NCBI GenBank assembly: GCA_017620715.1 | Contig: JAGAUN010000047.1 | Location: 3,232 to 67,231 of the forward strand | Source: Muribaculaceae bacterium | GTDB taxonomy: Bacteria > Bacteroidota > Bacteroidia > Bacteroidales > Muribaculaceae | Reading direction: 5' to 3' | DNA length: 64,000 bases | In this document: piece by piece, positions 1-64,000 of the stretch | How the letters are laid out: every line of letters starts with the position of its first letter | How positions within the stretch are numbered: position 1 is the stretch's first letter | Program-made: the position numbers and the translations under genes | The notes under the pieces: generated by a model | Database searches by the model: none | Seen by the model: the letters and a program-made list of their open reading frames with translations, nothing else | Told to the model about the DNA's origin: nothing

Positions 1-2
1 TT

Positions 3-626
3 AAGGAGATAGCCGCTCAGTATCCCGACGACATCACCTACTCCACAATGGATGTAGGCGCTGCCGATGCCGTAGATACTCTTCATCGAATGATTGACTC
101 TCTCGGCGGCCTCGACCTGCTTATTTATTGTGCCGGTACAGGCTTCTGTGACCCGGAACTGACTCCCGAAAAACTGGGCGTGACGCTTCACACCAACGTC
201 GACGGCTTCGCCTCTATTATCAGCGCCGCCTACCGTTATTTCCGCGACCGCGCTCCGCGTGTGCCCGCGCAGATAGCGGCAATAACCTCCGTTGCCGCCA
301 CAAAAGGCATTGGTGTATCGGCAGCCTATAGCGCCTCAAAAAGTTTCGAACAGAAATTTCTTGAGGCAATAGCCCAGCTTGCGCATATCAACCGATTGCC
401 GCTCACCGTCACCGACATACGCCCCGGTTTCATACGTACCGATCTGCTCGATGCCTCGCGCCATTATCCCATGCTCATGAGTCCCGATTATGCCACACGG
501 CTTGTAATGAGCGCCATACGCCGAGGCCGCTCGGTGGATACCGTCGACTGGCGCTGGCGCCTGCTCACGGCAGCGTGGCACCTCATACCGCGGCCTATAT
601 GGGTACGCCTCAATATCAACTTTTAA
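3..626 (+). CDS. Short-chain dehydrogenase/reductase (5'-truncated by window edge)
   Basis: Frame is open from base 3. YCAG motif, ITSVA Ser, catalytic YSASK and IRPGFIRTD motif typical of SDRs. Confidence 0.85.
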   Translation, partial: KEIAAQYPDDITYSTMDVGAADAVDTLHRMIDSLGGLDLLIYCAGTGFCDPELTPEKLGVTLHTNVDGFASIISAAYRYFRDRAPRVPAQIAAITSVAATKGIGVSAAYSASKSFEQKFLEAIAQLAHINRLPLTVTDIRPGFIRTDLLDASRHYPMLMSPDYATRLVMSAIRRGRSVDTVDWRWRLLTAAWHLIPRPIWVRLNINF

Positions 627-654
627 TCTTCATAATCTCAGCCAAAATACCGTT

Positions 655-1110
655 ATGACAATAGTCAATACCGACAAGCCTATAGCCCTTTGCAGCGATC
701 ATGCCGGCTATCTCTACAAAAAAGCCATCATAGAGCATCTCACGGCGCAAGGCATAGCTACCAAAGATTTCGGCACATACAGCGCCGACAGTTGTGACTA
801 CCCCGACTTCGCCCATCCCTGTGCCAAGGCCGTTGAGTCGGGTCAGTGCTATCCCGGCATAGCCCTCTGCGGTACCGGCAACGGCATTGCCATGACGCTC
901 AACAAACATCAGGGTGTGCGTGCCGCTCTGTGCTGGCTCCCCGAGCTCGCCACTCTCGCACGCGAACACAACGATGCCAACATACTCGTGATGCCCGCAC
1001 GCTTCATCACTATCGAGCAGGCTCTCGCAATAGTCGATACCTTCCTCTCAACACCCTTCTCCGCCGAGGAGCGCCACGCCCGCCGCATAGCCAAAATACC
1101 CGTTTCGTAG
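655..1110 (+). CDS. rpiB: Ribose-5-phosphate isomerase B
   Basis: SDHAG, DYPD, CGTGNG, AREHNDAN and RHARRI motifs of the RpiB/LacAB family. Confidence 0.93.
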   Translation: MTIVNTDKPIALCSDHAGYLYKKAIIEHLTAQGIATKDFGTYSADSCDYPDFAHPCAKAVESGQCYPGIALCGTGNGIAMTLNKHQGVRAALCWLPELATLAREHNDANILVMPARFITIEQALAIVDTFLSTPFSAEERHARRIAKIPVS

Positions 1111-1176
1111 AACCACAAGGCCCGGCGGGTTGTATTATATAATGAAGCACATTGGTTATATATACAACACCCCGCT

Positions 1177-1596
1177 ATGAAACGCATTATTTCGCTTTCG
1201 GCAACAATATCATCTCTTGCGGCCGCATCGCTGCTCACCTCATGCGACGCATTATGGGGCACCGCATCGGTCGACATCGACCCCGGCTACTATAGCGCCG
1301 GAATCTACAACGACTGGTATCCCACCCTCTCGGGGGCGCCCCTCATATCTCCGATATACTGGGGCAATCAGATATATCCCGGTCCGGGGCCGGCGCTTCC
1401 TCCCCCTCAGCGACCCAACGCCGCATGGCGTCCGGGCGCGAACCGCCCCGTAGGCAACTCACGGCCCAATGCAGTGCCGTCGACACCCTCCGTACCCGGG
1501 CAGGGGAGACCGACAATTGCCATCCCCGACCATCCAATCAATCTCAACGGCTCCAATCCCGGCCCCGCACTTCCTCCATGGGGCAATTCACGATAA
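1177..1596 (+). CDS. Proline-rich putative lipoprotein
   Basis: Signal peptide ending in lipobox LLTSC, followed by a Pro/Gly-rich low-complexity body. Confidence 0.7.
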   Translation: MKRIISLSATISSLAAASLLTSCDALWGTASVDIDPGYYSAGIYNDWYPTLSGAPLISPIYWGNQIYPGPGPALPPPQRPNAAWRPGANRPVGNSRPNAVPSTPSVPGQGRPTIAIPDHPINLNGSNPGPALPPWGNSR

Positions 1597-1613
1597 TTTG
1601 GCCTCAATAATAA

Positions 1614-3320
<1,707 letters not shown>

Positions 3321-3353
3321 ATTTTCTAACGCTTACACATACATAGCCAAAGC

Positions 3354-5459
3354 ATGAACCGCAATACACTTATCGGACTGTTGCTCATGGGAGCCATCAT
3401 AATGCTCTTCATGTACCTCAATCAGCCCTCGCCCGAAGAATTGGCGGCACGCCGGCAGCAGGCCGAGCTTGCCGCACAGCAGGCTTCCGAGCCCGCTTCG
3501 GAGCAAGTGCTCACCATCGATTCGGTGTCGCCTTCGGAGCGCGCCGCAATTATCCGCACTGTAAAGCAAAACGGCACGCTCAACTCATCGGCTTCGGCCT
3601 ATACTCTCGCCGCTCCCGGTGTTGAACTTGAAGTGTCGGCCGACTCGGCAGCCACTCTTACCGGTACCGTCACCGTCGGTGATACCCGCGTAGCGGTCAA
3701 CAATATCCTCACTGCATCTTACCCTGACTCCGTGCCCGTGAAGGTGGCCTCGGAAGCGGTGACAATGCTGCGCAACGCCATAGAGGAGTCGGCCCGCTAT
3801 CAGGGCTTCGCCCGTTTCCGCAACGGTACGCCCGAGATAGTGGCCACCCTGTCGAACGATGTGCTCGCCCTCGAGTTCAGCAATCTCGGCGGCGTAATAG
3901 CCAACGCGCGGTTGCTCGACCCCCGCTATACACGCTATGATTCCACCGGCCAGGTTTGTCCCATAGCTATGGGCGATGACATGTATGGCTTCCAGATAGC
4001 ATCGGCCGATATTAATTACGATACCCGTCAGCTCTATTTCGAGGCCGTGCAGGAATCCGATTCCACCGTGCTCATGCAGGTGACTCCGGGCGACGGCGCC
4101 ATGCTCGGCATACGCTACACTCTGCCCCGCGGCAACTCCTATACGGTGCGCATGGATCTGGTACAGTCAAACATCAACACCATCATACCCACTACCGTGT
4201 CGGGCATGCAGTTTAAATGGACACAGCGCATGGCACGCAACGAAGAGGGACGTGTGTTTGAGTCGCAAAACTCCGCCGTATACTACATGCTTGCCAATGG
4301 CGATGTCGACAACCTTTCGGAGATGAGTTCCGACTCCGAGAAGATTGACGAGCCCCTTACCTGGGTCGCTTTCAAAAACCAGTTCTTCTCCACCCTCCTC
4401 GTTCCGCAGCAAGGTTTCAACCGCGCCCAACTGCAGTCGACCGTGCTTCCCGACACTACCGTAAATTCTCTCAAAGATATGGAGATGACAGCCAATATGG
4501 ATTACTCGTCGACCTTAGCCAATCCGGCCTCGATGACATTCTATATAGGCCCCAATTACTACCCGTTGCTGAGCGATCTCTCCACAGAGATTCTCCCCGA
4601 AAAGAACCTCAAGCTCACCAACCTCATTCCCCTCGGATGGTCGCTCTTCCGCTGGATCAATACCTGGGTGGTGATACCTCTCTTTGATTTCCTCGGCGGT
4701 TTCATCACCAACTACGGCATTGTGATACTGCTGCTCACCATCTTCATCAAGATTATACTCTTCCCGTTCACATACAAGAGTTACATGTCGCAGGCCAAAA
4801 TGCGCGTGCTCGCTCCTGAAATCAAAGAAATCAACGAAAAGTATCCCGGTAAGGAAAACGCCATGCGCCGCCAGCAGGAAACCATGGCCCTCTACAGCCG
4901 TGCCGGCGCCAATCCCATGTCGGGCTGTCTGCCTATGCTGCTTCAGCTCCCCATACTTATAGCCATGTTCCGCTTCTTCCCATCGGCCATCGAGCTGCGC
5001 GGTCAGGCATTCCTGTGGGCACACGACCTCTCGGCTCCCGACTATGTGATTTCTCTCCCCTTCGCCATACCTTTCATCGGTAACAAGCTCAGTCTCTTCT
5101 GTCTGCTCATGACGGTGGTCAACATTGTCTATACCCGCATCAATCTGCAAAACCAGCCCGGTGGCTCGCAGATGCCTGCCATGAAATGGATGATGTATCT
5201 CATGCCCGTCATGTTCCTATGCTTCTTTAATAATTATGCCGCAGGTCTGAGCTACTACTACCTGCTTTCGCTCCTTATCACCATAATACAGACTTACATC
5301 TTCCGTAAGGTGGTCAACGAAGAGAAGGTGCGCGCCACCATGAAGGCCAACGCTGCAAAGCCCCGCAAGAAAAGCGGTTTCATGGCTCGCCTCGAAGAAG
5401 CCCAGCGCAAGCAGCAGGCCATGCTTCGCGAGCAGCAGAAACAGCGCGGCCGCAAATAA
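3354..5459 (+). CDS. yidC: Membrane protein insertase YidC
   Basis: N-terminal TM, large periplasmic domain, GCLPMLLQLPIL and WAHDLS motifs; pyrG-yidC synteny typical of Bacteroidetes. Confidence 0.95.
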   Translation: MNRNTLIGLLLMGAIIMLFMYLNQPSPEELAARRQQAELAAQQASEPASEQVLTIDSVSPSERAAIIRTVKQNGTLNSSASAYTLAAPGVELEVSADSAATLTGTVTVGDTRVAVNNILTASYPDSVPVKVASEAVTMLRNAIEESARYQGFARFRNGTPEIVATLSNDVLALEFSNLGGVIANARLLDPRYTRYDSTGQVCPIAMGDDMYGFQIASADINYDTRQLYFEAVQESDSTVLMQVTPGDGAMLGIRYTLPRGNSYTVRMDLVQSNINTIIPTTVSGMQFKWTQRMARNEEGRVFESQNSAVYYMLANGDVDNLSEMSSDSEKIDEPLTWVAFKNQFFSTLLVPQQGFNRAQLQSTVLPDTTVNSLKDMEMTANMDYSSTLANPASMTFYIGPNYYPLLSDLSTEILPEKNLKLTNLIPLGWSLFRWINTWVVIPLFDFLGGFITNYGIVILLLTIFIKIILFPFTYKSYMSQAKMRVLAPEIKEINEKYPGKENAMRRQQETMALYSRAGANPMSGCLPMLLQLPILIAMFRFFPSAIELRGQAFLWAHDLSAPDYVISLPFAIPFIGNKLSLFCLLMTVVNIVYTRINLQNQPGGSQMPAMKWMMYLMPVMFLCFFNNYAAGLSYYYLLSLLITIIQTYIFRKVVNEEKVRATMKANAAKPRKKSGFMARLEEAQRKQQAMLREQQKQRGRK

Positions 5460-5500
5460 TATACCACTGAAGTCTTAAACTCTCTAATCAACTTAACAAT

Positions 5501-6016
5501 ATGCTTAACCCTAAAATTCAAGACGCGCTCAACGCGCAGATCAATGCCGAACTTTGGTCGGCATACCTCTACCTCTCGATGGCCATGAACTTCGAAGCCG
5601 AGGGTCGTCCCGGTGTAGCCAATTGGTTTAAAATCCAGTTTCAGGAAGAGCAGGCTCACGCTCAGATTTTCATCAACTATGTGAATCAGCGCGGCGGCCG
5701 CGTAGTGCTCAAAGCCATTGACGCCGTTCCCACCGAATGGGCTACACCCCTTGTAGCTTTCGAAGCCACTTTGGAACATGAGCAGAAAGTGACCGCTCTC
5801 ATCAATTCACTCTACTCGCTCGCAGAGCAGGAAGCCGACTACGCTACCCGCGACCGTCTCAACTGGTTCGTTGCCGAGCAGGTTGAAGAGGAAGACAACT
5901 GCCGTCAGCTCATCGACAAATTCCGTCTCATCGGCGACAACGGCATGGGTATATACATGCTCGACCAGGAGCTCGGTGCACGTACTTATGTGGCTCCCTC
6001 TGCATTAGCCGAATAA
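5501..6016 (+). CDS. ftnA: Non-heme ferritin
   Basis: LNAQINAELWSAYLYLSMA, QEEQAHA and WFVAEQVEEE ferroxidase motifs. Confidence 0.95.
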   Translation: MLNPKIQDALNAQINAELWSAYLYLSMAMNFEAEGRPGVANWFKIQFQEEQAHAQIFINYVNQRGGRVVLKAIDAVPTEWATPLVAFEATLEHEQKVTALINSLYSLAEQEADYATRDRLNWFVAEQVEEEDNCRQLIDKFRLIGDNGMGIYMLDQELGARTYVAPSALAE

Positions 6017-6039
6017 ATTATTGCTTGCATATATTCCCG

Positions 6040-6072
6040 GCGGCCCCGCATGTCAATGACGTGCGGGGCCGC
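6040..6072. terminator. Hairpin between convergent ferritin and mgtE
   Basis: Inverted repeat gcggccccgca...tgcggggccgc. Confidence 0.65.
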
Positions 6073-6094
6073 TCAGGTATATGTCCTTTATCAG

Positions 6095-7456
6095 TTATAA
6101 GCTGCACAGAAGGGCCGACGATATGGCCATGTATATCACCATGCCTATTATGTCGTTGGTGATGGAGATAAACGGGCCGGTGGCCAGGGCCGGGTCAATC
6201 TTCAGCCGCTCGAGGGTAAGCGGCACAAATGTACCGAACACTGAGGCAAACAGTACCACCGCCATGAGCGACAGCGATACCGCAAGGGTGGTGGCCATGT
6301 GCCCGGCGCCGAGCTTGAAGAAATTGTAGGCAAACACAAGCATTGATATTATGCAGCCGTTTATCAGTCCCACCCCGAGTTCTTTGAAGAGCTGACGGGC
6401 TGAATTCTTAATGTCGAGCGAGCCGTTGGCCAGGCCCTGCACTACGATAGCCGACGACTGTGTGCCCACATTTCCGCCCGTACCGCCTATGAGGGGAATA
6501 AACAGGGCAAGAGTGGGGTCGGCCTGAATGCCGCTCTCGAAATTGCCTAATATGAGTGAATTGCCGAGACCGCCTACCATGCCGATAAGCAACCAGGGGA
6601 GTCGGGCTTTGGTCTGGGTGAAGATGGTATCGTCGGTTTCAACGTCGCTCGACAGACCTGATGCCAGCTGATAGTCGCGCTCGGCCGTCTCGCGTACCTG
6701 ATCCATCACGTCGTCCACGGTGATGCGGCCCAGCAAGCGCCCTATCGAGTCGACTACGGGCATTGCCACAAGGTCGTATTTCTCGAAATCGAGAGCAACG
6801 TCGTCGATGGGCGTATCTGCTTTCACCGCTACGGGGTCGGGCTCCATCACATTTTTTATCTTCGATACCGAGGGGTCGGTGATGAGTTTCTTAAGCGGAA
6901 GTATGCCTCGCAGGCGGTAGTCGTTGTCAACCACATATACATAGTATATTTCGTCGAGGTCTTCGGCCTGCATACGCATCTGCTTGATACACTCGGGCAT
7001 ACTCCAGTTCTCGTTTACCACAATCATCTCGGTGCCCATGAGGCCGCCTGCGGTATCCTCGTCGTATTTTAGAAGGTCGATAATGTCGCCGGCCTGCTCT
7101 ACATCGTCGATGTGTGAGAGAATTTCGTCGCGGTCGTCCTCATCGAGTTCCTGTATTATGTCAACGGCATCGTCGGTATCGAGGTGGTCGATAAACTGCT
7201 TGGCGATTTCCTCGGCGGGCATTCCTTCGAGGAGCTTGCGGCGGTCGTCCTCGTCGAGCTCCATCAGCACATCGGCTGCTACCTCGCTGTCGAGAAGTTT
7301 GTATAGAAACTCAGCCTCGGCCAAGTCGAGATCCTGATAGAGCTCGGCAATGTCGGCCGGGTGGAGCGTAGCAAGCTCCTCGCGCGCCTTTTCGGTGTCG
7401 CCCCGTTGTATTATGCTGCGCAGATTGTCGAGATATTCTTCTGAAAATTCCTTCAT
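6095..7456 (-). CDS. mgtE: Magnesium transporter MgtE
   Basis: LHPADIAE N-domain, CBS pair (TAGGLM, ITVDDV), RLPWL, GGNVGTQS, DPALATGPFI. Confidence 0.96.
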   Translation of the reverse strand: MKEFSEEYLDNLRSIIQRGDTEKAREELATLHPADIAELYQDLDLAEAEFLYKLLDSEVAADVLMELDEDDRRKLLEGMPAEEIAKQFIDHLDTDDAVDIIQELDEDDRDEILSHIDDVEQAGDIIDLLKYDEDTAGGLMGTEMIVVNENWSMPECIKQMRMQAEDLDEIYYVYVVDNDYRLRGILPLKKLITDPSVSKIKNVMEPDPVAVKADTPIDDVALDFEKYDLVAMPVVDSIGRLLGRITVDDVMDQVRETAERDYQLASGLSSDVETDDTIFTQTKARLPWLLIGMVGGLGNSLILGNFESGIQADPTLALFIPLIGGTGGNVGTQSSAIVVQGLANGSLDIKNSARQLFKELGVGLINGCIISMLVFAYNFFKLGAGHMATTLAVSLSLMAVVLFASVFGTFVPLTLERLKIDPALATGPFISITNDIIGMVIYMAISSALLCSL

Positions 7457-8247
7457 CTCTTTTGCGAGGCTTCTATGAGGTTGGTAAGTTCAATAAACTG
7501 TGCTACCGACAAATCTTCGGGGCGCAGCTGCATCATCTCGCTTTCGATGGGCGCCGCGTCGGCCGGAAGGAGCCCGCGCACGGTGTTGCGCAGCATCTTG
7601 CGGCGCTGGCCGAAGGTGCTCTTCACCACGGTGCGGAAGAGGCGCTCGTCGCACCCGAGCTCGCGCACATTGTTGCGTATAAGACATATCACGCCGCTCT
7701 TTACCTTCGGTGGCGGGTTAAATACCTTTTCGCTTACGGTGAAGAGGTACTCAACATCGTACCATGCCTGCAACAGCACACTCAGTATGCCGCGTGCCTT
7801 GCAGCCTGGGGCTGCTGCTATGCGTTCGGCCACCTCGCGCTGCAACATGCCTGAGCAGCACTGTACCACATCTTTGTATTCGAGCACATGGAAAAATATC
7901 TGCGACGAGATATTATAGGGGTAGTTGCCTATTACCGCAATCTTGTCGGCATGGGGGAGGGCAGTGGCGAGGTCGAGAGTCAGGAAATCGCCTTCTATTA
8001 TGCGGCCTTCCTGAGCAAGTGCCGGATACTCGTTGCGCAGATACTCCACGCTCTCGCCGTCGATTTCGGCCACTCTCACATCTGCCCCCTGATCTAAAAG
8101 GCAATGCGTGAGCATACCCATGCCGGGCCCGACTTCGAGTACGGGCAACTGCGATACCGGCTCGAGTGTGGCCGCTATGCGGCGAGCTATTGACTCGTCG
8201 GTGAGGAAGTGCTGCCCTAAGGCTTTTTTCGGACGGACTTTTTGCAT
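7453..8247 (-). CDS. rsmA: 16S rRNA m6,2A dimethyltransferase
   Basis: KKALGQHFL, EVGPGMG, GNYPYNISS, FNPPPKV, FGQRRKML. Confidence 0.97.
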   Translation of the reverse strand: MQKVRPKKALGQHFLTDESIARRIAATLEPVSQLPVLEVGPGMGMLTHCLLDQGADVRVAEIDGESVEYLRNEYPALAQEGRIIEGDFLTLDLATALPHADKIAVIGNYPYNISSQIFFHVLEYKDVVQCCSGMLQREVAERIAAAPGCKARGILSVLLQAWYDVEYLFTVSEKVFNPPPKVKSGVICLIRNNVRELGCDERLFRTVVKSTFGQRRKMLRNTVRGLLPADAAPIESEMMQLRPEDLSVAQFIELTNLIEASQKR

Positions 8248-8291
8248 ACCTCTGCTTCTGCTTCAGTGGCCGCTTTCGTCGCGACCGACCA

Positions 8292-8340
8292 CAAATTTAC
8301 GCTTTTCCGGCAATATTTTAGCGAAAATTCGCTATTTTTG
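8292..8340. promoter_or_regulatory. Back-to-back -7 boxes for rsmA (minus, 8292-8299) and S1/P1 nuclease (plus, 8333-8340)
   Basis: TAaaTTTG on the minus strand and TAttTTTG on the plus strand. Confidence 0.6.
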
Positions 8341-8369
8341 CTCTTCCCAATCTTAAATTCGATTACATT

Positions 8370-9185
8370 ATGCAACGCCACCTACTGTTTATTATTGCTC
8401 TCTTCACTTTTGCCTCAAGCTGGGCATGGAGCCAGAAAGGGCACGACGTTACCGCCTATATAGCCCAAAATCATCTTACTCCGGCTACAGCAAGGGCTGT
8501 TGACTCGATTCTCGACGGCCGTTCAATGGTGTATTGGGCCAACTGGCTCGACAATGCCTCGCATACGCCTGAGTATGCCTACACCAAAACATGGCATTAT
8601 AAGAATATAAACGAGGGTGTGCGCTACGAGGAGATGGGCGCAAATCCCGCCGGCGACGTGGTCACCGGAATCAAGAGCCAGATGGAGGTGCTCATCAGCC
8701 CTAAGTCGACCGAGGCACAGCGCAATCTGGCCATGAAAATTCTCGTGCACCTGCTTGGCGACATGCATCAGCCCATGCACATGGGTCACGCTACGGATCA
8801 GGGCGGCAATCGCATCAAGGTGAAATTTTTCGGCCGCGACACCAATCTGCATTCGGTATGGGATGGCAGCATCGTAGAGGATGGCCACAAATGGAGCTAT
8901 TCGGAATGGCAGGATCAAATTGACCGCGTAACACCTGAAGAGGTGGAGGCCATTGTCGAGGGCTCGATTGACGATTGGGCCAAGGAGACAATGTATGTAG
9001 CGGCTTCTGTTTATGCCAACACAGCCCCCGGCGATAATCTCAGATACGATGAGGTGGCACAGTGGACACCCGTCATCGAAATGCAATTTCTTCGAGGAGG
9101 CTTGCGTCTGGCACATGTACTGAACATGATTTTCGATGCTCAGTACGCCGCGGAGCACACGGCTCCGTATACACCTGCACTGTAA
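8370..9185 (+). CDS. Secreted S1/P1 family nuclease
   Basis: Signal peptide then WSQKGH, WANWLD, WHY, HLLGDMHQPMH and NLHSVWD zinc-ligand motifs. Confidence 0.93.
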   Translation: MQRHLLFIIALFTFASSWAWSQKGHDVTAYIAQNHLTPATARAVDSILDGRSMVYWANWLDNASHTPEYAYTKTWHYKNINEGVRYEEMGANPAGDVVTGIKSQMEVLISPKSTEAQRNLAMKILVHLLGDMHQPMHMGHATDQGGNRIKVKFFGRDTNLHSVWDGSIVEDGHKWSYSEWQDQIDRVTPEEVEAIVEGSIDDWAKETMYVAASVYANTAPGDNLRYDEVAQWTPVIEMQFLRGGLRLAHVLNMIFDAQYAAEHTAPYTPAL

Positions 9186-9209
9186 CTGTGCGGTGTATCA
9201 TAGTATAGA

Positions 9210-9797
9210 TTAAGATATGATGTTCTCGTTGATTATTCGCTTGGCTCCGATGTAGTTGCGCGAATAGTAGCCCCCGTCGGGGAATTTCTGGTATGTGATG
9301 CCCTTCTTGGTGGAGGCATGTATGAACGTTACCTGATTGGTTGACTCGTCGACATCTACCACTATTGCAACATGCCCTACCACTCCTTTGCGTGTGCGGG
9401 GTGAGGCGAAAAACATCAGGTCGCCCGGCTGCAGGTCGTTTTTGTCTACTTTCTCACCTATATTATACTGCATGCGCGAGGTGCGGGGCAGCGAGATACC
9501 GGCTTTGCGGAACACATACCCGGTGAACCCCGAGCAGTCGAAGGTGTTGGGGCCTACGGCCCCCCACACATAACGCTTGCCCAAGAGGGTAGCGGCGATA
9601 TCGGTTATCTCGTCGGCTTTCTGCTCGAGCAGCAACGCGGTGTCGTCGGGCTGAACCGACGGGGATGTTGTACTGTATGGTGCCTCGGGACAGTGCAATA
9701 TATTGGTGTTTGTGAAGTCGAAGTAATCGGTTGTGGTGGTTGGTGTGAAAGGTACTATTGATGATATAAGAGTAAGGATTGGTGCTATAAAGGTCAT
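9210..9797 (-). CDS. NlpC/P60 (C40) peptidoglycan endopeptidase
   Basis: YVWGAVGPNTFDCSGF, LPRTSRMQ, GHVAI, FIHAS. A -7 box lies at 9854-9861 (minus). Confidence 0.93.
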   Translation of the reverse strand: MTFIAPILTLISSIVPFTPTTTTDYFDFTNTNILHCPEAPYSTTSPSVQPDDTALLLEQKADEITDIAATLLGKRYVWGAVGPNTFDCSGFTGYVFRKAGISLPRTSRMQYNIGEKVDKNDLQPGDLMFFASPRTRKGVVGHVAIVVDVDESTNQVTFIHASTKKGITYQKFPDGGYYSRNYIGAKRIINENIIS

Positions 9798-10083
9798 GAT
9801 TGATAGGTTGTATTTTTCAGAATTATGTGCGTTGGTTATTTTTTTTGCTTATACAAAATTACTCAAAACCAAGCGCTTATACAATGCACCATCAATCGCT
9901 TAAGTTAACGATTAAAAAAATTCACGTTCCTCAGGTCGGGCAATTTAACATCTGCGGTTTACAAACCGTGACCCCGCAATAGATTCCGCGTAAACGCGCC
10001 GGGGACAGTTTCACGAAAATTCAGCAACCTTAACTCTGGGTTTTACAATAATTAACCAATTCTGTCGCTCTTTGGAGCAGTAC

Positions 10084-11514
10084 TCATTGCGCCGTGAGCC
10101 CTTTCTCCTTTCCTAATTCGAGGAGGTAGGCTTTGGCGGCTTCATATTCGTTGGGTATAATTCCTTCCAGCACAGCCTCTTTGAGGGCTGATTTGAGTTC
10201 ACCCACTATTGGCGACGGACTTAGTGAGAAGGTGGCCATTATCTCTGCGCCGTCAATCGGGGGCTGGAAGTTGCGCAGGTGGTCGCGGTCGGCCACATCG
10301 TTTATCTTCTCGATAACGTTCTCGAAATTTGCAAGGTGGCGTTTCACCTTTTCCGGATTGCGCGATGTGATGTCGGCCCGGCACAGTGTCATAAGGTCGT
10401 CGAGGTCGCCTTCGCTGTCGGTCACCAGACGCCGTATGGCTGAGTCGGTTACCGTCTCTTCAACCAAAGCTATAGGGCGCATGTGTAGCCTCACTATTTT
10501 CTGCACATACTTCATGGGCTCGCCGAGCGGCATCTTCAGATTTCTGAATATTCGCGCCACCATCTTCGAGCCGGCAAAATCGTGATTCTTGAATGTCCAC
10601 CCGGCCTGATCGTCCCAGCGTTTTGTGACCGGCTTGGCTATGTCGTGCAGCAAAGCAGCCCAGTGCAGCCACAGCTTTTCCGGCTCGGCCTGTGCCACTC
10701 GGTCGAGCACAAGCATAGTGTGCTCGAAATTGTCTTTATGGCCGCGCCCGTGCACCGTCTCTACACCCTGCAGCGCCGACAGTTCGGGCAAAATCAGTTT
10801 AAGAAGCCCGGTGCGGGCGAGGAGGCGCCATCCGGTCGACGGCTGTGGGGCAAGCATTATCTTGTTGAGCTCAGATGCGATGCGTTCGCGCGAGATTATC
10901 GCTATGCGGTGAGCATTGCGGGTTATGGCATCGAGCGATTCGGCCTCTATTTCAAAGCCGAGCTGGGTGGCGAAGCGTATGGCGCGGAGCATGCGCAGCG
11001 GGTCGTCGCTGTAGGTCACATCGGCATCGAGAGGGGTGCGTATTATGCCGCGTTGCAAATCGTCGAGTCCGCCGAAGAGGTCAATTAGGCGAGGAGCTCC
11101 GGTATTGTCGTAGACACTTACGGCCATTGCGTTGATGGTAAAATCGCGGCGCGACAGGTCGTCGGAGAGTGTGCCGTCCTCAACAATCGGCTTGCGGGAG
11201 TCGCGCGAATATGATTCGCGGCGTGCTCCCACGAACTCCAGTTCCAGTCCCTGCAATTTTACCTGTGCTGTGCCGAAGCCGGAGTATATATGCACCGACG
11301 AGGCTCTGCGCGATGATGAACGCAGCTGTTTTGCCACTGCTATGCCGCTTCCGGGCCCCACGCACACAAAGTCGATATCCTTTGAGGGGCGGTGTAGCAG
11401 AGCGTCGCGCACACAGCCCCCCACTGCATAGCAGGGCACATCGATGGCTGCGGCTGCTGCGGCCACCGCTTTCACGGGCTGTTGGTCGAGAAGGGATTGA
11501 AGCTCGGCGTCCAT
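10084..11514 (-). CDS. cca: Class II CCA-adding tRNA nucleotidyltransferase with HD domain
   Basis: VGGCVRD, DIDF, RRDFTINAMA, DDPLRMLRAIRF, LLHDIAK. Start placed at ATG 11514, just after the upstream stop. Confidence 0.9.
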   Translation of the reverse strand: MDAELQSLLDQQPVKAVAAAAAAIDVPCYAVGGCVRDALLHRPSKDIDFVCVGPGSGIAVAKQLRSSSRRASSVHIYSGFGTAQVKLQGLELEFVGARRESYSRDSRKPIVEDGTLSDDLSRRDFTINAMAVSVYDNTGAPRLIDLFGGLDDLQRGIIRTPLDADVTYSDDPLRMLRAIRFATQLGFEIEAESLDAITRNAHRIAIISRERIASELNKIMLAPQPSTGWRLLARTGLLKLILPELSALQGVETVHGRGHKDNFEHTMLVLDRVAQAEPEKLWLHWAALLHDIAKPVTKRWDDQAGWTFKNHDFAGSKMVARIFRNLKMPLGEPMKYVQKIVRLHMRPIALVEETVTDSAIRRLVTDSEGDLDDLMTLCRADITSRNPEKVKRHLANFENVIEKINDVADRDHLRNFQPPIDGAEIMATFSLSPSPIVGELKSALKEAVLEGIIPNEYEAAKAYLLELGKEKGLTAQ

Positions 11515-11521
11515 CTGAGTG

Positions 11522-12688
11522 CTATTCAAAAATGACAATCTGTTCGGGCGCGTTTGTCAGACACTGAAGCCCGTTGTCGGTCACCACGTATGTATTCTCT
11601 ATTCCCACTGCACCTACCTGAGGTATTACGAACTTCGGCTCAAGCGCTATAACATTTCCTTTCTCAAGTCTGTAAGTCGACCGAGGTGCAATCACGGGCA
11701 GTTCATTAATCTCTATTCCCACTCCATGACCTACGAAACCTGCTTTTTGCCTGTGCCCCATGAAATAGTTGTGCAGGTCGGCCTCGCGGGCGGTCTCCTC
11801 GGCCATGTGGAAAATTGCCGAAGCCTCCGTGCCCGGTTTGGCCATGGCCTCGGCCCGGTGGCAAATCTCTATAGAACACCGGTGTGCCCGCATAGCCTGG
11901 TCGGAGAGCGGCTCGGCCGCGAACGTGCGGGTCATATCGGTCATGTAGCCGGTGTAATTGCCGTTGGCATCAACCATCACCGACTCGCCGGGCCTAATTA
12001 CAGTACCATCGGCTCCGACCGGTATCGATGCATCGATGCCCCTTCCGCCCATGGCAAAATCGTAAGGGGTGGGGGAGTCGGCATTCTCGCCTGCCAGCAC
12101 ATTAGCCATAAACAATTCCATTGTATCGCCGTTGGTGCGGAACAATCCCAGACACCCTTCGAGCCTCGACAGCCGTTCAATCTCTATCTGTAGCTCAATG
12201 TCGGTCATGCCGTCGTGATAGAGTTTGGGAATCTTGCGGTACACCCGCTCCTGTTTTATTCCCGAGGCCTTGATCTGCTCGATTTCGTATGGTGTTTTCA
12301 CGGCGCGCGCCATAGCTATTGCTCCTGAGCCGTTGGTAATCTCAGCGTAAGGGAATACGGCACTCAGGCGGTTGGCTGCGGTGTAGCTCAGATTGTCGAG
12401 CTCGAGGGCTATTTTGTGTGGCTGCCCGGGTAGCTCTATCTGTTCAGGTTTGCGTATCTCCACAGCCCCTTCATGGCTCATGCCCACGGGCCGCTTCACA
12501 AAGTAAAGAGCGTCGCCCTGCACGGGCAGGTAGATGTAGCCCGTAAAGATGCGCCCCGTGAGGTAGTATATATTCACATAGGTGTGTATGAGCACACCGT
12601 CAGCGCCGGTTGCCGTCAGTTGGCGGCGTATCTTTTCAGCCCTGAGAGCATGTTCGGCCGGTGGAAGAATTACAAGTGTATTGTTCAT
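11522..12688 (-). CDS. Xaa-Pro aminopeptidase (M24 family)
   Basis: Creatinase-type N domain; GYMTDMTRT, GHGVG, ALEPK and GIENT metal-binding motifs. Confidence 0.9.
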   Translation of the reverse strand: MNNTLVILPPAEHALRAEKIRRQLTATGADGVLIHTYVNIYYLTGRIFTGYIYLPVQGDALYFVKRPVGMSHEGAVEIRKPEQIELPGQPHKIALELDNLSYTAANRLSAVFPYAEITNGSGAIAMARAVKTPYEIEQIKASGIKQERVYRKIPKLYHDGMTDIELQIEIERLSRLEGCLGLFRTNGDTMELFMANVLAGENADSPTPYDFAMGGRGIDASIPVGADGTVIRPGESVMVDANGNYTGYMTDMTRTFAAEPLSDQAMRAHRCSIEICHRAEAMAKPGTEASAIFHMAEETAREADLHNYFMGHRQKAGFVGHGVGIEINELPVIAPRSTYRLEKGNVIALEPKFVIPQVGAVGIENTYVVTDNGLQCLTNAPEQIVIFE

Positions 12689-12697
12689 GACTCGATA

Positions 12698-13339
12698 TTA
12701 TTTGGAAAGAGGAGTAAGAAGGAAGTCGGCAAGGGCGCCGAACAAGCCGAAACGGTAGTCGGCATCTGCGGCGTGCCCGAAACCGTAATCCACATATATC
12801 ATATCTATCCCGGCACGGTGTGCGGCGTCGCAGTCGCTTTGGGTGTCGCCCACATACACACAGTCGGTGAGATGGTGGCGTTGCATGAGCAGTGCTATGT
12901 TGTCGGCCTTCGGCAGGTGTGTCTGACCGTTGGTGAGAGTATCTGTGATATACTCGCCCAGTCCGGTATACTGCAGAAAGTATTCGAGACCCTTGGGGCC
13001 GCAGTTGCTCACCATATACAGTCCGAAATGTTCGGCGAGTTGGGCCAGCGACTCCCTGACTCCCGGGTAGAGCCTTCCGCCCAGGCGCGGCATGAGTTCA
13101 TCATCCACCTCCCGCAATACTTTGGTGAATGCGGCAGCATCAATATACTTCGGCGCTATCCGCTCTATAATCTTGCCGAGAGTCATGCCCATGCAGTCAA
13201 GCAGGTCGGCGCGTTTCACCTCCGCGTCGATGCCCATACGGCGATAGGTCTCGTTCCAGATGGCGGTGTACGTATCCACGGCATCCCACAGGGTACCGTC
13301 CATATCGAGCAATATGTTGCGGTAGCGATACTTGTCCAT
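12698..13339 (-). CDS. HAD-family phosphatase
   Basis: LLDMDGTL motif I, VSN, K, and VGDTQSD motif IV. Confidence 0.9.
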   Translation of the reverse strand: MDKYRYRNILLDMDGTLWDAVDTYTAIWNETYRRMGIDAEVKRADLLDCMGMTLGKIIERIAPKYIDAAAFTKVLREVDDELMPRLGGRLYPGVRESLAQLAEHFGLYMVSNCGPKGLEYFLQYTGLGEYITDTLTNGQTHLPKADNIALLMQRHHLTDCVYVGDTQSDCDAAHRAGIDMIYVDYGFGHAADADYRFGLFGALADFLLTPLSK

Positions 13340-13346
13340 GTCCGGT

Positions 13347-13796
13347 TTATTTAGCTATCACTCCAATCCGTGTGATACCCTTAAGGGTATCGGCACGCAT
13401 CACGTGTCTGATAGTAACATGCGACCCGTCCTTAGGGTTCACCCCGTCACATGCCTGCGCTTCAACTTGATACGATGTGCCTATGCCGTGCCCCTGCCAC
13501 TTGCCGTAGCGGTCGGCCAGGGTGAGGCCCACGGTGTCGCGCACGCATTCTGCGGAGTCGCGGTAAGTCACTTCGAGCCACAGATTGCTATAGGGGTAAT
13601 CGTCGGAATGCGACACTGCCACATATAGTCGTCGGGCGGCGGTGCTGTCGAGGGAGGAGAGTGTAAAGCCTATCGAATCGGTATAGGCAAGCCTCTCAGC
13701 GGGGAGCGCGTAAAATTCACCCGCGGCCTTATGATGGTCGGAGCAACCTGTGAGCAGCGCATATGCCGTTACCGCAACCCAAATCAAATGTTTCAT
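13347..13796 (-). CDS. gldH: GldH-family lipoprotein
   Basis: Lipobox LLTGC, YPYSNLWLEV, LADRYGKWQGHG and HVMRADTLKGI. Follows the PSP1 gene as is usual in Bacteroidetes. Confidence 0.85.
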   Translation of the reverse strand: MKHLIWVAVTAYALLTGCSDHHKAAGEFYALPAERLAYTDSIGFTLSSLDSTAARRLYVAVSHSDDYPYSNLWLEVTYRDSAECVRDTVGLTLADRYGKWQGHGIGTSYQVEAQACDGVNPKDGSHVTIRHVMRADTLKGITRIGVIAK

Positions 13797-13805
13797 GACG
13801 AATGA

Positions 13806-15065
13806 TTATGATTGCTGTTGCTGATTGTCGGCCGGCTTTCGGCGGTCGCGGCGGTCGCGCCGCTGCTTGTCGCGTTGCGGTTTGTCACCGCGTGGCTGTG
13901 TCTCGGTATTCTGTGCTGTGGCGTCAGGCGATTCCTCTTTGGTGCCGCGCTTTTTCTTGCGGTTGCGTTTCTTCTTGGCGTTGTCGAAGCGCGATATATT
14001 GTCCTGGTCGAGGAGGTCGGCATACGGGCCTTTCTCCTGTTTCGGCTGCTCGTCATCGCGCAGAAGCGACTCGGGCTTGCGCCCCTCCTTGTTCATCGCT
14101 ATCACCTCAAATGCACGGCGTGCGTCGATGGTGACAAGATTGGCCGGTATCGACTTGTCGGTACTGTATGTAACCAGACCTTTAAACACATCGTGCTTGA
14201 AGTGAAAGTAGGTATTGTCTGCCGTCTCAAGCCGTACCTCTTTCGGGGGGAGCTTTTTCACAGCCTCTACGTAGGCGTCTACCTCATAGTTGAGGCAGCA
14301 CTTCAGCTTTGCGCATTGGCCGGCCAGTTTCTGGGGATTGAGCGATATATCCTGAAAGCGTGCGGCTGCCGTACCCACACTCACGAACGATGTGAGCCAG
14401 GTGGCGCAACACAACGGGCGTCCGCACGGGCCGATACCACCTATGCGGCCGGCTTCCTGTCGGGCACCTATCTGTTTCATCTCTATGCGCACCTTGAATA
14501 CGTCGGCGAGCACCTTGATGAGCTGGCGGAAGTCGACACGCTCGTCGGCTATGTAGTAGAAGATTGCCTTGTAACCGTCGCCCTGATATTCCACGTCGCC
14601 GATTTTCATCTTGAGCTTGAGATCTTCGGCTATCTGGCGGGCGCGTATCATGGTGTCGTTTTCTTTCGCCTTAGCCTCGCGGTATCGTTCGAGGTCGGCG
14701 GTGCGCGCCTTGCGGAGCACGCGCTTGAATTCGGCATCGGGCTTAACTCCGGCCTTGGCCATCTGGCGTCGTACCAGCGGCCCGGTGAGCGATACCGTGC
14801 CTATATCGTAGCCCGGGGCGGTCTCCACGGCCACCATGTCGCCTTTGGCGAGGTCGATATGCAGAGAGTTGCGGTAATACCCCTTGCGGGTATTCTTAAA
14901 CTGCACCTCCACGATATCGCACTCCTGCCCGGCGCCTATGGGAGTGTCGGCCAGCCAGTCGTAGCAGTCGAGATTGCCGCGCGGCGCCTCACCGCAACCG
15001 TTGCAGCAGCCTCCGCAATCACCGGCCTTGTTGCACGAAGTCTTTTCGTTTTCCTTCGGTTCCAT
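13806..15065 (-). CDS. ricT: PSP1-domain RicT/YaaT-like Fe-S protein
   Basis: RVDFRQLIK, RIEMKQIGARQEA, GPCGRPLCC and GQCAKLKCCLNYE. Also a Cys-rich N-terminus and a basic C-tail. Confidence 0.88.
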   Translation of the reverse strand: MEPKENEKTSCNKAGDCGGCCNGCGEAPRGNLDCYDWLADTPIGAGQECDIVEVQFKNTRKGYYRNSLHIDLAKGDMVAVETAPGYDIGTVSLTGPLVRRQMAKAGVKPDAEFKRVLRKARTADLERYREAKAKENDTMIRARQIAEDLKLKMKIGDVEYQGDGYKAIFYYIADERVDFRQLIKVLADVFKVRIEMKQIGARQEAGRIGGIGPCGRPLCCATWLTSFVSVGTAAARFQDISLNPQKLAGQCAKLKCCLNYEVDAYVEAVKKLPPKEVRLETADNTYFHFKHDVFKGLVTYSTDKSIPANLVTIDARRAFEVIAMNKEGRKPESLLRDDEQPKQEKGPYADLLDQDNISRFDNAKKKRNRKKKRGTKEESPDATAQNTETQPRGDKPQRDKQRRDRRDRRKPADNQQQQS

Positions 15066-15071
15066 CGGCCG

Positions 15072-16616
15072 TTATTTTGCGAAACTTACCGAGCGGGTCT
15101 CACGTATTACCGTAATCTTCACCTGGCCCGGATATGTCATTTCGTCCTGAATACGTTTTGCTATTTCGGCCGACAGCTTTTCGGTCTCGGCATCGTCAAT
15201 CTTGTCGGCGCCCACTATCACGCGAAGCTCGCGGCCTGCCTGTATGGCGTAGGTCTTTATCACGCCGGGATATGAGAGAGCAAGCTGCTCGAGGTCGTTG
15301 AGGCGTTTGATATAAGCCTCAACCATCTCGCGGCGTGCGCCGGGGCGTGCGCCCGAAATGGCGTCGCACACCTGTACGATGGGAGCCAGGAGCGAGGTCA
15401 TCTCAGTCTCGTCGTGGTGAGCACCTATGGCATTGCATATCTCCGGTTTCTCCTTATACTTCTCGGCCAGCTTCATGCCGAGGAGTGCATGCGGCAGTTC
15501 GGGCTCTTCGTCGGGCACCTTGCCTATGTCGTGAAGCAGGCCGGCGCGACGTGCTTTTTTCGGATTCAGACCTAATTCCGAAGCCATCACGGCACAGAGG
15601 TTGGCAGTCTCGCGCGAGTGCTGCAGCAGGTTCTGACCGTAGCTCGAACGGTATTTCATCTTGCCTACAAGGCGCACCAGCTCGGGATGCAGACCATGTA
15701 TGCCTAAGTCGATGGTGGTGCGTTTGCCGGTCTCAATTATTTCCTCCTCTATCTGGCGGCGTACCTTGGCCACCACCTCTTCGATGCGGGCCGGATGTAT
15801 ACGTCCGTCGTTAACAAGTTGATGCAATGCCAGACGGGCAATCTCGCGGCGCACAGGGTCGAAGCCCGAAAGCACTATGGCCTCGGGAGTGTCGTCAACT
15901 ATTATCTCGATGCCTGTGGCGGCTTCGAGTGCACGTATGTTGCGGCCCTCGCGACCAATTATGCGTCCCTTTATCTCGTCGGAGTCGATCTGGAACACAG
16001 TTACCGAGTTTTCGATGGCGGTTTCGGTAGCCACTCGCTGTATCGACTGTACCACAATGCGCTTGGCCTCCTTGTTGGCTGTGAGCTTGGCCTCGTCCAT
16101 TATCTCGTTGATGTAGCTCTGAGCGGCTGTCTTGGCCTCATCTTTGAGCGACTCTACAAGTTTCTCCTTTGCTTCCTCGCACGAGAGCCCCGATACTCGC
16201 TCGAGCTCCTCCTGAGCCTTCACTTTGAGATGATCGAGCTCCTCCTGACGTGCCTGAGTAGCCGATAGCTGCTCGTTTAGGCGCATCTGCTGCTGCTCTA
16301 TGTCGTTGCGCATGCGCTGGTTTTCGCTCTGCTGCTGGTTGAGCTGAAGCTCGCGCTGCTTTATCTGGCCTTCGCGCGACTGTATCTTCGACATGCGCTG
16401 GCTTATGGCCTTGTCGGCTTCGGCAGCCTTGCGCACGCGCTCCTGCTCCGCTTCGAGCTGCGACTTCTGTTTCATTACCTCGGCTTCGTTGCGGGCCTCT
16501 TCCACTATGATGCGGGCGCGGCTCTGGGCCATGTTGCGTTGGGTTATGATAGTGGCGATTATGCCAATAGCCAGGGCTATCACGGCCGTAATCGCTACGT
16601 AAATAAGTAGTTCCAT
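15072..16616 (-). CDS. rny: Ribonuclease Y
   Basis: N-terminal TM, coiled coil, KH domain ([12 protein letters not shown]), HD domain (LLHDIGK), [19 protein letters not shown]. Confidence 0.97.
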
Positions 16617-16684
16617 ATCAGATTCGATTTAGTATGTTAAAGTTGATGTGTCAAAAAAATTTATTCTCGGATTACTTGATTGCT

Positions 16685-16806
16685 AAAAACAAAAACACCC
16701 GCTTCAATCTCGATTTCTGAGTTCCCGCCGTGAGGGGTTGGATGCTCATTTCAGTCGATATTGAACGGGATACCTCATCGCAGCGGCTCTCTTGCCGTCA
16801 TGCGAT
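16685..16806 (-). ncRNA. Structured intergenic RNA between zapA and rny (6S-like remnant or attenuator)
   Basis: A 72-nt imperfect hairpin (16698-16769) with an A-rich internal loop, followed by a U-tract, plus a second hairpin at 16777-16806. It sits at the zapA-adjacent position used by 6S RNA in many bacteria. Confidence 0.45.
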
Positions 16807-16835
16807 TTCTAAACAGTATGCAACAGATTGATATA

Positions 16836-17132
16836 TTACGACATACGCTCCAGTAGGGCGTCGAGCTGCGTGTCAAACGTGTCAAGCGCATTCTCAACTT
16901 CCTTGGCTTGCGCCGACATCGACAGATAGCCGCGGGCAAACAATAGCGTCACCTTAGCCAGTACCTCCTCGGGGGTGCTCCCCGCAAAACGGCTTTTGTA
17001 GGTCTTGTACACTTTGTTGACCTCCTTGGTCACATCGCGCAAAAACTCCTCGTCGGCCGGATTTATCGTAAGGCTCAGTTTGGTTTCGCCTATCCGAAGA
17101 TTTATGTCGAGTTTATCTCTCATTGCATTCAT
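16836..17132 (-). CDS. zapA: Cell division protein ZapA
   Basis: INLRIG..LSLTI...DEEFLR pattern with a C-terminal coiled coil; synteny with rny. Confidence 0.8.
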   Translation of the reverse strand: MNAMRDKLDINLRIGETKLSLTINPADEEFLRDVTKEVNKVYKTYKSRFAGSTPEEVLAKVTLLFARGYLSMSAQAKEVENALDTFDTQLDALLERMS

Positions 17133-17422
17133 TGGGTGAGTTCATCGATGCATTTGTCGATGTCCCGCACTAATTCGGCCAAATATGCCCGGCTACGAGC
17201 CACATCATCGCCTTTGGGTGAAAGCGTGGTCACTACCCGCAGTTCCTCCGCTTCAACCTTAAGCCGCTCATTGAGTTTCCGCTCTGCCGCGAGCTCCCCC
17301 TCAAGGGCCGCTATGCGGGCATCTGCGTCGCTTTTGGCTTTGAGCAGATTCTCATACCTGCTCACGAGCAAATGCATTTTGCCCGTCACTGCCTGAAGTC
17401 GTTGCTGTAGAGTGCCTGACAT
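17129..17422 (-). CDS. Coiled-coil protein upstream of zapA (ZapB-like)
   Basis: All-helical 97 aa ending LVRDIDKCIDEL; overlaps the zapA start by 4 nt. A -7 box lies at 17439-17446. Confidence 0.75.
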   Translation of the reverse strand: MSGTLQQRLQAVTGKMHLLVSRYENLLKAKSDADARIAALEGELAAERKLNERLKVEAEELRVVTTLSPKGDDVARSRAYLAELVRDIDKCIDELTQ

Positions 17423-17608
17423 TTTAGCTAAATTTCCACAAAAGTAATCAAAAAATCTGATATTTCACCACTCATACAAATAAAATAATAAGTACACTCC
17501 AATCCGCCCTTGCTTGATTTGCAAAAATCGATAAAATGCATTACTTTTGTCGCCGAAATCTATTTACACATAGCAAATATCTACCAATACATCTAAAAGC
17601 ATTGCAAA

Positions 17609-18946
17609 ATGAAAGCAAGTGAAGTGATGGCCGATTTGCGTTCGCGCTTTCCCGCCGAACCCGAATATCTGCAGGCTGTAGAAGAAGTACTTAACTCTAT
17701 CGAGGATGTCTACAATGAATATCCCGAATTCGAGCGCTGGAATCTGGTGGAGCGCCTCTGCCTTCCCGACCGTATTCTGTCGTTCCGTGTATCGTGGGTC
17801 GACGATCAGGGCCGTGTGCGCAACAATATGGGCTACCGCATACAGCATTCCAACGCCATTGGCCCCTACAAAGGGGGTATCCGCTTCCATGCTTCAGTCA
17901 ATCAGTCGATTCTCAAATTCCTTGCCTTTGAGCAGACCTTCAAAAACGCACTCACCACGCTCGCAATGGGCGGCGCCAAGGGCGGCAGCGACTTCTCGCC
18001 GCGCGGCAAGAGCGACATGGAGATAATGCGCTTCTGTCAGGCATTTATCGCCGAGTTGTGGCGTCAGCTCGGCCCCGATACCGATGTGCCCGCCGGCGAT
18101 ATCGGCGTAGGCGCCCGTGAGGTAGGCTACATGTTTGGCATGTACAAGAAGATGGCGCGCGAGTTTTCGGGCACCTTTACCGGCAAAGGGCTCGATTTCG
18201 GCGGCTCGCTGATACGCCCCGAAGCCACCGGCTACGGCAATGTGTACTTCCTTCAGCAGATGCTCGCCACTCGCGGCATTGACATCAAAGGCAAGCGTGT
18301 AGCCATTTCCGGCTCGGGTAATGTGGCTACCTATACGGCTCAGAAACTTCTTCAGCTCGGTGCCAAGGTGGTGACCATGAGCGACAGCGGCGGTACAATA
18401 TATGTGCCCGACGGACTTACCGACGAGCAGCTCGACTATATCTTTGAACTGAAAAATCTATACCGCGGCCGCATCTCCGAGTTTGCCGACCGCTATCCCT
18501 GCGAGTATCATCCCGGCAAACGGCCCTGGCAACTCGCATCGTTTGATATCGCCATGCCCTCGGCTACACAGAACGAGCTCGATGGCGACGATGCTCGCGC
18601 TCTGCTTCAGGGCGGTTGCTTCGCGGTGAGCGAGGGTGCCAATATGCCCTCTACCCCCGAGGCTGTAAAAGCATTTATCGACGCACGTATTCTCTATGCT
18701 CCCGGTAAGGCGGCTAACGCCGGCGGTGTATCGGTATCCGGACTCGAAATGGCCCAGAACGCGCAAAAACTCACCTGGACAGCTCAAGAGGTAGATGATT
18801 ACCTGCGCCGCATCATGGCCGATATACATGCGCAGTGTGAGCGCTACGGCCGCGTCGATTCTTCATATATCAATTATGTGAAGGGTGCCAATACCGCAGG
18901 CTTCATGAAGGTTGCCCGCGCCATGATGGCACAGGGTATACTATAG
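17609..18946 (+). CDS. gdhA: NAD(P)-specific glutamate dehydrogenase
   Basis: GPYKGGIRFH, GGAKGG, DVPAGDIGVG, RPEATGYG, GSGNVA, EGANMP, NAGGV. Confidence 0.97.
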   Translation: MKASEVMADLRSRFPAEPEYLQAVEEVLNSIEDVYNEYPEFERWNLVERLCLPDRILSFRVSWVDDQGRVRNNMGYRIQHSNAIGPYKGGIRFHASVNQSILKFLAFEQTFKNALTTLAMGGAKGGSDFSPRGKSDMEIMRFCQAFIAELWRQLGPDTDVPAGDIGVGAREVGYMFGMYKKMAREFSGTFTGKGLDFGGSLIRPEATGYGNVYFLQQMLATRGIDIKGKRVAISGSGNVATYTAQKLLQLGAKVVTMSDSGGTIYVPDGLTDEQLDYIFELKNLYRGRISEFADRYPCEYHPGKRPWQLASFDIAMPSATQNELDGDDARALLQGGCFAVSEGANMPSTPEAVKAFIDARILYAPGKAANAGGVSVSGLEMAQNAQKLTWTAQEVDDYLRRIMADIHAQCERYGRVDSSYINYVKGANTAGFMKVARAMMAQGIL

Positions 18947-19495
18947 CTCCTTGTCAAGATAGAAATGTCGCCACAGCGGAGCGGCCATAAGTGCCTGCTT
19001 CATCTTGTCCGACATAAGCAGTTCCAGCAATTCTTCACGAGATAGTGTCAGCGCCTCGACATCCTCCGTAGGGTCGAGGTGCTGTTCCTTTTCAGTGCGC
19101 TCCACATCGCGGGCCAGGAAGCAGTATGTCAGATTGTTGGTGGTTGATGGGTTGCCCGACAGTACGCACTGTAGTTCCCATTTTCCGCCCGTGTATCCGG
19201 TTTCTTCGCGAAGCTCTCTGCGTGCTGCGCTCTCGGGGTCTTCACCCGCTTCAACCACGCCTGCACACAGCTCGGTAGATATTATGCCTAGGCCGTGGCG
19301 ATACTGCCGCACCATCACATACCGCCCCTCGCGGTTTATGGCTATCACGTTGACCCACGACGGATATTCGAGCACATAATATTCAGGGTTGATGCGGCCG
19401 TCGGGGAGCCGCAACTTATCGCGCCGCGCCGTAAGCCACGGGCGCCGTATCAGATACTCGCTCTCTATAATTTCCGGTTTCCCAATCTCTTTCAT
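18941..19495 (-). CDS. NUDIX hydrolase (ADP-ribose pyrophosphatase-like)
   Basis: Nudix box AGVVEAGEDPESAARRELREETGY and QYRH motif. Confidence 0.9.
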   Translation of the reverse strand: MKEIGKPEIIESEYLIRRPWLTARRDKLRLPDGRINPEYYVLEYPSWVNVIAINREGRYVMVRQYRHGLGIISTELCAGVVEAGEDPESAARRELREETGYTGGKWELQCVLSGNPSTTNNLTYCFLARDVERTEKEQHLDPTEDVEALTLSREELLELLMSDKMKQALMAAPLWRHFYLDKEL

Positions 19496-19510
19496 ATCGC
19501 ATTGTTGTAT

Positions 19511-20791
19511 TTAGTTCTTTAAGCAGCCCACAGGCACCACATCCACCCCGTCGTCGCGCCGATAGGCATAATCGCCGGCCGCAGTCAGTACCATCTTAAA
19601 CGCCGGTTTTTTCATCTTTGTGGTGTCGATGTTTCCGGCAAGAGTATTAAGGGTTGTGGCGCCCTCCTCGATTAGTTTTTCTCCGCCAAGTTTTATTTCT
19701 ATAAGACCGTAACGTCCGTCGCGCAAGTGCACTACGGCGTCGCATTCCAGCCCGTTTTTGTCGCGGTAATGATACACATTGCCTGTAAGGGCTTCGGCAT
19801 AGACCCGCAGATCGCGCATGCACAGAGTTTCAAACATGAGGCCGAATGTACGTAAATCGGCAATAAGGTCGGTCGGCCCAAGTCCTAAAGCGGCCGTTGC
19901 TATTGATGGGTCTGTGAAATATCGCGTATCTGAGGTGCGTATGGCTGTTTTGGAACGTAGGTTCGGATTCCATGCCTCAATATCCTCTATCACGAATATT
20001 CGTTTCAATGCTTTGATATATGATATAATAGTGTCGGCATCAAGTGAATCGCCCTCATTTACAGCCATATCTTCACGAATTGTGGCGTATGTGGCCTGAC
20101 TCCCCTGATGGCGCGCATACGACCGCATAAGTCTGTGCACTCGCGCCGGGTCGCGCTTCACGCCGTCAGCTTCCTGTATGTCGCGTTGCTCTACCGCTTG
20201 CAGATAGTCAAACGACTGGTCGAGTGCCGTTTCGCCCGTTAAGTTTACTGACAGAGGCCATCCGCCGCGGCATGTTGCAAAAGCCAGATGCTCCAAATTA
20301 ATTTTTGAAACGCCCGTTACTTCGGTCGTATTGTCGAATAGTCCGGACAAAGTGACATCGCCGGTTGATTCGCCTGATTCCCAAAGCGACATCGGACGCA
20401 TTCTGAGCCATCCGAACCGCCCGGTGCCGCTGTGCATCACTTTACTCATATCAGCCGGAACGCTTGAGCCGGTGAGTACGAAGAGGCCTAACTGATGAGC
20501 GTGGTCGCATTCAAATCTCACGGCATCCCATATTTGTGGGGCCACTTGCCACTCGTCAATCAGACGGGGCTTGTCGCCCCGAAGCAACAAGCCGGGGTTG
20601 ATGCGCGAGAGCTGGATATTCTGCTCGGTCTTGCCCGGTTCGGTCATATACAGCACACTGTTGCAGAGCTGCTCGGCCGTAGTGGTTTTTCCGCACCATT
20701 TTGCACCCTCAATCAGTACGGCTCCTTTGCCCTCGAGTTTGCGTTTTAATAGCATGTCAGCTATTCTTGGCCGGTAAGTCGTTTTTTTCAT
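19511..20791 (-). CDS. AAA ATPase with DUF4143 / PD-(D/E)XK-like C-terminal domain
   Basis: Walker A GAKWCGKTT, Walker B LIDEWQ, LTGS, HSGTGR, RGGWP, YFTDPS, FETL, and ECDAVV...IEIKLG. Start at MKKTTYRPR. Confidence 0.88.
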   Translation of the reverse strand: MKKTTYRPRIADMLLKRKLEGKGAVLIEGAKWCGKTTTAEQLCNSVLYMTEPGKTEQNIQLSRINPGLLLRGDKPRLIDEWQVAPQIWDAVRFECDHAHQLGLFVLTGSSVPADMSKVMHSGTGRFGWLRMRPMSLWESGESTGDVTLSGLFDNTTEVTGVSKINLEHLAFATCRGGWPLSVNLTGETALDQSFDYLQAVEQRDIQEADGVKRDPARVHRLMRSYARHQGSQATYATIREDMAVNEGDSLDADTIISYIKALKRIFVIEDIEAWNPNLRSKTAIRTSDTRYFTDPSIATAALGLGPTDLIADLRTFGLMFETLCMRDLRVYAEALTGNVYHYRDKNGLECDAVVHLRDGRYGLIEIKLGGEKLIEEGATTLNTLAGNIDTTKMKKPAFKMVLTAAGDYAYRRDDGVDVVPVGCLKN

Positions 20792-20812
20792 ATATTTTGT
20801 TGTTTTACAGCG

Positions 20813-20820
20813 CAAATATA
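20813..20820 (-). promoter_or_regulatory. -7 box (TAtaTTTG) of the DUF4143 ATPase gene
   Basis: Consensus match about 22 nt upstream of ATG 20791. Confidence 0.6.
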
Positions 20821-20836
20821 ATCATTTATTTTTATT

Positions 20837-20923
20837 ATTCGGTCATTTGGCGCGATTTCATTCGGTCATTTGGCGCGATTTCATTCGGTCATTTGGCGCA
20901 ATTTCGTTCGGTCGTTTGGCGCG
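20837..20923. repeat. 23-bp tandem direct repeat, about 3.8 copies (attcggtcatttggcgcgatttc)
   Basis: Units start at 20837, 20860, 20883 and 20906. The first two are identical, the third has 1 change, and the partial fourth has 2. No spacers. Confidence 0.95.
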
Positions 20924-21025
20924 GAAGCTATCGTTTTAAGATGGTGTGGCATATCTCGTGATAATTTTGTAAGTTTGCACATACCAATCGAAATACATCT
21001 CAATACCATTATAAACCATTCACTA

Positions 21026-22069
21026 ATGAAAGTACAGACCAGCAAGGTCGATTCTCCCAAAGGCGAAATCACCCTCTACACTCTCTCCAACTCCTGCGGC
21101 TCATCGGTGACTCTCTCATCGCTCGGTGCCGGCATTGTAAGTGTAATAGTCCCTGACAAGGATGGCCGTATGGCCGACGTGGCCCTCGGCTATGCCAACC
21201 CCGCCGATTATTTCTACGACGGCCCCTGTGCCGGAAAAGTTCCCGGACGTTATGCCAACCGTATAGCCCGCGGAAATCTCCGTGTCGACGGCCGTCAGTA
21301 TCAACTGGCTATCAACAACGGCCCCAACGCCCTCCACGGAGGCCCCGAGGGATTTCAGAATAAAATCTGGGAGAGCCGCGTGACGCCGACAAATGAGGTG
21401 GTGTTCACCCTCTTCAGCCCCGACGGCGACGAGTCTTATCCCGGCAATATGCAGATATCGGCCACCTATACCTTGGCCGAAGATACAGACACTCTTCGCC
21501 TTACCTTGCGTGCCACAACCGATGCACCATCGGTGGTCAACCTCACCAATCACTGTTATTGGAACCTCGACGGGCATAACTCAGGCTCGGTGCTCGACCA
21601 TACGCTGTCGCTCGCAGCTTCACGTTATCTCCCCACCGACGATACCCTCATACCCACAGGCACAATGGATAGCGTTGAAGGCACACCCATGGATTTTACT
21701 TCACCCAAAACTATCGGCCGCGATATCAAGGAGTCGTTCCCTGCCTTAGTCTACGGCAAAGGTTACGACAATTGTTGGGTGATAGACCATTACGACCGCT
21801 CGTTGCGCACCGTGGCAACACTCGCCGCACCCCTTTCGGGCCGCACGCTCGAGGTGGCCACCACCCAGCCCGCAGTGCAGGTGTATACCGGCAACTGGCT
21901 TGCCGGCTCGCCGCTCAACAAGGAGGGCCGCTCGTACAATGACTACGACGGCGTGGCCATCGAATGCCAGGCAATGCCCGACTCGCCCAATCACCCCGAT
22001 TTCCCCTCCACTCAGATTTATCCCGGTGACCAATATCAGCAAATCATTGAATTCCGATTTAAAAATTAA
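21026..22069 (+). CDS. galM: Aldose 1-epimerase (galactose mutarotase)
   Basis: GRYANRI, LHGG, NLTNHCYWNL, GYDNCW, QVYTGN, AIECQ. Start at ATG 21026; -7 box at 20970-20977. Confidence 0.93.
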   Translation: MKVQTSKVDSPKGEITLYTLSNSCGSSVTLSSLGAGIVSVIVPDKDGRMADVALGYANPADYFYDGPCAGKVPGRYANRIARGNLRVDGRQYQLAINNGPNALHGGPEGFQNKIWESRVTPTNEVVFTLFSPDGDESYPGNMQISATYTLAEDTDTLRLTLRATTDAPSVVNLTNHCYWNLDGHNSGSVLDHTLSLAASRYLPTDDTLIPTGTMDSVEGTPMDFTSPKTIGRDIKESFPALVYGKGYDNCWVIDHYDRSLRTVATLAAPLSGRTLEVATTQPAVQVYTGNWLAGSPLNKEGRSYNDYDGVAIECQAMPDSPNHPDFPSTQIYPGDQYQQIIEFRFKN

Positions 22070-22078
22070 TTATATAAA

Positions 22079-22984
22079 ATGAAACCCACCCTATTTGTGC
22101 TCGCTGCCGGCATGGGCAGCCGCTACGGAGGCCTCAAACAGCTCGACGGTGTAGGCCCTCACGGCGAAACAATCATGGACTATTCGATCTACGACGCTCT
22201 CCACGCAGGCTTCGGCAAAGTGGTATTTGTGATACGCAAAGACTTTGAAGAGGATTTCCGCAAAAAAATTGTGTCGAAATATGAAGACCACATCCCCGTA
22301 GAGGTCGTGTTCCAGTCAATCGACGACCTTCCCGAAGGCTACACCTGTCCGGCCGACCGCACCAAACCATGGGGTACCAACCACGCGGTGCTCATGGGCA
22401 AGGATGCCATCAACGAGCCGTTTGCCGTAATCAATGCCGACGACTTCTACGGCCGCAACGCCTTTGAGGTAATCGCTGCCGAGCTCTCACGCCCGCACAC
22501 CGCTCCCGGCGACTATTGCATGGTAGGTTTCCGCGTAGGCAACACTATGACCGAAAACGGTTCGGTGGCACGTGGCGTCTGCTCTACATCGGCCGACGGC
22601 TATCTCACCGATGTTGTGGAGCGCACGGCCATATCCTATTCGCCCGACCATCGCATTGTGTTCACCGACGAAAACGGCGTGGAGCAGACACTCGCACCCG
22701 AGACTCCCGTATCGATGAATCTTTGGGGTCTGACGCCCGACTATTTCAAATACTCAGAGCGAGAGTTTAAAAAATTCCTTGATGAAAAGCTCACTACCCC
22801 CAAGGCAGAGTTCTTCATTCCGCTGTGCGTCGACGCTCTCATTAAAAACGGCGAGGCCAAAGTGAAAGTGCTCGATACCGATTCGCGCTGGTTTGGTGTG
22901 ACCTACGCTGCCGACCGTCAGGGCGTGGTCGACAAGCTCGTCGCCCTCCATGCCGACGGTACCTATCCCGAACGTCTCTTCTAA
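22079..22984 (+). CDS. Sugar-phosphate nucleotidyltransferase-family protein
   Basis: LAAGMGSRYGGLKQ, KPWGTNHA, INADDFYG, WFGVTY. Confidence 0.85.
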   Translation: MKPTLFVLAAGMGSRYGGLKQLDGVGPHGETIMDYSIYDALHAGFGKVVFVIRKDFEEDFRKKIVSKYEDHIPVEVVFQSIDDLPEGYTCPADRTKPWGTNHAVLMGKDAINEPFAVINADDFYGRNAFEVIAAELSRPHTAPGDYCMVGFRVGNTMTENGSVARGVCSTSADGYLTDVVERTAISYSPDHRIVFTDENGVEQTLAPETPVSMNLWGLTPDYFKYSEREFKKFLDEKLTTPKAEFFIPLCVDALIKNGEAKVKVLDTDSRWFGVTYAADRQGVVDKLVALHADGTYPERLF

Positions 22985-23000
22985 TCCAACCCACATATAT

Positions 23001-23036
23001 ATAATAAAGGCGCTCCGAGCGGAGCGCCTTTATTAT
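23001..23036. terminator. Bidirectional intrinsic terminator
   Basis: Perfect inverted repeat ataataaaggcgctcc-gagc-ggagcgcctttattat between convergent genes. Confidence 0.85.
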
Positions 23037-23054
23037 GTTGTAATCTTTATGGAA

Positions 23055-24530
23055 TTATTCGTATAAGCCGTAGTTCTTGTGGCTTTGCATGTATGCTACA
23101 CGTTGTGCAATCCACGTTTTTAAAATCTCTAAATTTTCGCGGAAATTGTAGCTGTCCTCGCGAGTCACATAGCCAACGCCGGGGTGTTGTGACGAAGGAT
23201 ACAATACGCCGTTCTCGCGGGCGGTAGCTTCAATCAGATACGCATACTCCTCTATGTAGGCTTTGAGCTGGTCATATCCTCCTCCGGTTGCTACAAAGGC
23301 ATCGAGTTTTGCTTTGAACAGTGTGCGGAACTCCTGATTTGCGCAAAGGAGTTTAATAAATGAGTATCCGGCATAGTCGCCGTTGCTCGATACCATGGGA
23401 ATGGTTGCCGATTGTCCCTCTTGACCGTCGAAAGTGAAAGCCCAGTCAAAGTCCCATACCGGCCCGAAGTGGTATACTTCACCATCTTCAAGGCTCTTCT
23501 TGTGCATGTAGAAGCTCTTGGGGTGCTGCATCTCGTGGTTCGAGGCCAGGCAGTTTACAAAGAAGAAGTTTACTGCTGACTCAATATCGATTACGTCAGA
23601 CAGACTCTCTGATGCCGAACGTGAAGTTACTGCGTCAGCCATCTTAGTGAAGTCAGCTTTCCAAAGGTTGAAGTATGCGGTGGCGTCGGTGATGTTGGTT
23701 ACTGTAGCGTCGGCTGCAAGCTCTGCAATGTCAGGGTCTTTCACCATAACCGGCAGCGTGTTCTGTGACCATCCGGATCCCCATGTGTACTTGAATTTGT
23801 AGTCTTCATCGTAGTTGGAATCGAGCTCGAAAAGCATACCGGTGGTTTCGTCGATATCAACGCTGCCGCCACCTATGCCTATCTTCTCGGTGAGCATGTA
23901 CTGGCCCTTGTTTATACCGTTGAAATATACCTTAACCGGTACACAGTGGTTGGTGTAAGGCATGCCTAAGTGCTGTGCGGTCCAGAGAGCTATGGCGTTG
24001 CGCATCAGTGTGCAGTCGATATAGTTGGCTATGAGGGCAAATGTCTTGGCTTTGGGCAGTCCGCATATCGATGCTTTTTTGCTCATTTTGAAGCGATAGG
24101 GCTTCTTGGTCATCTGCCATGTTGAGTTTCCGCGGCCGCGGAATTCCACCAGTTCCATTGTGGGTATGTCGTCAAACATGCCATTGCCTATCATCTCCAT
24201 TGTGCCGGGGTGAGCATCATCTTTCGCTCCCTGCAGCTCAGTCCAGTTGGGGTAGTCGGTGATGAAGAAGTGGAATTCGGGCAACGCGGTGGGACGCACT
24301 ACGCAAGAGTCGATTGCGCTCATGCTTATCTGGGTTACGGTGCCGTCGGTGGCGGTGATGTTCATCACCTGTGTGCCTTTTTCGTCGGTGCCGAATGTGA
24401 TCTGCTGCGTTTCCGAAGCCTTTACAGTATGATGCTGTTCGTCGTTGCGGAATACGTGTATGTGCTCTGTCTGAGCGGTTGCGGCCAATGTCATTATTGC
24501 GGCCGTTGACAGGAGTAGAAGTTTTTTCAT
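23055..24530 (-). CDS. Secreted CotH-family atypical kinase
   Basis: Signal peptide; RGRGNSTW..KKPYRFK, LIANYID.TLMRN, GQYMLTE, HPKSFY, FGPVWDFDWAF. Confidence 0.88.
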   Translation of the reverse strand: MKKLLLLSTAAIMTLAATAQTEHIHVFRNDEQHHTVKASETQQITFGTDEKGTQVMNITATDGTVTQISMSAIDSCVVRPTALPEFHFFITDYPNWTELQGAKDDAHPGTMEMIGNGMFDDIPTMELVEFRGRGNSTWQMTKKPYRFKMSKKASICGLPKAKTFALIANYIDCTLMRNAIALWTAQHLGMPYTNHCVPVKVYFNGINKGQYMLTEKIGIGGGSVDIDETTGMLFELDSNYDEDYKFKYTWGSGWSQNTLPVMVKDPDIAELAADATVTNITDATAYFNLWKADFTKMADAVTSRSASESLSDVIDIESAVNFFFVNCLASNHEMQHPKSFYMHKKSLEDGEVYHFGPVWDFDWAFTFDGQEGQSATIPMVSSNGDYAGYSFIKLLCANQEFRTLFKAKLDAFVATGGGYDQLKAYIEEYAYLIEATARENGVLYPSSQHPGVGYVTREDSYNFRENLEILKTWIAQRVAYMQSHKNYGLYE

Positions 24531-25027
24531 AAGCCTACAGCTATTTTAAGTGATTGATTGGCAAAGCTCAGCACATACATGCCGGGCATCATCGATGCGG
24601 TGTGTATTTCGGCTGTGCCTGCGGTGGCTGCGGTGGTGCTCACCATCATGCCGTCGAGACTGTATACCGACACCTGCGCTCCGTCAGGCAGATTGCTTAT
24701 CACAATCTTGTCGCCGGTCATGGTTACATCTATCGTCTCCTTGTCGGGCGTTACGTTGTCGATACGCGCCCAAAGGTCTGAAGAACCTCCGTTGGTGCTG
24801 AAGCTCCACGAGGTGGTCTCTGAGAGAGGTACTTCGATGGTGCCCGACGAGCACTCCATCTTCACTGCGTTGTCCTCGACCTTAAGAGTCATGTCGTCCT
24901 CCATGTGCACGCACAGCAGCACACTCGGGTCGGTGGTCTTGAACAAGAGGCTTTGGTATGTGGCCGCATGCGTGGTGGCAAAAGCTCCCGCTATTGCCAT
25001 CATGGCCACAAGCAATTTCTTTTTCAT
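24527..25027 (-). CDS. Small secreted protein with T9SS type A-like C-terminal domain
   Basis: Signal peptide; C-terminal VSVYSLDGMMV...PGMYVL...SLKI pattern. Confidence 0.75.
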   Translation of the reverse strand: MKKKLLVAMMAIAGAFATTHAATYQSLLFKTTDPSVLLCVHMEDDMTLKVEDNAVKMECSSGTIEVPLSETTSWSFSTNGGSSDLWARIDNVTPDKETIDVTMTGDKIVISNLPDGAQVSVYSLDGMMVSTTAATAGTAEIHTASMMPGMYVLSFANQSLKIAVGL

Positions 25028-25150
25028 GTGATTATTAATTGATTGTTAAATTTAAGATGTGTGCAAAGATATTCTTTATTATTGTTAAATGCAAAAAAAC
25101 CAATTGCCGAATACCGATATTTCATGTAAATTTGTGTCTGCAATCACCTG

Positions 25151-25891
25151 ATGAAAGTCACAGCTGTCATACCTGCCCGATATGGATCTTCACGCCTGCC
25201 CGGCAAGCCACTTGCCGAGATAGGGGGGCGTCCTATGATACAGCATGTGTGGCAACGTGTGTCGCAGCTGTTTCCGCGCACCATCATAGCCACCGACCAT
25301 ACGGCTATTGCTGATGCCGCCCGCCGCTTCGGCGCCGAGGTGGTGCTCACCGACCCCGATATTGCCACCGGCACTATGCGCAGCATACAGGCGTATCGTG
25401 AGGCGGGATGCGATGCCGATATTCTGCTCAACGTGCAGGGCGACGAACCGTTTATCTCTCCCTATACCCTTAGTGCGGTGGTGGAGAGGCTCAACGGTGC
25501 CGACCATCCGGCTGTGGCAACCGCCGCCACTCCATTTCCTCACACCGAGCCATACTCACGCCTCGCCGACCCCAACCGCGTGAAGGTGGTGACCGATTCG
25601 GCCAACCGTGCCATTTATTTCAGTCGCTCGGTGATACCGGCCCTCCGTTCCATTCCTGTCGCCGACTGGCCACGGCATCATACCTATCTGATACATCACG
25701 GGGTATACGCTTTTGCCACCGATGCCCTCGAAGCGATAAAGCATGCTGTTGACTCGCCGCTGGCTCGGGCCGAGCAGCTTGAACAGCTCGCATGGCTTCA
25801 GGCAGGCATGAGCATAGGCATAGCCGTGGTGCCCGATGCGCCTTTTGCAATAGATACTCCGGCCGACCTTGCCCGTGCCCGTGCTCTCTGA
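25151..25891 (+). CDS. kdsB: CMP-KDO synthetase
   Basis: IPARYGSSRLPGKPL, NVQGDEP, AIYFSRS, EQLEQL, IDTPADL. Confidence 0.93.
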   Translation: MKVTAVIPARYGSSRLPGKPLAEIGGRPMIQHVWQRVSQLFPRTIIATDHTAIADAARRFGAEVVLTDPDIATGTMRSIQAYREAGCDADILLNVQGDEPFISPYTLSAVVERLNGADHPAVATAATPFPHTEPYSRLADPNRVKVVTDSANRAIYFSRSVIPALRSIPVADWPRHHTYLIHHGVYAFATDALEAIKHAVDSPLARAEQLEQLAWLQAGMSIGIAVVPDAPFAIDTPADLARARAL

Positions 25892-26024
25892 TTTTTGGTG
25901 TCGTGCGCGCGTGCGGAACAAAAAAATAGGCCCTAACCTATTGATATTCCAAAAAATATTTGCGAACTTTGCACATTCATTATCACTTAGTTAGTTTTCA
26001 ACCCTTTAACCACCAATTGTATAC

Positions 26025-27671
26025 ATGAAGAAAAGTGCTTTGCAGACAGCCCGCGCTTCATACCAGCCCAAACTCCCCGTAACCCTCACCGGAGCAGTAA
26101 TGGCAGTAGAAGGCAAACCCACAGAGTCAGTTGCCGACCGCGAAGAAATCAAGAAACTCTTCCCCAACACCTACGGCATGCCCGAGCTGCGTTTTGAGAA
26201 AAACCCCAACCCCACAGTAGGCAAGCCCGTCAATATAGGCGTAATACTCTCCGGCGGACAGGCTCCCGGCGGCCACAACGTAATCTGCGGCCTTTTCGAC
26301 GGCATAAAGAAAATCAACAAAGAGAGCCGTCTCTTCGGTTTCCTCATGGGCCCCGGCGGTCTCGTTGACCACAAATATGTAGAGCTCACAGCCGATGTAA
26401 TCGACCAGTACCGCAACACCGGCGGTTTTGACATCATCGGTTCTGGCCGTACAAAACTCGAAAAGAAAGACCAGTTCGACAAAGGTCTTGAAATACTCAA
26501 GGAGCTCGGTATCACCGCACTCGTAATCATTGGCGGCGACGACTCAAATACCAATGCCGCCGTGCTCGCCGAATATTACAAGGAAATCGGCGCAGGCGTG
26601 CAGGTAATCGGTTGCCCCAAGACCATCGACGGTGACCTTAAAAACGAGGTCGTTGAGGCTTCGTTCGGTTTCGACACCGCCACCAAAGTATATTCGGAGC
26701 TCATCGGCAATATACAGCGCGACTGCTTCTCGGCCAAGAAATACTGGCACTTCATCAAGCTCATGGGCCGCTCGGCATCGCATATCGCTCTCGAATGCGC
26801 TCTCCAGACCCAGCCCAACGTCTGCATCATATCTGAAGAGGTTGAGGAGAAAAACCTCACTCTACAGAATGTGGTTGACTATATAGCCGACATCGTTGCC
26901 GCACGTGCAGCCAAGGGCGACAACTTCGGTACCGTGCTCATTCCCGAAGGCCTCATTGAGTTTATCCCCGCAATGAAAAACCTCATTGCCGAACTCAACG
27001 ACCTCCTTGCACGCAAATCGGATTTCGCTGCAATGGCACGCGACGAGCAGCGCGCATATCTCATGGCCAACCTCTCGCAGAACTCGGCCACAGTTTACGC
27101 TTCGCTCCCCGAAGGCGTGGCACGTCAGCTCACCCTCGACCGTGACCCCCACGGCAACGTACAGGTATCCCTTATCGAGACCGAGAAACTCCTCTCCGAA
27201 ATGGTAGGCAAACGCCTCGCCGTACTCGCAGAAGAGGGCAAGTACAACGGCCGCTTCTCTCCGCTGCATCACTTCTTCGGCTACGAAGGCCGCTGCGCAG
27301 CTCCCTCTAAATTTGATGCCGACTACTGCTACGCACTCGGTTACAACGCCGCCAACCTTATAGCCGCCGGCGTAACCGGTTATCTTTCGAGCCTGCGCAA
27401 CCTCACTGCTCCCTCAGTGCAGTGGCTTGCAGGCGGTATACCTATCACCATGATGTTTAACATGGAGCGTCGCCACGGCGAAATGAAGCCTGTGATACAG
27501 AAAGCGCTCGTGCGCCTCGACGGAAGCCCCTTCCTGAAATTTGCCGCTAAGCGCGACAAATGGGCCCGCGGTGCCGAGTATGTATTCCCCGGCCCCATCC
27601 AGTACTTCGGCCCCGCTGAAGTTTGCGATCAGCCCACACTCACACTCCAGTACGAGCATCTCGATAAATAA
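26025..27671 (+). CDS. pfp: Pyrophosphate-dependent phosphofructokinase
   Basis: [14 protein letters not shown] (PPi-type Asp), PKTIDGD, MGRSASH. Confidence 0.96.
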
Positions 27672-27704
27672 TCAGCACACATTTATCCTTCATAATCAGC
27701 TTGC

Positions 27705-27738
27705 AGAAGGCTGCGCCCGGTATCGGACGCGGCCTTCT
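27705..27738. terminator. Hairpin between convergent pfp and lrp
   Basis: Imperfect inverted repeat agaaggctgcg...cgcggccttct. Confidence 0.55.
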
Positions 27739-28184
27739 TAATGCTTGATTTGATCCATGGCAAATACCGACTGTACAGACCCTACCATGGGGAGGCGCCC
27801 CAGTTTTTCGGTCACGAATTCGCGGTAGCTCCCCATCTCGCGCACCTGCACTTTGAGGAGATAGTCGTAAGCACCCGACACATTGTAGCACTCCTTCACC
27901 TGCGGCATCTCATTGATGGCTGCGGCAAATTCACGGTGTATGTCGGCATTTATCCTGTCGAGCTTCACATTGCAGAATACCGTGAAGCCTATGCCCACGG
28001 CCTCGGCGTCGACATCAATTGTGTAGCGGCGAATCACCCCCTCCGATTCGAGCCTGCGCACACGCTCAAACACCGGGGTGGCCGACCGGTGAACGCGGTT
28101 TGCCAGTTCGCGTATCGAAAGACGGCTGTCGCTGCGCAGCTGCTCTATTATGGCCATATCGGTCAGGTCTAACTCTCTTTTCAT
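27738..28184 (-). CDS. Lrp/AsnC transcriptional regulator
   Basis: LDLTDMAII..L..DSR HTH, RVRRLESEGVI, ECYNVSGAYDYLLKV. Start at MKREL. Confidence 0.93.
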   Translation of the reverse strand: MKRELDLTDMAIIEQLRSDSRLSIRELANRVHRSATPVFERVRRLESEGVIRRYTIDVDAEAVGIGFTVFCNVKLDRINADIHREFAAAINEMPQVKECYNVSGAYDYLLKVQVREMGSYREFVTEKLGRLPMVGSVQSVFAMDQIKH

Positions 28185-28205
28185 ATTTGTTCGGATTATT
28201 TGCCG

Positions 28206-28313
28206 CAAAAATAAGAAAAACAGAACAAATGCTCATAAAATGGCGATAATGATTTGCAATAATTCCAAATATTATGATGTTTTAGGAGCGTATGTTGGGG
28301 TTGCGTATCTTTG
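28206..28313. promoter_or_regulatory. Divergent promoter region lrp / metY
   Basis: -7 boxes at 28206-28213 (minus) and 28306-28313 (plus) flank an AT-rich spacer. Confidence 0.6.
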
Positions 28314-28337
28314 CATTATAAATCAATACTACGAGCC

Positions 28338-29609
28338 ATGCATTTCGAGACTCTTCAGCTACACGCCGGGTTGCCGGCCCCCGAATCAGCAGCAGGTGCC
28401 TGCGCCGTGCCCATATACCAGACTGCCGCCTATCGCTTCGGCAGCGCTCGGCAGGCTGCTGACCGTTTCAGTTTCGCCGACCCCGGAAATATATATTCCC
28501 GACTTACCAATCCCACCCAGGAGGTTCTTGAGACGCGTATGGCGGCTCTCGAGGGGGGAAAGGCGGCTTTGGCCGTGGCCTCCGGCGCGGCAGCTGTGAC
28601 CTATGTGCTCGAAAACGCGCTTCCTCCCGGCTCACACATTATTGCCGCAAACAATCTTTATGGCGGCAGCTACAACCTGATTGTCAACAATCTGAGTGCG
28701 CGCGGCATAAGCTACACAATAGTCGACCTAAATGACTCAGCGGCCCTCGAGGCGGCTTTCCGCCCCAATACCCGTGTTGTGTATGGCGAGACACTCGGCA
28801 ATCCGAACAGCGAAGTCACTGACCTGGAGCAGGTAGCCGACATGGCGCACAGGCACAACTGCCTCTTTGTGGTCGACAATACCTTTGCCACACCTTATCT
28901 GCTTCGCCCCATAGAGCACGGGGCCGATGTGGTGGTGCACTCGGCTACAAAATTTATAGGCGGCCACGGTACGAGTCTTGGCGGTATCATAGTCGATGCC
29001 GGCCGTTTCGACTTCCGGGCCCATCCCGAGCTTTTCCCGTATATTGCGCAGCCCGACCCCTCATATCACGGCGGTATCTTTGCCGACATGGCTCCCGAAG
29101 CGCCGTTTGTAACCCGCATCCGTTCGGTTGTGCTCCGCGATGAGGGCGCCTGTATATCTCCGTTCAACGCATTCATGCTGCTGCAGGGACTTGAGACCCT
29201 CTCGTTGCGCGTCGATCGGCATGTATCGAACGCGCTGCGCGTGGCCGAATTTCTTGCCGGGCATTCGCGCGTAAAGTCGGTGAGCCATCCCTCTCTGCCT
29301 GACCACAGCTCGCATCAGCTTTACAACCGATATTTCCCCCGCGGCGGCGCCAGCATTTTCACTTTCGAGATACAGGGCGACCGCTCGGCAGCATGGCAAT
29401 TTATCGACCGTCTGAAAATATTCTCGACCGTAGCCAATGTGGCCGATTCCAAGAGTCTTGTGATTCACCCCGCCTCCACCACCCATTCCCAGATGTCGGA
29501 GGCTGAGCTCGCACAGGCCCATATCACCCCGTCGACAATACGCCTGAGCGTAGGCATAGAACATCCCGACGATATTATAGCCGACCTCGCACAAGCCCTA
29601 CAGTCATGA
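28338..29609 (+). CDS. metY: O-acetylhomoserine sulfhydrylase (aminocarboxypropyltransferase)
   Basis: PIYQT, IYSRLTNPT, VDNTFATP, HSATKFIGGHG (PLP Lys), IHPASTTHSQ. Confidence 0.93.
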   Translation: MHFETLQLHAGLPAPESAAGACAVPIYQTAAYRFGSARQAADRFSFADPGNIYSRLTNPTQEVLETRMAALEGGKAALAVASGAAAVTYVLENALPPGSHIIAANNLYGGSYNLIVNNLSARGISYTIVDLNDSAALEAAFRPNTRVVYGETLGNPNSEVTDLEQVADMAHRHNCLFVVDNTFATPYLLRPIEHGADVVVHSATKFIGGHGTSLGGIIVDAGRFDFRAHPELFPYIAQPDPSYHGGIFADMAPEAPFVTRIRSVVLRDEGACISPFNAFMLLQGLETLSLRVDRHVSNALRVAEFLAGHSRVKSVSHPSLPDHSSHQLYNRYFPRGGASIFTFEIQGDRSAAWQFIDRLKIFSTVANVADSKSLVIHPASTTHSQMSEAELAQAHITPSTIRLSVGIEHPDDIIADLAQALQS

Positions 29610-30565
29610 ACAGTTCAGTAGCACAGTTTCTCGCGTCGCCCCATTCCACTGCTTTCTCATTCGAGATTCTTCCGCCTGTGAGGGGCAGAAGCATACAGTC
29701 GGCCTACGCCAATATTGAGCCATTGATGCGGTTTGCACCGGCGTATATCAATATCACCACTCATCGCAACGAAGTGTCGTACCACCCGGCGCCCTCCGGC
29801 GGATTCGTCGAGGTGAGTAACCGGCGCCGTCCGGGCACAGTGGCGGTGGCTGCCGCTCTGCGCGAGCGGTACAAGGTGCCCACCGTGCCTCACCTTATCT
29901 GCGGGCACTTTTCGCGAAATGAGATAGAAGACCAGCTTATCGACCTTTCTTATCTCGGCATCACCGATCTGGTGGTGCTTCGGGGCGACCGTCCCAAAGA
30001 CTCGCATGTATTCACCACTCACGAGCGCGGACACTCTCATGCTGCCCAACTCGCGCGGCAGGTGTGTGATTTCAATCGGGGCCATATGGCCGACGGAGTT
30101 GAGGCTGAGCCTCCGGCCGTTCCGTTTACCTTCGGCGTTGCCGGTTATCCCGAGAAGCATGAGGAGGCTATGAATCTGACCACCGACCTTATGTACCTGA
30201 AAGAGAAGGTCGACGCGGGGGCATCGTATATAGTGACCCAGATGTTTTACGACAACGCCAAATTCTTTAATTTTGTTGACCGCTGCCGCGCCCTCGGCAT
30301 CACAGTGCCGATAATACCGGGACTGAAACCGCTAACCTCGCTCCGTCAGCTTTCCATGTTGCCGCATATCTTCCATATCGACCTGCCCGAACCGCTTGCG
30401 CGCGAACTGCAGAAATGTACCACCGACGCCCGGGTAAAAGAGGTGGGTATTGAGTGGGGCGTGGCGCAGGCTGCCGAGCTCAGAAACCATAACGTGCCGA
30501 GCATCCACTTCTACGCTATGCACGCCGTAGAGAGTGTGGCCCGCATCGCCTCCCGCATATATTGA
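29606..30565 (+). CDS. metF: 5,10-methylenetetrahydrofolate reductase
   Basis: FSFEILPP, VPHLIC, LRGD, VAGYPEKH, IVTQMFYD, IHFY. Confidence 0.93.
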   Translation: MNSSVAQFLASPHSTAFSFEILPPVRGRSIQSAYANIEPLMRFAPAYINITTHRNEVSYHPAPSGGFVEVSNRRRPGTVAVAAALRERYKVPTVPHLICGHFSRNEIEDQLIDLSYLGITDLVVLRGDRPKDSHVFTTHERGHSHAAQLARQVCDFNRGHMADGVEAEPPAVPFTFGVAGYPEKHEEAMNLTTDLMYLKEKVDAGASYIVTQMFYDNAKFFNFVDRCRALGITVPIIPGLKPLTSLRQLSMLPHIFHIDLPEPLARELQKCTTDARVKEVGIEWGVAQAAELRNHNVPSIHFYAMHAVESVARIASRIY

Positions 30566-30583
30566 TTTTACAGTCAGCCCTAT

Positions 30584-33500
30584 ATGACCGATTATAATTC
30601 ACGTCAACACTTCCTTGCCCAAGCCCTTGCATCGCGCCTGTTAGTGCTCGACGGCTCCCTGGGAGTCAGTTTTCAGCAGTTGCACCTCTCGGAATCCGAC
30701 ATGAGGGGCACGCAGCTGGCATCGCATCCATGCTCGCTTTCAGGCAATTTCGACATGCTCAATATCACCGCGCCCCATATCGTAGAGCAGATACACACCT
30801 CATTTCTCGAAGCAGGTGCCGATATTATCGAGACCAATACCTTCAACTCGCAGTCCCTCTCGCAGGAGCGTTACGCAACCGCTCATCTGGTGGAGCGTAT
30901 GAATACCTGCGGGGCACGGATAGCACGACGGCTGGCCGACAAGTTTACTGCCTCCAATCCCTCAAAGCCCCGTTTCGTGGCCGGCTCGATAGGCCCGACG
31001 GCGCACACCTTATCTATGAGCGACAATATCGAAGATGCCGCGTGCCGTCGTATTGACTTCGAACAGATGAGCCGGGCAATGCAGCAGCAGGCCGAGGCTC
31101 TCATACGCGGGGGAGTGGACTTTTTGCTCGTTGAGACAATATTCGATGCTCTTAATGTAAAGGCTACTTTAGACGGTATAGACCGCGCCCGTCGTGCAAC
31201 CGGTATCGATATACCCGTCGCGCTGTCAGTCACCCTCTCCGACGCATCGCACCGACTGCTCACCGGCATGACACCCGAAGCGTTTCTTGCCGCGCTGGCG
31301 CATGTACGCCCTATGGCGCTCGGTTTCAACTGCTCGGGCGGTCCCGCCTCGCTCGTAGAAAGCGTAGAGCGTCTTAACCGCATATCTCCTTTTCCTACAA
31401 TTCTTTATCCCAATGCAGGGCTGCCCGACGAAACAGGCCGATACTCCGAGTCGCCCGATACATTTGTAGACGGTCTGTTGCCGTTGATTAAGAACCGCGG
31501 TCTCAACATAGTAGGAGGGTGTTGCGGCACCACTCCGGCGCATATAGCACGTCTGGTTGAGGTGGCTGCCGATGCTCAGTCCCGCATCGCAGGGCAAGGA
31601 GATGTAAGCTGGCTTGCCGGACTGGAGCCTTTCGATCCCCGCGGCAACGGATTCGTAAATGTGGGAGAGCGGTGCAATGTGGCAGGCAGCCGCAAGTTTC
31701 TGCGCCTGATAAAAGAGAAATCCTACGCCGACGCTCTCGAGATTGCCGCCAAGCAGGTGGCCGACGGCGCGATGATACTCGACCTCAATTTCGATGACGC
31801 CATGCTCGACAGTCGAGCCGAGATGGTGCACTTTCTTCGCCTGCTCGCCTCCGATCCGCGCGTGGCTTCGGTGCCGTGGATGATTGATTCCTCGTCGTTC
31901 GATGTAATAGAGGCCGCTCTGGAGAATATCGGCGGCAAACCGATAGTCAACAGTATCTCGCTCAAGCATGGAGAGGATGAGTTCCTACATCAGGCCGAGA
32001 TTATCCGACGGGCGGGAGCCGGTGCGGTGGTGATGCTCTTCGACGAGGAGGGCCAGGCTGTGACATTCGACCACAAAATACGTGTGGCACGCCGCGCATA
32101 CTCGCTGCTTATCGGCCACGGATGGAATCCGCGCGATATTATTATCGATGCCAACATACTCACTATAGCCACCGGCATTGAGGCGCACGTACGTTACGCC
32201 ATCGACTTTATTGAAGCAGTGGAGTGGGTAAAACAAAATCTGCCGGGTGCCCGTACGTCGGGCGGCGTAAGCAATATTTCGTTTGCTTTCAGGGGCAACA
32301 ATTATATACGCCGCGCCATCCATTCGGTGTTTCTTTATCATGCCATGCGGCGCGGACTCGATATGGCCATTGTAGACCCGGCAGGATGTGTGGCGTATGA
32401 CGATATTCCCGGAGAACTTGTGACTGCGATAGAAGATGTGATATTGTGCAGGCGCCCTGATGCCACCGACCGCCTGATATCTCTGGCCTCTGTCTATACA
32501 GGTGCTGACGTTGCCGCGGCTCCGGCTGCCGTCTCAGCTGTTCCCGATTCGGTCGAGAACAGGCTTGAGGAAGCACTGGTACGGGGCAATGTGTCGGCCA
32601 TTGAGGATGATATCAAGGAAGCGATGCGTAAATACGGCAATCCGTCAATCATAATCAATGATATACTCATGGCCGCGATGGAGAAGGTCGGCGCCCTGTT
32701 TGCCGACGGTAAGATGTTTCTGCCGCAGGTGGTGAAGAGCGCTCGCTGTATGCACGTGGCTGTAGAGTTTCTTACCCCATACATGAACGCATCGGCCGGG
32801 CAGTGCAAAACAAAAGGTAAGTTTGTGATTGCCACAGTAAAAGGCGATGTGCACGACATAGGTAAAAATATAGCCGCCGTGGTTATGCGCTGCAACGGAT
32901 TTGAGGTAGTGGACTTGGGCGTGCAGGTCGATGCCTCGACCATAGTGGATGCGGTGCACCGCTATAATCCCGATTTTATCGGCCTGAGCGGACTCATAGC
33001 TCCGTCGCTCAACGAAATGGCCATCACCCTCCGCGCTCTTCATCAGGCAGGTATATCAATACCGGTATTCATAGGCGGAGCGGCCGCATCGGCTGTGCAT
33101 ACCGCGGTAAAACTGTCGTCCGAGTACCCCGACGGTGTGGTGGTATATGTGGCCGACGCCTCTCAAAACCCGCTCATCGCCTCACGCTTGCTGGCCGATT
33201 ATGCAGCCGAGGCAGAGGAGATACGCGCACGCACCGAGCTGCTTATACTCGAACACGAGTCAGTAGCCCGACGTGATGAAGCCGTGTGTGAGCGAATCGA
33301 AATTGATTGGACGAAGGAAGAGATAGTGCCTCCGTCGTTTATGGGCTGTCGTGAAGTCGACCCGATTCCGGTTGCTGAAATTATACCATATATCAACTGG
33401 CGGTATTTCCTTAACTGCTGGCGTACGGCGCCCGACACGACCGAAGCCGAAGAGTTAATCACGGAAGCCAAGGCGTTGGTGTCTGACTTCGGTAACTACA

Positions 33501-34051
33501 GTATGCGGGCGCGAGTGGGATTTTTCAAAGCCACGCCCGGCGATGAGGCGATACTGATAGAGGGCTGCTCAGTGCCGACCCCACGCCAGAACCCTTCGCC
33601 ACAACGCGGAGTGCGACTGTCACTCGCCGATTTCCTCTCGCCGCATGGCGACTATGTGGGTGCTTTCTGCGTTACCGTAGGCGATGAATTGCGTGCGGCG
33701 CTCAAAGAGAATGCCGACCCCTTCAGGCAGCTTCTGATACAGTCGGTTTGCGACCGCCTGGCCGAGGCAGCTTCGGAATATCTGCACCGGCAGGTGCGCA
33801 CCTCCTTATGGGGTTATGCTGCCGACGAACCGTTTGACTTGACCGCGATACTGCGCGGAAAGTACCGTGGCATACGCCCGGCCGTGGGCTATGGCTGTCT
33901 GCCCGACCAATCGGCCATGCATACCGTAGGGAGTCTGCTCAACGTTGAGGAGATGGGGGTGGAGATAACCGTAAACGGCGCGCTCAATCCCGCATCGTCG
34001 GTAGCCGGATTCTACTTTGCGAGCCCTCACGCACGCTATTTTACGCAGTAG
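30584..34051 (+). CDS. metH: B12-dependent methionine synthase
   Basis: LDGS, ETNTFN, GFNC and GGCCG (Zn), VGERCNVAGS pterin domain, FLPQVVKSAR cap, GDVHDIGKNI, GIRPAVGY activation domain. Confidence 0.95.
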   Translation: MTDYNSRQHFLAQALASRLLVLDGSLGVSFQQLHLSESDMRGTQLASHPCSLSGNFDMLNITAPHIVEQIHTSFLEAGADIIETNTFNSQSLSQERYATAHLVERMNTCGARIARRLADKFTASNPSKPRFVAGSIGPTAHTLSMSDNIEDAACRRIDFEQMSRAMQQQAEALIRGGVDFLLVETIFDALNVKATLDGIDRARRATGIDIPVALSVTLSDASHRLLTGMTPEAFLAALAHVRPMALGFNCSGGPASLVESVERLNRISPFPTILYPNAGLPDETGRYSESPDTFVDGLLPLIKNRGLNIVGGCCGTTPAHIARLVEVAADAQSRIAGQGDVSWLAGLEPFDPRGNGFVNVGERCNVAGSRKFLRLIKEKSYADALEIAAKQVADGAMILDLNFDDAMLDSRAEMVHFLRLLASDPRVASVPWMIDSSSFDVIEAALENIGGKPIVNSISLKHGEDEFLHQAEIIRRAGAGAVVMLFDEEGQAVTFDHKIRVARRAYSLLIGHGWNPRDIIIDANILTIATGIEAHVRYAIDFIEAVEWVKQNLPGARTSGGVSNISFAFRGNNYIRRAIHSVFLYHAMRRGLDMAIVDPAGCVAYDDIPGELVTAIEDVILCRRPDATDRLISLASVYTGADVAAAPAAVSAVPDSVENRLEEALVRGNVSAIEDDIKEAMRKYGNPSIIINDILMAAMEKVGALFADGKMFLPQVVKSARCMHVAVEFLTPYMNASAGQCKTKGKFVIATVKGDVHDIGKNIAAVVMRCNGFEVVDLGVQVDASTIVDAVHRYNPDFIGLSGLIAPSLNEMAITLRALHQAGISIPVFIGGAAASAVHTAVKLSSEYPDGVVVYVADASQNPLIASRLLADYAAEAEEIRARTELLILEHESVARRDEAVCERIEIDWTKEEIVPPSFMGCREVDPIPVAEIIPYINWRYFLNCWRTAPDTTEAEELITEAKALVSDFGNYSMRARVGFFKATPGDEAILIEGCSVPTPRQNPSPQRGVRLSLADFLSPHGDYVGAFCVTVGDELRAALKENADPFRQLLIQSVCDRLAEAASEYLHRQVRTSLWGYAADEPFDLTAILRGKYRGIRPAVGYGCLPDQSAMHTVGSLLNVEEMGVEITVNGALNPASSVAGFYFASPHARYFTQ

Positions 34052-34186
34052 TTTGTTACTACGCCGTTAAAAAAATATCACAACTGAGTGCAAAAATAGT
34101 TACAAAACTATTGCAAAAAATAATAGGCGTGTGTAACTTTGCGTGTCCCGAACTTCGGAAGAGATTGTAATAAACACGCGCCAATC

Positions 34187-35155
34187 ATGTCTGCTACATT
34201 TTCAGGCCCTTGGAAATTAGAGCCATATACAATATCTACCGATGCCGCCGATGTGCAGATTGCAAATTATAAGCAACTGAGTACCACCGACCACATCGCA
34301 GAAAGCTGGGAAGCATCAGCTCTTCCCGGCTACCTTTCAAAAGTAATATCCGGGCCCGACTGCGGTCTGTCGATACCCCAACTCATAGAAAAATATGGAG
34401 CCTCACTGCTCGGCAGGAGAGTAGAGGAGCGCTACGGAAAAGTATTCCCGCTGCTGATGAAAGTGCTCGACTGTTCGGGCGACCTCACCATGCAGGTGCA
34501 TCCGGCCGACGATGTGGCTGCGCGCGATTTCGGCAGCATAGGTCGCGAGGAATTCTGGTATATACTTGATGCGCCCGAAGATGCCGAAGTGATGTCGGGC
34601 TTCACCGAGGTGCTTACAAAAGAGGATTTTATTGAAAAGGTGACCGACCGCTCGATTATCAACTATGTGGCGCGCACACCGGCACGCCCGGGAGATGCTT
34701 TCTATATACCGGCGGGGCGTCTGCATACCGTCACCCCGGGCATACTGATATTGCAGATACTTGATCCGGCAATGTCGGGCTACGATGTATTCTCTTTCGA
34801 CGATTCCCGTAATACTACCATACGTTCCGAAGCGGAGGCTGCCGCCGAAGTGGTTGACCTTACGGTAATGCCGTCGTACCGTACCGAGCCCGAGCCTACT
34901 ATTGACGGCATTGAAGGTCTGGCACACACAAGCCATTTCACCGCCAACCGTATAGCCATAACCGGTCGTAAGATTTTCTATAATTACGAGGATACCTTTA
35001 TATTATATCATTGTATAGGGGGAGCGGTGAAAATATGGACCGATGACAAGTCGGAGGCCGTGGAGCTGACACGCGGACAGAGCGCGTTGCTGGGTGCATC
35101 GGCCAAGAGAGTGACCTTTGACGGTAACGGTGTTGTAATCTCAGCCCAGATGTAG
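34187..35155 (+). CDS. Divergent type I mannose-6-phosphate isomerase-like cupin
   Basis: ESWE, FPLLMKVLD, LTMQVHP, EFWY, PAGRLH. Several PMI residues are altered (see findings). Confidence 0.75.
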   Translation: MSATFSGPWKLEPYTISTDAADVQIANYKQLSTTDHIAESWEASALPGYLSKVISGPDCGLSIPQLIEKYGASLLGRRVEERYGKVFPLLMKVLDCSGDLTMQVHPADDVAARDFGSIGREEFWYILDAPEDAEVMSGFTEVLTKEDFIEKVTDRSIINYVARTPARPGDAFYIPAGRLHTVTPGILILQILDPAMSGYDVFSFDDSRNTTIRSEAEAAAEVVDLTVMPSYRTEPEPTIDGIEGLAHTSHFTANRIAITGRKIFYNYEDTFILYHCIGGAVKIWTDDKSEAVELTRGQSALLGASAKRVTFDGNGVVISAQM

Positions 35156-35238
35156 AGCCGCCGCACCGTGCTCCACTATTGGTTTTATTAGTCTTATTGC
35201 TTATCTTTGCGGGTGTCATATACCAAAAAAACACGCGC

Positions 35239-35412
35239 GTGAACACTGCCGCAAAATTACGTTTCGCCTGTATAGTATTGCTCTGGCTGCTGCTTTGCTG
35301 GATAGTAGTGTCGTCGACACCACGTATTACGCTATATACCATATTTGTAATAGTAGCGTCGGGCATAGTGGTGTTTGTGCCGTTGTATAAAAAATACAAG
35401 AAGAAGCAATGA
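35239..35412 (+). CDS. Small two-TM membrane protein (57 aa)
   Basis: GTG start after a -7 box (35202-35209); two hydrophobic segments and a Lys-rich tail; ATGA overlap with dxs. Confidence 0.6.
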   Translation: MNTAAKLRFACIVLLWLLLCWIVVSSTPRITLYTIFVIVASGIVVFVPLYKKYKKKQ

Positions 35413-37361
35413 GTGCCATATTACCGGTAAAACCGCAACTCGATGCCCATCCCCTTGATGTAGGGTTGTATCCATTGCTCTCGAAAATCGAAAGTCCGGC
35501 TGATTTGCGCCAGCTCCCTGTAGAGCTTTTGCCGTCGCTGTGTGCCGAAATCCGCCACTTCCTCATACATTCGCTTGCAGTCAATCCGGGGCACTTCGCC
35601 TCGAGTATGGGCGCGGTTGAAATCACCGTGGCCCTGCATTATGTATTCGATACCCCTTCAGATCGCATAGTGTGGGATGTGGGGCATCAGGCTTACGTGC
35701 ACAAGCTGCTCACAGGCCGTGCCGCGCTTTTCCATACCAACCGTAAGCTCGGCGGATTGTCGGGGTTCCCGTTTCCCGACGAGTCTCCTTACGATACTTT
35801 TACCGCCGGTCACGCCTCCAATTCCATCTCGGCCGCCCTCGGCATGGCCGTAGCCTCGGCCAACGAGGAGCCGAAGCGCAATGTGGTGGCGGTGATAGGC
35901 GACGCTTCGATAAGCGGCGGTCTGGCGTTCGAGGGGCTCAATAATGCCGCCAACTCCGGGAGCAACCTGCTTATAGTGCTCAACGACAACGATATGTCGA
36001 TTGACCGTAATGTGGGCTCGCTCAACTCCTATCTGGCGCACCTCACCACATCGAAATTTTACAATGCCACACGCGGCGTAGCGTATCATATTTGCAAAGG
36101 TTTGCATCTGTATAAGGATGAGAATCACGGGCGCATGACCCGATTCCACAATTCCCTCAAATCATTCATAACCCGCGAGACCAATATATTCGAAGGTCTG
36201 AGCATACGCTACTTCGGGCCTTTCGACGGGCATGATATGAAGCGGCTGGTAAAAGTGTTTACCGAACTCAAGGATATACGGGGGCCGCGTCTGCTGCACC
36301 TTCGTACGGTAAAGGGCAAAGGTTACGCTCCCGCCGAGGCTGACCCTGCCAATTGGCATGCGCCCGGTCGGTTCGACCCTGCCACCGGCCAGCGAGACGT
36401 AGACTCCCGTGCAATGTCGCCCGCCAAATACCAGGATGTGTTCGGGGTGACACTTGCAGAGCTCGCCGCTTCCGATTCGCGCATAGTAGGCATAACTGCC
36501 GCCATGCTTTCAGGCACATCGCTGTCTATCTTGCAGAAAGAGATGCCCGAGCGAACATTCGATGTGGGTATTTCCGAGGGGCACGCCGTAACCTTTGCCG
36601 CCGGTCTGGCCCGCGAGGGGAAGCGCCCTGTAGTGGCTATTTACTCATCGTTTCTGCAGCGGGCTTTCGACCAGATTATCCACGATGTGGCGCTGCAGCA
36701 TCTGCCCGTAGTATTTGCAATTGACCGTGCCGGTATAGTGGGCGAAGACGGTGCCACGCACCACGGAGCTCTCGACCTGGCGTACCTTTCGGCTGTGCCG
36801 GGCCTCACTATTGCCGCTCCGCGCAATGAGATATACCTGCGCCATCTGCTATACACCGCATTGCGCCCCGAGGCCGACGGCCCCATGGCCATACGCTATC
36901 CCCGCGGCAGCGGTTCTATTACCGCATGGCGCAAGCCGATGGAGCTTCTCACACCGGGTAAAGGCGAAAAGCTCGCCGCCGGCACCGATGTGGTGATACT
37001 CTCGATAGGAACCATAGCCGACGAGGTGAGTAAAGCGATAGAGGCTGCAAAAGCCGAGGGCATCTCAGTAGCTCATTACGACATGATATTCCTCAAGCCA
37101 ATAGACACAGGCATACTTGAGGAAGTGGCACAGTCGGGGTTGCCGGTAATCACGATAGAGGACGGCACGATAAAGGGTGGTTTAGGCTCCGCCGCCGTAG
37201 AGTGGTGGGCCGACAACGGCTACTCTCTCCGTGTGAAGCGAATGGGTATACCCGACATGTTTGTGCCTCATGGCCGTGTGGCACAGCTTAAGAAACTATG
37301 CTGTATCGACGCCGACAGTATATTGACCGAGATACGTCACATCATATCATCACAAAAATGA
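35409..37361 (+). CDS. dxs: 1-deoxy-D-xylulose-5-phosphate synthase
   Basis: WDVGHQAY, GHASNSIS, GDAS..N, DVGISEGHA, DRAGIVGEDGATH, RYPRG. Confidence 0.97.
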   Translation: MSAILPVKPQLDAHPLDVGLYPLLSKIESPADLRQLPVELLPSLCAEIRHFLIHSLAVNPGHFASSMGAVEITVALHYVFDTPSDRIVWDVGHQAYVHKLLTGRAALFHTNRKLGGLSGFPFPDESPYDTFTAGHASNSISAALGMAVASANEEPKRNVVAVIGDASISGGLAFEGLNNAANSGSNLLIVLNDNDMSIDRNVGSLNSYLAHLTTSKFYNATRGVAYHICKGLHLYKDENHGRMTRFHNSLKSFITRETNIFEGLSIRYFGPFDGHDMKRLVKVFTELKDIRGPRLLHLRTVKGKGYAPAEADPANWHAPGRFDPATGQRDVDSRAMSPAKYQDVFGVTLAELAASDSRIVGITAAMLSGTSLSILQKEMPERTFDVGISEGHAVTFAAGLAREGKRPVVAIYSSFLQRAFDQIIHDVALQHLPVVFAIDRAGIVGEDGATHHGALDLAYLSAVPGLTIAAPRNEIYLRHLLYTALRPEADGPMAIRYPRGSGSITAWRKPMELLTPGKGEKLAAGTDVVILSIGTIADEVSKAIEAAKAEGISVAHYDMIFLKPIDTGILEEVAQSGLPVITIEDGTIKGGLGSAAVEWWADNGYSLRVKRMGIPDMFVPHGRVAQLKKLCCIDADSILTEIRHIISSQK

Positions 37362-38695
37362 AGATAGTAATTGCCGGAGCCGGGCAAGTGGGTTCACACC
37401 TGGCACGCCTGCTTTCGGGCGAAAACCAAGATATCATAGTGGTTGATGCCGATCAGCGCAATCTCTCGACGCTCGACGGCAGCTGCAACCTGCTCACATT
37501 GCGCGGCAATCCGATATCGTTTGAGGTGCTTCGCGAGGCGCGTGTGGGCAGTTGCGACCTCTTTGTGGCAGTGACTCCTCAGGAAACCACCAATGTAGTG
37601 GCCTGTACAATGGCAAAGAGTCTCGGGGCAAAGCGCACCGTGGCCCGAATCGACAATTATGAGTTCATGCGCAAGGCCAACAGCGAGTTTTTCACCCGCC
37701 AGGGCGTCGATGTGATGATATATCCCGAGTATCTCGCTGCCCGGGAGATACTCCAGGCGCTCGAGCGCAACTGGGTGCGCAACTGGTTTGAGATACACAA
37801 CGGCCAGCTCATAGTGGTGGGCCTGAAGATTCGCGACAACAGCGAGTTTGCCGGGCTGCAGCTGCGCAATCTCTTCACCCTCTCGCACAATTTTCACGTA
37901 TCGGCCATAAAGCGTCGCCACGAGACCATCATACCGCGCGGCAACGACGTGATACAGCCCGACGATATAGTGTACTTCACCACAGTGCCTGAAGGGGTCG
38001 ACGAATTGCGTCGCATGTCGGGCAAGCGCCAGGTGTCGATACGCCGCATTCTCATAGTGGGAGGCAGCCGCATAGCCGTTCGTCTGGTCAATATGGCGCC
38101 CGACCGATACCGGTTCAGTATCATAGAGCAGAACCGAGAGCGTTGCGACCGTCTTGCCGAGCTATGTCCGCAGGCAACCATAATCAATGCCGACGGCCGC
38201 GATATCGACGTGCTGCGTCAGGAAGGCATCGCCGAGGCCGATGCTTTTGTTGCTCTCACCGACCGCTCCGAGTCGAACATTCTCACCTGTCTCACCTCCA
38301 AGGAGCACGGTGTGGTCAAGACCATAGCCGAGGTGGAAGAGATGCAGTTTATCTCCGAAGCCGAGAATCTCAACATAGGCACCATAATCAACAAGAAACT
38401 GCTGGCGTCGGCCAAGGTGTTTCAGATGCTGCTCGACTCCGATTCCGAATCGTCGAAATTTATGGCGCTTGCCGATGCCGATGTGGCCGAAATTGAGGTA
38501 CGCCCGGGCGCAAAAATCACCAAGGGCCCGGTAAAGGATCTGCATCTACCTGTGGGAATGAACATAGCCGGTCTGATACGTCCCGACGGCAAGGGTATAC
38601 TTGTGGGAGGCGATACAGTGATACAGCCGGGCGACCACGTGGTGGTGTTCTGTCTCGCAGGTATCATACATAAAGTGGAACGACTCTTCAACTGA
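37358..38695 (+). CDS. trkA: Trk potassium uptake NAD-binding subunit
   Basis: Two RCK_N domains (GAGQVG; VGGSRIA) and two RCK_C domains. Start at MKIVIAG. Confidence 0.93.
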   Translation: MKIVIAGAGQVGSHLARLLSGENQDIIVVDADQRNLSTLDGSCNLLTLRGNPISFEVLREARVGSCDLFVAVTPQETTNVVACTMAKSLGAKRTVARIDNYEFMRKANSEFFTRQGVDVMIYPEYLAAREILQALERNWVRNWFEIHNGQLIVVGLKIRDNSEFAGLQLRNLFTLSHNFHVSAIKRRHETIIPRGNDVIQPDDIVYFTTVPEGVDELRRMSGKRQVSIRRILIVGGSRIAVRLVNMAPDRYRFSIIEQNRERCDRLAELCPQATIINADGRDIDVLRQEGIAEADAFVALTDRSESNILTCLTSKEHGVVKTIAEVEEMQFISEAENLNIGTIINKKLLASAKVFQMLLDSDSESSKFMALADADVAEIEVRPGAKITKGPVKDLHLPVGMNIAGLIRPDGKGILVGGDTVIQPGDHVVVFCLAGIIHKVERLFN

Positions 38696-38702
38696 TACGT
38701 CG

Positions 38703-40154
38703 ATGGCGCACACTCTCCGTCATATTAATTTCGCGATAGTATTCCGCGTCGTCGGCTGGCTTTTGGGCATTGAGGCACTCTTTATGCTTATGGCCGCGGC
38801 CGTAGGTCTGTGCTATGATGAGTCTGACAGTTTCTCCTTTTTAGCCGGAGCCGGTATCACCCTCATGGCCGGAGCACTGCTCAGTTTCGGCCTGCGGCGC
38901 ACGTCGCGCGATATGGGCAAATACGAGGCCTTTTTGCTTACGGCGCTGGTGTGGATAGTGTTTTCGCTGTTCAGCACGATACCGCTGATGCTTTGCAGGC
39001 AGCCCATGACTTTTACCGACGCATTTTTCGAATCGATGTCGGGCTTTACCACCACCGGATGCACTGTGGCCCCTTCGGTTGAGGCACTGTCGCATACCGT
39101 CAACTTCTGGCGCTGCCTCATAGAGTGGATAGGCGGTATGGGAATCATTCTGTTTACCCTTGCCGTAATACCTATGCTCAACCATTCCGGCGGCATGCAG
39201 ATGTTTAATGCTGAGGTTACCGGTATAACCCACGAGAAGCTGCGTCCGCGAGTGTCGCAGACGGCAAAGGGCCTCTGGAGCGTATACTTCATTCTTACGG
39301 CAGCGCTGATAGGGCTGTTGTGCCTGAGCCCGATGAATCTTTTCGACAGCGCGTGCCATGCCTTCTCCACGATGTCGACCGGCGGCTTCTCCACATTCAA
39401 CGACAGCCTTGCCCATATCGATTCCACCTATGTCAATGTAGTGGTACTGGTGTTCATGTTTCTCGGCGGTACGAGCTTTGCGCTGATATATAAATTTTTG
39501 CACGGCGACCGCAAACCCTTGTACAAGAACAGCGTATTTCGCGTATACGCAGGCACCGTTGTAGGCGCGTATATACTCATAGCCGGAACTATTCTTATCA
39601 CAGGACAGTACACCGGATGGGAATCGGTTACCGTCGACCCCCTCTTTCAGGTGATAAGCGCCATAAGTTCTACCGGATTCATGGTATGCGATATTGAGCC
39701 GTGGGGCGGTTTTGCCATAGCGCTGCTCTTCATACTGATGTTTTCGGGAGCATGCGCCGGGTCAACGAGCGGCGGTGCCAAGATTGACCGTATGATAGTG
39801 CTTGCAAAGTATTCTTCTAACGAAATATACAGATGTCTGCACCCCAACACAATATGCAGTGTGAGGTTAGGCGGGAAAATCATGTCGCCCGATGTAGTGT
39901 CGAAGGTTATCGCCTTTATATGTCTGTATATGTTGGTGATGATAGTGGGCGGACTGCTGCTTACGGCGTTCGGTATGCCGCTGCTTTCGGCCTTCCATAC
40001 CTCTTTCTCATGTGTGTCTAATACATCGTATGGTGATGGCTATCAGCTTATTCCGGATGCCGGAAAGTGGTGTATGACGCTGCTTATGCTTGCCGGTCGT
40101 CTTGAGATATACTCCATACTGATACTTTTTTCGCGTACGTTTTGGACCAAGTAA
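38703..40154 (+). CDS. trkH: Trk potassium uptake membrane subunit
   Basis: FFESMSGFTTTG, IGGMG, STGGFS, AGSTSGGAK, MLAGRLE. Confidence 0.94.
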   Translation: MAHTLRHINFAIVFRVVGWLLGIEALFMLMAAAVGLCYDESDSFSFLAGAGITLMAGALLSFGLRRTSRDMGKYEAFLLTALVWIVFSLFSTIPLMLCRQPMTFTDAFFESMSGFTTTGCTVAPSVEALSHTVNFWRCLIEWIGGMGIILFTLAVIPMLNHSGGMQMFNAEVTGITHEKLRPRVSQTAKGLWSVYFILTAALIGLLCLSPMNLFDSACHAFSTMSTGGFSTFNDSLAHIDSTYVNVVVLVFMFLGGTSFALIYKFLHGDRKPLYKNSVFRVYAGTVVGAYILIAGTILITGQYTGWESVTVDPLFQVISAISSTGFMVCDIEPWGGFAIALLFILMFSGACAGSTSGGAKIDRMIVLAKYSSNEIYRCLHPNTICSVRLGGKIMSPDVVSKVIAFICLYMLVMIVGGLLLTAFGMPLLSAFHTSFSCVSNTSYGDGYQLIPDAGKWCMTLLMLAGRLEIYSILILFSRTFWTK

Positions 40155-40284
40155 TCAGCCTTATATATGTCTGAAGTGTACTTTTTGGGCTGTAATGGCA
40201 AAAAAACATCGAGAATATTTTGGCAGAATAAAAATATTGCCTACCTTTGCATCGCAAAAGGGAAATAGCCCCGCAAGCGCCAAC

Positions 40285-40357
<73 letters not shown>

Positions 40358-40411
40358 CAAGTTCTTTGAAATACTTCCGATTTTAGCAATCTCACATTTC
40401 TTGCTAATTTT

Positions 40412-40484
<73 letters not shown>

Positions 40485-40512
40485 CAAATCTGATTGCTTT
40501 AATCGGAATCCT

Positions 40513-40596
40513 GTCCGGGTGGTGGAATTGGTAGACACGCTACTTTGAGGGGGTAGTGGCCGTTGGGCTGTGTGAGTTCGAATCTCATCTCGGACA
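40513..40596 (+). tRNA. tRNA-Leu (GAG)
   Basis: GGAATTGGTAGAC D-arm, anticodon loop TTGAGGG, long variable arm, GTTCGAAT. Confidence 0.95.
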
Positions 40597-40602
40597 CCTT
40601 AG

Positions 40603-40642
40603 AAAAACCGCATGACGTATATTAACGCCGTGCGGTTTTTTT
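40603..40642 (+). terminator. Intrinsic terminator after tRNA cluster (probably bidirectional)
   Basis: aaaaaccgca...tgcggttttttt. Confidence 0.8.
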
Positions 40643-40675
40643 CTTGCATATAGTTCCCTTATTGTATCGTGGAGG

Positions 40676-41716
40676 TCAGCGGCGTATGACCTTGGCGCCG
40701 GCCGAGGTGCGGCGTATATAGATACCCGCATCGGTGGGCTCCCCGCTGAGCCTCAAGCCCGAGATTGTGTAATATGTGGCGGGAAGCGAGGCCTCATCGT
40801 CGGCAACGCTTTCGATGGCGGCCGGCGTGTGGCGCGTAATAGTTATGGCGGTATTGTTGCCGTCAAGCACAATTTTCACATCGGCCTGCGTGCCGGCGGC
40901 GAGCCGTTCGTTCCCGGATGCGGGAGCGGCATCGGTGAGTGTGAACGGAGTGGCGGTGTTGTAGCCGTATATAAGCCCGTATTCTCGGCCCGATGTAACG
41001 ATGACGTCAGCTACATCTTTAGGCCCGAATATAAACGCCGGCATGTGGTATCCGTCGCTCTGGTAAGTGACTTTGAAGGGTGCTTCGGGCAGAGTCACCA
41101 GCGAGTTGTATTCCCCGTCGGTATCTCCCGCTTCGATAGTCACGGCATCGCCGTTGCTGTTTACGAGATAGAGGGCGCGTGGCTGTACACGACGCCCGGG
41201 GTCGGAGGAGTCAACAATCGAGAACATCTCGTAGTATTGCATCGGGCTGCTTCCGTCGGTCTGCAGCTGTCGGGTGAAGTAATGGATATTGTATGTGCCC
41301 GACTCGATGCTCATATAGCGTGTTTGCGTCTCGTTGTAGCTGTTGATTTTGTCGAGTGGGTTGAGGTATCGCATCAGAAGCGGTTGCTCGGCCCAGTCGG
41401 GGAGTGTGAGATAGTGCATCGACCAACTTTGGGTAAGTGCGTCGTATCCGGCGCCGTAAAACATAAATCCGCCGGTGGTGATTTCCACGCCCTCGGCCAC
41501 ATATCCGTTGTCGGTAAGGATGAGTGGTATGCTGTTGGTGTCGTCGAGCGATGTGGTTGACGGGAAGCGTCCGTCGGCCTGACGCAATACCAGCCGGGGA
41601 GTAAGGTTGCTTTGCAGACTCACGTTTATCGAATCGTTGCTCTGGGCTGCGGCTGTAGCCGAATAGGAGATTATTGCTACAGTGGCTAATGCTTTTGTGT
41701 AAGAATAAAGGTTCAT
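40676..41716 (-). CDS. Secreted hypothetical protein with T9SS-like C-terminal domain
   Basis: Signal peptide; beta-rich body; C-terminal AAIESV...YYTISGLRL...GIYIRR...KVI. Confidence 0.72.
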   Translation of the reverse strand: MNLYSYTKALATVAIISYSATAAAQSNDSINVSLQSNLTPRLVLRQADGRFPSTTSLDDTNSIPLILTDNGYVAEGVEITTGGFMFYGAGYDALTQSWSMHYLTLPDWAEQPLLMRYLNPLDKINSYNETQTRYMSIESGTYNIHYFTRQLQTDGSSPMQYYEMFSIVDSSDPGRRVQPRALYLVNSNGDAVTIEAGDTDGEYNSLVTLPEAPFKVTYQSDGYHMPAFIFGPKDVADVIVTSGREYGLIYGYNTATPFTLTDAAPASGNERLAAGTQADVKIVLDGNNTAITITRHTPAAIESVADDEASLPATYYTISGLRLSGEPTDAGIYIRRTSAGAKVIRR

Positions 41717-41778
41717 GACAATTAGTCGAAACAGGTTGAAGCCTCTACGGATATTAAGGTGGCCTGCTGTAGTGTATC

Positions 41779-41804
41779 AACGCCCGGACGTTATTTAATG
41801 TTCC
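41779..41804 (-). promoter_or_regulatory. ECF-sigma-type promoter GGAAC-N17-CGTT
   Basis: Minus strand reads ggaac-attaaataacgtccggg-cgtt. No TAnnTTTG box in this intergenic stretch. Confidence 0.45.
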
Positions 41805-41826
41805 CGAGCGGGGGCACATATGCAAA

Positions 41827-41861
41827 TGCCGACTTCGGGATAGCAGACCCCGAAGCCGGCA
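41827..41861 (-). terminator. Hairpin downstream of tpx
   Basis: Inverted repeat tgccgacttcggg...cccgaagccggca. Confidence 0.6.
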
Positions 41862-41876
41862 GGTGGAATCAGAAAG

Positions 41877-42380
41877 TTACTGCTTCAGTACGCTAAGAGC
41901 TGCGGCATAATCGGGCTCGTTGGTGATTTCCTCCACAAGCTCGCGATAGATTATGCGGCGGTTGCTGTCAATCACAATCACGGCGCGTGCCAGGAGTCCG
42001 GCCAAGGGGCCGTCGCATATCTGCACGCCGAATTTCTGGCCGAACAGAGGTGAGCGGAAAGCCGAGGCAAAGGTTACATTCTTGATATTTTCTAAGGTGC
42101 AGAAGCGGCCCATGGCAAAGGGGAGATCCATCGAAACGCAGATTACGACAGTGTCGGGCAGAGCTGCGGCCTCTTCGTTGAACCGGCGTACCGAACGTGC
42201 GCATACCTCAGTGTCAAGGCTCGGGAATATGTTGAGTACAACCTTCTTGCCGGCAAACTGGTCGCATTGTACCATTGAAAGGTCGGGGCCGGCGAGATGA
42301 TAGCAGGGGGCTTCTTCACCCACGAGCGGCATGCTGCCGTAAGTATGACAGGGTGTACCTTTGAAGTAGATAGTGTCCAT
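41877..42380 (-). CDS. tpx: Thiol peroxidase (atypical 2-Cys peroxiredoxin)
   Basis: NIFPSLDTEVC, SMDLPFAMGRFC, GLLARAV, EITNEPDY. Confidence 0.96.
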   Translation of the reverse strand: MDTIYFKGTPCHTYGSMPLVGEEAPCYHLAGPDLSMVQCDQFAGKKVVLNIFPSLDTEVCARSVRRFNEEAAALPDTVVICVSMDLPFAMGRFCTLENIKNVTFASAFRSPLFGQKFGVQICDGPLAGLLARAVIVIDSNRRIIYRELVEEITNEPDYAAALSVLKQ

Positions 42381-42429
42381 AGTAATAAGGAGATGACGTT
42401 GTTATAGAAAAATTAGAATAGTCTTAAAA

Positions 42430-43638
42430 TCAATGGGTGTCGAGCAACGATATCATTTGTATAACATCGGAGGCCATATCATTGTTGAAACCTACTATTA
42501 CATTTCTCACCACGGCGTCAGCGTCGCACAATACTACGGCGGGCAAGTCGGCGGCTCCGCAATCGCGCATCAACCCGCGGCCGCTCATCAGTATGTGCTC
42601 GCCCTCGCGGGGTTGGCCGGTGGCGGCTTCTACGGCGTCGATTTCCTTATCGGTGAACACCCAGAGGATGTCGAACGGCACGGGCGAACCGGCGGCTGCC
42701 GAGCGTAGCGCGTCTATCACCTGCGCGGTCATGGCGTCGGAGGCATTGAGAAATGCTACGGCGGTGGGGGCGCGGAAGGGGTCGTTGACACCGCGGCTGT
42801 ATCGCTCGCGCGTGGGTGTGACCAGCGCGAATCCCGGCAATCGGGTGCCCGGGAGCGACTGAATGTGGAAATTGTTCTGGCGCAGATTGGCAAATACATC
42901 GGGGTAAAGGTCTATCAGAGCGGCTTCGGTGAGGGTATCGATACCCGGGGTGTCAGACTCGGTGTATATAATCTCTACCGACTGCTCGGATATGGAGCCG
43001 GGGCTGTTCTCGTGCCTGATGCGCAGGGGGCGGCGTGTATCGCGCTCAAATATGTATTCGCTCTCTTTGGCCACTACACCATTATGCATCAGTACGGCAG
43101 AGAGGACGTCGACACGCCGGCCGTCGACCAATGTATCGGTATATGTGGTAATTGTGTATGCAGAGTCGGCGAGCATACGGTCTATCTCGTCGGCAATCGA
43201 GAAGGGGAGCAGGTCGACAAACTGAGCGGTGCACTGCACACCTTTGATGCCGTTGAGGTTGGGCTGAAACGGCGCCGTGTCGGCCGCCATGTGGTATTCC
43301 TGAAGGCGATGGCCGTTGTATCGGAAATGGTCGCCCGTACCGCAGTAAGCCGAAAATCCCTCTATCGGCGTCGGTGTGCCCGATGTGCTGTGCCATGACA
43401 CCAGATAATCGAGTCCGAGCAGAGTGTCGGCCAGATTGGGTATCTGGTTGAGATTTAGCGAGTAGACAACATCGTCGTTGAGTTGTGGCATGCTTACGGT
43501 GAAACAGGCCACGGCATGATAGGCGGCCGTGTTGTGCAGGGCGTCGGCTGCGTCACGGGCAGTAAAAGCGTGCGTCGATATGCCGCAGCTCGACAGCAGG
43601 GCGGTGAAGCATAAAAAGCGGTTGAGAGATAATGACAT
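42430..43638 (-). CDS. Exported hypothetical protein with C-terminal thioredoxin-like fold lacking CxxC
   Basis: Signal-like N-terminus; C-terminal LPGFAL...AVAF...LPAVVL..D..VRNVIVGF TlpA-like pattern. Confidence 0.6.
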   Translation of the reverse strand: MSLSLNRFLCFTALLSSCGISTHAFTARDAADALHNTAAYHAVACFTVSMPQLNDDVVYSLNLNQIPNLADTLLGLDYLVSWHSTSGTPTPIEGFSAYCGTGDHFRYNGHRLQEYHMAADTAPFQPNLNGIKGVQCTAQFVDLLPFSIADEIDRMLADSAYTITTYTDTLVDGRRVDVLSAVLMHNGVVAKESEYIFERDTRRPLRIRHENSPGSISEQSVEIIYTESDTPGIDTLTEAALIDLYPDVFANLRQNNFHIQSLPGTRLPGFALVTPTRERYSRGVNDPFRAPTAVAFLNASDAMTAQVIDALRSAAAGSPVPFDILWVFTDKEIDAVEAATGQPREGEHILMSGRGLMRDCGAADLPAVVLCDADAVVRNVIVGFNNDMASDVIQMISLLDTH

Positions 43639-43740
43639 TGCTATATGGTGATGAATATAATAATAACGTAAATGCAAGATGGAAAGTTTACCAACGTTTT
43701 TATATCTTTGCATAAGTAAAACTTTAACACTTCTCTTATC

Positions 43741-44718
43741 ATGAATACAAAGTCAAACATACCGCCTCTGATGTTTCGCCCGATACTGAAATCGGCTATA
43801 TGGGGCGGCGAACAGATAGCTCCTTTCAAAGGTATCACCACTGACCAGACCAAGGTTGGCGAGAGCTGGGAAATATCGGGTGTGCCCGGCAACGAGTCGA
43901 TTGTGCTCAACGGCCCCGATGCCGGCAAGTCGCTTCCCGAAATGATTGACGCTTACGGTGCAGAGCTGGTGGGCGCCGACAATATGATGCGGTTCGGCCG
44001 CAAGTTCCCCTTGCTTATAAAAATTATCGATGCTGCAGGCGATCTGTCGCTGCAGGTACATCCCGATGACGAACTTGCCAAGAAACGCCACAACTCTTTG
44101 GGCAAGACCGAGATGTGGTATATAGTGAAGACTGCTCCCGGCGCAAAGATTATTTCCGGTCTGTCAAAACAGCTCACCCCCGAAATTTATGAAAAGATTG
44201 GCGCTACCAACGAGATACTCGATTATGTGGCTACCCACGAGTCGCATCCCGGTGATGTATTTTTCCTCCCCGCAGGCCGTGTGCACGGCATAGGTGCCGG
44301 CAATCTGCTCGTTGAGGTACAGGAAACGAGCGACATCACCTATCGTATCAACGACTACGGCCGTCTCGATGCCAAAACCGGTCTCCCGCGCGAGCTGCAT
44401 GTAGAGCAGGCCAAGGATGCCATTGACTACACTGTGTATCCCGACTATGTGACCAAGCCGGGAGCCGAGCACGATGGTGTTACTCCTTTGGTGAAATGCG
44501 ACCATTTCGATGTGAGCCGCATAAAGGTTGCCGGCGAGAAGAAGCTCGACTTGCCCGACGACACATTCATGACTATGACTTGTATTGAGGGCGAGGCCAC
44601 TCTCACCGACGACCGCAACAACAGCGTGACCATAGCCCGCGGACAGAGTGTGCTTGTGCCCGCTATGGCTACCTCGGTGACTATAAAGGGCGATGCCATT
44701 TTTATTGTGGCAAAATAA
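43741..44718 (+). CDS. manA: Type I mannose-6-phosphate isomerase
   Basis: IWGG, GESWE, FPLLIK, LSLQVHP, GKTEMWY, GRVHGIG, EVQETSDITYR. Confidence 0.93.
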   Translation: MNTKSNIPPLMFRPILKSAIWGGEQIAPFKGITTDQTKVGESWEISGVPGNESIVLNGPDAGKSLPEMIDAYGAELVGADNMMRFGRKFPLLIKIIDAAGDLSLQVHPDDELAKKRHNSLGKTEMWYIVKTAPGAKIISGLSKQLTPEIYEKIGATNEILDYVATHESHPGDVFFLPAGRVHGIGAGNLLVEVQETSDITYRINDYGRLDAKTGLPRELHVEQAKDAIDYTVYPDYVTKPGAEHDGVTPLVKCDHFDVSRIKVAGEKKLDLPDDTFMTMTCIEGEATLTDDRNNSVTIARGQSVLVPAMATSVTIKGDAIFIVAK

Positions 44719-44739
44719 ATTATATTACCCCTATACGAA

Positions 44740-44775
44740 CGGAGGCAGACACTTATAGTTGAGTGTCTGCCTCCG
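44740..44775. terminator. Hairpin between convergent manA and phosphorylase
   Basis: Inverted repeat cggaggcagacact...agtgtctgcctccg. Confidence 0.7.
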
Positions 44776-44791
44776 GTGCGTTATGAGGTGT

Positions 44792-45667
44792 TTAGATGCG
44801 GTCGAGTACGGTGCCTATAAGGTCGTGTATGGCAGTTTTGTAGTTGGGGGTGGCGTCGTTGCGCACGCGGTTGGCTATAATAGAGCATACGGTCATTGCC
44901 TTGTGCCCCATGAGTCGGCTTAAGCCCTGCAAGGGAGCGCTTTCCATCTCGTAATTGGTGATTTTGCGCGAACCGTAGCGGAAGGCTTCGATGTGTCGGT
45001 TGAGGTCGGGGTTGGCTAAAGGCAGGCGAAGTTCGCGACCCTGAGGCCCGTAGAAACCTACGGCCGAGATGGTGTTTCCGCGCACCATGTCGTTGCCGCC
45101 AATCTTCTCCACCAGGTGCTCGTCGGCGTTCACAATATAAGGTTTGGCCCAGAGGGGATTCCAGCCTACGGCGTCGCAAAATGCGTGTTCCATGTCGAGG
45201 TCGGCCACATCGTTGCGGCCGGCGTAATAGTTGAGCACGCCGTCAAAGCCTATAGCCTTCTCGGCTATCACGGGGGTGCCTAATTTGAGTTCGGGCTGCA
45301 AAGCTCCCGAGGTGCCTATGCGCACCATGTGCAGGGTGCGGTGCTCGGGTTTCACCTCGCGGGTATTGAAGTCGATATTGGCCAAAGCGTCGAGCTCGTT
45401 GATGACTATGTCGATATTGTCGGGCCCAATGCCGTGGCTGAGACACATTATGGGTTTTCCGCGGTATACACCACCAATGGTGTGAAACTCGCGCGACTGT
45501 ACTTCAAAGGTCTTGGCGTCGAAGAATGAGGCAACCATGTTAACACGGGCCGGGTCGCCTACGAGTATTATGCGGTCGGTGAGCTGTTCGGGCAACAAGT
45601 GCAGATGAAATACCGAGCCATCGGGGTTGATGATGAGTTCGGAAGGAGCTATGATTTTTTTATCCAT
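44792..45667 (-). CDS. Nucleoside phosphorylase (uridine phosphorylase-like, NP-I family)
   Basis: VGDPARV, REF, SHGIG, RIGTSG, FYGPQGR, NYEMES. Start at MDKKII. Confidence 0.88.
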   Translation of the reverse strand: MDKKIIAPSELIINPDGSVFHLHLLPEQLTDRIILVGDPARVNMVASFFDAKTFEVQSREFHTIGGVYRGKPIMCLSHGIGPDNIDIVINELDALANIDFNTREVKPEHRTLHMVRIGTSGALQPELKLGTPVIAEKAIGFDGVLNYYAGRNDVADLDMEHAFCDAVGWNPLWAKPYIVNADEHLVEKIGGNDMVRGNTISAVGFYGPQGRELRLPLANPDLNRHIEAFRYGSRKITNYEMESAPLQGLSRLMGHKAMTVCSIIANRVRNDATPNYKTAIHDLIGTVLDRI

Positions 45668-45740
45668 TGTGTTAGGGGTTATGAGGTGACTATACTTGCA
45701 AAACAATTTATACTGTGCTATGGTTGCGCTGTGCCGAAAC

Positions 45741-46853
45741 TCATGCCGTGCGGTATTTGCCTCCGGGAAAGAGGCGCACGAGGTTGCGGAACTCCATATC
45801 TATGAGTATCGACATGAGTTTGCCGGCCGGTATGTCGAGCTGTACGGAAATGGTGTTTACCTGGCTGTCGGGCTTTTGGGTGAGGAATTCCATGATTGCT
45901 TCTTCCTCGGGGGTGAGTTCGGGGAAGAGGGAGGGTGTTTGCGGTTCGGGTTCCCTTACGGCCCATCGCATGGCCTGCGTCACGTCGGCGGCGCACGATA
46001 CGAGCATTGCCATGTTGGAGGCAATGAGGCTGTTGCATCCGCGACTGTAGCGGTCGGAGGTGCGGCCCGGCAATGCGAATACATCGCGCGAATAGTCACC
46101 GGCAAGTCGTGCGGTGACGAGTGCACCGCCTCTGTCGGCGCTTTCGGCCACTATCGTACAGTCGGCGAGGCCGGCTATTATACGGTTTCGCGCCAGGAAG
46201 TTGCCTTTATGAATCTGTTCCGACGAAAGATAATCGGTGAGAAGCATACCGCCCTGATGTATGATGTCGGTGGCGAGCTGCCGATGGGCCGCGGGGTAGA
46301 TAGTGTTGAGGCCGTGGGCCAATACTCCTACCGTGGGGAGTTTGTTCTGAAGAGCGGCCACGTGAGCTGTGGAATCGGCACCGTAAGCCAGTCCGCTCAC
46401 TATCACAGGCGGTTCGGCAAGTGTAGAGGCGAAGTCGACCACGCAGTCGCGTATGAAATCGGCTCCGTAGGGTGTGACATGCCGGGTGCCTACTATTGAT
46501 ATGACGTAGCGCGAGTTGAGGTCGCAGTTGCCGAGGGTGTAGATCATAAGTGGCGCGTCGGGAATCTCGGTGAGGCGGCGGGGGTAGTCGGCATCGGTGA
46601 AGTATACCGGCCTGATATTGTATGAGGCAATGAAGTCGCACTCGCGGCGGGCACGTTCGAGCAACCCGTTGCGATAGTCTTGGTCGAAGAGCCGGTTGCG
46701 ACGGCTCATGATGGCGCCGAGTGATGTTGCCGATGCTTCAAAAAATGCCTTTTCGCTGCCGGTGAGGGCGAGAATTTCGTTGGCGAGTGCGGGCGTGAGG
46801 CTGCGCAGCGATGCAAACGCTATGCGGTAAGGCAAGTCCTGACTGTCGGGCAT
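45741..46853 (-). CDS. dprA: DNA-processing protein DprA
   Basis: YP..L..I.DAP, IVGTR, VSGLAYGAD, FLARNRIIAG, GGALVTA, FALPG, GCN; C-terminal wHTH. Confidence 0.95.
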   Translation of the reverse strand: MPDSQDLPYRIAFASLRSLTPALANEILALTGSEKAFFEASATSLGAIMSRRNRLFDQDYRNGLLERARRECDFIASYNIRPVYFTDADYPRRLTEIPDAPLMIYTLGNCDLNSRYVISIVGTRHVTPYGADFIRDCVVDFASTLAEPPVIVSGLAYGADSTAHVAALQNKLPTVGVLAHGLNTIYPAAHRQLATDIIHQGGMLLTDYLSSEQIHKGNFLARNRIIAGLADCTIVAESADRGGALVTARLAGDYSRDVFALPGRTSDRYSRGCNSLIASNMAMLVSCAADVTQAMRWAVREPEPQTPSLFPELTPEEEAIMEFLTQKPDSQVNTISVQLDIPAGKLMSILIDMEFRNLVRLFPGGKYRTA

Positions 46854-46877
46854 GGGCGGATGCTGTTGTGAGGGGCG

Positions 46878-47291
46878 TCAGAAGTATTTCGATAACGTTG
46901 CCGCCAACTCATCGCCGCGGCACAGATGCCCGTGGTCGAGACATACCACTGTGACCTTGGCCGTGATGATGTGAACGCCTTCTTCCGAGAAGATATCCTG
47001 CTTGAAGAGGAAGCGCGGGCCTTTGCGCTCGGCCTTGAGTTTGCTCACAAATTCCTGCCCGAGAAGCAGTGAGTGGAGATATTCGATCTCAACCTTGCGC
47101 ACCACCGGATCGAGTCCGCGCGCATGAAGTTCGCGGAACGGTACGCCCTCTACGCGGCAGAATTCGTGACGGGTGTGCTCGAGATAGTGCAGGTATACTG
47201 CGTTGTTGACTATGCCTTGCGAATCTACTTCGTAGTCGCGTACGCGCATGGTCATTTCAAAAATATAATCTGATGAATCGTTTTTTTGCAT
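46878..47291 (-). CDS. 4HBT/YbgC-family acyl-CoA thioesterase
   Basis: VRDYEVDSQGIVNNAVYLHYLEH hotdog motif. Confidence 0.9.
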   Translation of the reverse strand: MQKNDSSDYIFEMTMRVRDYEVDSQGIVNNAVYLHYLEHTRHEFCRVEGVPFRELHARGLDPVVRKVEIEYLHSLLLGQEFVSKLKAERKGPRFLFKQDIFSEEGVHIITAKVTVVCLDHGHLCRGDELAATLSKYF

Positions 47292-47365
47292 AACATCGTA
47301 AATTTAGTTCTTTCTCCATTATTTCTCAAATAATATTGCTATTTTCGCATATAAATAGCTCAATT

Positions 47366-47755
47366 ATGCACATCGTCAAGTTTTTCTGTGTTTTGCTCTG
47401 CGTAGCGGCTGTGAGCTGTCAGAGCACGTCGGGCCGCATAGCCGATGCGGTTGAAGAGGCTTCCGGGCAATGTCCGGTAGAGCTGAGTTACGGGGTGATG
47501 CTCCGGAATATATCGCTGAGCCCGAATGGTGATGTGTGTTTTGAAATTGACGCTCCCGGCAGCTACTCCGATTCGGCTCTGATGGCACAGACCCTTGCGG
47601 CGCCGGAATTTCAGTCGTACTGGCTCGAGCAGATACTTCCGAGCAATGCCAATGCCGAGTTTATCGAGGCGGTGAAGAGTCAGGGCGCAGCCTTTGTTTT
47701 TGAATTCACTACGAGCGACGGTAAGAAAGTAACCCAACGCATCCAGCCCAAATGA
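47366..47755 (+). CDS. Hypothetical lipoprotein
   Basis: Lipobox AVSC; start at MHIVKFF. Confidence 0.7.
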   Translation: MHIVKFFCVLLCVAAVSCQSTSGRIADAVEEASGQCPVELSYGVMLRNISLSPNGDVCFEIDAPGSYSDSALMAQTLAAPEFQSYWLEQILPSNANAEFIEAVKSQGAAFVFEFTTSDGKKVTQRIQPK

Positions 47756-48144
47756 AGCGATTGTGCATATATCTGATTGTAGCCCTGGTGGCGATAGCCA
47801 CGGGCGCTTGTGCGGGAAATGAATTTCAGCGTGAGATTGACAACGCCAACTCCCATTGTCCGCAGACCGTAGCTCCGGGTATAGTGATGCAGTCGGTGAG
47901 CAGTTACGACGGGTATATCGTTTACCGCTATTATGTAGATGAGTCGTTGGTCGACCTTCAGGCTTTGGATTACTCCATACAGTCAAAGGAATATCTCAAG
48001 GCGGTTGTCCGTCAACTTAAGGAGACCGAGTACGGCCGCCACTTCATATCATTGGCTAAGGAACGTGATTTAGGGATGAAAACCGTGTTTGACGGCTCGC
48101 GGGGAGCGAAGCTGGAAGCCGTTATAGAAGCGTCAGAGCTGTAG
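47752..48144 (+). CDS. Hypothetical lipoprotein, likely paralog of the upstream gene
   Basis: Lipobox TGAC; shared CP-x5-G pattern; ATGA overlap with the upstream gene. Confidence 0.7.
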   Translation: MKRLCIYLIVALVAIATGACAGNEFQREIDNANSHCPQTVAPGIVMQSVSSYDGYIVYRYYVDESLVDLQALDYSIQSKEYLKAVVRQLKETEYGRHFISLAKERDLGMKTVFDGSRGAKLEAVIEASEL

Positions 48145-48928
48145 TGCGGCTCGCATCGATTAGATGCGGATAGTGGGCGTCGCTGTTCACTACCATACGC
48201 ACGCCTCTGCGCTTTAGCTCGGGCCAGTAACGCCGCGAGGGGAAGAAACGGCCGTGGTCGTTGTATGCCTTGGTATTGATTTCAACCACCACCCCTGCAT
48301 CGGTTATCAAGTCGATGAGCTTGGCTACCCGAGCCGCATACCACGGTTCATTCTCTATGCCCGTGCGGTAAAGCGAAGCATTATGCCCTATCTTGTCGAA
48401 ATGGCCCAATATGTCGAACCCGCCTGCTTCAATCAAGGCCATTGACTGGTCGTAAAATTTGTCGACCACATACCGTATGTCGTTGCGGAAATGCTGCTCC
48501 ATGTTGCGGCTGAATCGCTGGAAGCTGCCGTCAATGTCAATCAGCTCGCCATCTTGCGACGGGATGAAGTGCACCGAGCCAATTATCACATCAAGACCGA
48601 GTGAGGCAAAATACTCGTTGGCGGGGCCCCAGTTGTCGGAAAGATAGTCTACTTCCATTCCCGATAGCAACTGTACCCGGTCGCCGTAAATACCGCGCAA
48701 ACGCTCCACTTCCAACAAAAACGCAGGCACATCGGAGAACTTCATATTGCATGGCGACTCAATGGGAACCGGGCTGTGGGGTGTGAACGCGTAGTGCGAG
48801 AAACCGGCCTCGGCAGCAGCCTTGGCAAAATCTTCCATAGGCGCATGTCCGTCGCAAAATTGAGTGTGGGAGTGCAGATTATAGGGTATGTCGCTTCGGA
48901 GTTGCGAGAATAAGGTGCTTAGTGTCAT
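48122..48928 (-). CDS. PHP-family histidinol-phosphatase-like protein
   Basis: HSHTQFCDGH, TPHSP, GMEVDY, GSVH, GHFDK, EINT, NSDAH. Confidence 0.9.
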   Translation of the reverse strand: MTLSTLFSQLRSDIPYNLHSHTQFCDGHAPMEDFAKAAAEAGFSHYAFTPHSPVPIESPCNMKFSDVPAFLLEVERLRGIYGDRVQLLSGMEVDYLSDNWGPANEYFASLGLDVIIGSVHFIPSQDGELIDIDGSFQRFSRNMEQHFRNDIRYVVDKFYDQSMALIEAGGFDILGHFDKIGHNASLYRTGIENEPWYAARVAKLIDLITDAGVVVEINTKAYNDHGRFFPSRRYWPELKRRGVRMVVNSDAHYPHLIDASRTTALTLL

Positions 48929-50331
48929 GCTTTTTTCTTAAAGAAAACAATTGCAAGAGCGAGAGTGAATGTACCCGATATGGCAAGTGATACTATACGG
49001 TCTAAGCCGAATCCCTCGGGCGTGGGAGCCGAGAGCAGGTAAGTTGAGGTGACGGCTGTCATAAACAGGGCCGGCACAAGTGATATGATATAGGGCTTGC
49101 CTTTGCGCGCCAGGTAAACGGATATGGCCCAAAGCGTAAACACGGCAAGCGTCTGGTTGCTCCACGCAAAATACCGCCAGAGCACGTTGAAATCGATGAG
49201 CATTATCAGCGCTACAACGGCTATGAGCGGAAATGCCACCATCATGCGCGGCCAGAGACGTTTCTGGCGGATATTCATAAAGTCGGCCACAGTGAGACGG
49301 GCGCTGCGCAATGCGGTATCGCCGGTGGTGATGGGTGCTACTATCACGCCGAGTATGGCAAGGATACCTCCGAATGAGCCGAGCCACTTGAAAGATATGT
49401 CGTGTACGAGAGAGCCGGGCGAATGGCCGGGGGCGGCGAGGTAGTCCGACAGTTCGGAGTATCCGTGAGTGAAAGCAACTGCGGCTGCGGCCCATATCAG
49501 TGCTACGATTCCCTCGGCTACCATAGCACCGTAGAACACAGGGCGCGCCAGTTTCTCGTTCTTGAGGCAACGTGCCATCATGGGCGACTGTGTGGCGTGA
49601 AAGCCTGAAATGGCTCCGCAGGCTATGCTTACAAACATCATAGGGAAGATGGGCGAGGAGTTGCGGCTCTGAAAGCCGTCGGCAAACGATACCGGTATTT
49701 TCTCGTCGCCAAAAAGCAACACGCCCAACAGGCCTACGGCCATAAACAGCAGGGCGAAGCCGAACACCGGATATAAATTGCCTATGAGTTTGTCGATGGG
49801 CAGCAGTGTGGCCAATATATAGTAGCCGAATATCACGCATGTCCAGATTGTGACGTCGAGCCAGTCGGGAGTCATAGACGAAAGCAGGCCGGCAGGTGTC
49901 ACTACGAATACGGCAGTGACGAGCATGAGCAGCAGCACTGAGAAGCCGCGCATGAGTTGCTTTATGCCGTTGCCTAACTCCGAGCCTACAATCTCGGGCA
50001 GCGAGGCACCTCCCATACGAAGCGATATTACGCCTGAGAAATAGTCGTGCACTCCGCCGGCAAATATGGTGCCCAGAGCTATCCACAGAAAAGCGGCCGG
50101 CCCGAACATTATGCCCATTATGGCGCCGAAAATCGGCCCCAGGCCTGCTATGTTGAGGAACTGGATGAGGAATACGCGCCATGTGGCCATGGGTCGGTAA
50201 TCCACATCGTCGCGTTTGGTATATGCGGGCACATCATTGCTTTTAGAGGTGCCGAAAAGGCGGTCTACCAGATAGCCGTAGCCTATGTAACCTACTATGA
50301 GTATGGCGAGTGAGATGAGGAATGCTGTCAT
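48925..50331 (-). CDS. cstA: Carbon starvation protein A family transporter
   Basis: QFLNIAGLGPIFG, GGVHDY, IACGAISGFHATQSP, TTGDTALRSAR, FAWSNQ. Confidence 0.93.
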   Translation of the reverse strand: MTAFLISLAILIVGYIGYGYLVDRLFGTSKSNDVPAYTKRDDVDYRPMATWRVFLIQFLNIAGLGPIFGAIMGIMFGPAAFLWIALGTIFAGGVHDYFSGVISLRMGGASLPEIVGSELGNGIKQLMRGFSVLLLMLVTAVFVVTPAGLLSSMTPDWLDVTIWTCVIFGYYILATLLPIDKLIGNLYPVFGFALLFMAVGLLGVLLFGDEKIPVSFADGFQSRNSSPIFPMMFVSIACGAISGFHATQSPMMARCLKNEKLARPVFYGAMVAEGIVALIWAAAAVAFTHGYSELSDYLAAPGHSPGSLVHDISFKWLGSFGGILAILGVIVAPITTGDTALRSARLTVADFMNIRQKRLWPRMMVAFPLIAVVALIMLIDFNVLWRYFAWSNQTLAVFTLWAISVYLARKGKPYIISLVPALFMTAVTSTYLLSAPTPEGFGLDRIVSLAISGTFTLALAIVFFKKKA

Positions 50332-51578
50332 GGCTCTGCGAGTTTGGTCGATTCAGCCCGGATTACGGCGTTGGCTGCCTCGCGCAGCTGCTTCTCGAGG
50401 TTGGGAATGCGGCTTTCGAGTGAGAGAATTGAGGGCGCTGCCGAGGTGTCGCCGTTGGCAAAGTTGACCCTCAGTGTGGCAAGTTCGGCCTGAGCGTCGT
50501 CGAGCTGTTGCTTTATGCCGAGGTAGCGGCCCAGTGCATCCATTCCCATTTGGGTTGTAATCTGGCTGCTTGATGTGATTATTCCCACTCCGGGTACTTC
50601 GATTGAGTAGGTGGTTGTGCGGCCGGTGTGGTTTGCGGGCAATTGCGCATTGCCGGGCTCACGGTATGCTTTCATGAACAGGGAGTCGGCAACTCCGGCC
50701 GCCGCAGCTACCGATGTGATGCGCGCCATGTCGGCCAATTCGGGAGCATCGGCCGGATAGTTCTTGCGCATATCATTGACTCTGAACATATAGAGCGTTA
50801 CCGAATCGGCTATCTGGTTGCGGTCGGTAACCCAGAAGCCGTAGCCGCTGTATTCGTCGATAGCCATCATATAGTCGTTGAAAGGCGAGTTGTAGGGCAT
50901 ACCGAGGTTCTGCGGCTGAAGAAAATCGTCGCCGTTGTTACGCGACATGAATATGTCGAGTCCGCCGAGCGAGCCATCGCCATCGGCTGCAAAATAAAGC
51001 GTTATGCCGTCGGGCATGAGGTAGGGGAAATCTACACGATTGCCTATATGTAGCTCGCTGCCCAGATCGGCCGGTGGTTCGAGTGACCCGTCGACAAGCC
51101 GATATCCGGTAACGAGATGCGATGTTCTGGCCTCACCGGGCGCTGACCAGATGAAACGGCGCCCGTCGGCTGTGGCAAACGCTCCCGATTCCGTGGCAAA
51201 CGTCGATGGCAATGTAGCCGAAGTGGGTGCGAAAAGACGGCCTGACTCGGGGCTAAGGGGCAAAAGACTCATCAGATTGCTGAGCGGCAGTGTGACACTG
51301 TCGATGATAGCTACCTGCTCCACACGGCCCATCATATTGGTGCCGAGTTCGGCGCGGCGGCGAAGGTCTGAGGCCTCGGGGGTGTCAATATCGGTCAAGG
51401 TGGCAAGTGCCTCGTCGAACTGATAGGCATCGAATTCGGCCTGTGCCTTTGCAATCAGCTGCTCAGGCGTAGGCTTGGCCGGTTGCTGCTTTTTCTTTGC
51501 TCTGGGTTTGGCTGCTTCAGCGCCAAAGGCCACGCAGAGAGCTACTGAGAGTATGAGTAGAAATCGTGTTAATCGCAT
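50328..51578 (-). CDS. Exported protein with TPR-like helices, PD40-type repeats and C-terminal coiled coil
   Basis: Signal peptide; FPYLMPDGITLYFA, GGLDIF, NLGMPYNSPFND. Confidence 0.75.
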   Translation of the reverse strand: MRLTRFLLILSVALCVAFGAEAAKPRAKKKQQPAKPTPEQLIAKAQAEFDAYQFDEALATLTDIDTPEASDLRRRAELGTNMMGRVEQVAIIDSVTLPLSNLMSLLPLSPESGRLFAPTSATLPSTFATESGAFATADGRRFIWSAPGEARTSHLVTGYRLVDGSLEPPADLGSELHIGNRVDFPYLMPDGITLYFAADGDGSLGGLDIFMSRNNGDDFLQPQNLGMPYNSPFNDYMMAIDEYSGYGFWVTDRNQIADSVTLYMFRVNDMRKNYPADAPELADMARITSVAAAAGVADSLFMKAYREPGNAQLPANHTGRTTTYSIEVPGVGIITSSSQITTQMGMDALGRYLGIKQQLDDAQAELATLRVNFANGDTSAAPSILSLESRIPNLEKQLREAANAVIRAESTKLAEP

Positions 51579-51602
51579 GAGGTAAAGGTAGTGATTTCAT
51601 TT

Positions 51603-52970
51603 TTATTTGGCAACAGCCAATATAAATATGGGTTGGTATTCGAGAGTGCGTATGCCGGAGCGCAGCAGTCGGCGTATCGACGATGTGGCCGGTGTCGAAG
51701 CGTTGACCCCGGTAAGGCTTATATGGCGTGCGAGTTGGTGTGAGTCGGCAAATTCCAGACGGTGAGTCTTGCGGACGATTTTCGATATGCTGAAATGTGG
51801 CGAAAGTATTTTGTGCCATTGTGCCACGCTGTAGTAGCGGGGCTTGAAGCCAGCTGTAAAATCGCGTATCGACGCATAGGTGTCGGGGCCGTACGTTACC
51901 ACTGCCAGCACTCCGCCGGGGCGCAGCGCGCGGGCGCATTCCTCCATAAAGCGAGGAGGGGAGTCGAACCATTGTATAACCGATGCGGCTGCAATGAGCG
52001 ACATGCTGCCGGGGGCCAGGCGTTTTATCTCCGTTTCGGCATCGCACTGAAGATGATTTCCCGGCAAGTCATCGGGTATGGGCGTCAGATCCCAAAGGGT
52101 AAGCTCCGAAGTGGGAATGCATTGCTGAAGGAGGCGCGTGAAGAGGCCGCTGCCGCTGCCAATCTCCAGTACAGGCCCGGGAGGCGGAGCACATTCTCCT
52201 ATCATTTTGGCCAGCTCGGCAGCCGATAGCTGTTGCACACGGGCGTGCGACTCGTAGGTGCCGGCTGTCTGTGCGAAACGGCGTGTGAGGTAGTGTTTGT
52301 TGGCTATCTCGTTAGATACGATTTGCGCGAAGTCGGGGAGGTGACTCCAGTCGGTGACGCGCACGCAGTGATGGGCGCCCCATGCGCGCCGTTGTGACTC
52401 AGCGGGAATTATCATGTCGTGCTGCGACAAGTATACGATATCCCAGATACCTGACGATATGTTACCGGCCGAAAGGCTACCAAGATACTTGAGTTCCGCA
52501 CGCAAAGAATCGACGGAGCGCTGAGGAAGCATCTCTTCGCAATAGCGCTTATATGCTTCGGCCGAGCCGCACATACGCCTTTGGAACTTCTGCAGGGTCA
52601 GTTCGCTCAGTCGCTCTAAGGTGCCTTGAAATATGGCGGGCAATATGCCGGTGAGAGCGTCGACCGGCGTATGGGTGCCGTTTACGGCAATTCGCACCGA
52701 GAAAGGCAAGTGCTTATGGGCATGCATGAATATCGCAGCCGCAGCCACTCCGTATGACCATGCCAGCACCATTATCTCGCCATATTGCGAGATGCGGCTG
52801 AGGTCGGCATCAGTCATACCCTCCGCCAAATAGTCGTAGGCTACAGCCACATGGAAGTCGGCCCGCTCTATTTTTCGGGCTATCGAGGCATCGGAGCCCC
52901 AGCCTGCAAAAATGAGCAGTAGGCGTTGGCTCGGTTCCGTGCAGTGGTATGGGAGGAATTCAACTTTCAT
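51603..52970 (-). CDS. Fused pimeloyl-ACP methyl esterase BioG (DUF452) / malonyl-ACP methyltransferase BioC
   Basis: N-terminal FAGWG, AWSYG, AVNGT, D.IIP..Q; C-terminal F....TY...A.VQ, LEIGSGSG, IQWF, LRPGG. Confidence 0.88.
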   Translation of the reverse strand: MKVEFLPYHCTEPSQRLLLIFAGWGSDASIARKIERADFHVAVAYDYLAEGMTDADLSRISQYGEIMVLAWSYGVAAAAIFMHAHKHLPFSVRIAVNGTHTPVDALTGILPAIFQGTLERLSELTLQKFQRRMCGSAEAYKRYCEEMLPQRSVDSLRAELKYLGSLSAGNISSGIWDIVYLSQHDMIIPAESQRRAWGAHHCVRVTDWSHLPDFAQIVSNEIANKHYLTRRFAQTAGTYESHARVQQLSAAELAKMIGECAPPPGPVLEIGSGSGLFTRLLQQCIPTSELTLWDLTPIPDDLPGNHLQCDAETEIKRLAPGSMSLIAAASVIQWFDSPPRFMEECARALRPGGVLAVVTYGPDTYASIRDFTAGFKPRYYSVAQWHKILSPHFSISKIVRKTHRLEFADSHQLARHISLTGVNASTPATSSIRRLLRSGIRTLEYQPIFILAVAK

Positions 52971-54091
52971 TGCAGTGTAAGTAATGCGTCGACCAGACTG
53001 CGCACCTCGTTATCGGTAAGCGATGCGCTGAGGCTAAGGCGCAGACGTTCGGTGCCCGGCGGCACGGTGGGAGTGCGTATGGGTAGTACCTTGAACCCTT
53101 TGGCTTCCATGCTTTCAGACCATTGCAGTGCCCGCTGTGCGCTATACGCTATCACCGGAACGATGTGGCTTGGCTGCGGTAGCTTGAGGGCCGCAGCGAT
53201 TACCCGGCAGTGGCGCTTAAGGCACTCACGTTCGGAGTCCATGCCAATTATTTTGTCAATCACAAAGCGGCTCCAACGGCAGCTCACGGGTGGCAGCGCA
53301 GTAGAAAAGATGAGGCTGCGACAACGATTTATGGCAAACCGGCGCACCTTGTCGGAACAGATGCAGTAGGCGCCCATCGAGGCGAGTGCCTTGCCCATAG
53401 TGCCTATGATAATATCTATTTCGTCGAAAGCGGGGTGGCTGTAGCAGAGACCAAGCCCTCCTTCGCCGCAGACACCCACGGCATGGGCCTCGTCGACGTA
53501 TAATACAACGGAGGGATAGCGGCGCTTAAGTTCTATGAGGCGGTCGAGATTGGTGCGGTCGCCGTCCATGCTGTATACCGATTCCGTCACCACTATGATA
53601 TTGGAATATGACGCGGATTCCTTTTCGAGAATGCGCTGCAAGTGGTCAAAATTGTTGTGCGCAAACCGCCGTGAGGGAGCGTCAGCTAATTTCATGCCGT
53701 CGATAATGCTGGCGTGCACAAGTTTGTCGGCCACGATGAGCGTTGAGGGCAGTGAACCCAGTGCCGCAATCATGCCGGTGTTGGCGTGGTAGCCGCTGTT
53801 GAAGAGCAGAGCGGCACGCCGGCAGTATAGCTCCGAGAGTCTGTTCTCGAGCAACCGATATTCGTGGGGATGAGCACAGAGCAGCCGCGAAGCCGACGAT
53901 GTGAAGGGATTGCCATTGTCGGGCAGATTGTCGGCAAGAAATTCTTCGATGAAATCTGAGCGTCGAGCAATGCCGAGATAGTCGTTGGTGGTGAGGTCGA
54001 CCAACTCCGGGCTGCAAGGTTCCGGAAGAGTGCGGTAGTTGCCGCTTTGGGTAAGCCCGTTGAGAATCGTGTCGATTGAATCGTGTAACAT
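52967..54091 (-). CDS. bioF: 8-amino-7-oxononanoate synthase
   Basis: NDYLG, NSGYHAN, HASIIDG, SVYSMDGD, VDEAH, GTMGKA, IRTPTVP. Confidence 0.95.
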   Translation of the reverse strand: MLHDSIDTILNGLTQSGNYRTLPEPCSPELVDLTTNDYLGIARRSDFIEEFLADNLPDNGNPFTSSASRLLCAHPHEYRLLENRLSELYCRRAALLFNSGYHANTGMIAALGSLPSTLIVADKLVHASIIDGMKLADAPSRRFAHNNFDHLQRILEKESASYSNIIVVTESVYSMDGDRTNLDRLIELKRRYPSVVLYVDEAHAVGVCGEGGLGLCYSHPAFDEIDIIIGTMGKALASMGAYCICSDKVRRFAINRCRSLIFSTALPPVSCRWSRFVIDKIIGMDSERECLKRHCRVIAAALKLPQPSHIVPVIAYSAQRALQWSESMEAKGFKVLPIRTPTVPPGTERLRLSLSASLTDNEVRSLVDALLTLQ

Positions 54092-55398
54092 CACTCAGGC
54101 TTTATTATTTCAAGCATATTGGTAACGAGATATTCGAGGTCGGCATCGGCAATCACATAGGGTGGCATCACGTACACATTGCAGCCGAAGGGACGCACCC
54201 ATATACCGCGCTCCACACATTGCCGCTGGAATGCGGCTACGTCGACCGGCTCCTGCATCTCAACCACTCCTATTGTGCCGAGCACTCTCACGTCGGCAAC
54301 GTTGCTGAAATGTGCCGCGGGCGCCAACAGTTCGCGTAGACGTTTTTCGATATGTGCTATGCGCTCGGCCATTGGCTGCTCATTGAGCATGCGCAATGAT
54401 TCCACTGCTATGGCGCAGGCAAGCGGATTGGCCATAAATGTCGGGCCGTGCATCATCACGCCCGCTTCTCCTCGCGATATGGTGTCGGCCACATCCTGTG
54501 TGGTCAGAACGGCCGACATGGTGAGGTAGCCCGCCGTGAGCGCTTTGCCTATGAGCATTATGTCGGGTGATACGCCGGCATGTTCGCAGGCAAAAAACCG
54601 GCCTGTACGCCAGAACCCGGTGGCTATCTCGTCGAAAATCAGGTATAGTCCGTAGCGGTCGCACAATTTGCGGAGCTCCCGCAGATATTCGGGATGGTAA
54701 AACCACATGCCGCCGGCCCCCTGTACAATCGGCTCCAATATTACACCGGCAAGTTCGTCGCTATGCTCACGTATTATCTGCTCCATTGGCTCGATATCGG
54801 CGGGATTCCACTCTCCGCCGAAACGGCTGCGGGGCTGCGGGGCAAAATACCGTATAGGCAATGAAGATCCGAAAGCGCCGTGCATGCCGGTGACGGGGTC
54901 GCACACCGACATCGCGTTCCAAGTGTCACCATGGTAACCCGAGCGTATGGTGGCGAAATTGGTGCGACGGTGCGAGCCGTGGCGTGATATTGCCGCCTGT
55001 ATGGCCATTTTCATTCCCACCTCAGTTGCCACCGAGCCTGAATCGGCATAAAAGATATTGTGTATCGGTGTTGGTGCCTTGTCGAGGAGCATCTGCCCGA
55101 GCTCAATGGCTGGAGCGTGGGTAAGGCCGCCGAACATTACATGGCTCATGCTCGACAGCTGCCGTTGGGCCGCGGCGTTGAGACGGGGCACATTGTAACC
55201 GTGTATCACGCACCACCACGACGACATGCCGTCGATGAGCTCGCGCCCGTCGCAAAGACGCAGGCGTACACCGGAGGCGGAGTCAACCTTATAAGTGGGC
55301 AAAGGTGATATGGTAGATGTGTATGGATGCCACAGATGCTCACGGTCCCAGGAGTCGGACAGATGAGCTAACTGCAGGTCGCTATTGTTGGATTTCAT
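54091..55398 (-). CDS. bioA: DAPA aminotransferase
   Basis: [57 protein letters not shown]. Start placed downstream of the -7 box at 55426-55433. Confidence 0.96.
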
Positions 55399-55517
55399 CG
55401 CGGTATCTTCTTGACTATTGAGATGCAAATTTACGAAAAAAATCTCTCACTATGTTTGCACGTAAAGTGTTCCTTATGGAGTTCTCTGTATCACTTACGC
55501 AGGTGTATATACAAACG

Positions 55518-55545
55518 GAAAGACGACTCCGGGGAGCCGTCTTTC
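55518..55545 (-). terminator. Terminator downstream of tonB
   Basis: Minus strand gaaagacggctc-cccg-gagtcgtctttc followed by cgtttgtat. Confidence 0.7.
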
Positions 55546-55587
55546 AGAGAGTATGTTAAAGAGTATTTGTTTCTCTTCTTGCAGGTA

Positions 55588-56442
55588 TTACTGCTGGAGC
55601 TTGAAGGTGATAGGAAGTGTATACCATACGTTTACCGGGATACCGTTCTGTTTGCCGGGGGTAAACTTGGGCAGTGACTTCACCACGCGTACAGCCTCTT
55701 TGTCGAGGTCGGGGTCTTTCGAGCGGGCTACCTTCACCTGACCTACGCTACCGTCTTTGGTTACGACAAACATTACCACTACGCGGCCCTGTATGCCATT
55801 TTCCTGACAGATGGTAGGATATTTGATGTGCTCCGATACCCATTTCAGAAGGGCGGTTTCGCCACCGGGGAAATAGGGCATCTGCTCTACGTGGTCAAAT
55901 ACCTTGTGATCGTCGACCTTCGGAGGTTCGGGCTTGGGTATCTCTACCTGCACTTTGGTCTCGTGTGCCTTGGCATCGATAATGTTGTCGGAGCCGCCTG
56001 TCTGGTCAACTGAGCCTACAGCACGGTCGTCGGCCTGCTGCTCATCGACTGCTGCCGGAGGAGTGGTTACTTTATCGGGAGGCACGATTTCGAGCTCTGT
56101 TACCGCCTGTGTGTTGAGAATTTCTTCTTTGGGCACTTCGGGTATTTCGGGTTCGATATATTCGGGCTCGTCGATTTCCTCTTCCTGCTGGTCGTCAGCA
56201 AATTCTTCGAATGCGGCCTGCTCAACACCGGTATTCGCTACATCCTCTTCCTCTTTGGCTATGGTGTTAACCACCAGAGTTACAAGGAAGCAAGCGATGA
56301 TAAATATCACCACGGCTATCATAGCCCAGTTGTGACGCTTGATGCTGCCTTCGCGAAGTTCGTAGGCACCAAATTCTTTGTTTTTGCCTTCAAAAACGAG
56401 GTCGCGCCATTCTTTTGATGAAAGATCTACATCTTTTGCCAT
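55588..56442 (-). CDS. tonB: TonB energy transducer
   Basis: Bacteroidales LVFEGKNKEFGAYELR N-terminus, TM, acidic/Pro linker, YP..GIQGRV.V.FVV, LPITF. Confidence 0.93.
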   Translation of the reverse strand: MAKDVDLSSKEWRDLVFEGKNKEFGAYELREGSIKRHNWAMIAVVIFIIACFLVTLVVNTIAKEEEDVANTGVEQAAFEEFADDQQEEEIDEPEYIEPEIPEVPKEEILNTQAVTELEIVPPDKVTTPPAAVDEQQADDRAVGSVDQTGGSDNIIDAKAHETKVQVEIPKPEPPKVDDHKVFDHVEQMPYFPGGETALLKWVSEHIKYPTICQENGIQGRVVVMFVVTKDGSVGQVKVARSKDPDLDKEAVRVVKSLPKFTPGKQNGIPVNVWYTLPITFKLQQ

Positions 56443-56483
56443 AATTCTTTCTAAGTTTCAGGTTAATATATATCTTTCGTCAA

Positions 56484-57209
56484 TTAATTCTGAGGCTTGA
56501 GGTTAAGCATGAGAGAATCCACATGATTGAGGTTTTCAAGCTGGTAGTGCGAGATTTCAGAAATACTCATCTCGTCAAGGGCGCTAATCACGCTTTCCCA
56601 TGAGGCTTGCGGAGTAGCTTTGATCATTACGATAGGCCAGTTGAGGTCTTCCTGGTTGCGGACTTTGGCAGCAGCCTCGTCGTAGAGACGCTGGTTTTCG
56701 TCTTTATCCTGCGAGAACTCTTTGTTGCGCCACTGCTCTTTGAGCTTGGCTATCTCGGCCAATACATTTTTGTTGCGATCGTAGAGAATCTGGCGAATAC
56801 CGCGGGGCACATTGTTCTCGTTGCCGAGGAATGCTTCGGTCTGAAGCTGGCCCGGTACGGGGTTGCCTGCAGCGTCGAGTTCGGGCTGGCCCATATAGTA
56901 GTAGATGATATTTTTCATCTTGCCGTCGGCGTCTACTTTGGGATTGCCGTTGTCGTCGCGTTCGGTATCAAGGAGCAAGGTGATAGCCTTGTCGGACGAT
57001 GCCTGCTGCTTATTCTCTTTCTGTACTTTTTCGTTGGTAGGGAGTACTATCTTCAAAGTCTGTGATTTCAACATTGTGGTACACAGCATGAAGAAAGTAA
57101 TCAGAAGCATGTTCATATCCACCATGGGGGTGAAGTCCACGTGAATAGGCATCTTCTTTTGGGCGCCTTTTTTCTTTTTGCCCTTATCTGATTGTTCAAT
57201 CTGTGCCAT
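56484..57209 (-). CDS. exbD: ExbD/TolR family protein
   Basis: VDFTPMVDMNMLLITFFM, IKA....W..VI..LDEM. Confidence 0.9.
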   Translation of the reverse strand: MAQIEQSDKGKKKKGAQKKMPIHVDFTPMVDMNMLLITFFMLCTTMLKSQTLKIVLPTNEKVQKENKQQASSDKAITLLLDTERDDNGNPKVDADGKMKNIIYYYMGQPELDAAGNPVPGQLQTEAFLGNENNVPRGIRQILYDRNKNVLAEIAKLKEQWRNKEFSQDKDENQRLYDEAAAKVRNQEDLNWPIVMIKATPQASWESVISALDEMSISEISHYQLENLNHVDSLMLNLKPQN

Positions 57210-57214
57210 AATGT

Positions 57215-58045
57215 TTATTGATCTTGAGATTTGAGTGCAGTCATAAGTGTGAACTTATTCATGCGGATAGTCTGGAGGTTATCCAAAACGGGGTGAATAG
57301 TGGCAAAGGGGGTACGCTTGTCGGCTTTCACGGCAATGCCTTCGCCCTTCTTCATAGCTTCATCAAATTTGGGGTAGTCGCGCTGAGCCACTTTCTTGAT
57401 GGCGCGCATCCAAAGCTGGAATTCGTTGAGACCTTTGCCGGCTTCAGGCATGGGGATACCTACGCGAACGTTGTTGCGGTTGGCATTCCAGGCAGCTTTC
57501 TGCTCGGGGGTCATTGCGGCAAATTTGGTGAATGTCTGATCCTGTTCTACTTGCGATAATGCGAGGAATTTCTTTATGTCTTCGATAGGCATACCGAAGT
57601 TGCCTATTTTGGCAAACTGGGCAATGTCGGCGTCGGTGAGGCCGAGCGATGCGGGCGATATGCCTTTAGCCTCGGCGTAGTCCTGAAGCACCTGCTTGAC
57701 TATATCGCGACGGATAGAGTCGGATGCCCATTTTCCCTTTTCAGCCAGGTAATCGCGATCCGAGATGTCGGGGTTCTGCTCCTTCGCATAGATAGCAGAG
57801 GCATCGGGATCGGCTTCACCTGCAACAGAAATAAACACCTCTCCGGTGGGGGAGACAAGAATATTGGTGACGTTGGATGTAGGCACCTTTTGCTCTTGAA
57901 CCGACGATGGGGTCTCGACGATTACGGGTTCTTTCTGAAGGAAAGTTGAGGTCAACATGAAGAAAGTAAGCAAAAGAACAGTCACGTCGCTCATCGCCGT
58001 CATGTCGATGAGGGTGCTCTTTCTTTTAATTTTTACTTTTCCCAT
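57215..58045 (-). CDS. exbD: ExbD/TolR family protein
   Basis: IDMTAMSDVTVLLLTFFML, IAVKADKRTPF. Confidence 0.9.
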   Translation of the reverse strand: MGKVKIKRKSTLIDMTAMSDVTVLLLTFFMLTSTFLQKEPVIVETPSSVQEQKVPTSNVTNILVSPTGEVFISVAGEADPDASAIYAKEQNPDISDRDYLAEKGKWASDSIRRDIVKQVLQDYAEAKGISPASLGLTDADIAQFAKIGNFGMPIEDIKKFLALSQVEQDQTFTKFAAMTPEQKAAWNANRNNVRVGIPMPEAGKGLNEFQLWMRAIKKVAQRDYPKFDEAMKKGEGIAVKADKRTPFATIHPVLDNLQTIRMNKFTLMTALKSQDQ

Positions 58046-58089
58046 ATTACTTTCTTTTACTTGTTAAAAATATAAAGGTGTAATAGGGA

Positions 58090-58989
58090 TTAGTGAGTAG
58101 CGGCAAATGTCTGCACGATTGAGAAACCGATTTCGTCGATAGCGTAGGTCAGGTTGTCAATCTTGTTGGTGTAGAAGTTGTAGGAGATTACTGCGAATGC
58201 ACCGGTTGCGATACCGAAGGCGGTGTTTACAAGAGCCTCGGAGATACCGGTTGAAAGAGCTGACGAGTCAGGAGCACCGCTGTTAGAGAGGGCCTGGAAT
58301 GACTTGATCATACCGATTACAGTACCGAGAAGACCAACGAGAGTACCGAGAGTGGTCATTGTGGCCACGATGGGGAGGTTCTGCTGGAGAGCGGGCATTT
58401 CCAAAGCGGTAGCTTCTTCAACCTCTTTCTGGAGGGTCTGGATTTTCTGCTCTTTGGTGAGAACGGTGTTTTTGTCCATTTCTTCGTAGCGAACGAGAGC
58501 GGCGGCTACTACAGCGGCTACAGAGCCTTTCTGCTGTTTGCAGAGTTTCTGAGCACCGGCGATGTCGTTTTTGGCCAGACAAGCCTTGATATCGGCTACA
58601 AACTTGGTGGTGTTGCCTTTGCCTTTAGCGCTCGAAAGAGCAATCCAACGCTCTACAGAAAGCACGATAACGGTAAGGAAGAGGGTCTGGAGCACAGGTA
58701 CGATGATACCGCCTTTGAAGATGGTACCGATGAGGTTGGTGGGGTGAGCCTTGTCGATGTTCCAAACTGACATGCCCCAGAGGGGAGTCTGTCCTTCAAA
58801 TGATTCGGGATCGAAGTTGCCGGGGGCGCCGAAGAAGAAGAGGAAGAGGCATACGGCTACAACGAAACATACCACGATTACGAGGAATGCGTTTTTGATG
58901 CCGGTTACTTTCTTTGCGGGTTCTGCTTTCTTAGCCTTGGGCTGAGCCTTGGGCTGAGCCTGGGGTTGGGTGGGCTTTGTAGCTTCCAT
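58090..58989 (-). CDS. exbB: ExbB (MotA/TolQ/ExbB) proton channel
   Basis: GTLVGLLGTVIGMI, GISEALVNTAFGI. A -7 box lies at 59224-59231. Confidence 0.93.
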   Translation of the reverse strand: MEATKPTQPQAQPKAQPKAKKAEPAKKVTGIKNAFLVIVVCFVVAVCLFLFFFGAPGNFDPESFEGQTPLWGMSVWNIDKAHPTNLIGTIFKGGIIVPVLQTLFLTVIVLSVERWIALSSAKGKGNTTKFVADIKACLAKNDIAGAQKLCKQQKGSVAAVVAAALVRYEEMDKNTVLTKEQKIQTLQKEVEEATALEMPALQQNLPIVATMTTLGTLVGLLGTVIGMIKSFQALSNSGAPDSSALSTGISEALVNTAFGIATGAFAVISYNFYTNKIDNLTYAIDEIGFSIVQTFAATH

Positions 58990-59436
58990 AACTAATAATT
59001 ACTAATGGTTTTAAATGGATTGATAGTTTATTGGATTAATATTGAGTTTTTGTATGTCGTCTTGCTTTTTAAGGTGTATGTATGTGCGGATTATGGTATT
59101 GGTTTTGAGGTGAAATGGTATTGACTTTAGTGCTTGGTTATGACAGATAGAGCTTTGTGGGAAGATTGGTCATTGGAGCCTGCCCTACCCTTGGGCTGTG
59201 TGTCTGCAGTCTTAAGCTAAATGCAAAAGTATTTATAAAATTTCAACTTCCAAAAAAAAAGACCCGCAAAAAGCGGTTTTTGAGTTTTATTTGGAGTTTT
59301 TTGCCGCGCGGTCTAAATTTTTTGTTGCAGATTCTTAAAAATTATAAATTTTTGATACCTTTGTGGTTAATTCTGCGCCGATGTGCTCTGTCGGGGCCAT
59401 GCCGGTGCGCAGTGTTTGTGCAAATCATTTTACATC

Positions 59437-60801
59437 ATGAAGACTGAAATTACTATAAATCGTGGTCTTGACTTGAGCCTTAAAGGCAGCTTGCCTGCCG
59501 ATGCTCAGATAAGGAGCGTGGCTGCCGCTCAGATTGCGGTTGTGCCCGACGATTACCCCGGTTTCACTCCCAAACTTGAAGTAAAAGAGGGAAGTGAAGT
59601 GGTGGCAGGTGAGCCGCTGATGCATGCCAAGGAGTGCGATGCGGTGAAACTTGTGAGTCCTGTTTCGGGGCGTGTCAAGGAGGTGAAGCGCGGCGAACGC
59701 CGTAAGATATTATATGTGTCGGTCGAAGCGGCCGATGTGGCTAAGGCTCCCGTGGCCGAAGTGCCCGGCAAAGATGCCGAGTCAATCCGCACCGCATTGC
59801 AGCAGTCAGGCCTGTGGGCGCTTATGCGTCAACGGCCTTACGACATTGTTCCGGTGCCCGACCGCTCGCCCCGCGATATCTTCATTACGGCTGTCGACAG
59901 TGCTCCGCTGGCAATGCCTCTCACTGCTGAGGTGCCCGACGGTGCTTCGCGCATCGATGCCGGCCTTAAGGCTCTTATGCAGCTTACCGAGGGTCACATA
60001 TATATAAGTTTTCGTCCGGGAGCCGACCGTGGTATTGTGCCCGAATGGGCCTATACTTCCAACCGCGTAGTTGTGACGGAGGTCAATGGCAAACATCCCG
60101 CAGGTAATGCCGGAGTGCAGATTGCGGCCCTCGCTCCGGTCAACAAAGGTGATTTGGTGTGGACTCTCGACATCGTCACGCTGTGGCGCATAGGCTCGCT
60201 CATGATTGACGGTCATGTCGACTGGTCGACACGCGTGGCGGTAACCGGTTCGGAGGTCGCAGAACCTTTCATAGCCGAGACCGTTGTCGGCGCATCGGTT
60301 GAGCCTCTGCTCGCAGGAGCATTGACCGAGGGCGACCGCCATCTGCGTATTATTTCGGGCAATGTGCTCACCGGCGTGAAGATTTCGCCCGACGGTTATC
60401 TTCACTATCCCTATCGCCAGATTACAGTGATACCCGAAGGCGACGATGTGGACGAATTTATGGGCTGGGCTTCGATGAGTACCAAGAAGATGAGCGAAAG
60501 CCGCTCATTCCTGTCAAAGATTTTCGGCCGCAAGGAGTTTGCTCCCGATGCCCGCGTGCTTGGTGGCAAGCGAGCCATGATTATGTCAGGGCTCTACGAT
60601 AAGGTTTTCCCCATGGATATTCTCCCCGAGTATCTCCTCAAAGCTATCATCTCGAAAGATATCGACAAGATGGAGCAACTTGGCATTTACGAGGTGGCTC
60701 CTGAAGATTTCGCGCTGTGCGAATATGTTGACCCATCGAAAATAGAGATTCAGAAATTAGTGCGCGACGGACTCGATTATATGCGCAAGGAGGTCGAATA
60801 A
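59437..60801 (+). CDS. nqrA: Na+-translocating NADH:quinone oxidoreductase subunit A
   Basis: GLDLSL.G, SPVSGRV..V.RGERR, HPAGN, ISGNVLTG, EDFALCEYVDPSK. Start at MKTEI; -7 box at 59356-59363. Confidence 0.95.
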   Translation: MKTEITINRGLDLSLKGSLPADAQIRSVAAAQIAVVPDDYPGFTPKLEVKEGSEVVAGEPLMHAKECDAVKLVSPVSGRVKEVKRGERRKILYVSVEAADVAKAPVAEVPGKDAESIRTALQQSGLWALMRQRPYDIVPVPDRSPRDIFITAVDSAPLAMPLTAEVPDGASRIDAGLKALMQLTEGHIYISFRPGADRGIVPEWAYTSNRVVVTEVNGKHPAGNAGVQIAALAPVNKGDLVWTLDIVTLWRIGSLMIDGHVDWSTRVAVTGSEVAEPFIAETVVGASVEPLLAGALTEGDRHLRIISGNVLTGVKISPDGYLHYPYRQITVIPEGDDVDEFMGWASMSTKKMSESRSFLSKIFGRKEFAPDARVLGGKRAMIMSGLYDKVFPMDILPEYLLKAIISKDIDKMEQLGIYEVAPEDFALCEYVDPSKIEIQKLVRDGLDYMRKEVE

Positions 60802-60841
60802 CAAAGTTTACTGCATAAGAATCAAAACATTATCACTAAAT

Positions 60842-62035
60842 ATGTTGCGAAAATATCTCGATAAAATAAAACCGCACTTCCAGCCGGGTGGAAAGCTGAG
60901 CGCTTTCCAGTCGGTGTTTGAAGGTATGGAGACTTTCCTCTATACACCGCGGTCAACATCGGCATCGGGCGTACACGTACACGACGCCATCGACTCCAAG
61001 CGAGTCATGATTATTGTTGTGGTGGCTCTCTTGCCGTGTCTGTTGTTCGGTATGTACAATACCGGCTATCAGAATTCTCTGTGCTCGGGCGTGGAGATGA
61101 GTTTTTGGGAAATGATGGCCTACGGTTTTCTGGCTATTCTGCCCAAGTTGGTCGTTACCTATGTGGTAGGCCTCGGTATAGAGTTTGCCATAGCACAGGT
61201 GCGCCACGAAGAGATTATGGAGGGCTTCCTCGTGACCGGTATTCTGGTGCCTCTTATCTGTCCCGTCACCACTCCCCTGTGGATGCTTGCCGTAGCTACC
61301 GCATTCTCGGTAATTTTTGTCAAGGAGGTATTCGGCGGCACAGGCTTCAATATATTTAATGTGGCCCTCACCACCCGAGCATTCCTCTTTTTTGCATATC
61401 CGGCGAGCATGAGCGGCGATACCGCATTCATTGCATCCAAGCCTATATGCGGTCTGGGTGGTGCCGTAACATACACCGATGCCGTTTCGGGTGCAACACC
61501 TTTAGGCCAGCTCGCTTCGGGCGCCGATCAGATTACAAACGCCGTGGGCGACCCCGTATCCACCTGGCAGGCTTTCCTCGGGCTGATACCCGGTTCGTTT
61601 GGCGAGACCTCAACCCTCTGTGTGCTCATAGGCGGCGCATTGCTGTTGCTCACCGGCATAGCAAGCTGGCGCATAATGCTGTCGGTGTTTGCCGGCGGTT
61701 TATTTATGGGCTGGATTGCAAATATCTTCGGCACTCCCACCTATCCGGCATCGTTGCTTAGCCCTGTTGACCAGCTCGTGTACGGCGGTTTCGCTTTCGC
61801 CGCAGTGTTTATGGCCACCGACCCCGTTACCGCAGCCCGTACAGGCATAGGCAAATACATATATGGATTTTTGGTTGGCGTGATTGCCATACTGATACGT
61901 GTGTATAACAACGGCTATCCCGAAGGCGCGATGCTCGCGGTGCTTCTCATGAACGCCCTCGCTCCGCTTATCGACTACTGTGTGGTACAGGCCAATGTGA
62001 GCCGCCGCATGCGCAGAGCCCGTTCCAATTCTTAA
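60842..62035 (+). CDS. nqrB: NQR subunit B
   Basis: KEVFGGTG, AYPASMSGD, SGATPL flavinylation motif, MATDPVT. Confidence 0.96.
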   Translation: MLRKYLDKIKPHFQPGGKLSAFQSVFEGMETFLYTPRSTSASGVHVHDAIDSKRVMIIVVVALLPCLLFGMYNTGYQNSLCSGVEMSFWEMMAYGFLAILPKLVVTYVVGLGIEFAIAQVRHEEIMEGFLVTGILVPLICPVTTPLWMLAVATAFSVIFVKEVFGGTGFNIFNVALTTRAFLFFAYPASMSGDTAFIASKPICGLGGAVTYTDAVSGATPLGQLASGADQITNAVGDPVSTWQAFLGLIPGSFGETSTLCVLIGGALLLLTGIASWRIMLSVFAGGLFMGWIANIFGTPTYPASLLSPVDQLVYGGFAFAAVFMATDPVTAARTGIGKYIYGFLVGVIAILIRVYNNGYPEGAMLAVLLMNALAPLIDYCVVQANVSRRMRRARSNS

Positions 62036-62047
62036 TACCTACCGAAG

Positions 62048-62755
62048 ATGAACAAGCAAAGCAATACATACACAGTATTATACATCATCGTAATGGTGGT
62101 GATAGTAGGTGCGGCACTGGCCATTACCTCGCTTGCCCTCAAGCCCAAGCAGCAGGCCGATGAGAAGGCCGACCGCATGTGCCAGATATTAGCCTCCGTA
62201 CATATCGAAGCCAATGGCGACAACGCCATTTCGGAATTCAACCGATATATTACCCGTCAGATTGTAGTCAACGCTGCCGGTGACAGCATCGGTTCCGACG
62301 CTTTTGCCGTAGATGTGGCGGCACAGGCCAAATTGCCCGACTCTGACCGCAGCCTTCCGGTATTTGTGTGCCGGTTGTCCGACGGAGCGGTAAAATATAT
62401 TATCCCCGCTTACGGTTCCGGTCTCTGGGGCCCGATATGGGGGTATGTGGCTGTCGATGCCGACGGCTCCACCATATACGGTGCATATTATGGCCATCAG
62501 GGTGAGACTCCCGGCCTGGGCGCCAAGATAGCCGAGCCGCAGTTCAGCACTCCGTTCGAGGGCAAACACCTCTTCAAAGATGGTGTTTTCGCACCGGTCT
62601 CGGTTGTAAAGATAGGCATGAAGCCCGTGGCCAACGAGGATTATGTCGATGCCATAGCCGGAGCCACCATCACCAGCCGCGGTGTAGGCGATATGCTCGC
62701 CAACTGTCTGCGGCCCTACAAAACCTTCCTTGAAAACGTAAGCAAGCACAATTGA
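62048..62755 (+). CDS. nqrC: NQR subunit C
   Basis: [27 protein letters not shown]. Confidence 0.96.
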
Positions 62756-62757
62756 TT

Positions 62758-63384
62758 ATGGCAGAAAAAATCAGCAATAAGAGCGTATTGTTTAATCCGT
62801 TCTCCAAAAACAATCCTGTCATTGTGCAGGTGCTCGGCATCTGCTCTGTATTGGCAGTAACGGTAAGCCTCGAACCCGCCATAGTGATGGGCATATCGGT
62901 TGTAGCCGTATTGGCATTTGCCAACGTGATAATTTCGCTTATCCGCAACACCATCCCCACCAATATACGCATTATTGTGCAACTGGTGGTTGTGGCCGGA
63001 CTGGTGGTGATAGTCGATCAGCTTCTTAAGGCATACACTTACGATGTAAGCAAGCAGCTGTCGGTATTCATATCGCTTATCATAACCAACTGTATACTCA
63101 TGGGCCGACTCGAGGCATTCGCCATGGTCAACAAACCGTGGCCCTCGTTTCTCGACGGTATCGGCAACGGTATAGGCTACGCCCTGATACTTGTGATAGT
63201 GGCATTCTTCCGCGAACTGCTCGGAAGCGGTACCCTCCTCGGATTTCAGGTTGTTCCGCAGTGGTGTTACGATCACGGCTATGTCAACAACGGTCTGATG
63301 ATACTGCCTCCTATGGCTCTGATTGTGGTAGGCTGCATCATCTGGGTACACCGCAGTTTCAACAAAGATTTGCAGGAGGACTGA
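62758..63384 (+). CDS. nqrD: NQR subunit D
   Basis: [36 protein letters not shown]. Confidence 0.96.
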
Positions 63385-63451
63385 TTACGCCGCAGCCCGC
63401 AACCATTAAAACTCAACAATAGAATACAAATCACACGATTATAACCGCACG

Positions 63452-64000
63452 ATGGAAAATCTGAATTTGTTTATCCGCTCGATATTTGTCGACAACATGA
63501 TATTTGCCTACTTCCTCGGCATGTGCTCGTTTGTGGCGGTATCGAAAAATGTGAAAACAGCATTGGGCCTCGGCATTGCCGTGACATTCATGCTCGTCAT
63601 CACCCTGCCTATCAACTACCTGCTCAATACATATGTACTGCAGGCGGGCGCACTCTCGTGGCTCGGCGACGAGTATGCATCGGTTGACCTCAGCTTCCTC
63701 TCGCTCATACTCTTTATTGCCGTAATAGCATCAATGACGCAGCTGGTAGAGATGGCCGTGGAGAAATACTCGCCCTCACTTTATGGCTCGCTTGGCATAT
63801 TCCTTCCACTTATTGCAGTAAACTGTGCCATACTCGGCGGCTCGCTCTTCATGCAGCAGCGTGGATTCTCGAGCGTGATGACGGCCGTCAGCGCCGGTGC
63901 CGGTTGGGGTCTCGGCTGGCTCCTCGCCATTGTGGCAATAGCGGCCATACGCGAACGCCTTGCCACCTATTCAAATATACCCCGTCCGCTGCGTGGCATA
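63452..64000 (+). CDS. nqrE: NQR subunit E (runs off the window end)
   Basis: ATG at 63452 reads MENLNLFIRSIFVDNMIFAYFLGMCSF...LPLIAVNCAILGG. Missing from the ORF track because there is no stop. Confidence 0.93.
   Translation, partial: MENLNLFIRSIFVDNMIFAYFLGMCSFVAVSKNVKTALGLGIAVTFMLVITLPINYLLNTYVLQAGALSWLGDEYASVDLSFLSLILFIAVIASMTQLVEMAVEKYSPSLYGSLGIFLPLIAVNCAILGGSLFMQQRGFSSVMTAVSAGAGWGLGWLLAIVAIAAIRERLATYSNIPRPLRGI

Follow-up and report, generated by a model that had tools for sequence, protein, structure and literature searches.

In Bacillus subtilis, RicT (YaaT) and RNase Y (Rny) form a stable complex, whose formation needs Fe-S clusters and also RicA and RicF (PMC10470536), and RicT-Rny is taken as the working unit (PMC6751060, PMC10470536). 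RicT has six Cys at the CX4CCX30CX4CC spacing reported for the Firmicutes protein, C161, C166 and C167 in the first motif and C198, C203 and C204 in the second with their ligand roles, and four of the six are the ligands of a [4Fe-4S] cluster in the RicT monomer (PMC6751060). The second [4Fe-4S] cluster of the RicAFT complex, or Y-complex, is bridged between C167 of RicT and tail Cys from RicF and RicA (PMC6751060). RicT lacking RicA and RicF has already been noted within the Firmicutes (PMC10470536). In the literature, we found nothing relevant on RicT, PSP1 or YaaT in Bacteroidetes or on a structural model of RicT with RNase Y, and no paper on RNase Y partner proteins in Bacteroidota.

The window analysed here is a stretch of 64,000 nucleotides from a Muribaculaceae MAG of the order Bacteroidales (GCA_017620715.1, contig JAGAUN010000047.1). 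Its rny gene (15072..16616, minus strand) encodes a ribonuclease Y of 514 aa that scores 634.5 bits against TIGR03319, passing the equivalog threshold (cut-off 454.35), and matches RNase_Y_N, KH_1 and HD of Pfam. The protein has an N-terminal membrane helix, a coiled coil, a KH domain (residues ~205-277) and an HD domain. The ricT gene of the PSP1/YaaT family (13806..15065, minus strand, 419 aa) follows after a spacer of only 6 nt (15066..15071, minus strand). This gap, read directly in the sequence, was given in a preliminary description of the same DNA and is borne out by re-reading the ORF ends, the rny stop being TAA at 15072-15074 and the ricT start being ATG at 15063-15065.

Two flanking genes absent from that description are also seen. 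A gldH lipoprotein gene (13347..13796, minus strand) begins 9 nt after ricT, and its product scores 89.4 bits against TIGR03511 (cut-off 78.7) and 93.3 bits against PF14109. A zapA-like gene (16836..17132, minus strand; PF05164 E=5e-10) lies upstream of rny, and near it is a 97-aa coiled-coil gene with a small helical product (17129-17422). The terminator scan of the cluster gives no terminator on the minus strand, the rny-ricT spacer being free of any terminator-like site on that strand, and the Rfam search gives no match in positions 12500-18000. A sigma-70 promoter scan was also run, with a promoter model unsuited to Bacteroidota. One RNA sequencing run yields short fragments only, mostly of 90-95% likeness and from relatives, none of them across the rny-ricT junction; a run of host RNA yields no match.

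The tight adjacency of the two genes is not a trait of Bacteroidales. In 101 Bacteroidales genomes (the MAG and 100 near-complete ones), rny and ricT adjoin on the same strand in 7, spread over 6 families in which the rearranged order is retained. These form about one clade, and the adjacency arose once or twice. Being essentially one evolutionary event, it counts for little as independent evidence from gene neighbourhood. The prevailing order is holB-ricT-gldH, with holB upstream of ricT in 19/30 Bacteroidales loci, 10/20 loci of other Bacteroidia and 14/20 loci of other classes, and with gldH as the conserved downstream neighbour in 26/30 Bacteroidales loci. The zapA-rny linkage is far better conserved than the rny-ricT linkage: of 98 Bacteroidales genomes, nearly all have a same-strand zapA-like gene 300-600 nt upstream of rny, and the coiled-coil gene travels with it in several loci.

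The family membership of RicT is clear, with 256.1 bits against NF041131 (RicT_YaaT_fam; cut-off 70, residues 76-293) and 103.8 bits against the PSP1 model PF04468 (cut-off 27). Both Cys motifs reported earlier stand in its translation, GPCGRPLCC with C214-G-R-P-L-C219-C220 (14406..14426, minus strand) and GQCAKLKCC with C251-A-K-L-K-C256-C257 (14295..14315, minus strand), and both are invariant in 94 sequences. The six core Cys are spaced CX4CC-X30-CX4CC as in Firmicutes RicT, a spacing found in 232 of the 237 full-length homologues. Judged by sequence, it is an orthologue of Bacillus RicT with intact cluster-1 ligands, and their conservation suggests that it would likewise carry a [4Fe-4S] cluster.

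The protein ends in a basic disordered tail (residues ~340-419, 13809..14048, minus strand; pLDDT ~45-56) that does contain the KKKRNRKKKR and RRDRRDRRK runs first pointed out there. Such a tail is general, being present in all 20 sampled Bacteroidia RicTs with 40-243 aa and more K+R than D+E. Foldseek against the PDB finds no match to RicT at E<=0.001; the weak rows, to type-II KH-like folds (RbfA, uS3), serve as a lead only.

The loader pair was said to be unrecognisable in the window, and it is not found in a much wider search either. Com_YlbF (PF06133), the family of RicA and RicF, gives no match with E<=10 across the whole MAG, of which the window is a part. Because the MAG is 70.8% complete, its lack of Com_YlbF is judged from related genomes: there is no Com_YlbF over the cut-off in any of the 101 Bacteroidales genomes, or in the phylum sample's 51 Bacteroidia, 46 of which are outside Bacteroidales. 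Of the three-protein RicAFT gene set, RicA and RicF are not found. Both controls, B. subtilis and L. lactis, are positive in the same search. Com_YlbF proteins are small and divergent, and a very remote or non-homologous loader could escape such a search. Weak Com_YlbF rows in 9 Bacteroidales genomes (E 0.002-0.01) are below the cut-off and inside ORFs of 318-1168 aa, and were rejected as chance helical matches.

Tandem Com_YlbF genes do occur elsewhere in the phylum, in 5 of the 201 sampled genomes. Three of these have neither RicT nor RNase Y, one has no RicT, and one has all three. In this single genome, the RicT N-terminus is like that of the relatives without Com_YlbF.

At its own N-terminus, the window's RicT carries the Cys/Gly-rich stretch SCNKAGDCGGCCNGCG (residues 10-25 with C11, C17, C20, C21 and C24; 14991..15038, minus strand), which had been noticed before with its boundary at 14994, 3 nt short. 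Six Cys fall within the first 34 residues, and the extension ends in the anchor L-D-C-Y-D-W-L (residues 32-38; 14952..14972, minus strand), in which W37 is shared by 90% or more of the 94 sequences. AF2 gives the stretch a pLDDT below 50 (residues 1-29), as it does both the N-terminal stretch and the core Cys loop of a canonical five-Cys RicT. The segment corresponds to no known fold or family.

The stretch has a regular counterpart outside the order. All 20 sampled non-Bacteroidales Bacteroidia, from 11 families, have 4-6 Cys in one alignable motif, M-G-C-x2-C...G-C-x5-C-x4-C-N-K-L-x-V-Y-D-W-L, in which C3 is invariant and C6, C16, C22 and C27 each occur in 90% or more of the aligned sequences. 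N-terminal Cys patterns differ in other classes of the phylum, for instance C-x2-C plus C in family f123. An N-terminal Cys module is a genuine conserved trait of Bacteroidota RicT, whereas within Bacteroidales the number of these Cys runs from 0 to 13 at no fixed spacing. Fifteen of the 63 Bacteroidales families have two or fewer and six have none, and the window's own family has 1 to 7, again irregularly spaced. The window's stretch is, by comparison of sequences, a degenerate local form of the five-Cys motif of Bacteroidia.

All six core Cys, with C220 and C257 among them, are still present in orthologues that have only 0-1 N-terminal Cys. Together with the range of 0-13, this makes an in cis supply of cluster-2 ligands possible but not required. 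Nor does the label RicF-like suit the segment, as C-x2-C...C-x5-C-x4-C is unlike the RicF tail with its C134, C138, C144 and C146 (PMC6751060), and the likeness is one of composition only.

RicT and RNase Y are each found in 101/101 Bacteroidales genomes. RNase Y is also present in all but 3 of the 123 RicT-bearing genomes of the phylum sample. Of the 14 control genomes, the same 6 give matches to PSP1 and to RNase_Y. RNase Y occurs without RicT in several families of the phylum outside Bacteroidia, so it is not generally dependent on RicT.

Modelling of the pair, one of the checks proposed earlier, supports direct binding as a prediction. The RicT-RNase Y complex model gives ipSAE values of 0.61, 0.61 and 0.63, compared with 0.00 for the best of three controls, and at least 74% of the contacts are common to the runs, with a partner pLDDT of at least 73. 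This ipSAE mark is reached by 58/80 solved complexes and 2/110 mismatched pairs, counts that are only rough for RicT-RNase Y because custom alignments were used and ligands were included. PDB sequence searches find no homologue of either RicT or RNase Y, so the pass unlikely comes from a memorised solved complex.

In the modelled interface, residues 205-277 of RNase Y face residues 32-37, 93-104, 213-226 and 255-264 of RicT, which take in the first CX4CC motif. The lowest-error contacts are those of C257 with RNase Y residues 220-224. The Cys face and the DWL anchor of RicT, the latter through residues 32-35 and 37, are thereby put onto the KH domain. The pairing agrees with the stable RicT-Rny complex of B. 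subtilis (PMC10470536), and from the model and this homology RicT probably binds RNase Y directly.

With moderate confidence, we favour the explanation that RicT works without RicA and RicF, bound to the KH domain of RNase Y, and that its N-terminal Cys are accessory at most. The Fe-S-bearing Cys face with both CX4CC motifs and the Y-D-W-L anchor would sit on the KH domain around its GXXG RNA-binding loop. RicT at this place would bias the choice of the transcripts to be cut, and the basic disordered tail may add non-specific RNA affinity. The Cys-rich N-terminal part would be a metal-binding module that is ancestral in Bacteroidia RicT, has five conserved Cys and is decaying in Bacteroidales, the window's genome included. 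Here the N-terminal Cys would serve at most as an accessory ligand source or a redox-sensitive element, not as an obligatory replacement of RicA and RicF. As part of this explanation, and held jointly with it, rny-ricT-gldH would be a putative operon of one Bacteroidales sub-clade.

The N-terminal Cys can be viewed in other ways. They may make an independent metal site, of zinc or an Fe-S cluster of its own, or a redox-sensitive disordered segment, unrelated to cluster 2 of Bacillus, used for anchor folding, regulation or localisation, and dispensable in much of Bacteroidales. This is possible although doubtful: 4-6 Cys in a short Gly-rich stretch from residue 3 suffice for such a site, many Bacteroidales have a reduced module or none beside an invariant core, and the deviating patterns of other classes fit too, but the segment resembles nothing known, takes no structure in AF2, and leaves the invariant C220 without RicA/RicF unexplained, unless C220 contacts RNase Y like the modelled C257. 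The preliminary description had proposed instead that the segment gives the missing ligands in cis; these would be the three cluster-2 ligands that come from RicF (two) and RicA (one) in Bacillus, and with C220 they would make a self-sufficient two-cluster RicT. C220 is indeed the counterpart of the Bacillus cluster-2 ligand C167 and is invariant, the five Cys are highly conserved in non-Bacteroidales Bacteroidia, a sample without Com_YlbF, the anchor modelled beside the CX4CC motifs would tether the Cys stretch near them, and the low AF2 confidence in both apo Cys regions fits cofactor-dependent folding. We nevertheless hold the proposal rather unlikely, given the Bacteroidales families with few or no N-terminal Cys, the varying number and spacing in the window's own family, and the unRicF-like spacing. 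Moreover, C220 and C257 are retained independently of N-terminal ligands, and five Cys are enough for a separate site.

Other rivals concern the neighbours. RicT might still need loaders that are not Com_YlbF homologues, with the zapA-like and the coiled-coil genes as candidates, since stable RicT-Rny formation in B. subtilis requires RicA and RicF, nearly all of the 98 genomes have the zapA-like gene immediately upstream of rny, and several loci have the coiled-coil gene with it. This is very unlikely, as a ZapA match is ordinarily read as cell division, neither candidate matches Com_YlbF, both are without any Cys and hence without a Cys-bearing tail, and the complex model is confident without a third protein. 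The adjacency might also be a neutral rearrangement of a RicT tied to holB (replication) or gldH (gliding, secretion) and not to RNase Y. The frequencies of holB and gldH beside ricT and the one or two origins of the adjacency speak for it, yet it is highly improbable considering that RicT in the phylum sample hardly ever occurs without RNase Y, that the complex model passes its controls and that the new order is retained across six families. The order in Bacillus is presumably holB-yaaT as well, and RicT there acts with RNase Y all the same.

Beyond the favoured explanation, Bacteroidia RicT as a whole may be a self-loading two-cluster specificity factor of RNase Y, in which the five-Cys module and the spare core Cys hold the second cluster and the anchor docks the Cys face on the KH groove. 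We consider this unlikely and put it forward as a speculation. If true, the cluster state would directly gate the substrate choice, and Bacteroidales would offer a natural series of partial module losses.

RNase Y occurs in every sampled genome of Bacteroidales, an order with dominant gut bacteria among its members. RicT is universal in the sampled Bacteroidia without RicA and RicF, has a conserved, phylum-specific Cys module and a putative docking anchor, and is modelled on the KH domain. These features add up to a concrete picture of possible RNase Y specificity outside Firmicutes. They also suggest a reason for the hand-over of RicT from RicAF to RNase Y in Bacillus, in that one Cys face may serve for both. 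In Bacteroidales, the stepwise loss of N-terminal Cys supplies ready-made natural mutants.

In comparison with the known systems, the window's RicT is like B. subtilis RicT in its PSP1 core, NF041131 match, identical CX4CCX30CX4CC spacing and co-occurrence with RNase Y. It differs in the 50-residue N-terminal extension, with the Cys stretch and the Y-D-W-L anchor, and in the 80-residue basic tail, whereas Bacillus RicT starts at the V-x-V-x-F-K strand and is not known to have either. Its gene adjoins rny, while that of Bacillus presumably adjoins holB, and RicA and RicF of the Bacillus Y-complex are not found in Bacteroidales. Some Firmicutes likewise have RicT without the loader pair, but the Bacteroidia protein belongs to another phylum and has the N-terminal Cys module and basic tail in addition. 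The canonical Bacteroidia RicT of holB-ricT-gldH loci (as in genomes G202 and G116) is an orthologue with 45-52% identity by local BLASTP, the same core, D-W-L anchor and basic tail, and no Com_YlbF. The canonical protein starts M-G-C-x2-C and has five N-terminal Cys at fixed spacing, whereas the window's RicT has an irregular C-x5-C-x2-C-C-x2-C, a family-specific P-R-G-x-L-x-C-Y-D-W-L anchor and rny in place of holB upstream.

The minus strand of the window carries a compact gene cluster, in the order coiled-coil ORF (97 aa, 17129–17422), zapA-like gene (16836–17132; PF05164, E=5e-10), the start of which the coiled-coil ORF overlaps, rny (15072–16616), ricT (13806–15065), gldH (13347–13796) and a HAD hydrolase gene next to it. 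The rny product scores 634.5 bits against its equivalog model (cut-off 454) and has the RNase_Y_N, KH and HD domains. The ricT gene, 6 nt after rny and 9 nt before gldH, scores 256 bits with NCBIfam RicT_YaaT_fam (cut-off 70) and matches Pfam PSP1. A terminator scan found no terminator-like site on the minus strand between the cluster's genes, and the 219-nt gap 5′ of rny (16617–16835) has no Rfam match to a known RNA. All the sequence features listed in the preliminary description are present, with one correction that the N-terminal Cys stretch of RicT spans 14991–15038, its left end having been off by 3 nt.

Of the 98 Bacteroidales genomes having the zapA-like gene, nearly all have it 300–600 nt upstream of rny and co-oriented with it, and a small coiled-coil gene often precedes it (loci L081–L100). 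The pairing of rny with ricT is far less conserved. The window's MAG (G000) has a second ZapA-family match, weak at 25 bits and just over the cut-off, within a 205-aa open frame (contig C24:211–468).

The common order is holB-ricT-gldH. The Pfam-identified holB (DNA polymerase III delta′) is upstream of ricT in 19/30 Bacteroidales, 10/20 other Bacteroidia and 14/20 other-class loci, and gldH directly downstream in 26/30 Bacteroidales and at least 10/20 other Bacteroidia loci (L007–L060). In Bacillus, too, the order is holB-yaaT. Comparing coordinates places rny and ricT side by side in seven of the 101 Bacteroidales genomes (G000, G016, G049, G065, G023, G088 and G071). Six of them form one clade in the RicT tree (support 92/95) and the seventh falls in an adjacent node without resolution, compatible with one origin. 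Because the adjacency is essentially of one clade and holB is found elsewhere, the order in the window is derived: rny took the place of holB before ricT-gldH, and this arrangement was kept across six family codes. The direct succession of rny and ricT, earlier ascribed to Bacteroidales at large, is true in the window but overstated in reach. As a sign that the two genes are functionally linked it is useful, yet it counts as about one event.

RicT and RNase Y are both found in 101/101 Bacteroidales genomes. Of the 201 phylum-sample genomes, 123 carry RicT and 158 carry RNase Y; only three RicT genomes have no detected RNase Y, and four families (f116, f118, f125 and f127) have RNase Y throughout and no RicT. 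In the control genomes, PSP1 and RNase_Y match the same 6 of 14. As RicT is nearly always with RNase Y and some RNase Y families do without it, RicT behaves as an accessory confined to genomes with RNase Y.

Com_YlbF (PF06133), the family of RicA and RicF, gave zero matches at E≤10 in a six-frame search of the window's MAG. This MAG is only 70.8% complete, so its relatives' genomes matter for the absence. None of 100 further Bacteroidales genomes, taken one per family code and at least 90% complete except two, has a match over the cut-off, nor have the 51 Bacteroidia of the phylum sample, while the B. subtilis and L. lactis controls were both matched as expected. Hence the absence of a recognisable ricA/ricF homologue, noted earlier for the window, extends to the whole order and class among the searched genomes at HMM sensitivity. 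Nine weak rows in Bacteroidales genomes were rejected, being located in large unrelated ORFs.

Outside Bacteroidia, five genomes of the phylum sample have Com_YlbF genes in tandem (G283, G121, G258, G278 and G279), three without both RicT and RNase Y, one with RNase Y only and one with all three. Their presence in four RicT-less genomes suggests that Com_YlbF has a function apart from RicT. A single pair was read (G283, L038 1429–2243); both its proteins end in C-C-G, and the flanking ORFs, named by eye from translation, are ArsR-like and one with a Cys-rich tail end.

Firmicutes RicT is defined by six Cys at the spacing CX4CCX30CX4CC (Adusei-Danso et al., PMC6751060). In monomeric RicT a [4Fe-4S] cluster is ligated by C161, C166, C198 and C203, whereas C167 shares a second cluster with RicF C134 and C146 and RicA C141, and C204 has no assigned role (PMC6751060). 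The window's RicT has C214, C219, C220, C251, C256 and C257 at exactly this spacing; the six are invariant across 94 aligned homologues, and the motif is in 232/237 full-length homologues retrieved. Its core is orthodox, as judged from sequence. The RicT of f115, a non-Bacteroidia family (L063–L065), has an altered core (C-G-C-x-L-C-C, about 37 residues, C-N-R-P-K-C-C) with one extra Cys and wider spacing; its N-terminus also differs (V-I-C-S-C), and it lacks the basic tail.

Bacillus RicT starts with the strand that corresponds to V-E-V-Q-F-K in the window's RicT (residue 51), and Bacteroidota RicTs have about 50 more N-terminal residues. In an unbiased sample of non-Bacteroidales Bacteroidia (20 RicTs, 11 family codes), all 20 begin M-[GSA]-C and fit M-x-C-x-S-C-x(9-11)-G-x-P-x-G-C-x2-N-G-x-C-x2-G-G-C-[NS]-[KR]-[LM]-x-V-x-D-W-L, with 4–6 Cys. 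In a partly motif-selected alignment (A3), every sequence has C3, and C6, C16, C22 and C27 are each present in at least 90%. Other classes of the phylum have 3–6 N-terminal Cys in patterns different from the Bacteroidia.

The module erodes in Bacteroidales. Among 63 family codes, the N-terminal Cys number 0 in 6, 1 in 3, 2 in 6, 3 in 20, 4 in 22 and at least 5 in 6; what is left of the motif is usually R-G-C(C)...C(C)-K-L-x3-W-L. The window's closest relatives, of its own family as judged from named matches, keep the anchor P-R-G-K-L-x-C-Y-D-W-L, preceded by 0–6 further Cys without fixed spacing. The rny-adjacent G071 RicT (L015) has an enlarged extension of 13 Cys with repeated G-G-G-C-S units, and its clade neighbours have 0–4; the evolution of the stretch resembles that of a low-complexity repeat. 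The window's stretch is a local irregular form of a real conserved module, apparently undescribed as far as our literature search went, which found no study of RicT/YaaT/PSP1 in the Bacteroidetes phylum.

The preliminary description, confirmed in its observations and only in part in its interpretation, took the stretch as RicF-like and as supplying the second-cluster ligands in cis. The stretch differs from the RicF tail in the spacing of its Cys, the count varies from 0 to 13 among the seven rny-adjacent RicTs, and orthologues with 0–1 N-terminal Cys retain the full core motif. Such variability argues against an obligatory supply of three ligands in the window's lineage, and we consider the cis supply unlikely. 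A tentative option, at least as likely as the cis supply, is that the Cys form a metal site of their own or the vestige of one. We rather favour, with some reservation, that RicT works with RNase Y without RicA and RicF. A loader-less RicT is not a new idea in itself, as RicT is nearly universal in Firmicutes and RicA and RicF are more limited (Dubnau et al., PMC10470536).

The AF2 model of the window's RicT, from an alignment of 94 sequences, is confident in the core (residues 50–340, pLDDT mostly above 90), lower in the Cys region (65–83) and low in residues 1–29 and after 340; in a canonical five-Cys RicT, confidence is low in the N-terminus as well as in the Cys loop. The best Foldseek rows, all weak (E 0.03–0.3), are type-II KH-like folds, including RbfA (2dyj_B, probability 0.98, TM 0.56 on target) and ribosomal protein uS3, and the PSP1 core may be partly KH-like. 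The basic C-terminal tail described earlier is indeed present and disordered in the model. Likewise, 20/20 sampled Bacteroidia RicTs have a tail of 40–243 residues with K+R exceeding D+E, and RicTs of most other classes of the phylum have none.

Two results are of most value, the five-Cys module, which is phylum-wide, and the docking of RicT on the KH domain predicted by the complex model. The proposed modelling of the complex, run with RNase Y 26–514, RicT 1–345 and two 4Fe-4S clusters, gave ipSAE of 0.61, 0.61 and 0.63 against 0.00 for the best of three controls. The calibration mark was reached by 58/80 solved complexes and 2/110 mismatched pairs, counts that are only rough here because custom alignments and ligands went into the prediction. 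The runs have at least 74% of their contacts in common, with partner pLDDT of at least 73. A PDB sequence search found a homologue of neither protein, which makes it unlikely that the model passed by reproducing a known complex structure, and our literature search found no published RicT–RNase Y interface model.

The predicted interface puts the KH domain (RNase Y 205–277), including its invariant G-R-E-G-R-N loop (221–226), against RicT 32–37, 93–104, 213–226 and 255–264, and the lowest-error contacts come from C257. The model supports direct binding of RicT to RNase Y. It also suggests that RicAF and the KH domain could share one Cys face of RicT, which would explain a hand-off. In B. subtilis, the stable RicT–Rny complex needs the Fe-S clusters (PMC10470536), and the modelled docking of the KH domain on the Cys face agrees with this requirement.
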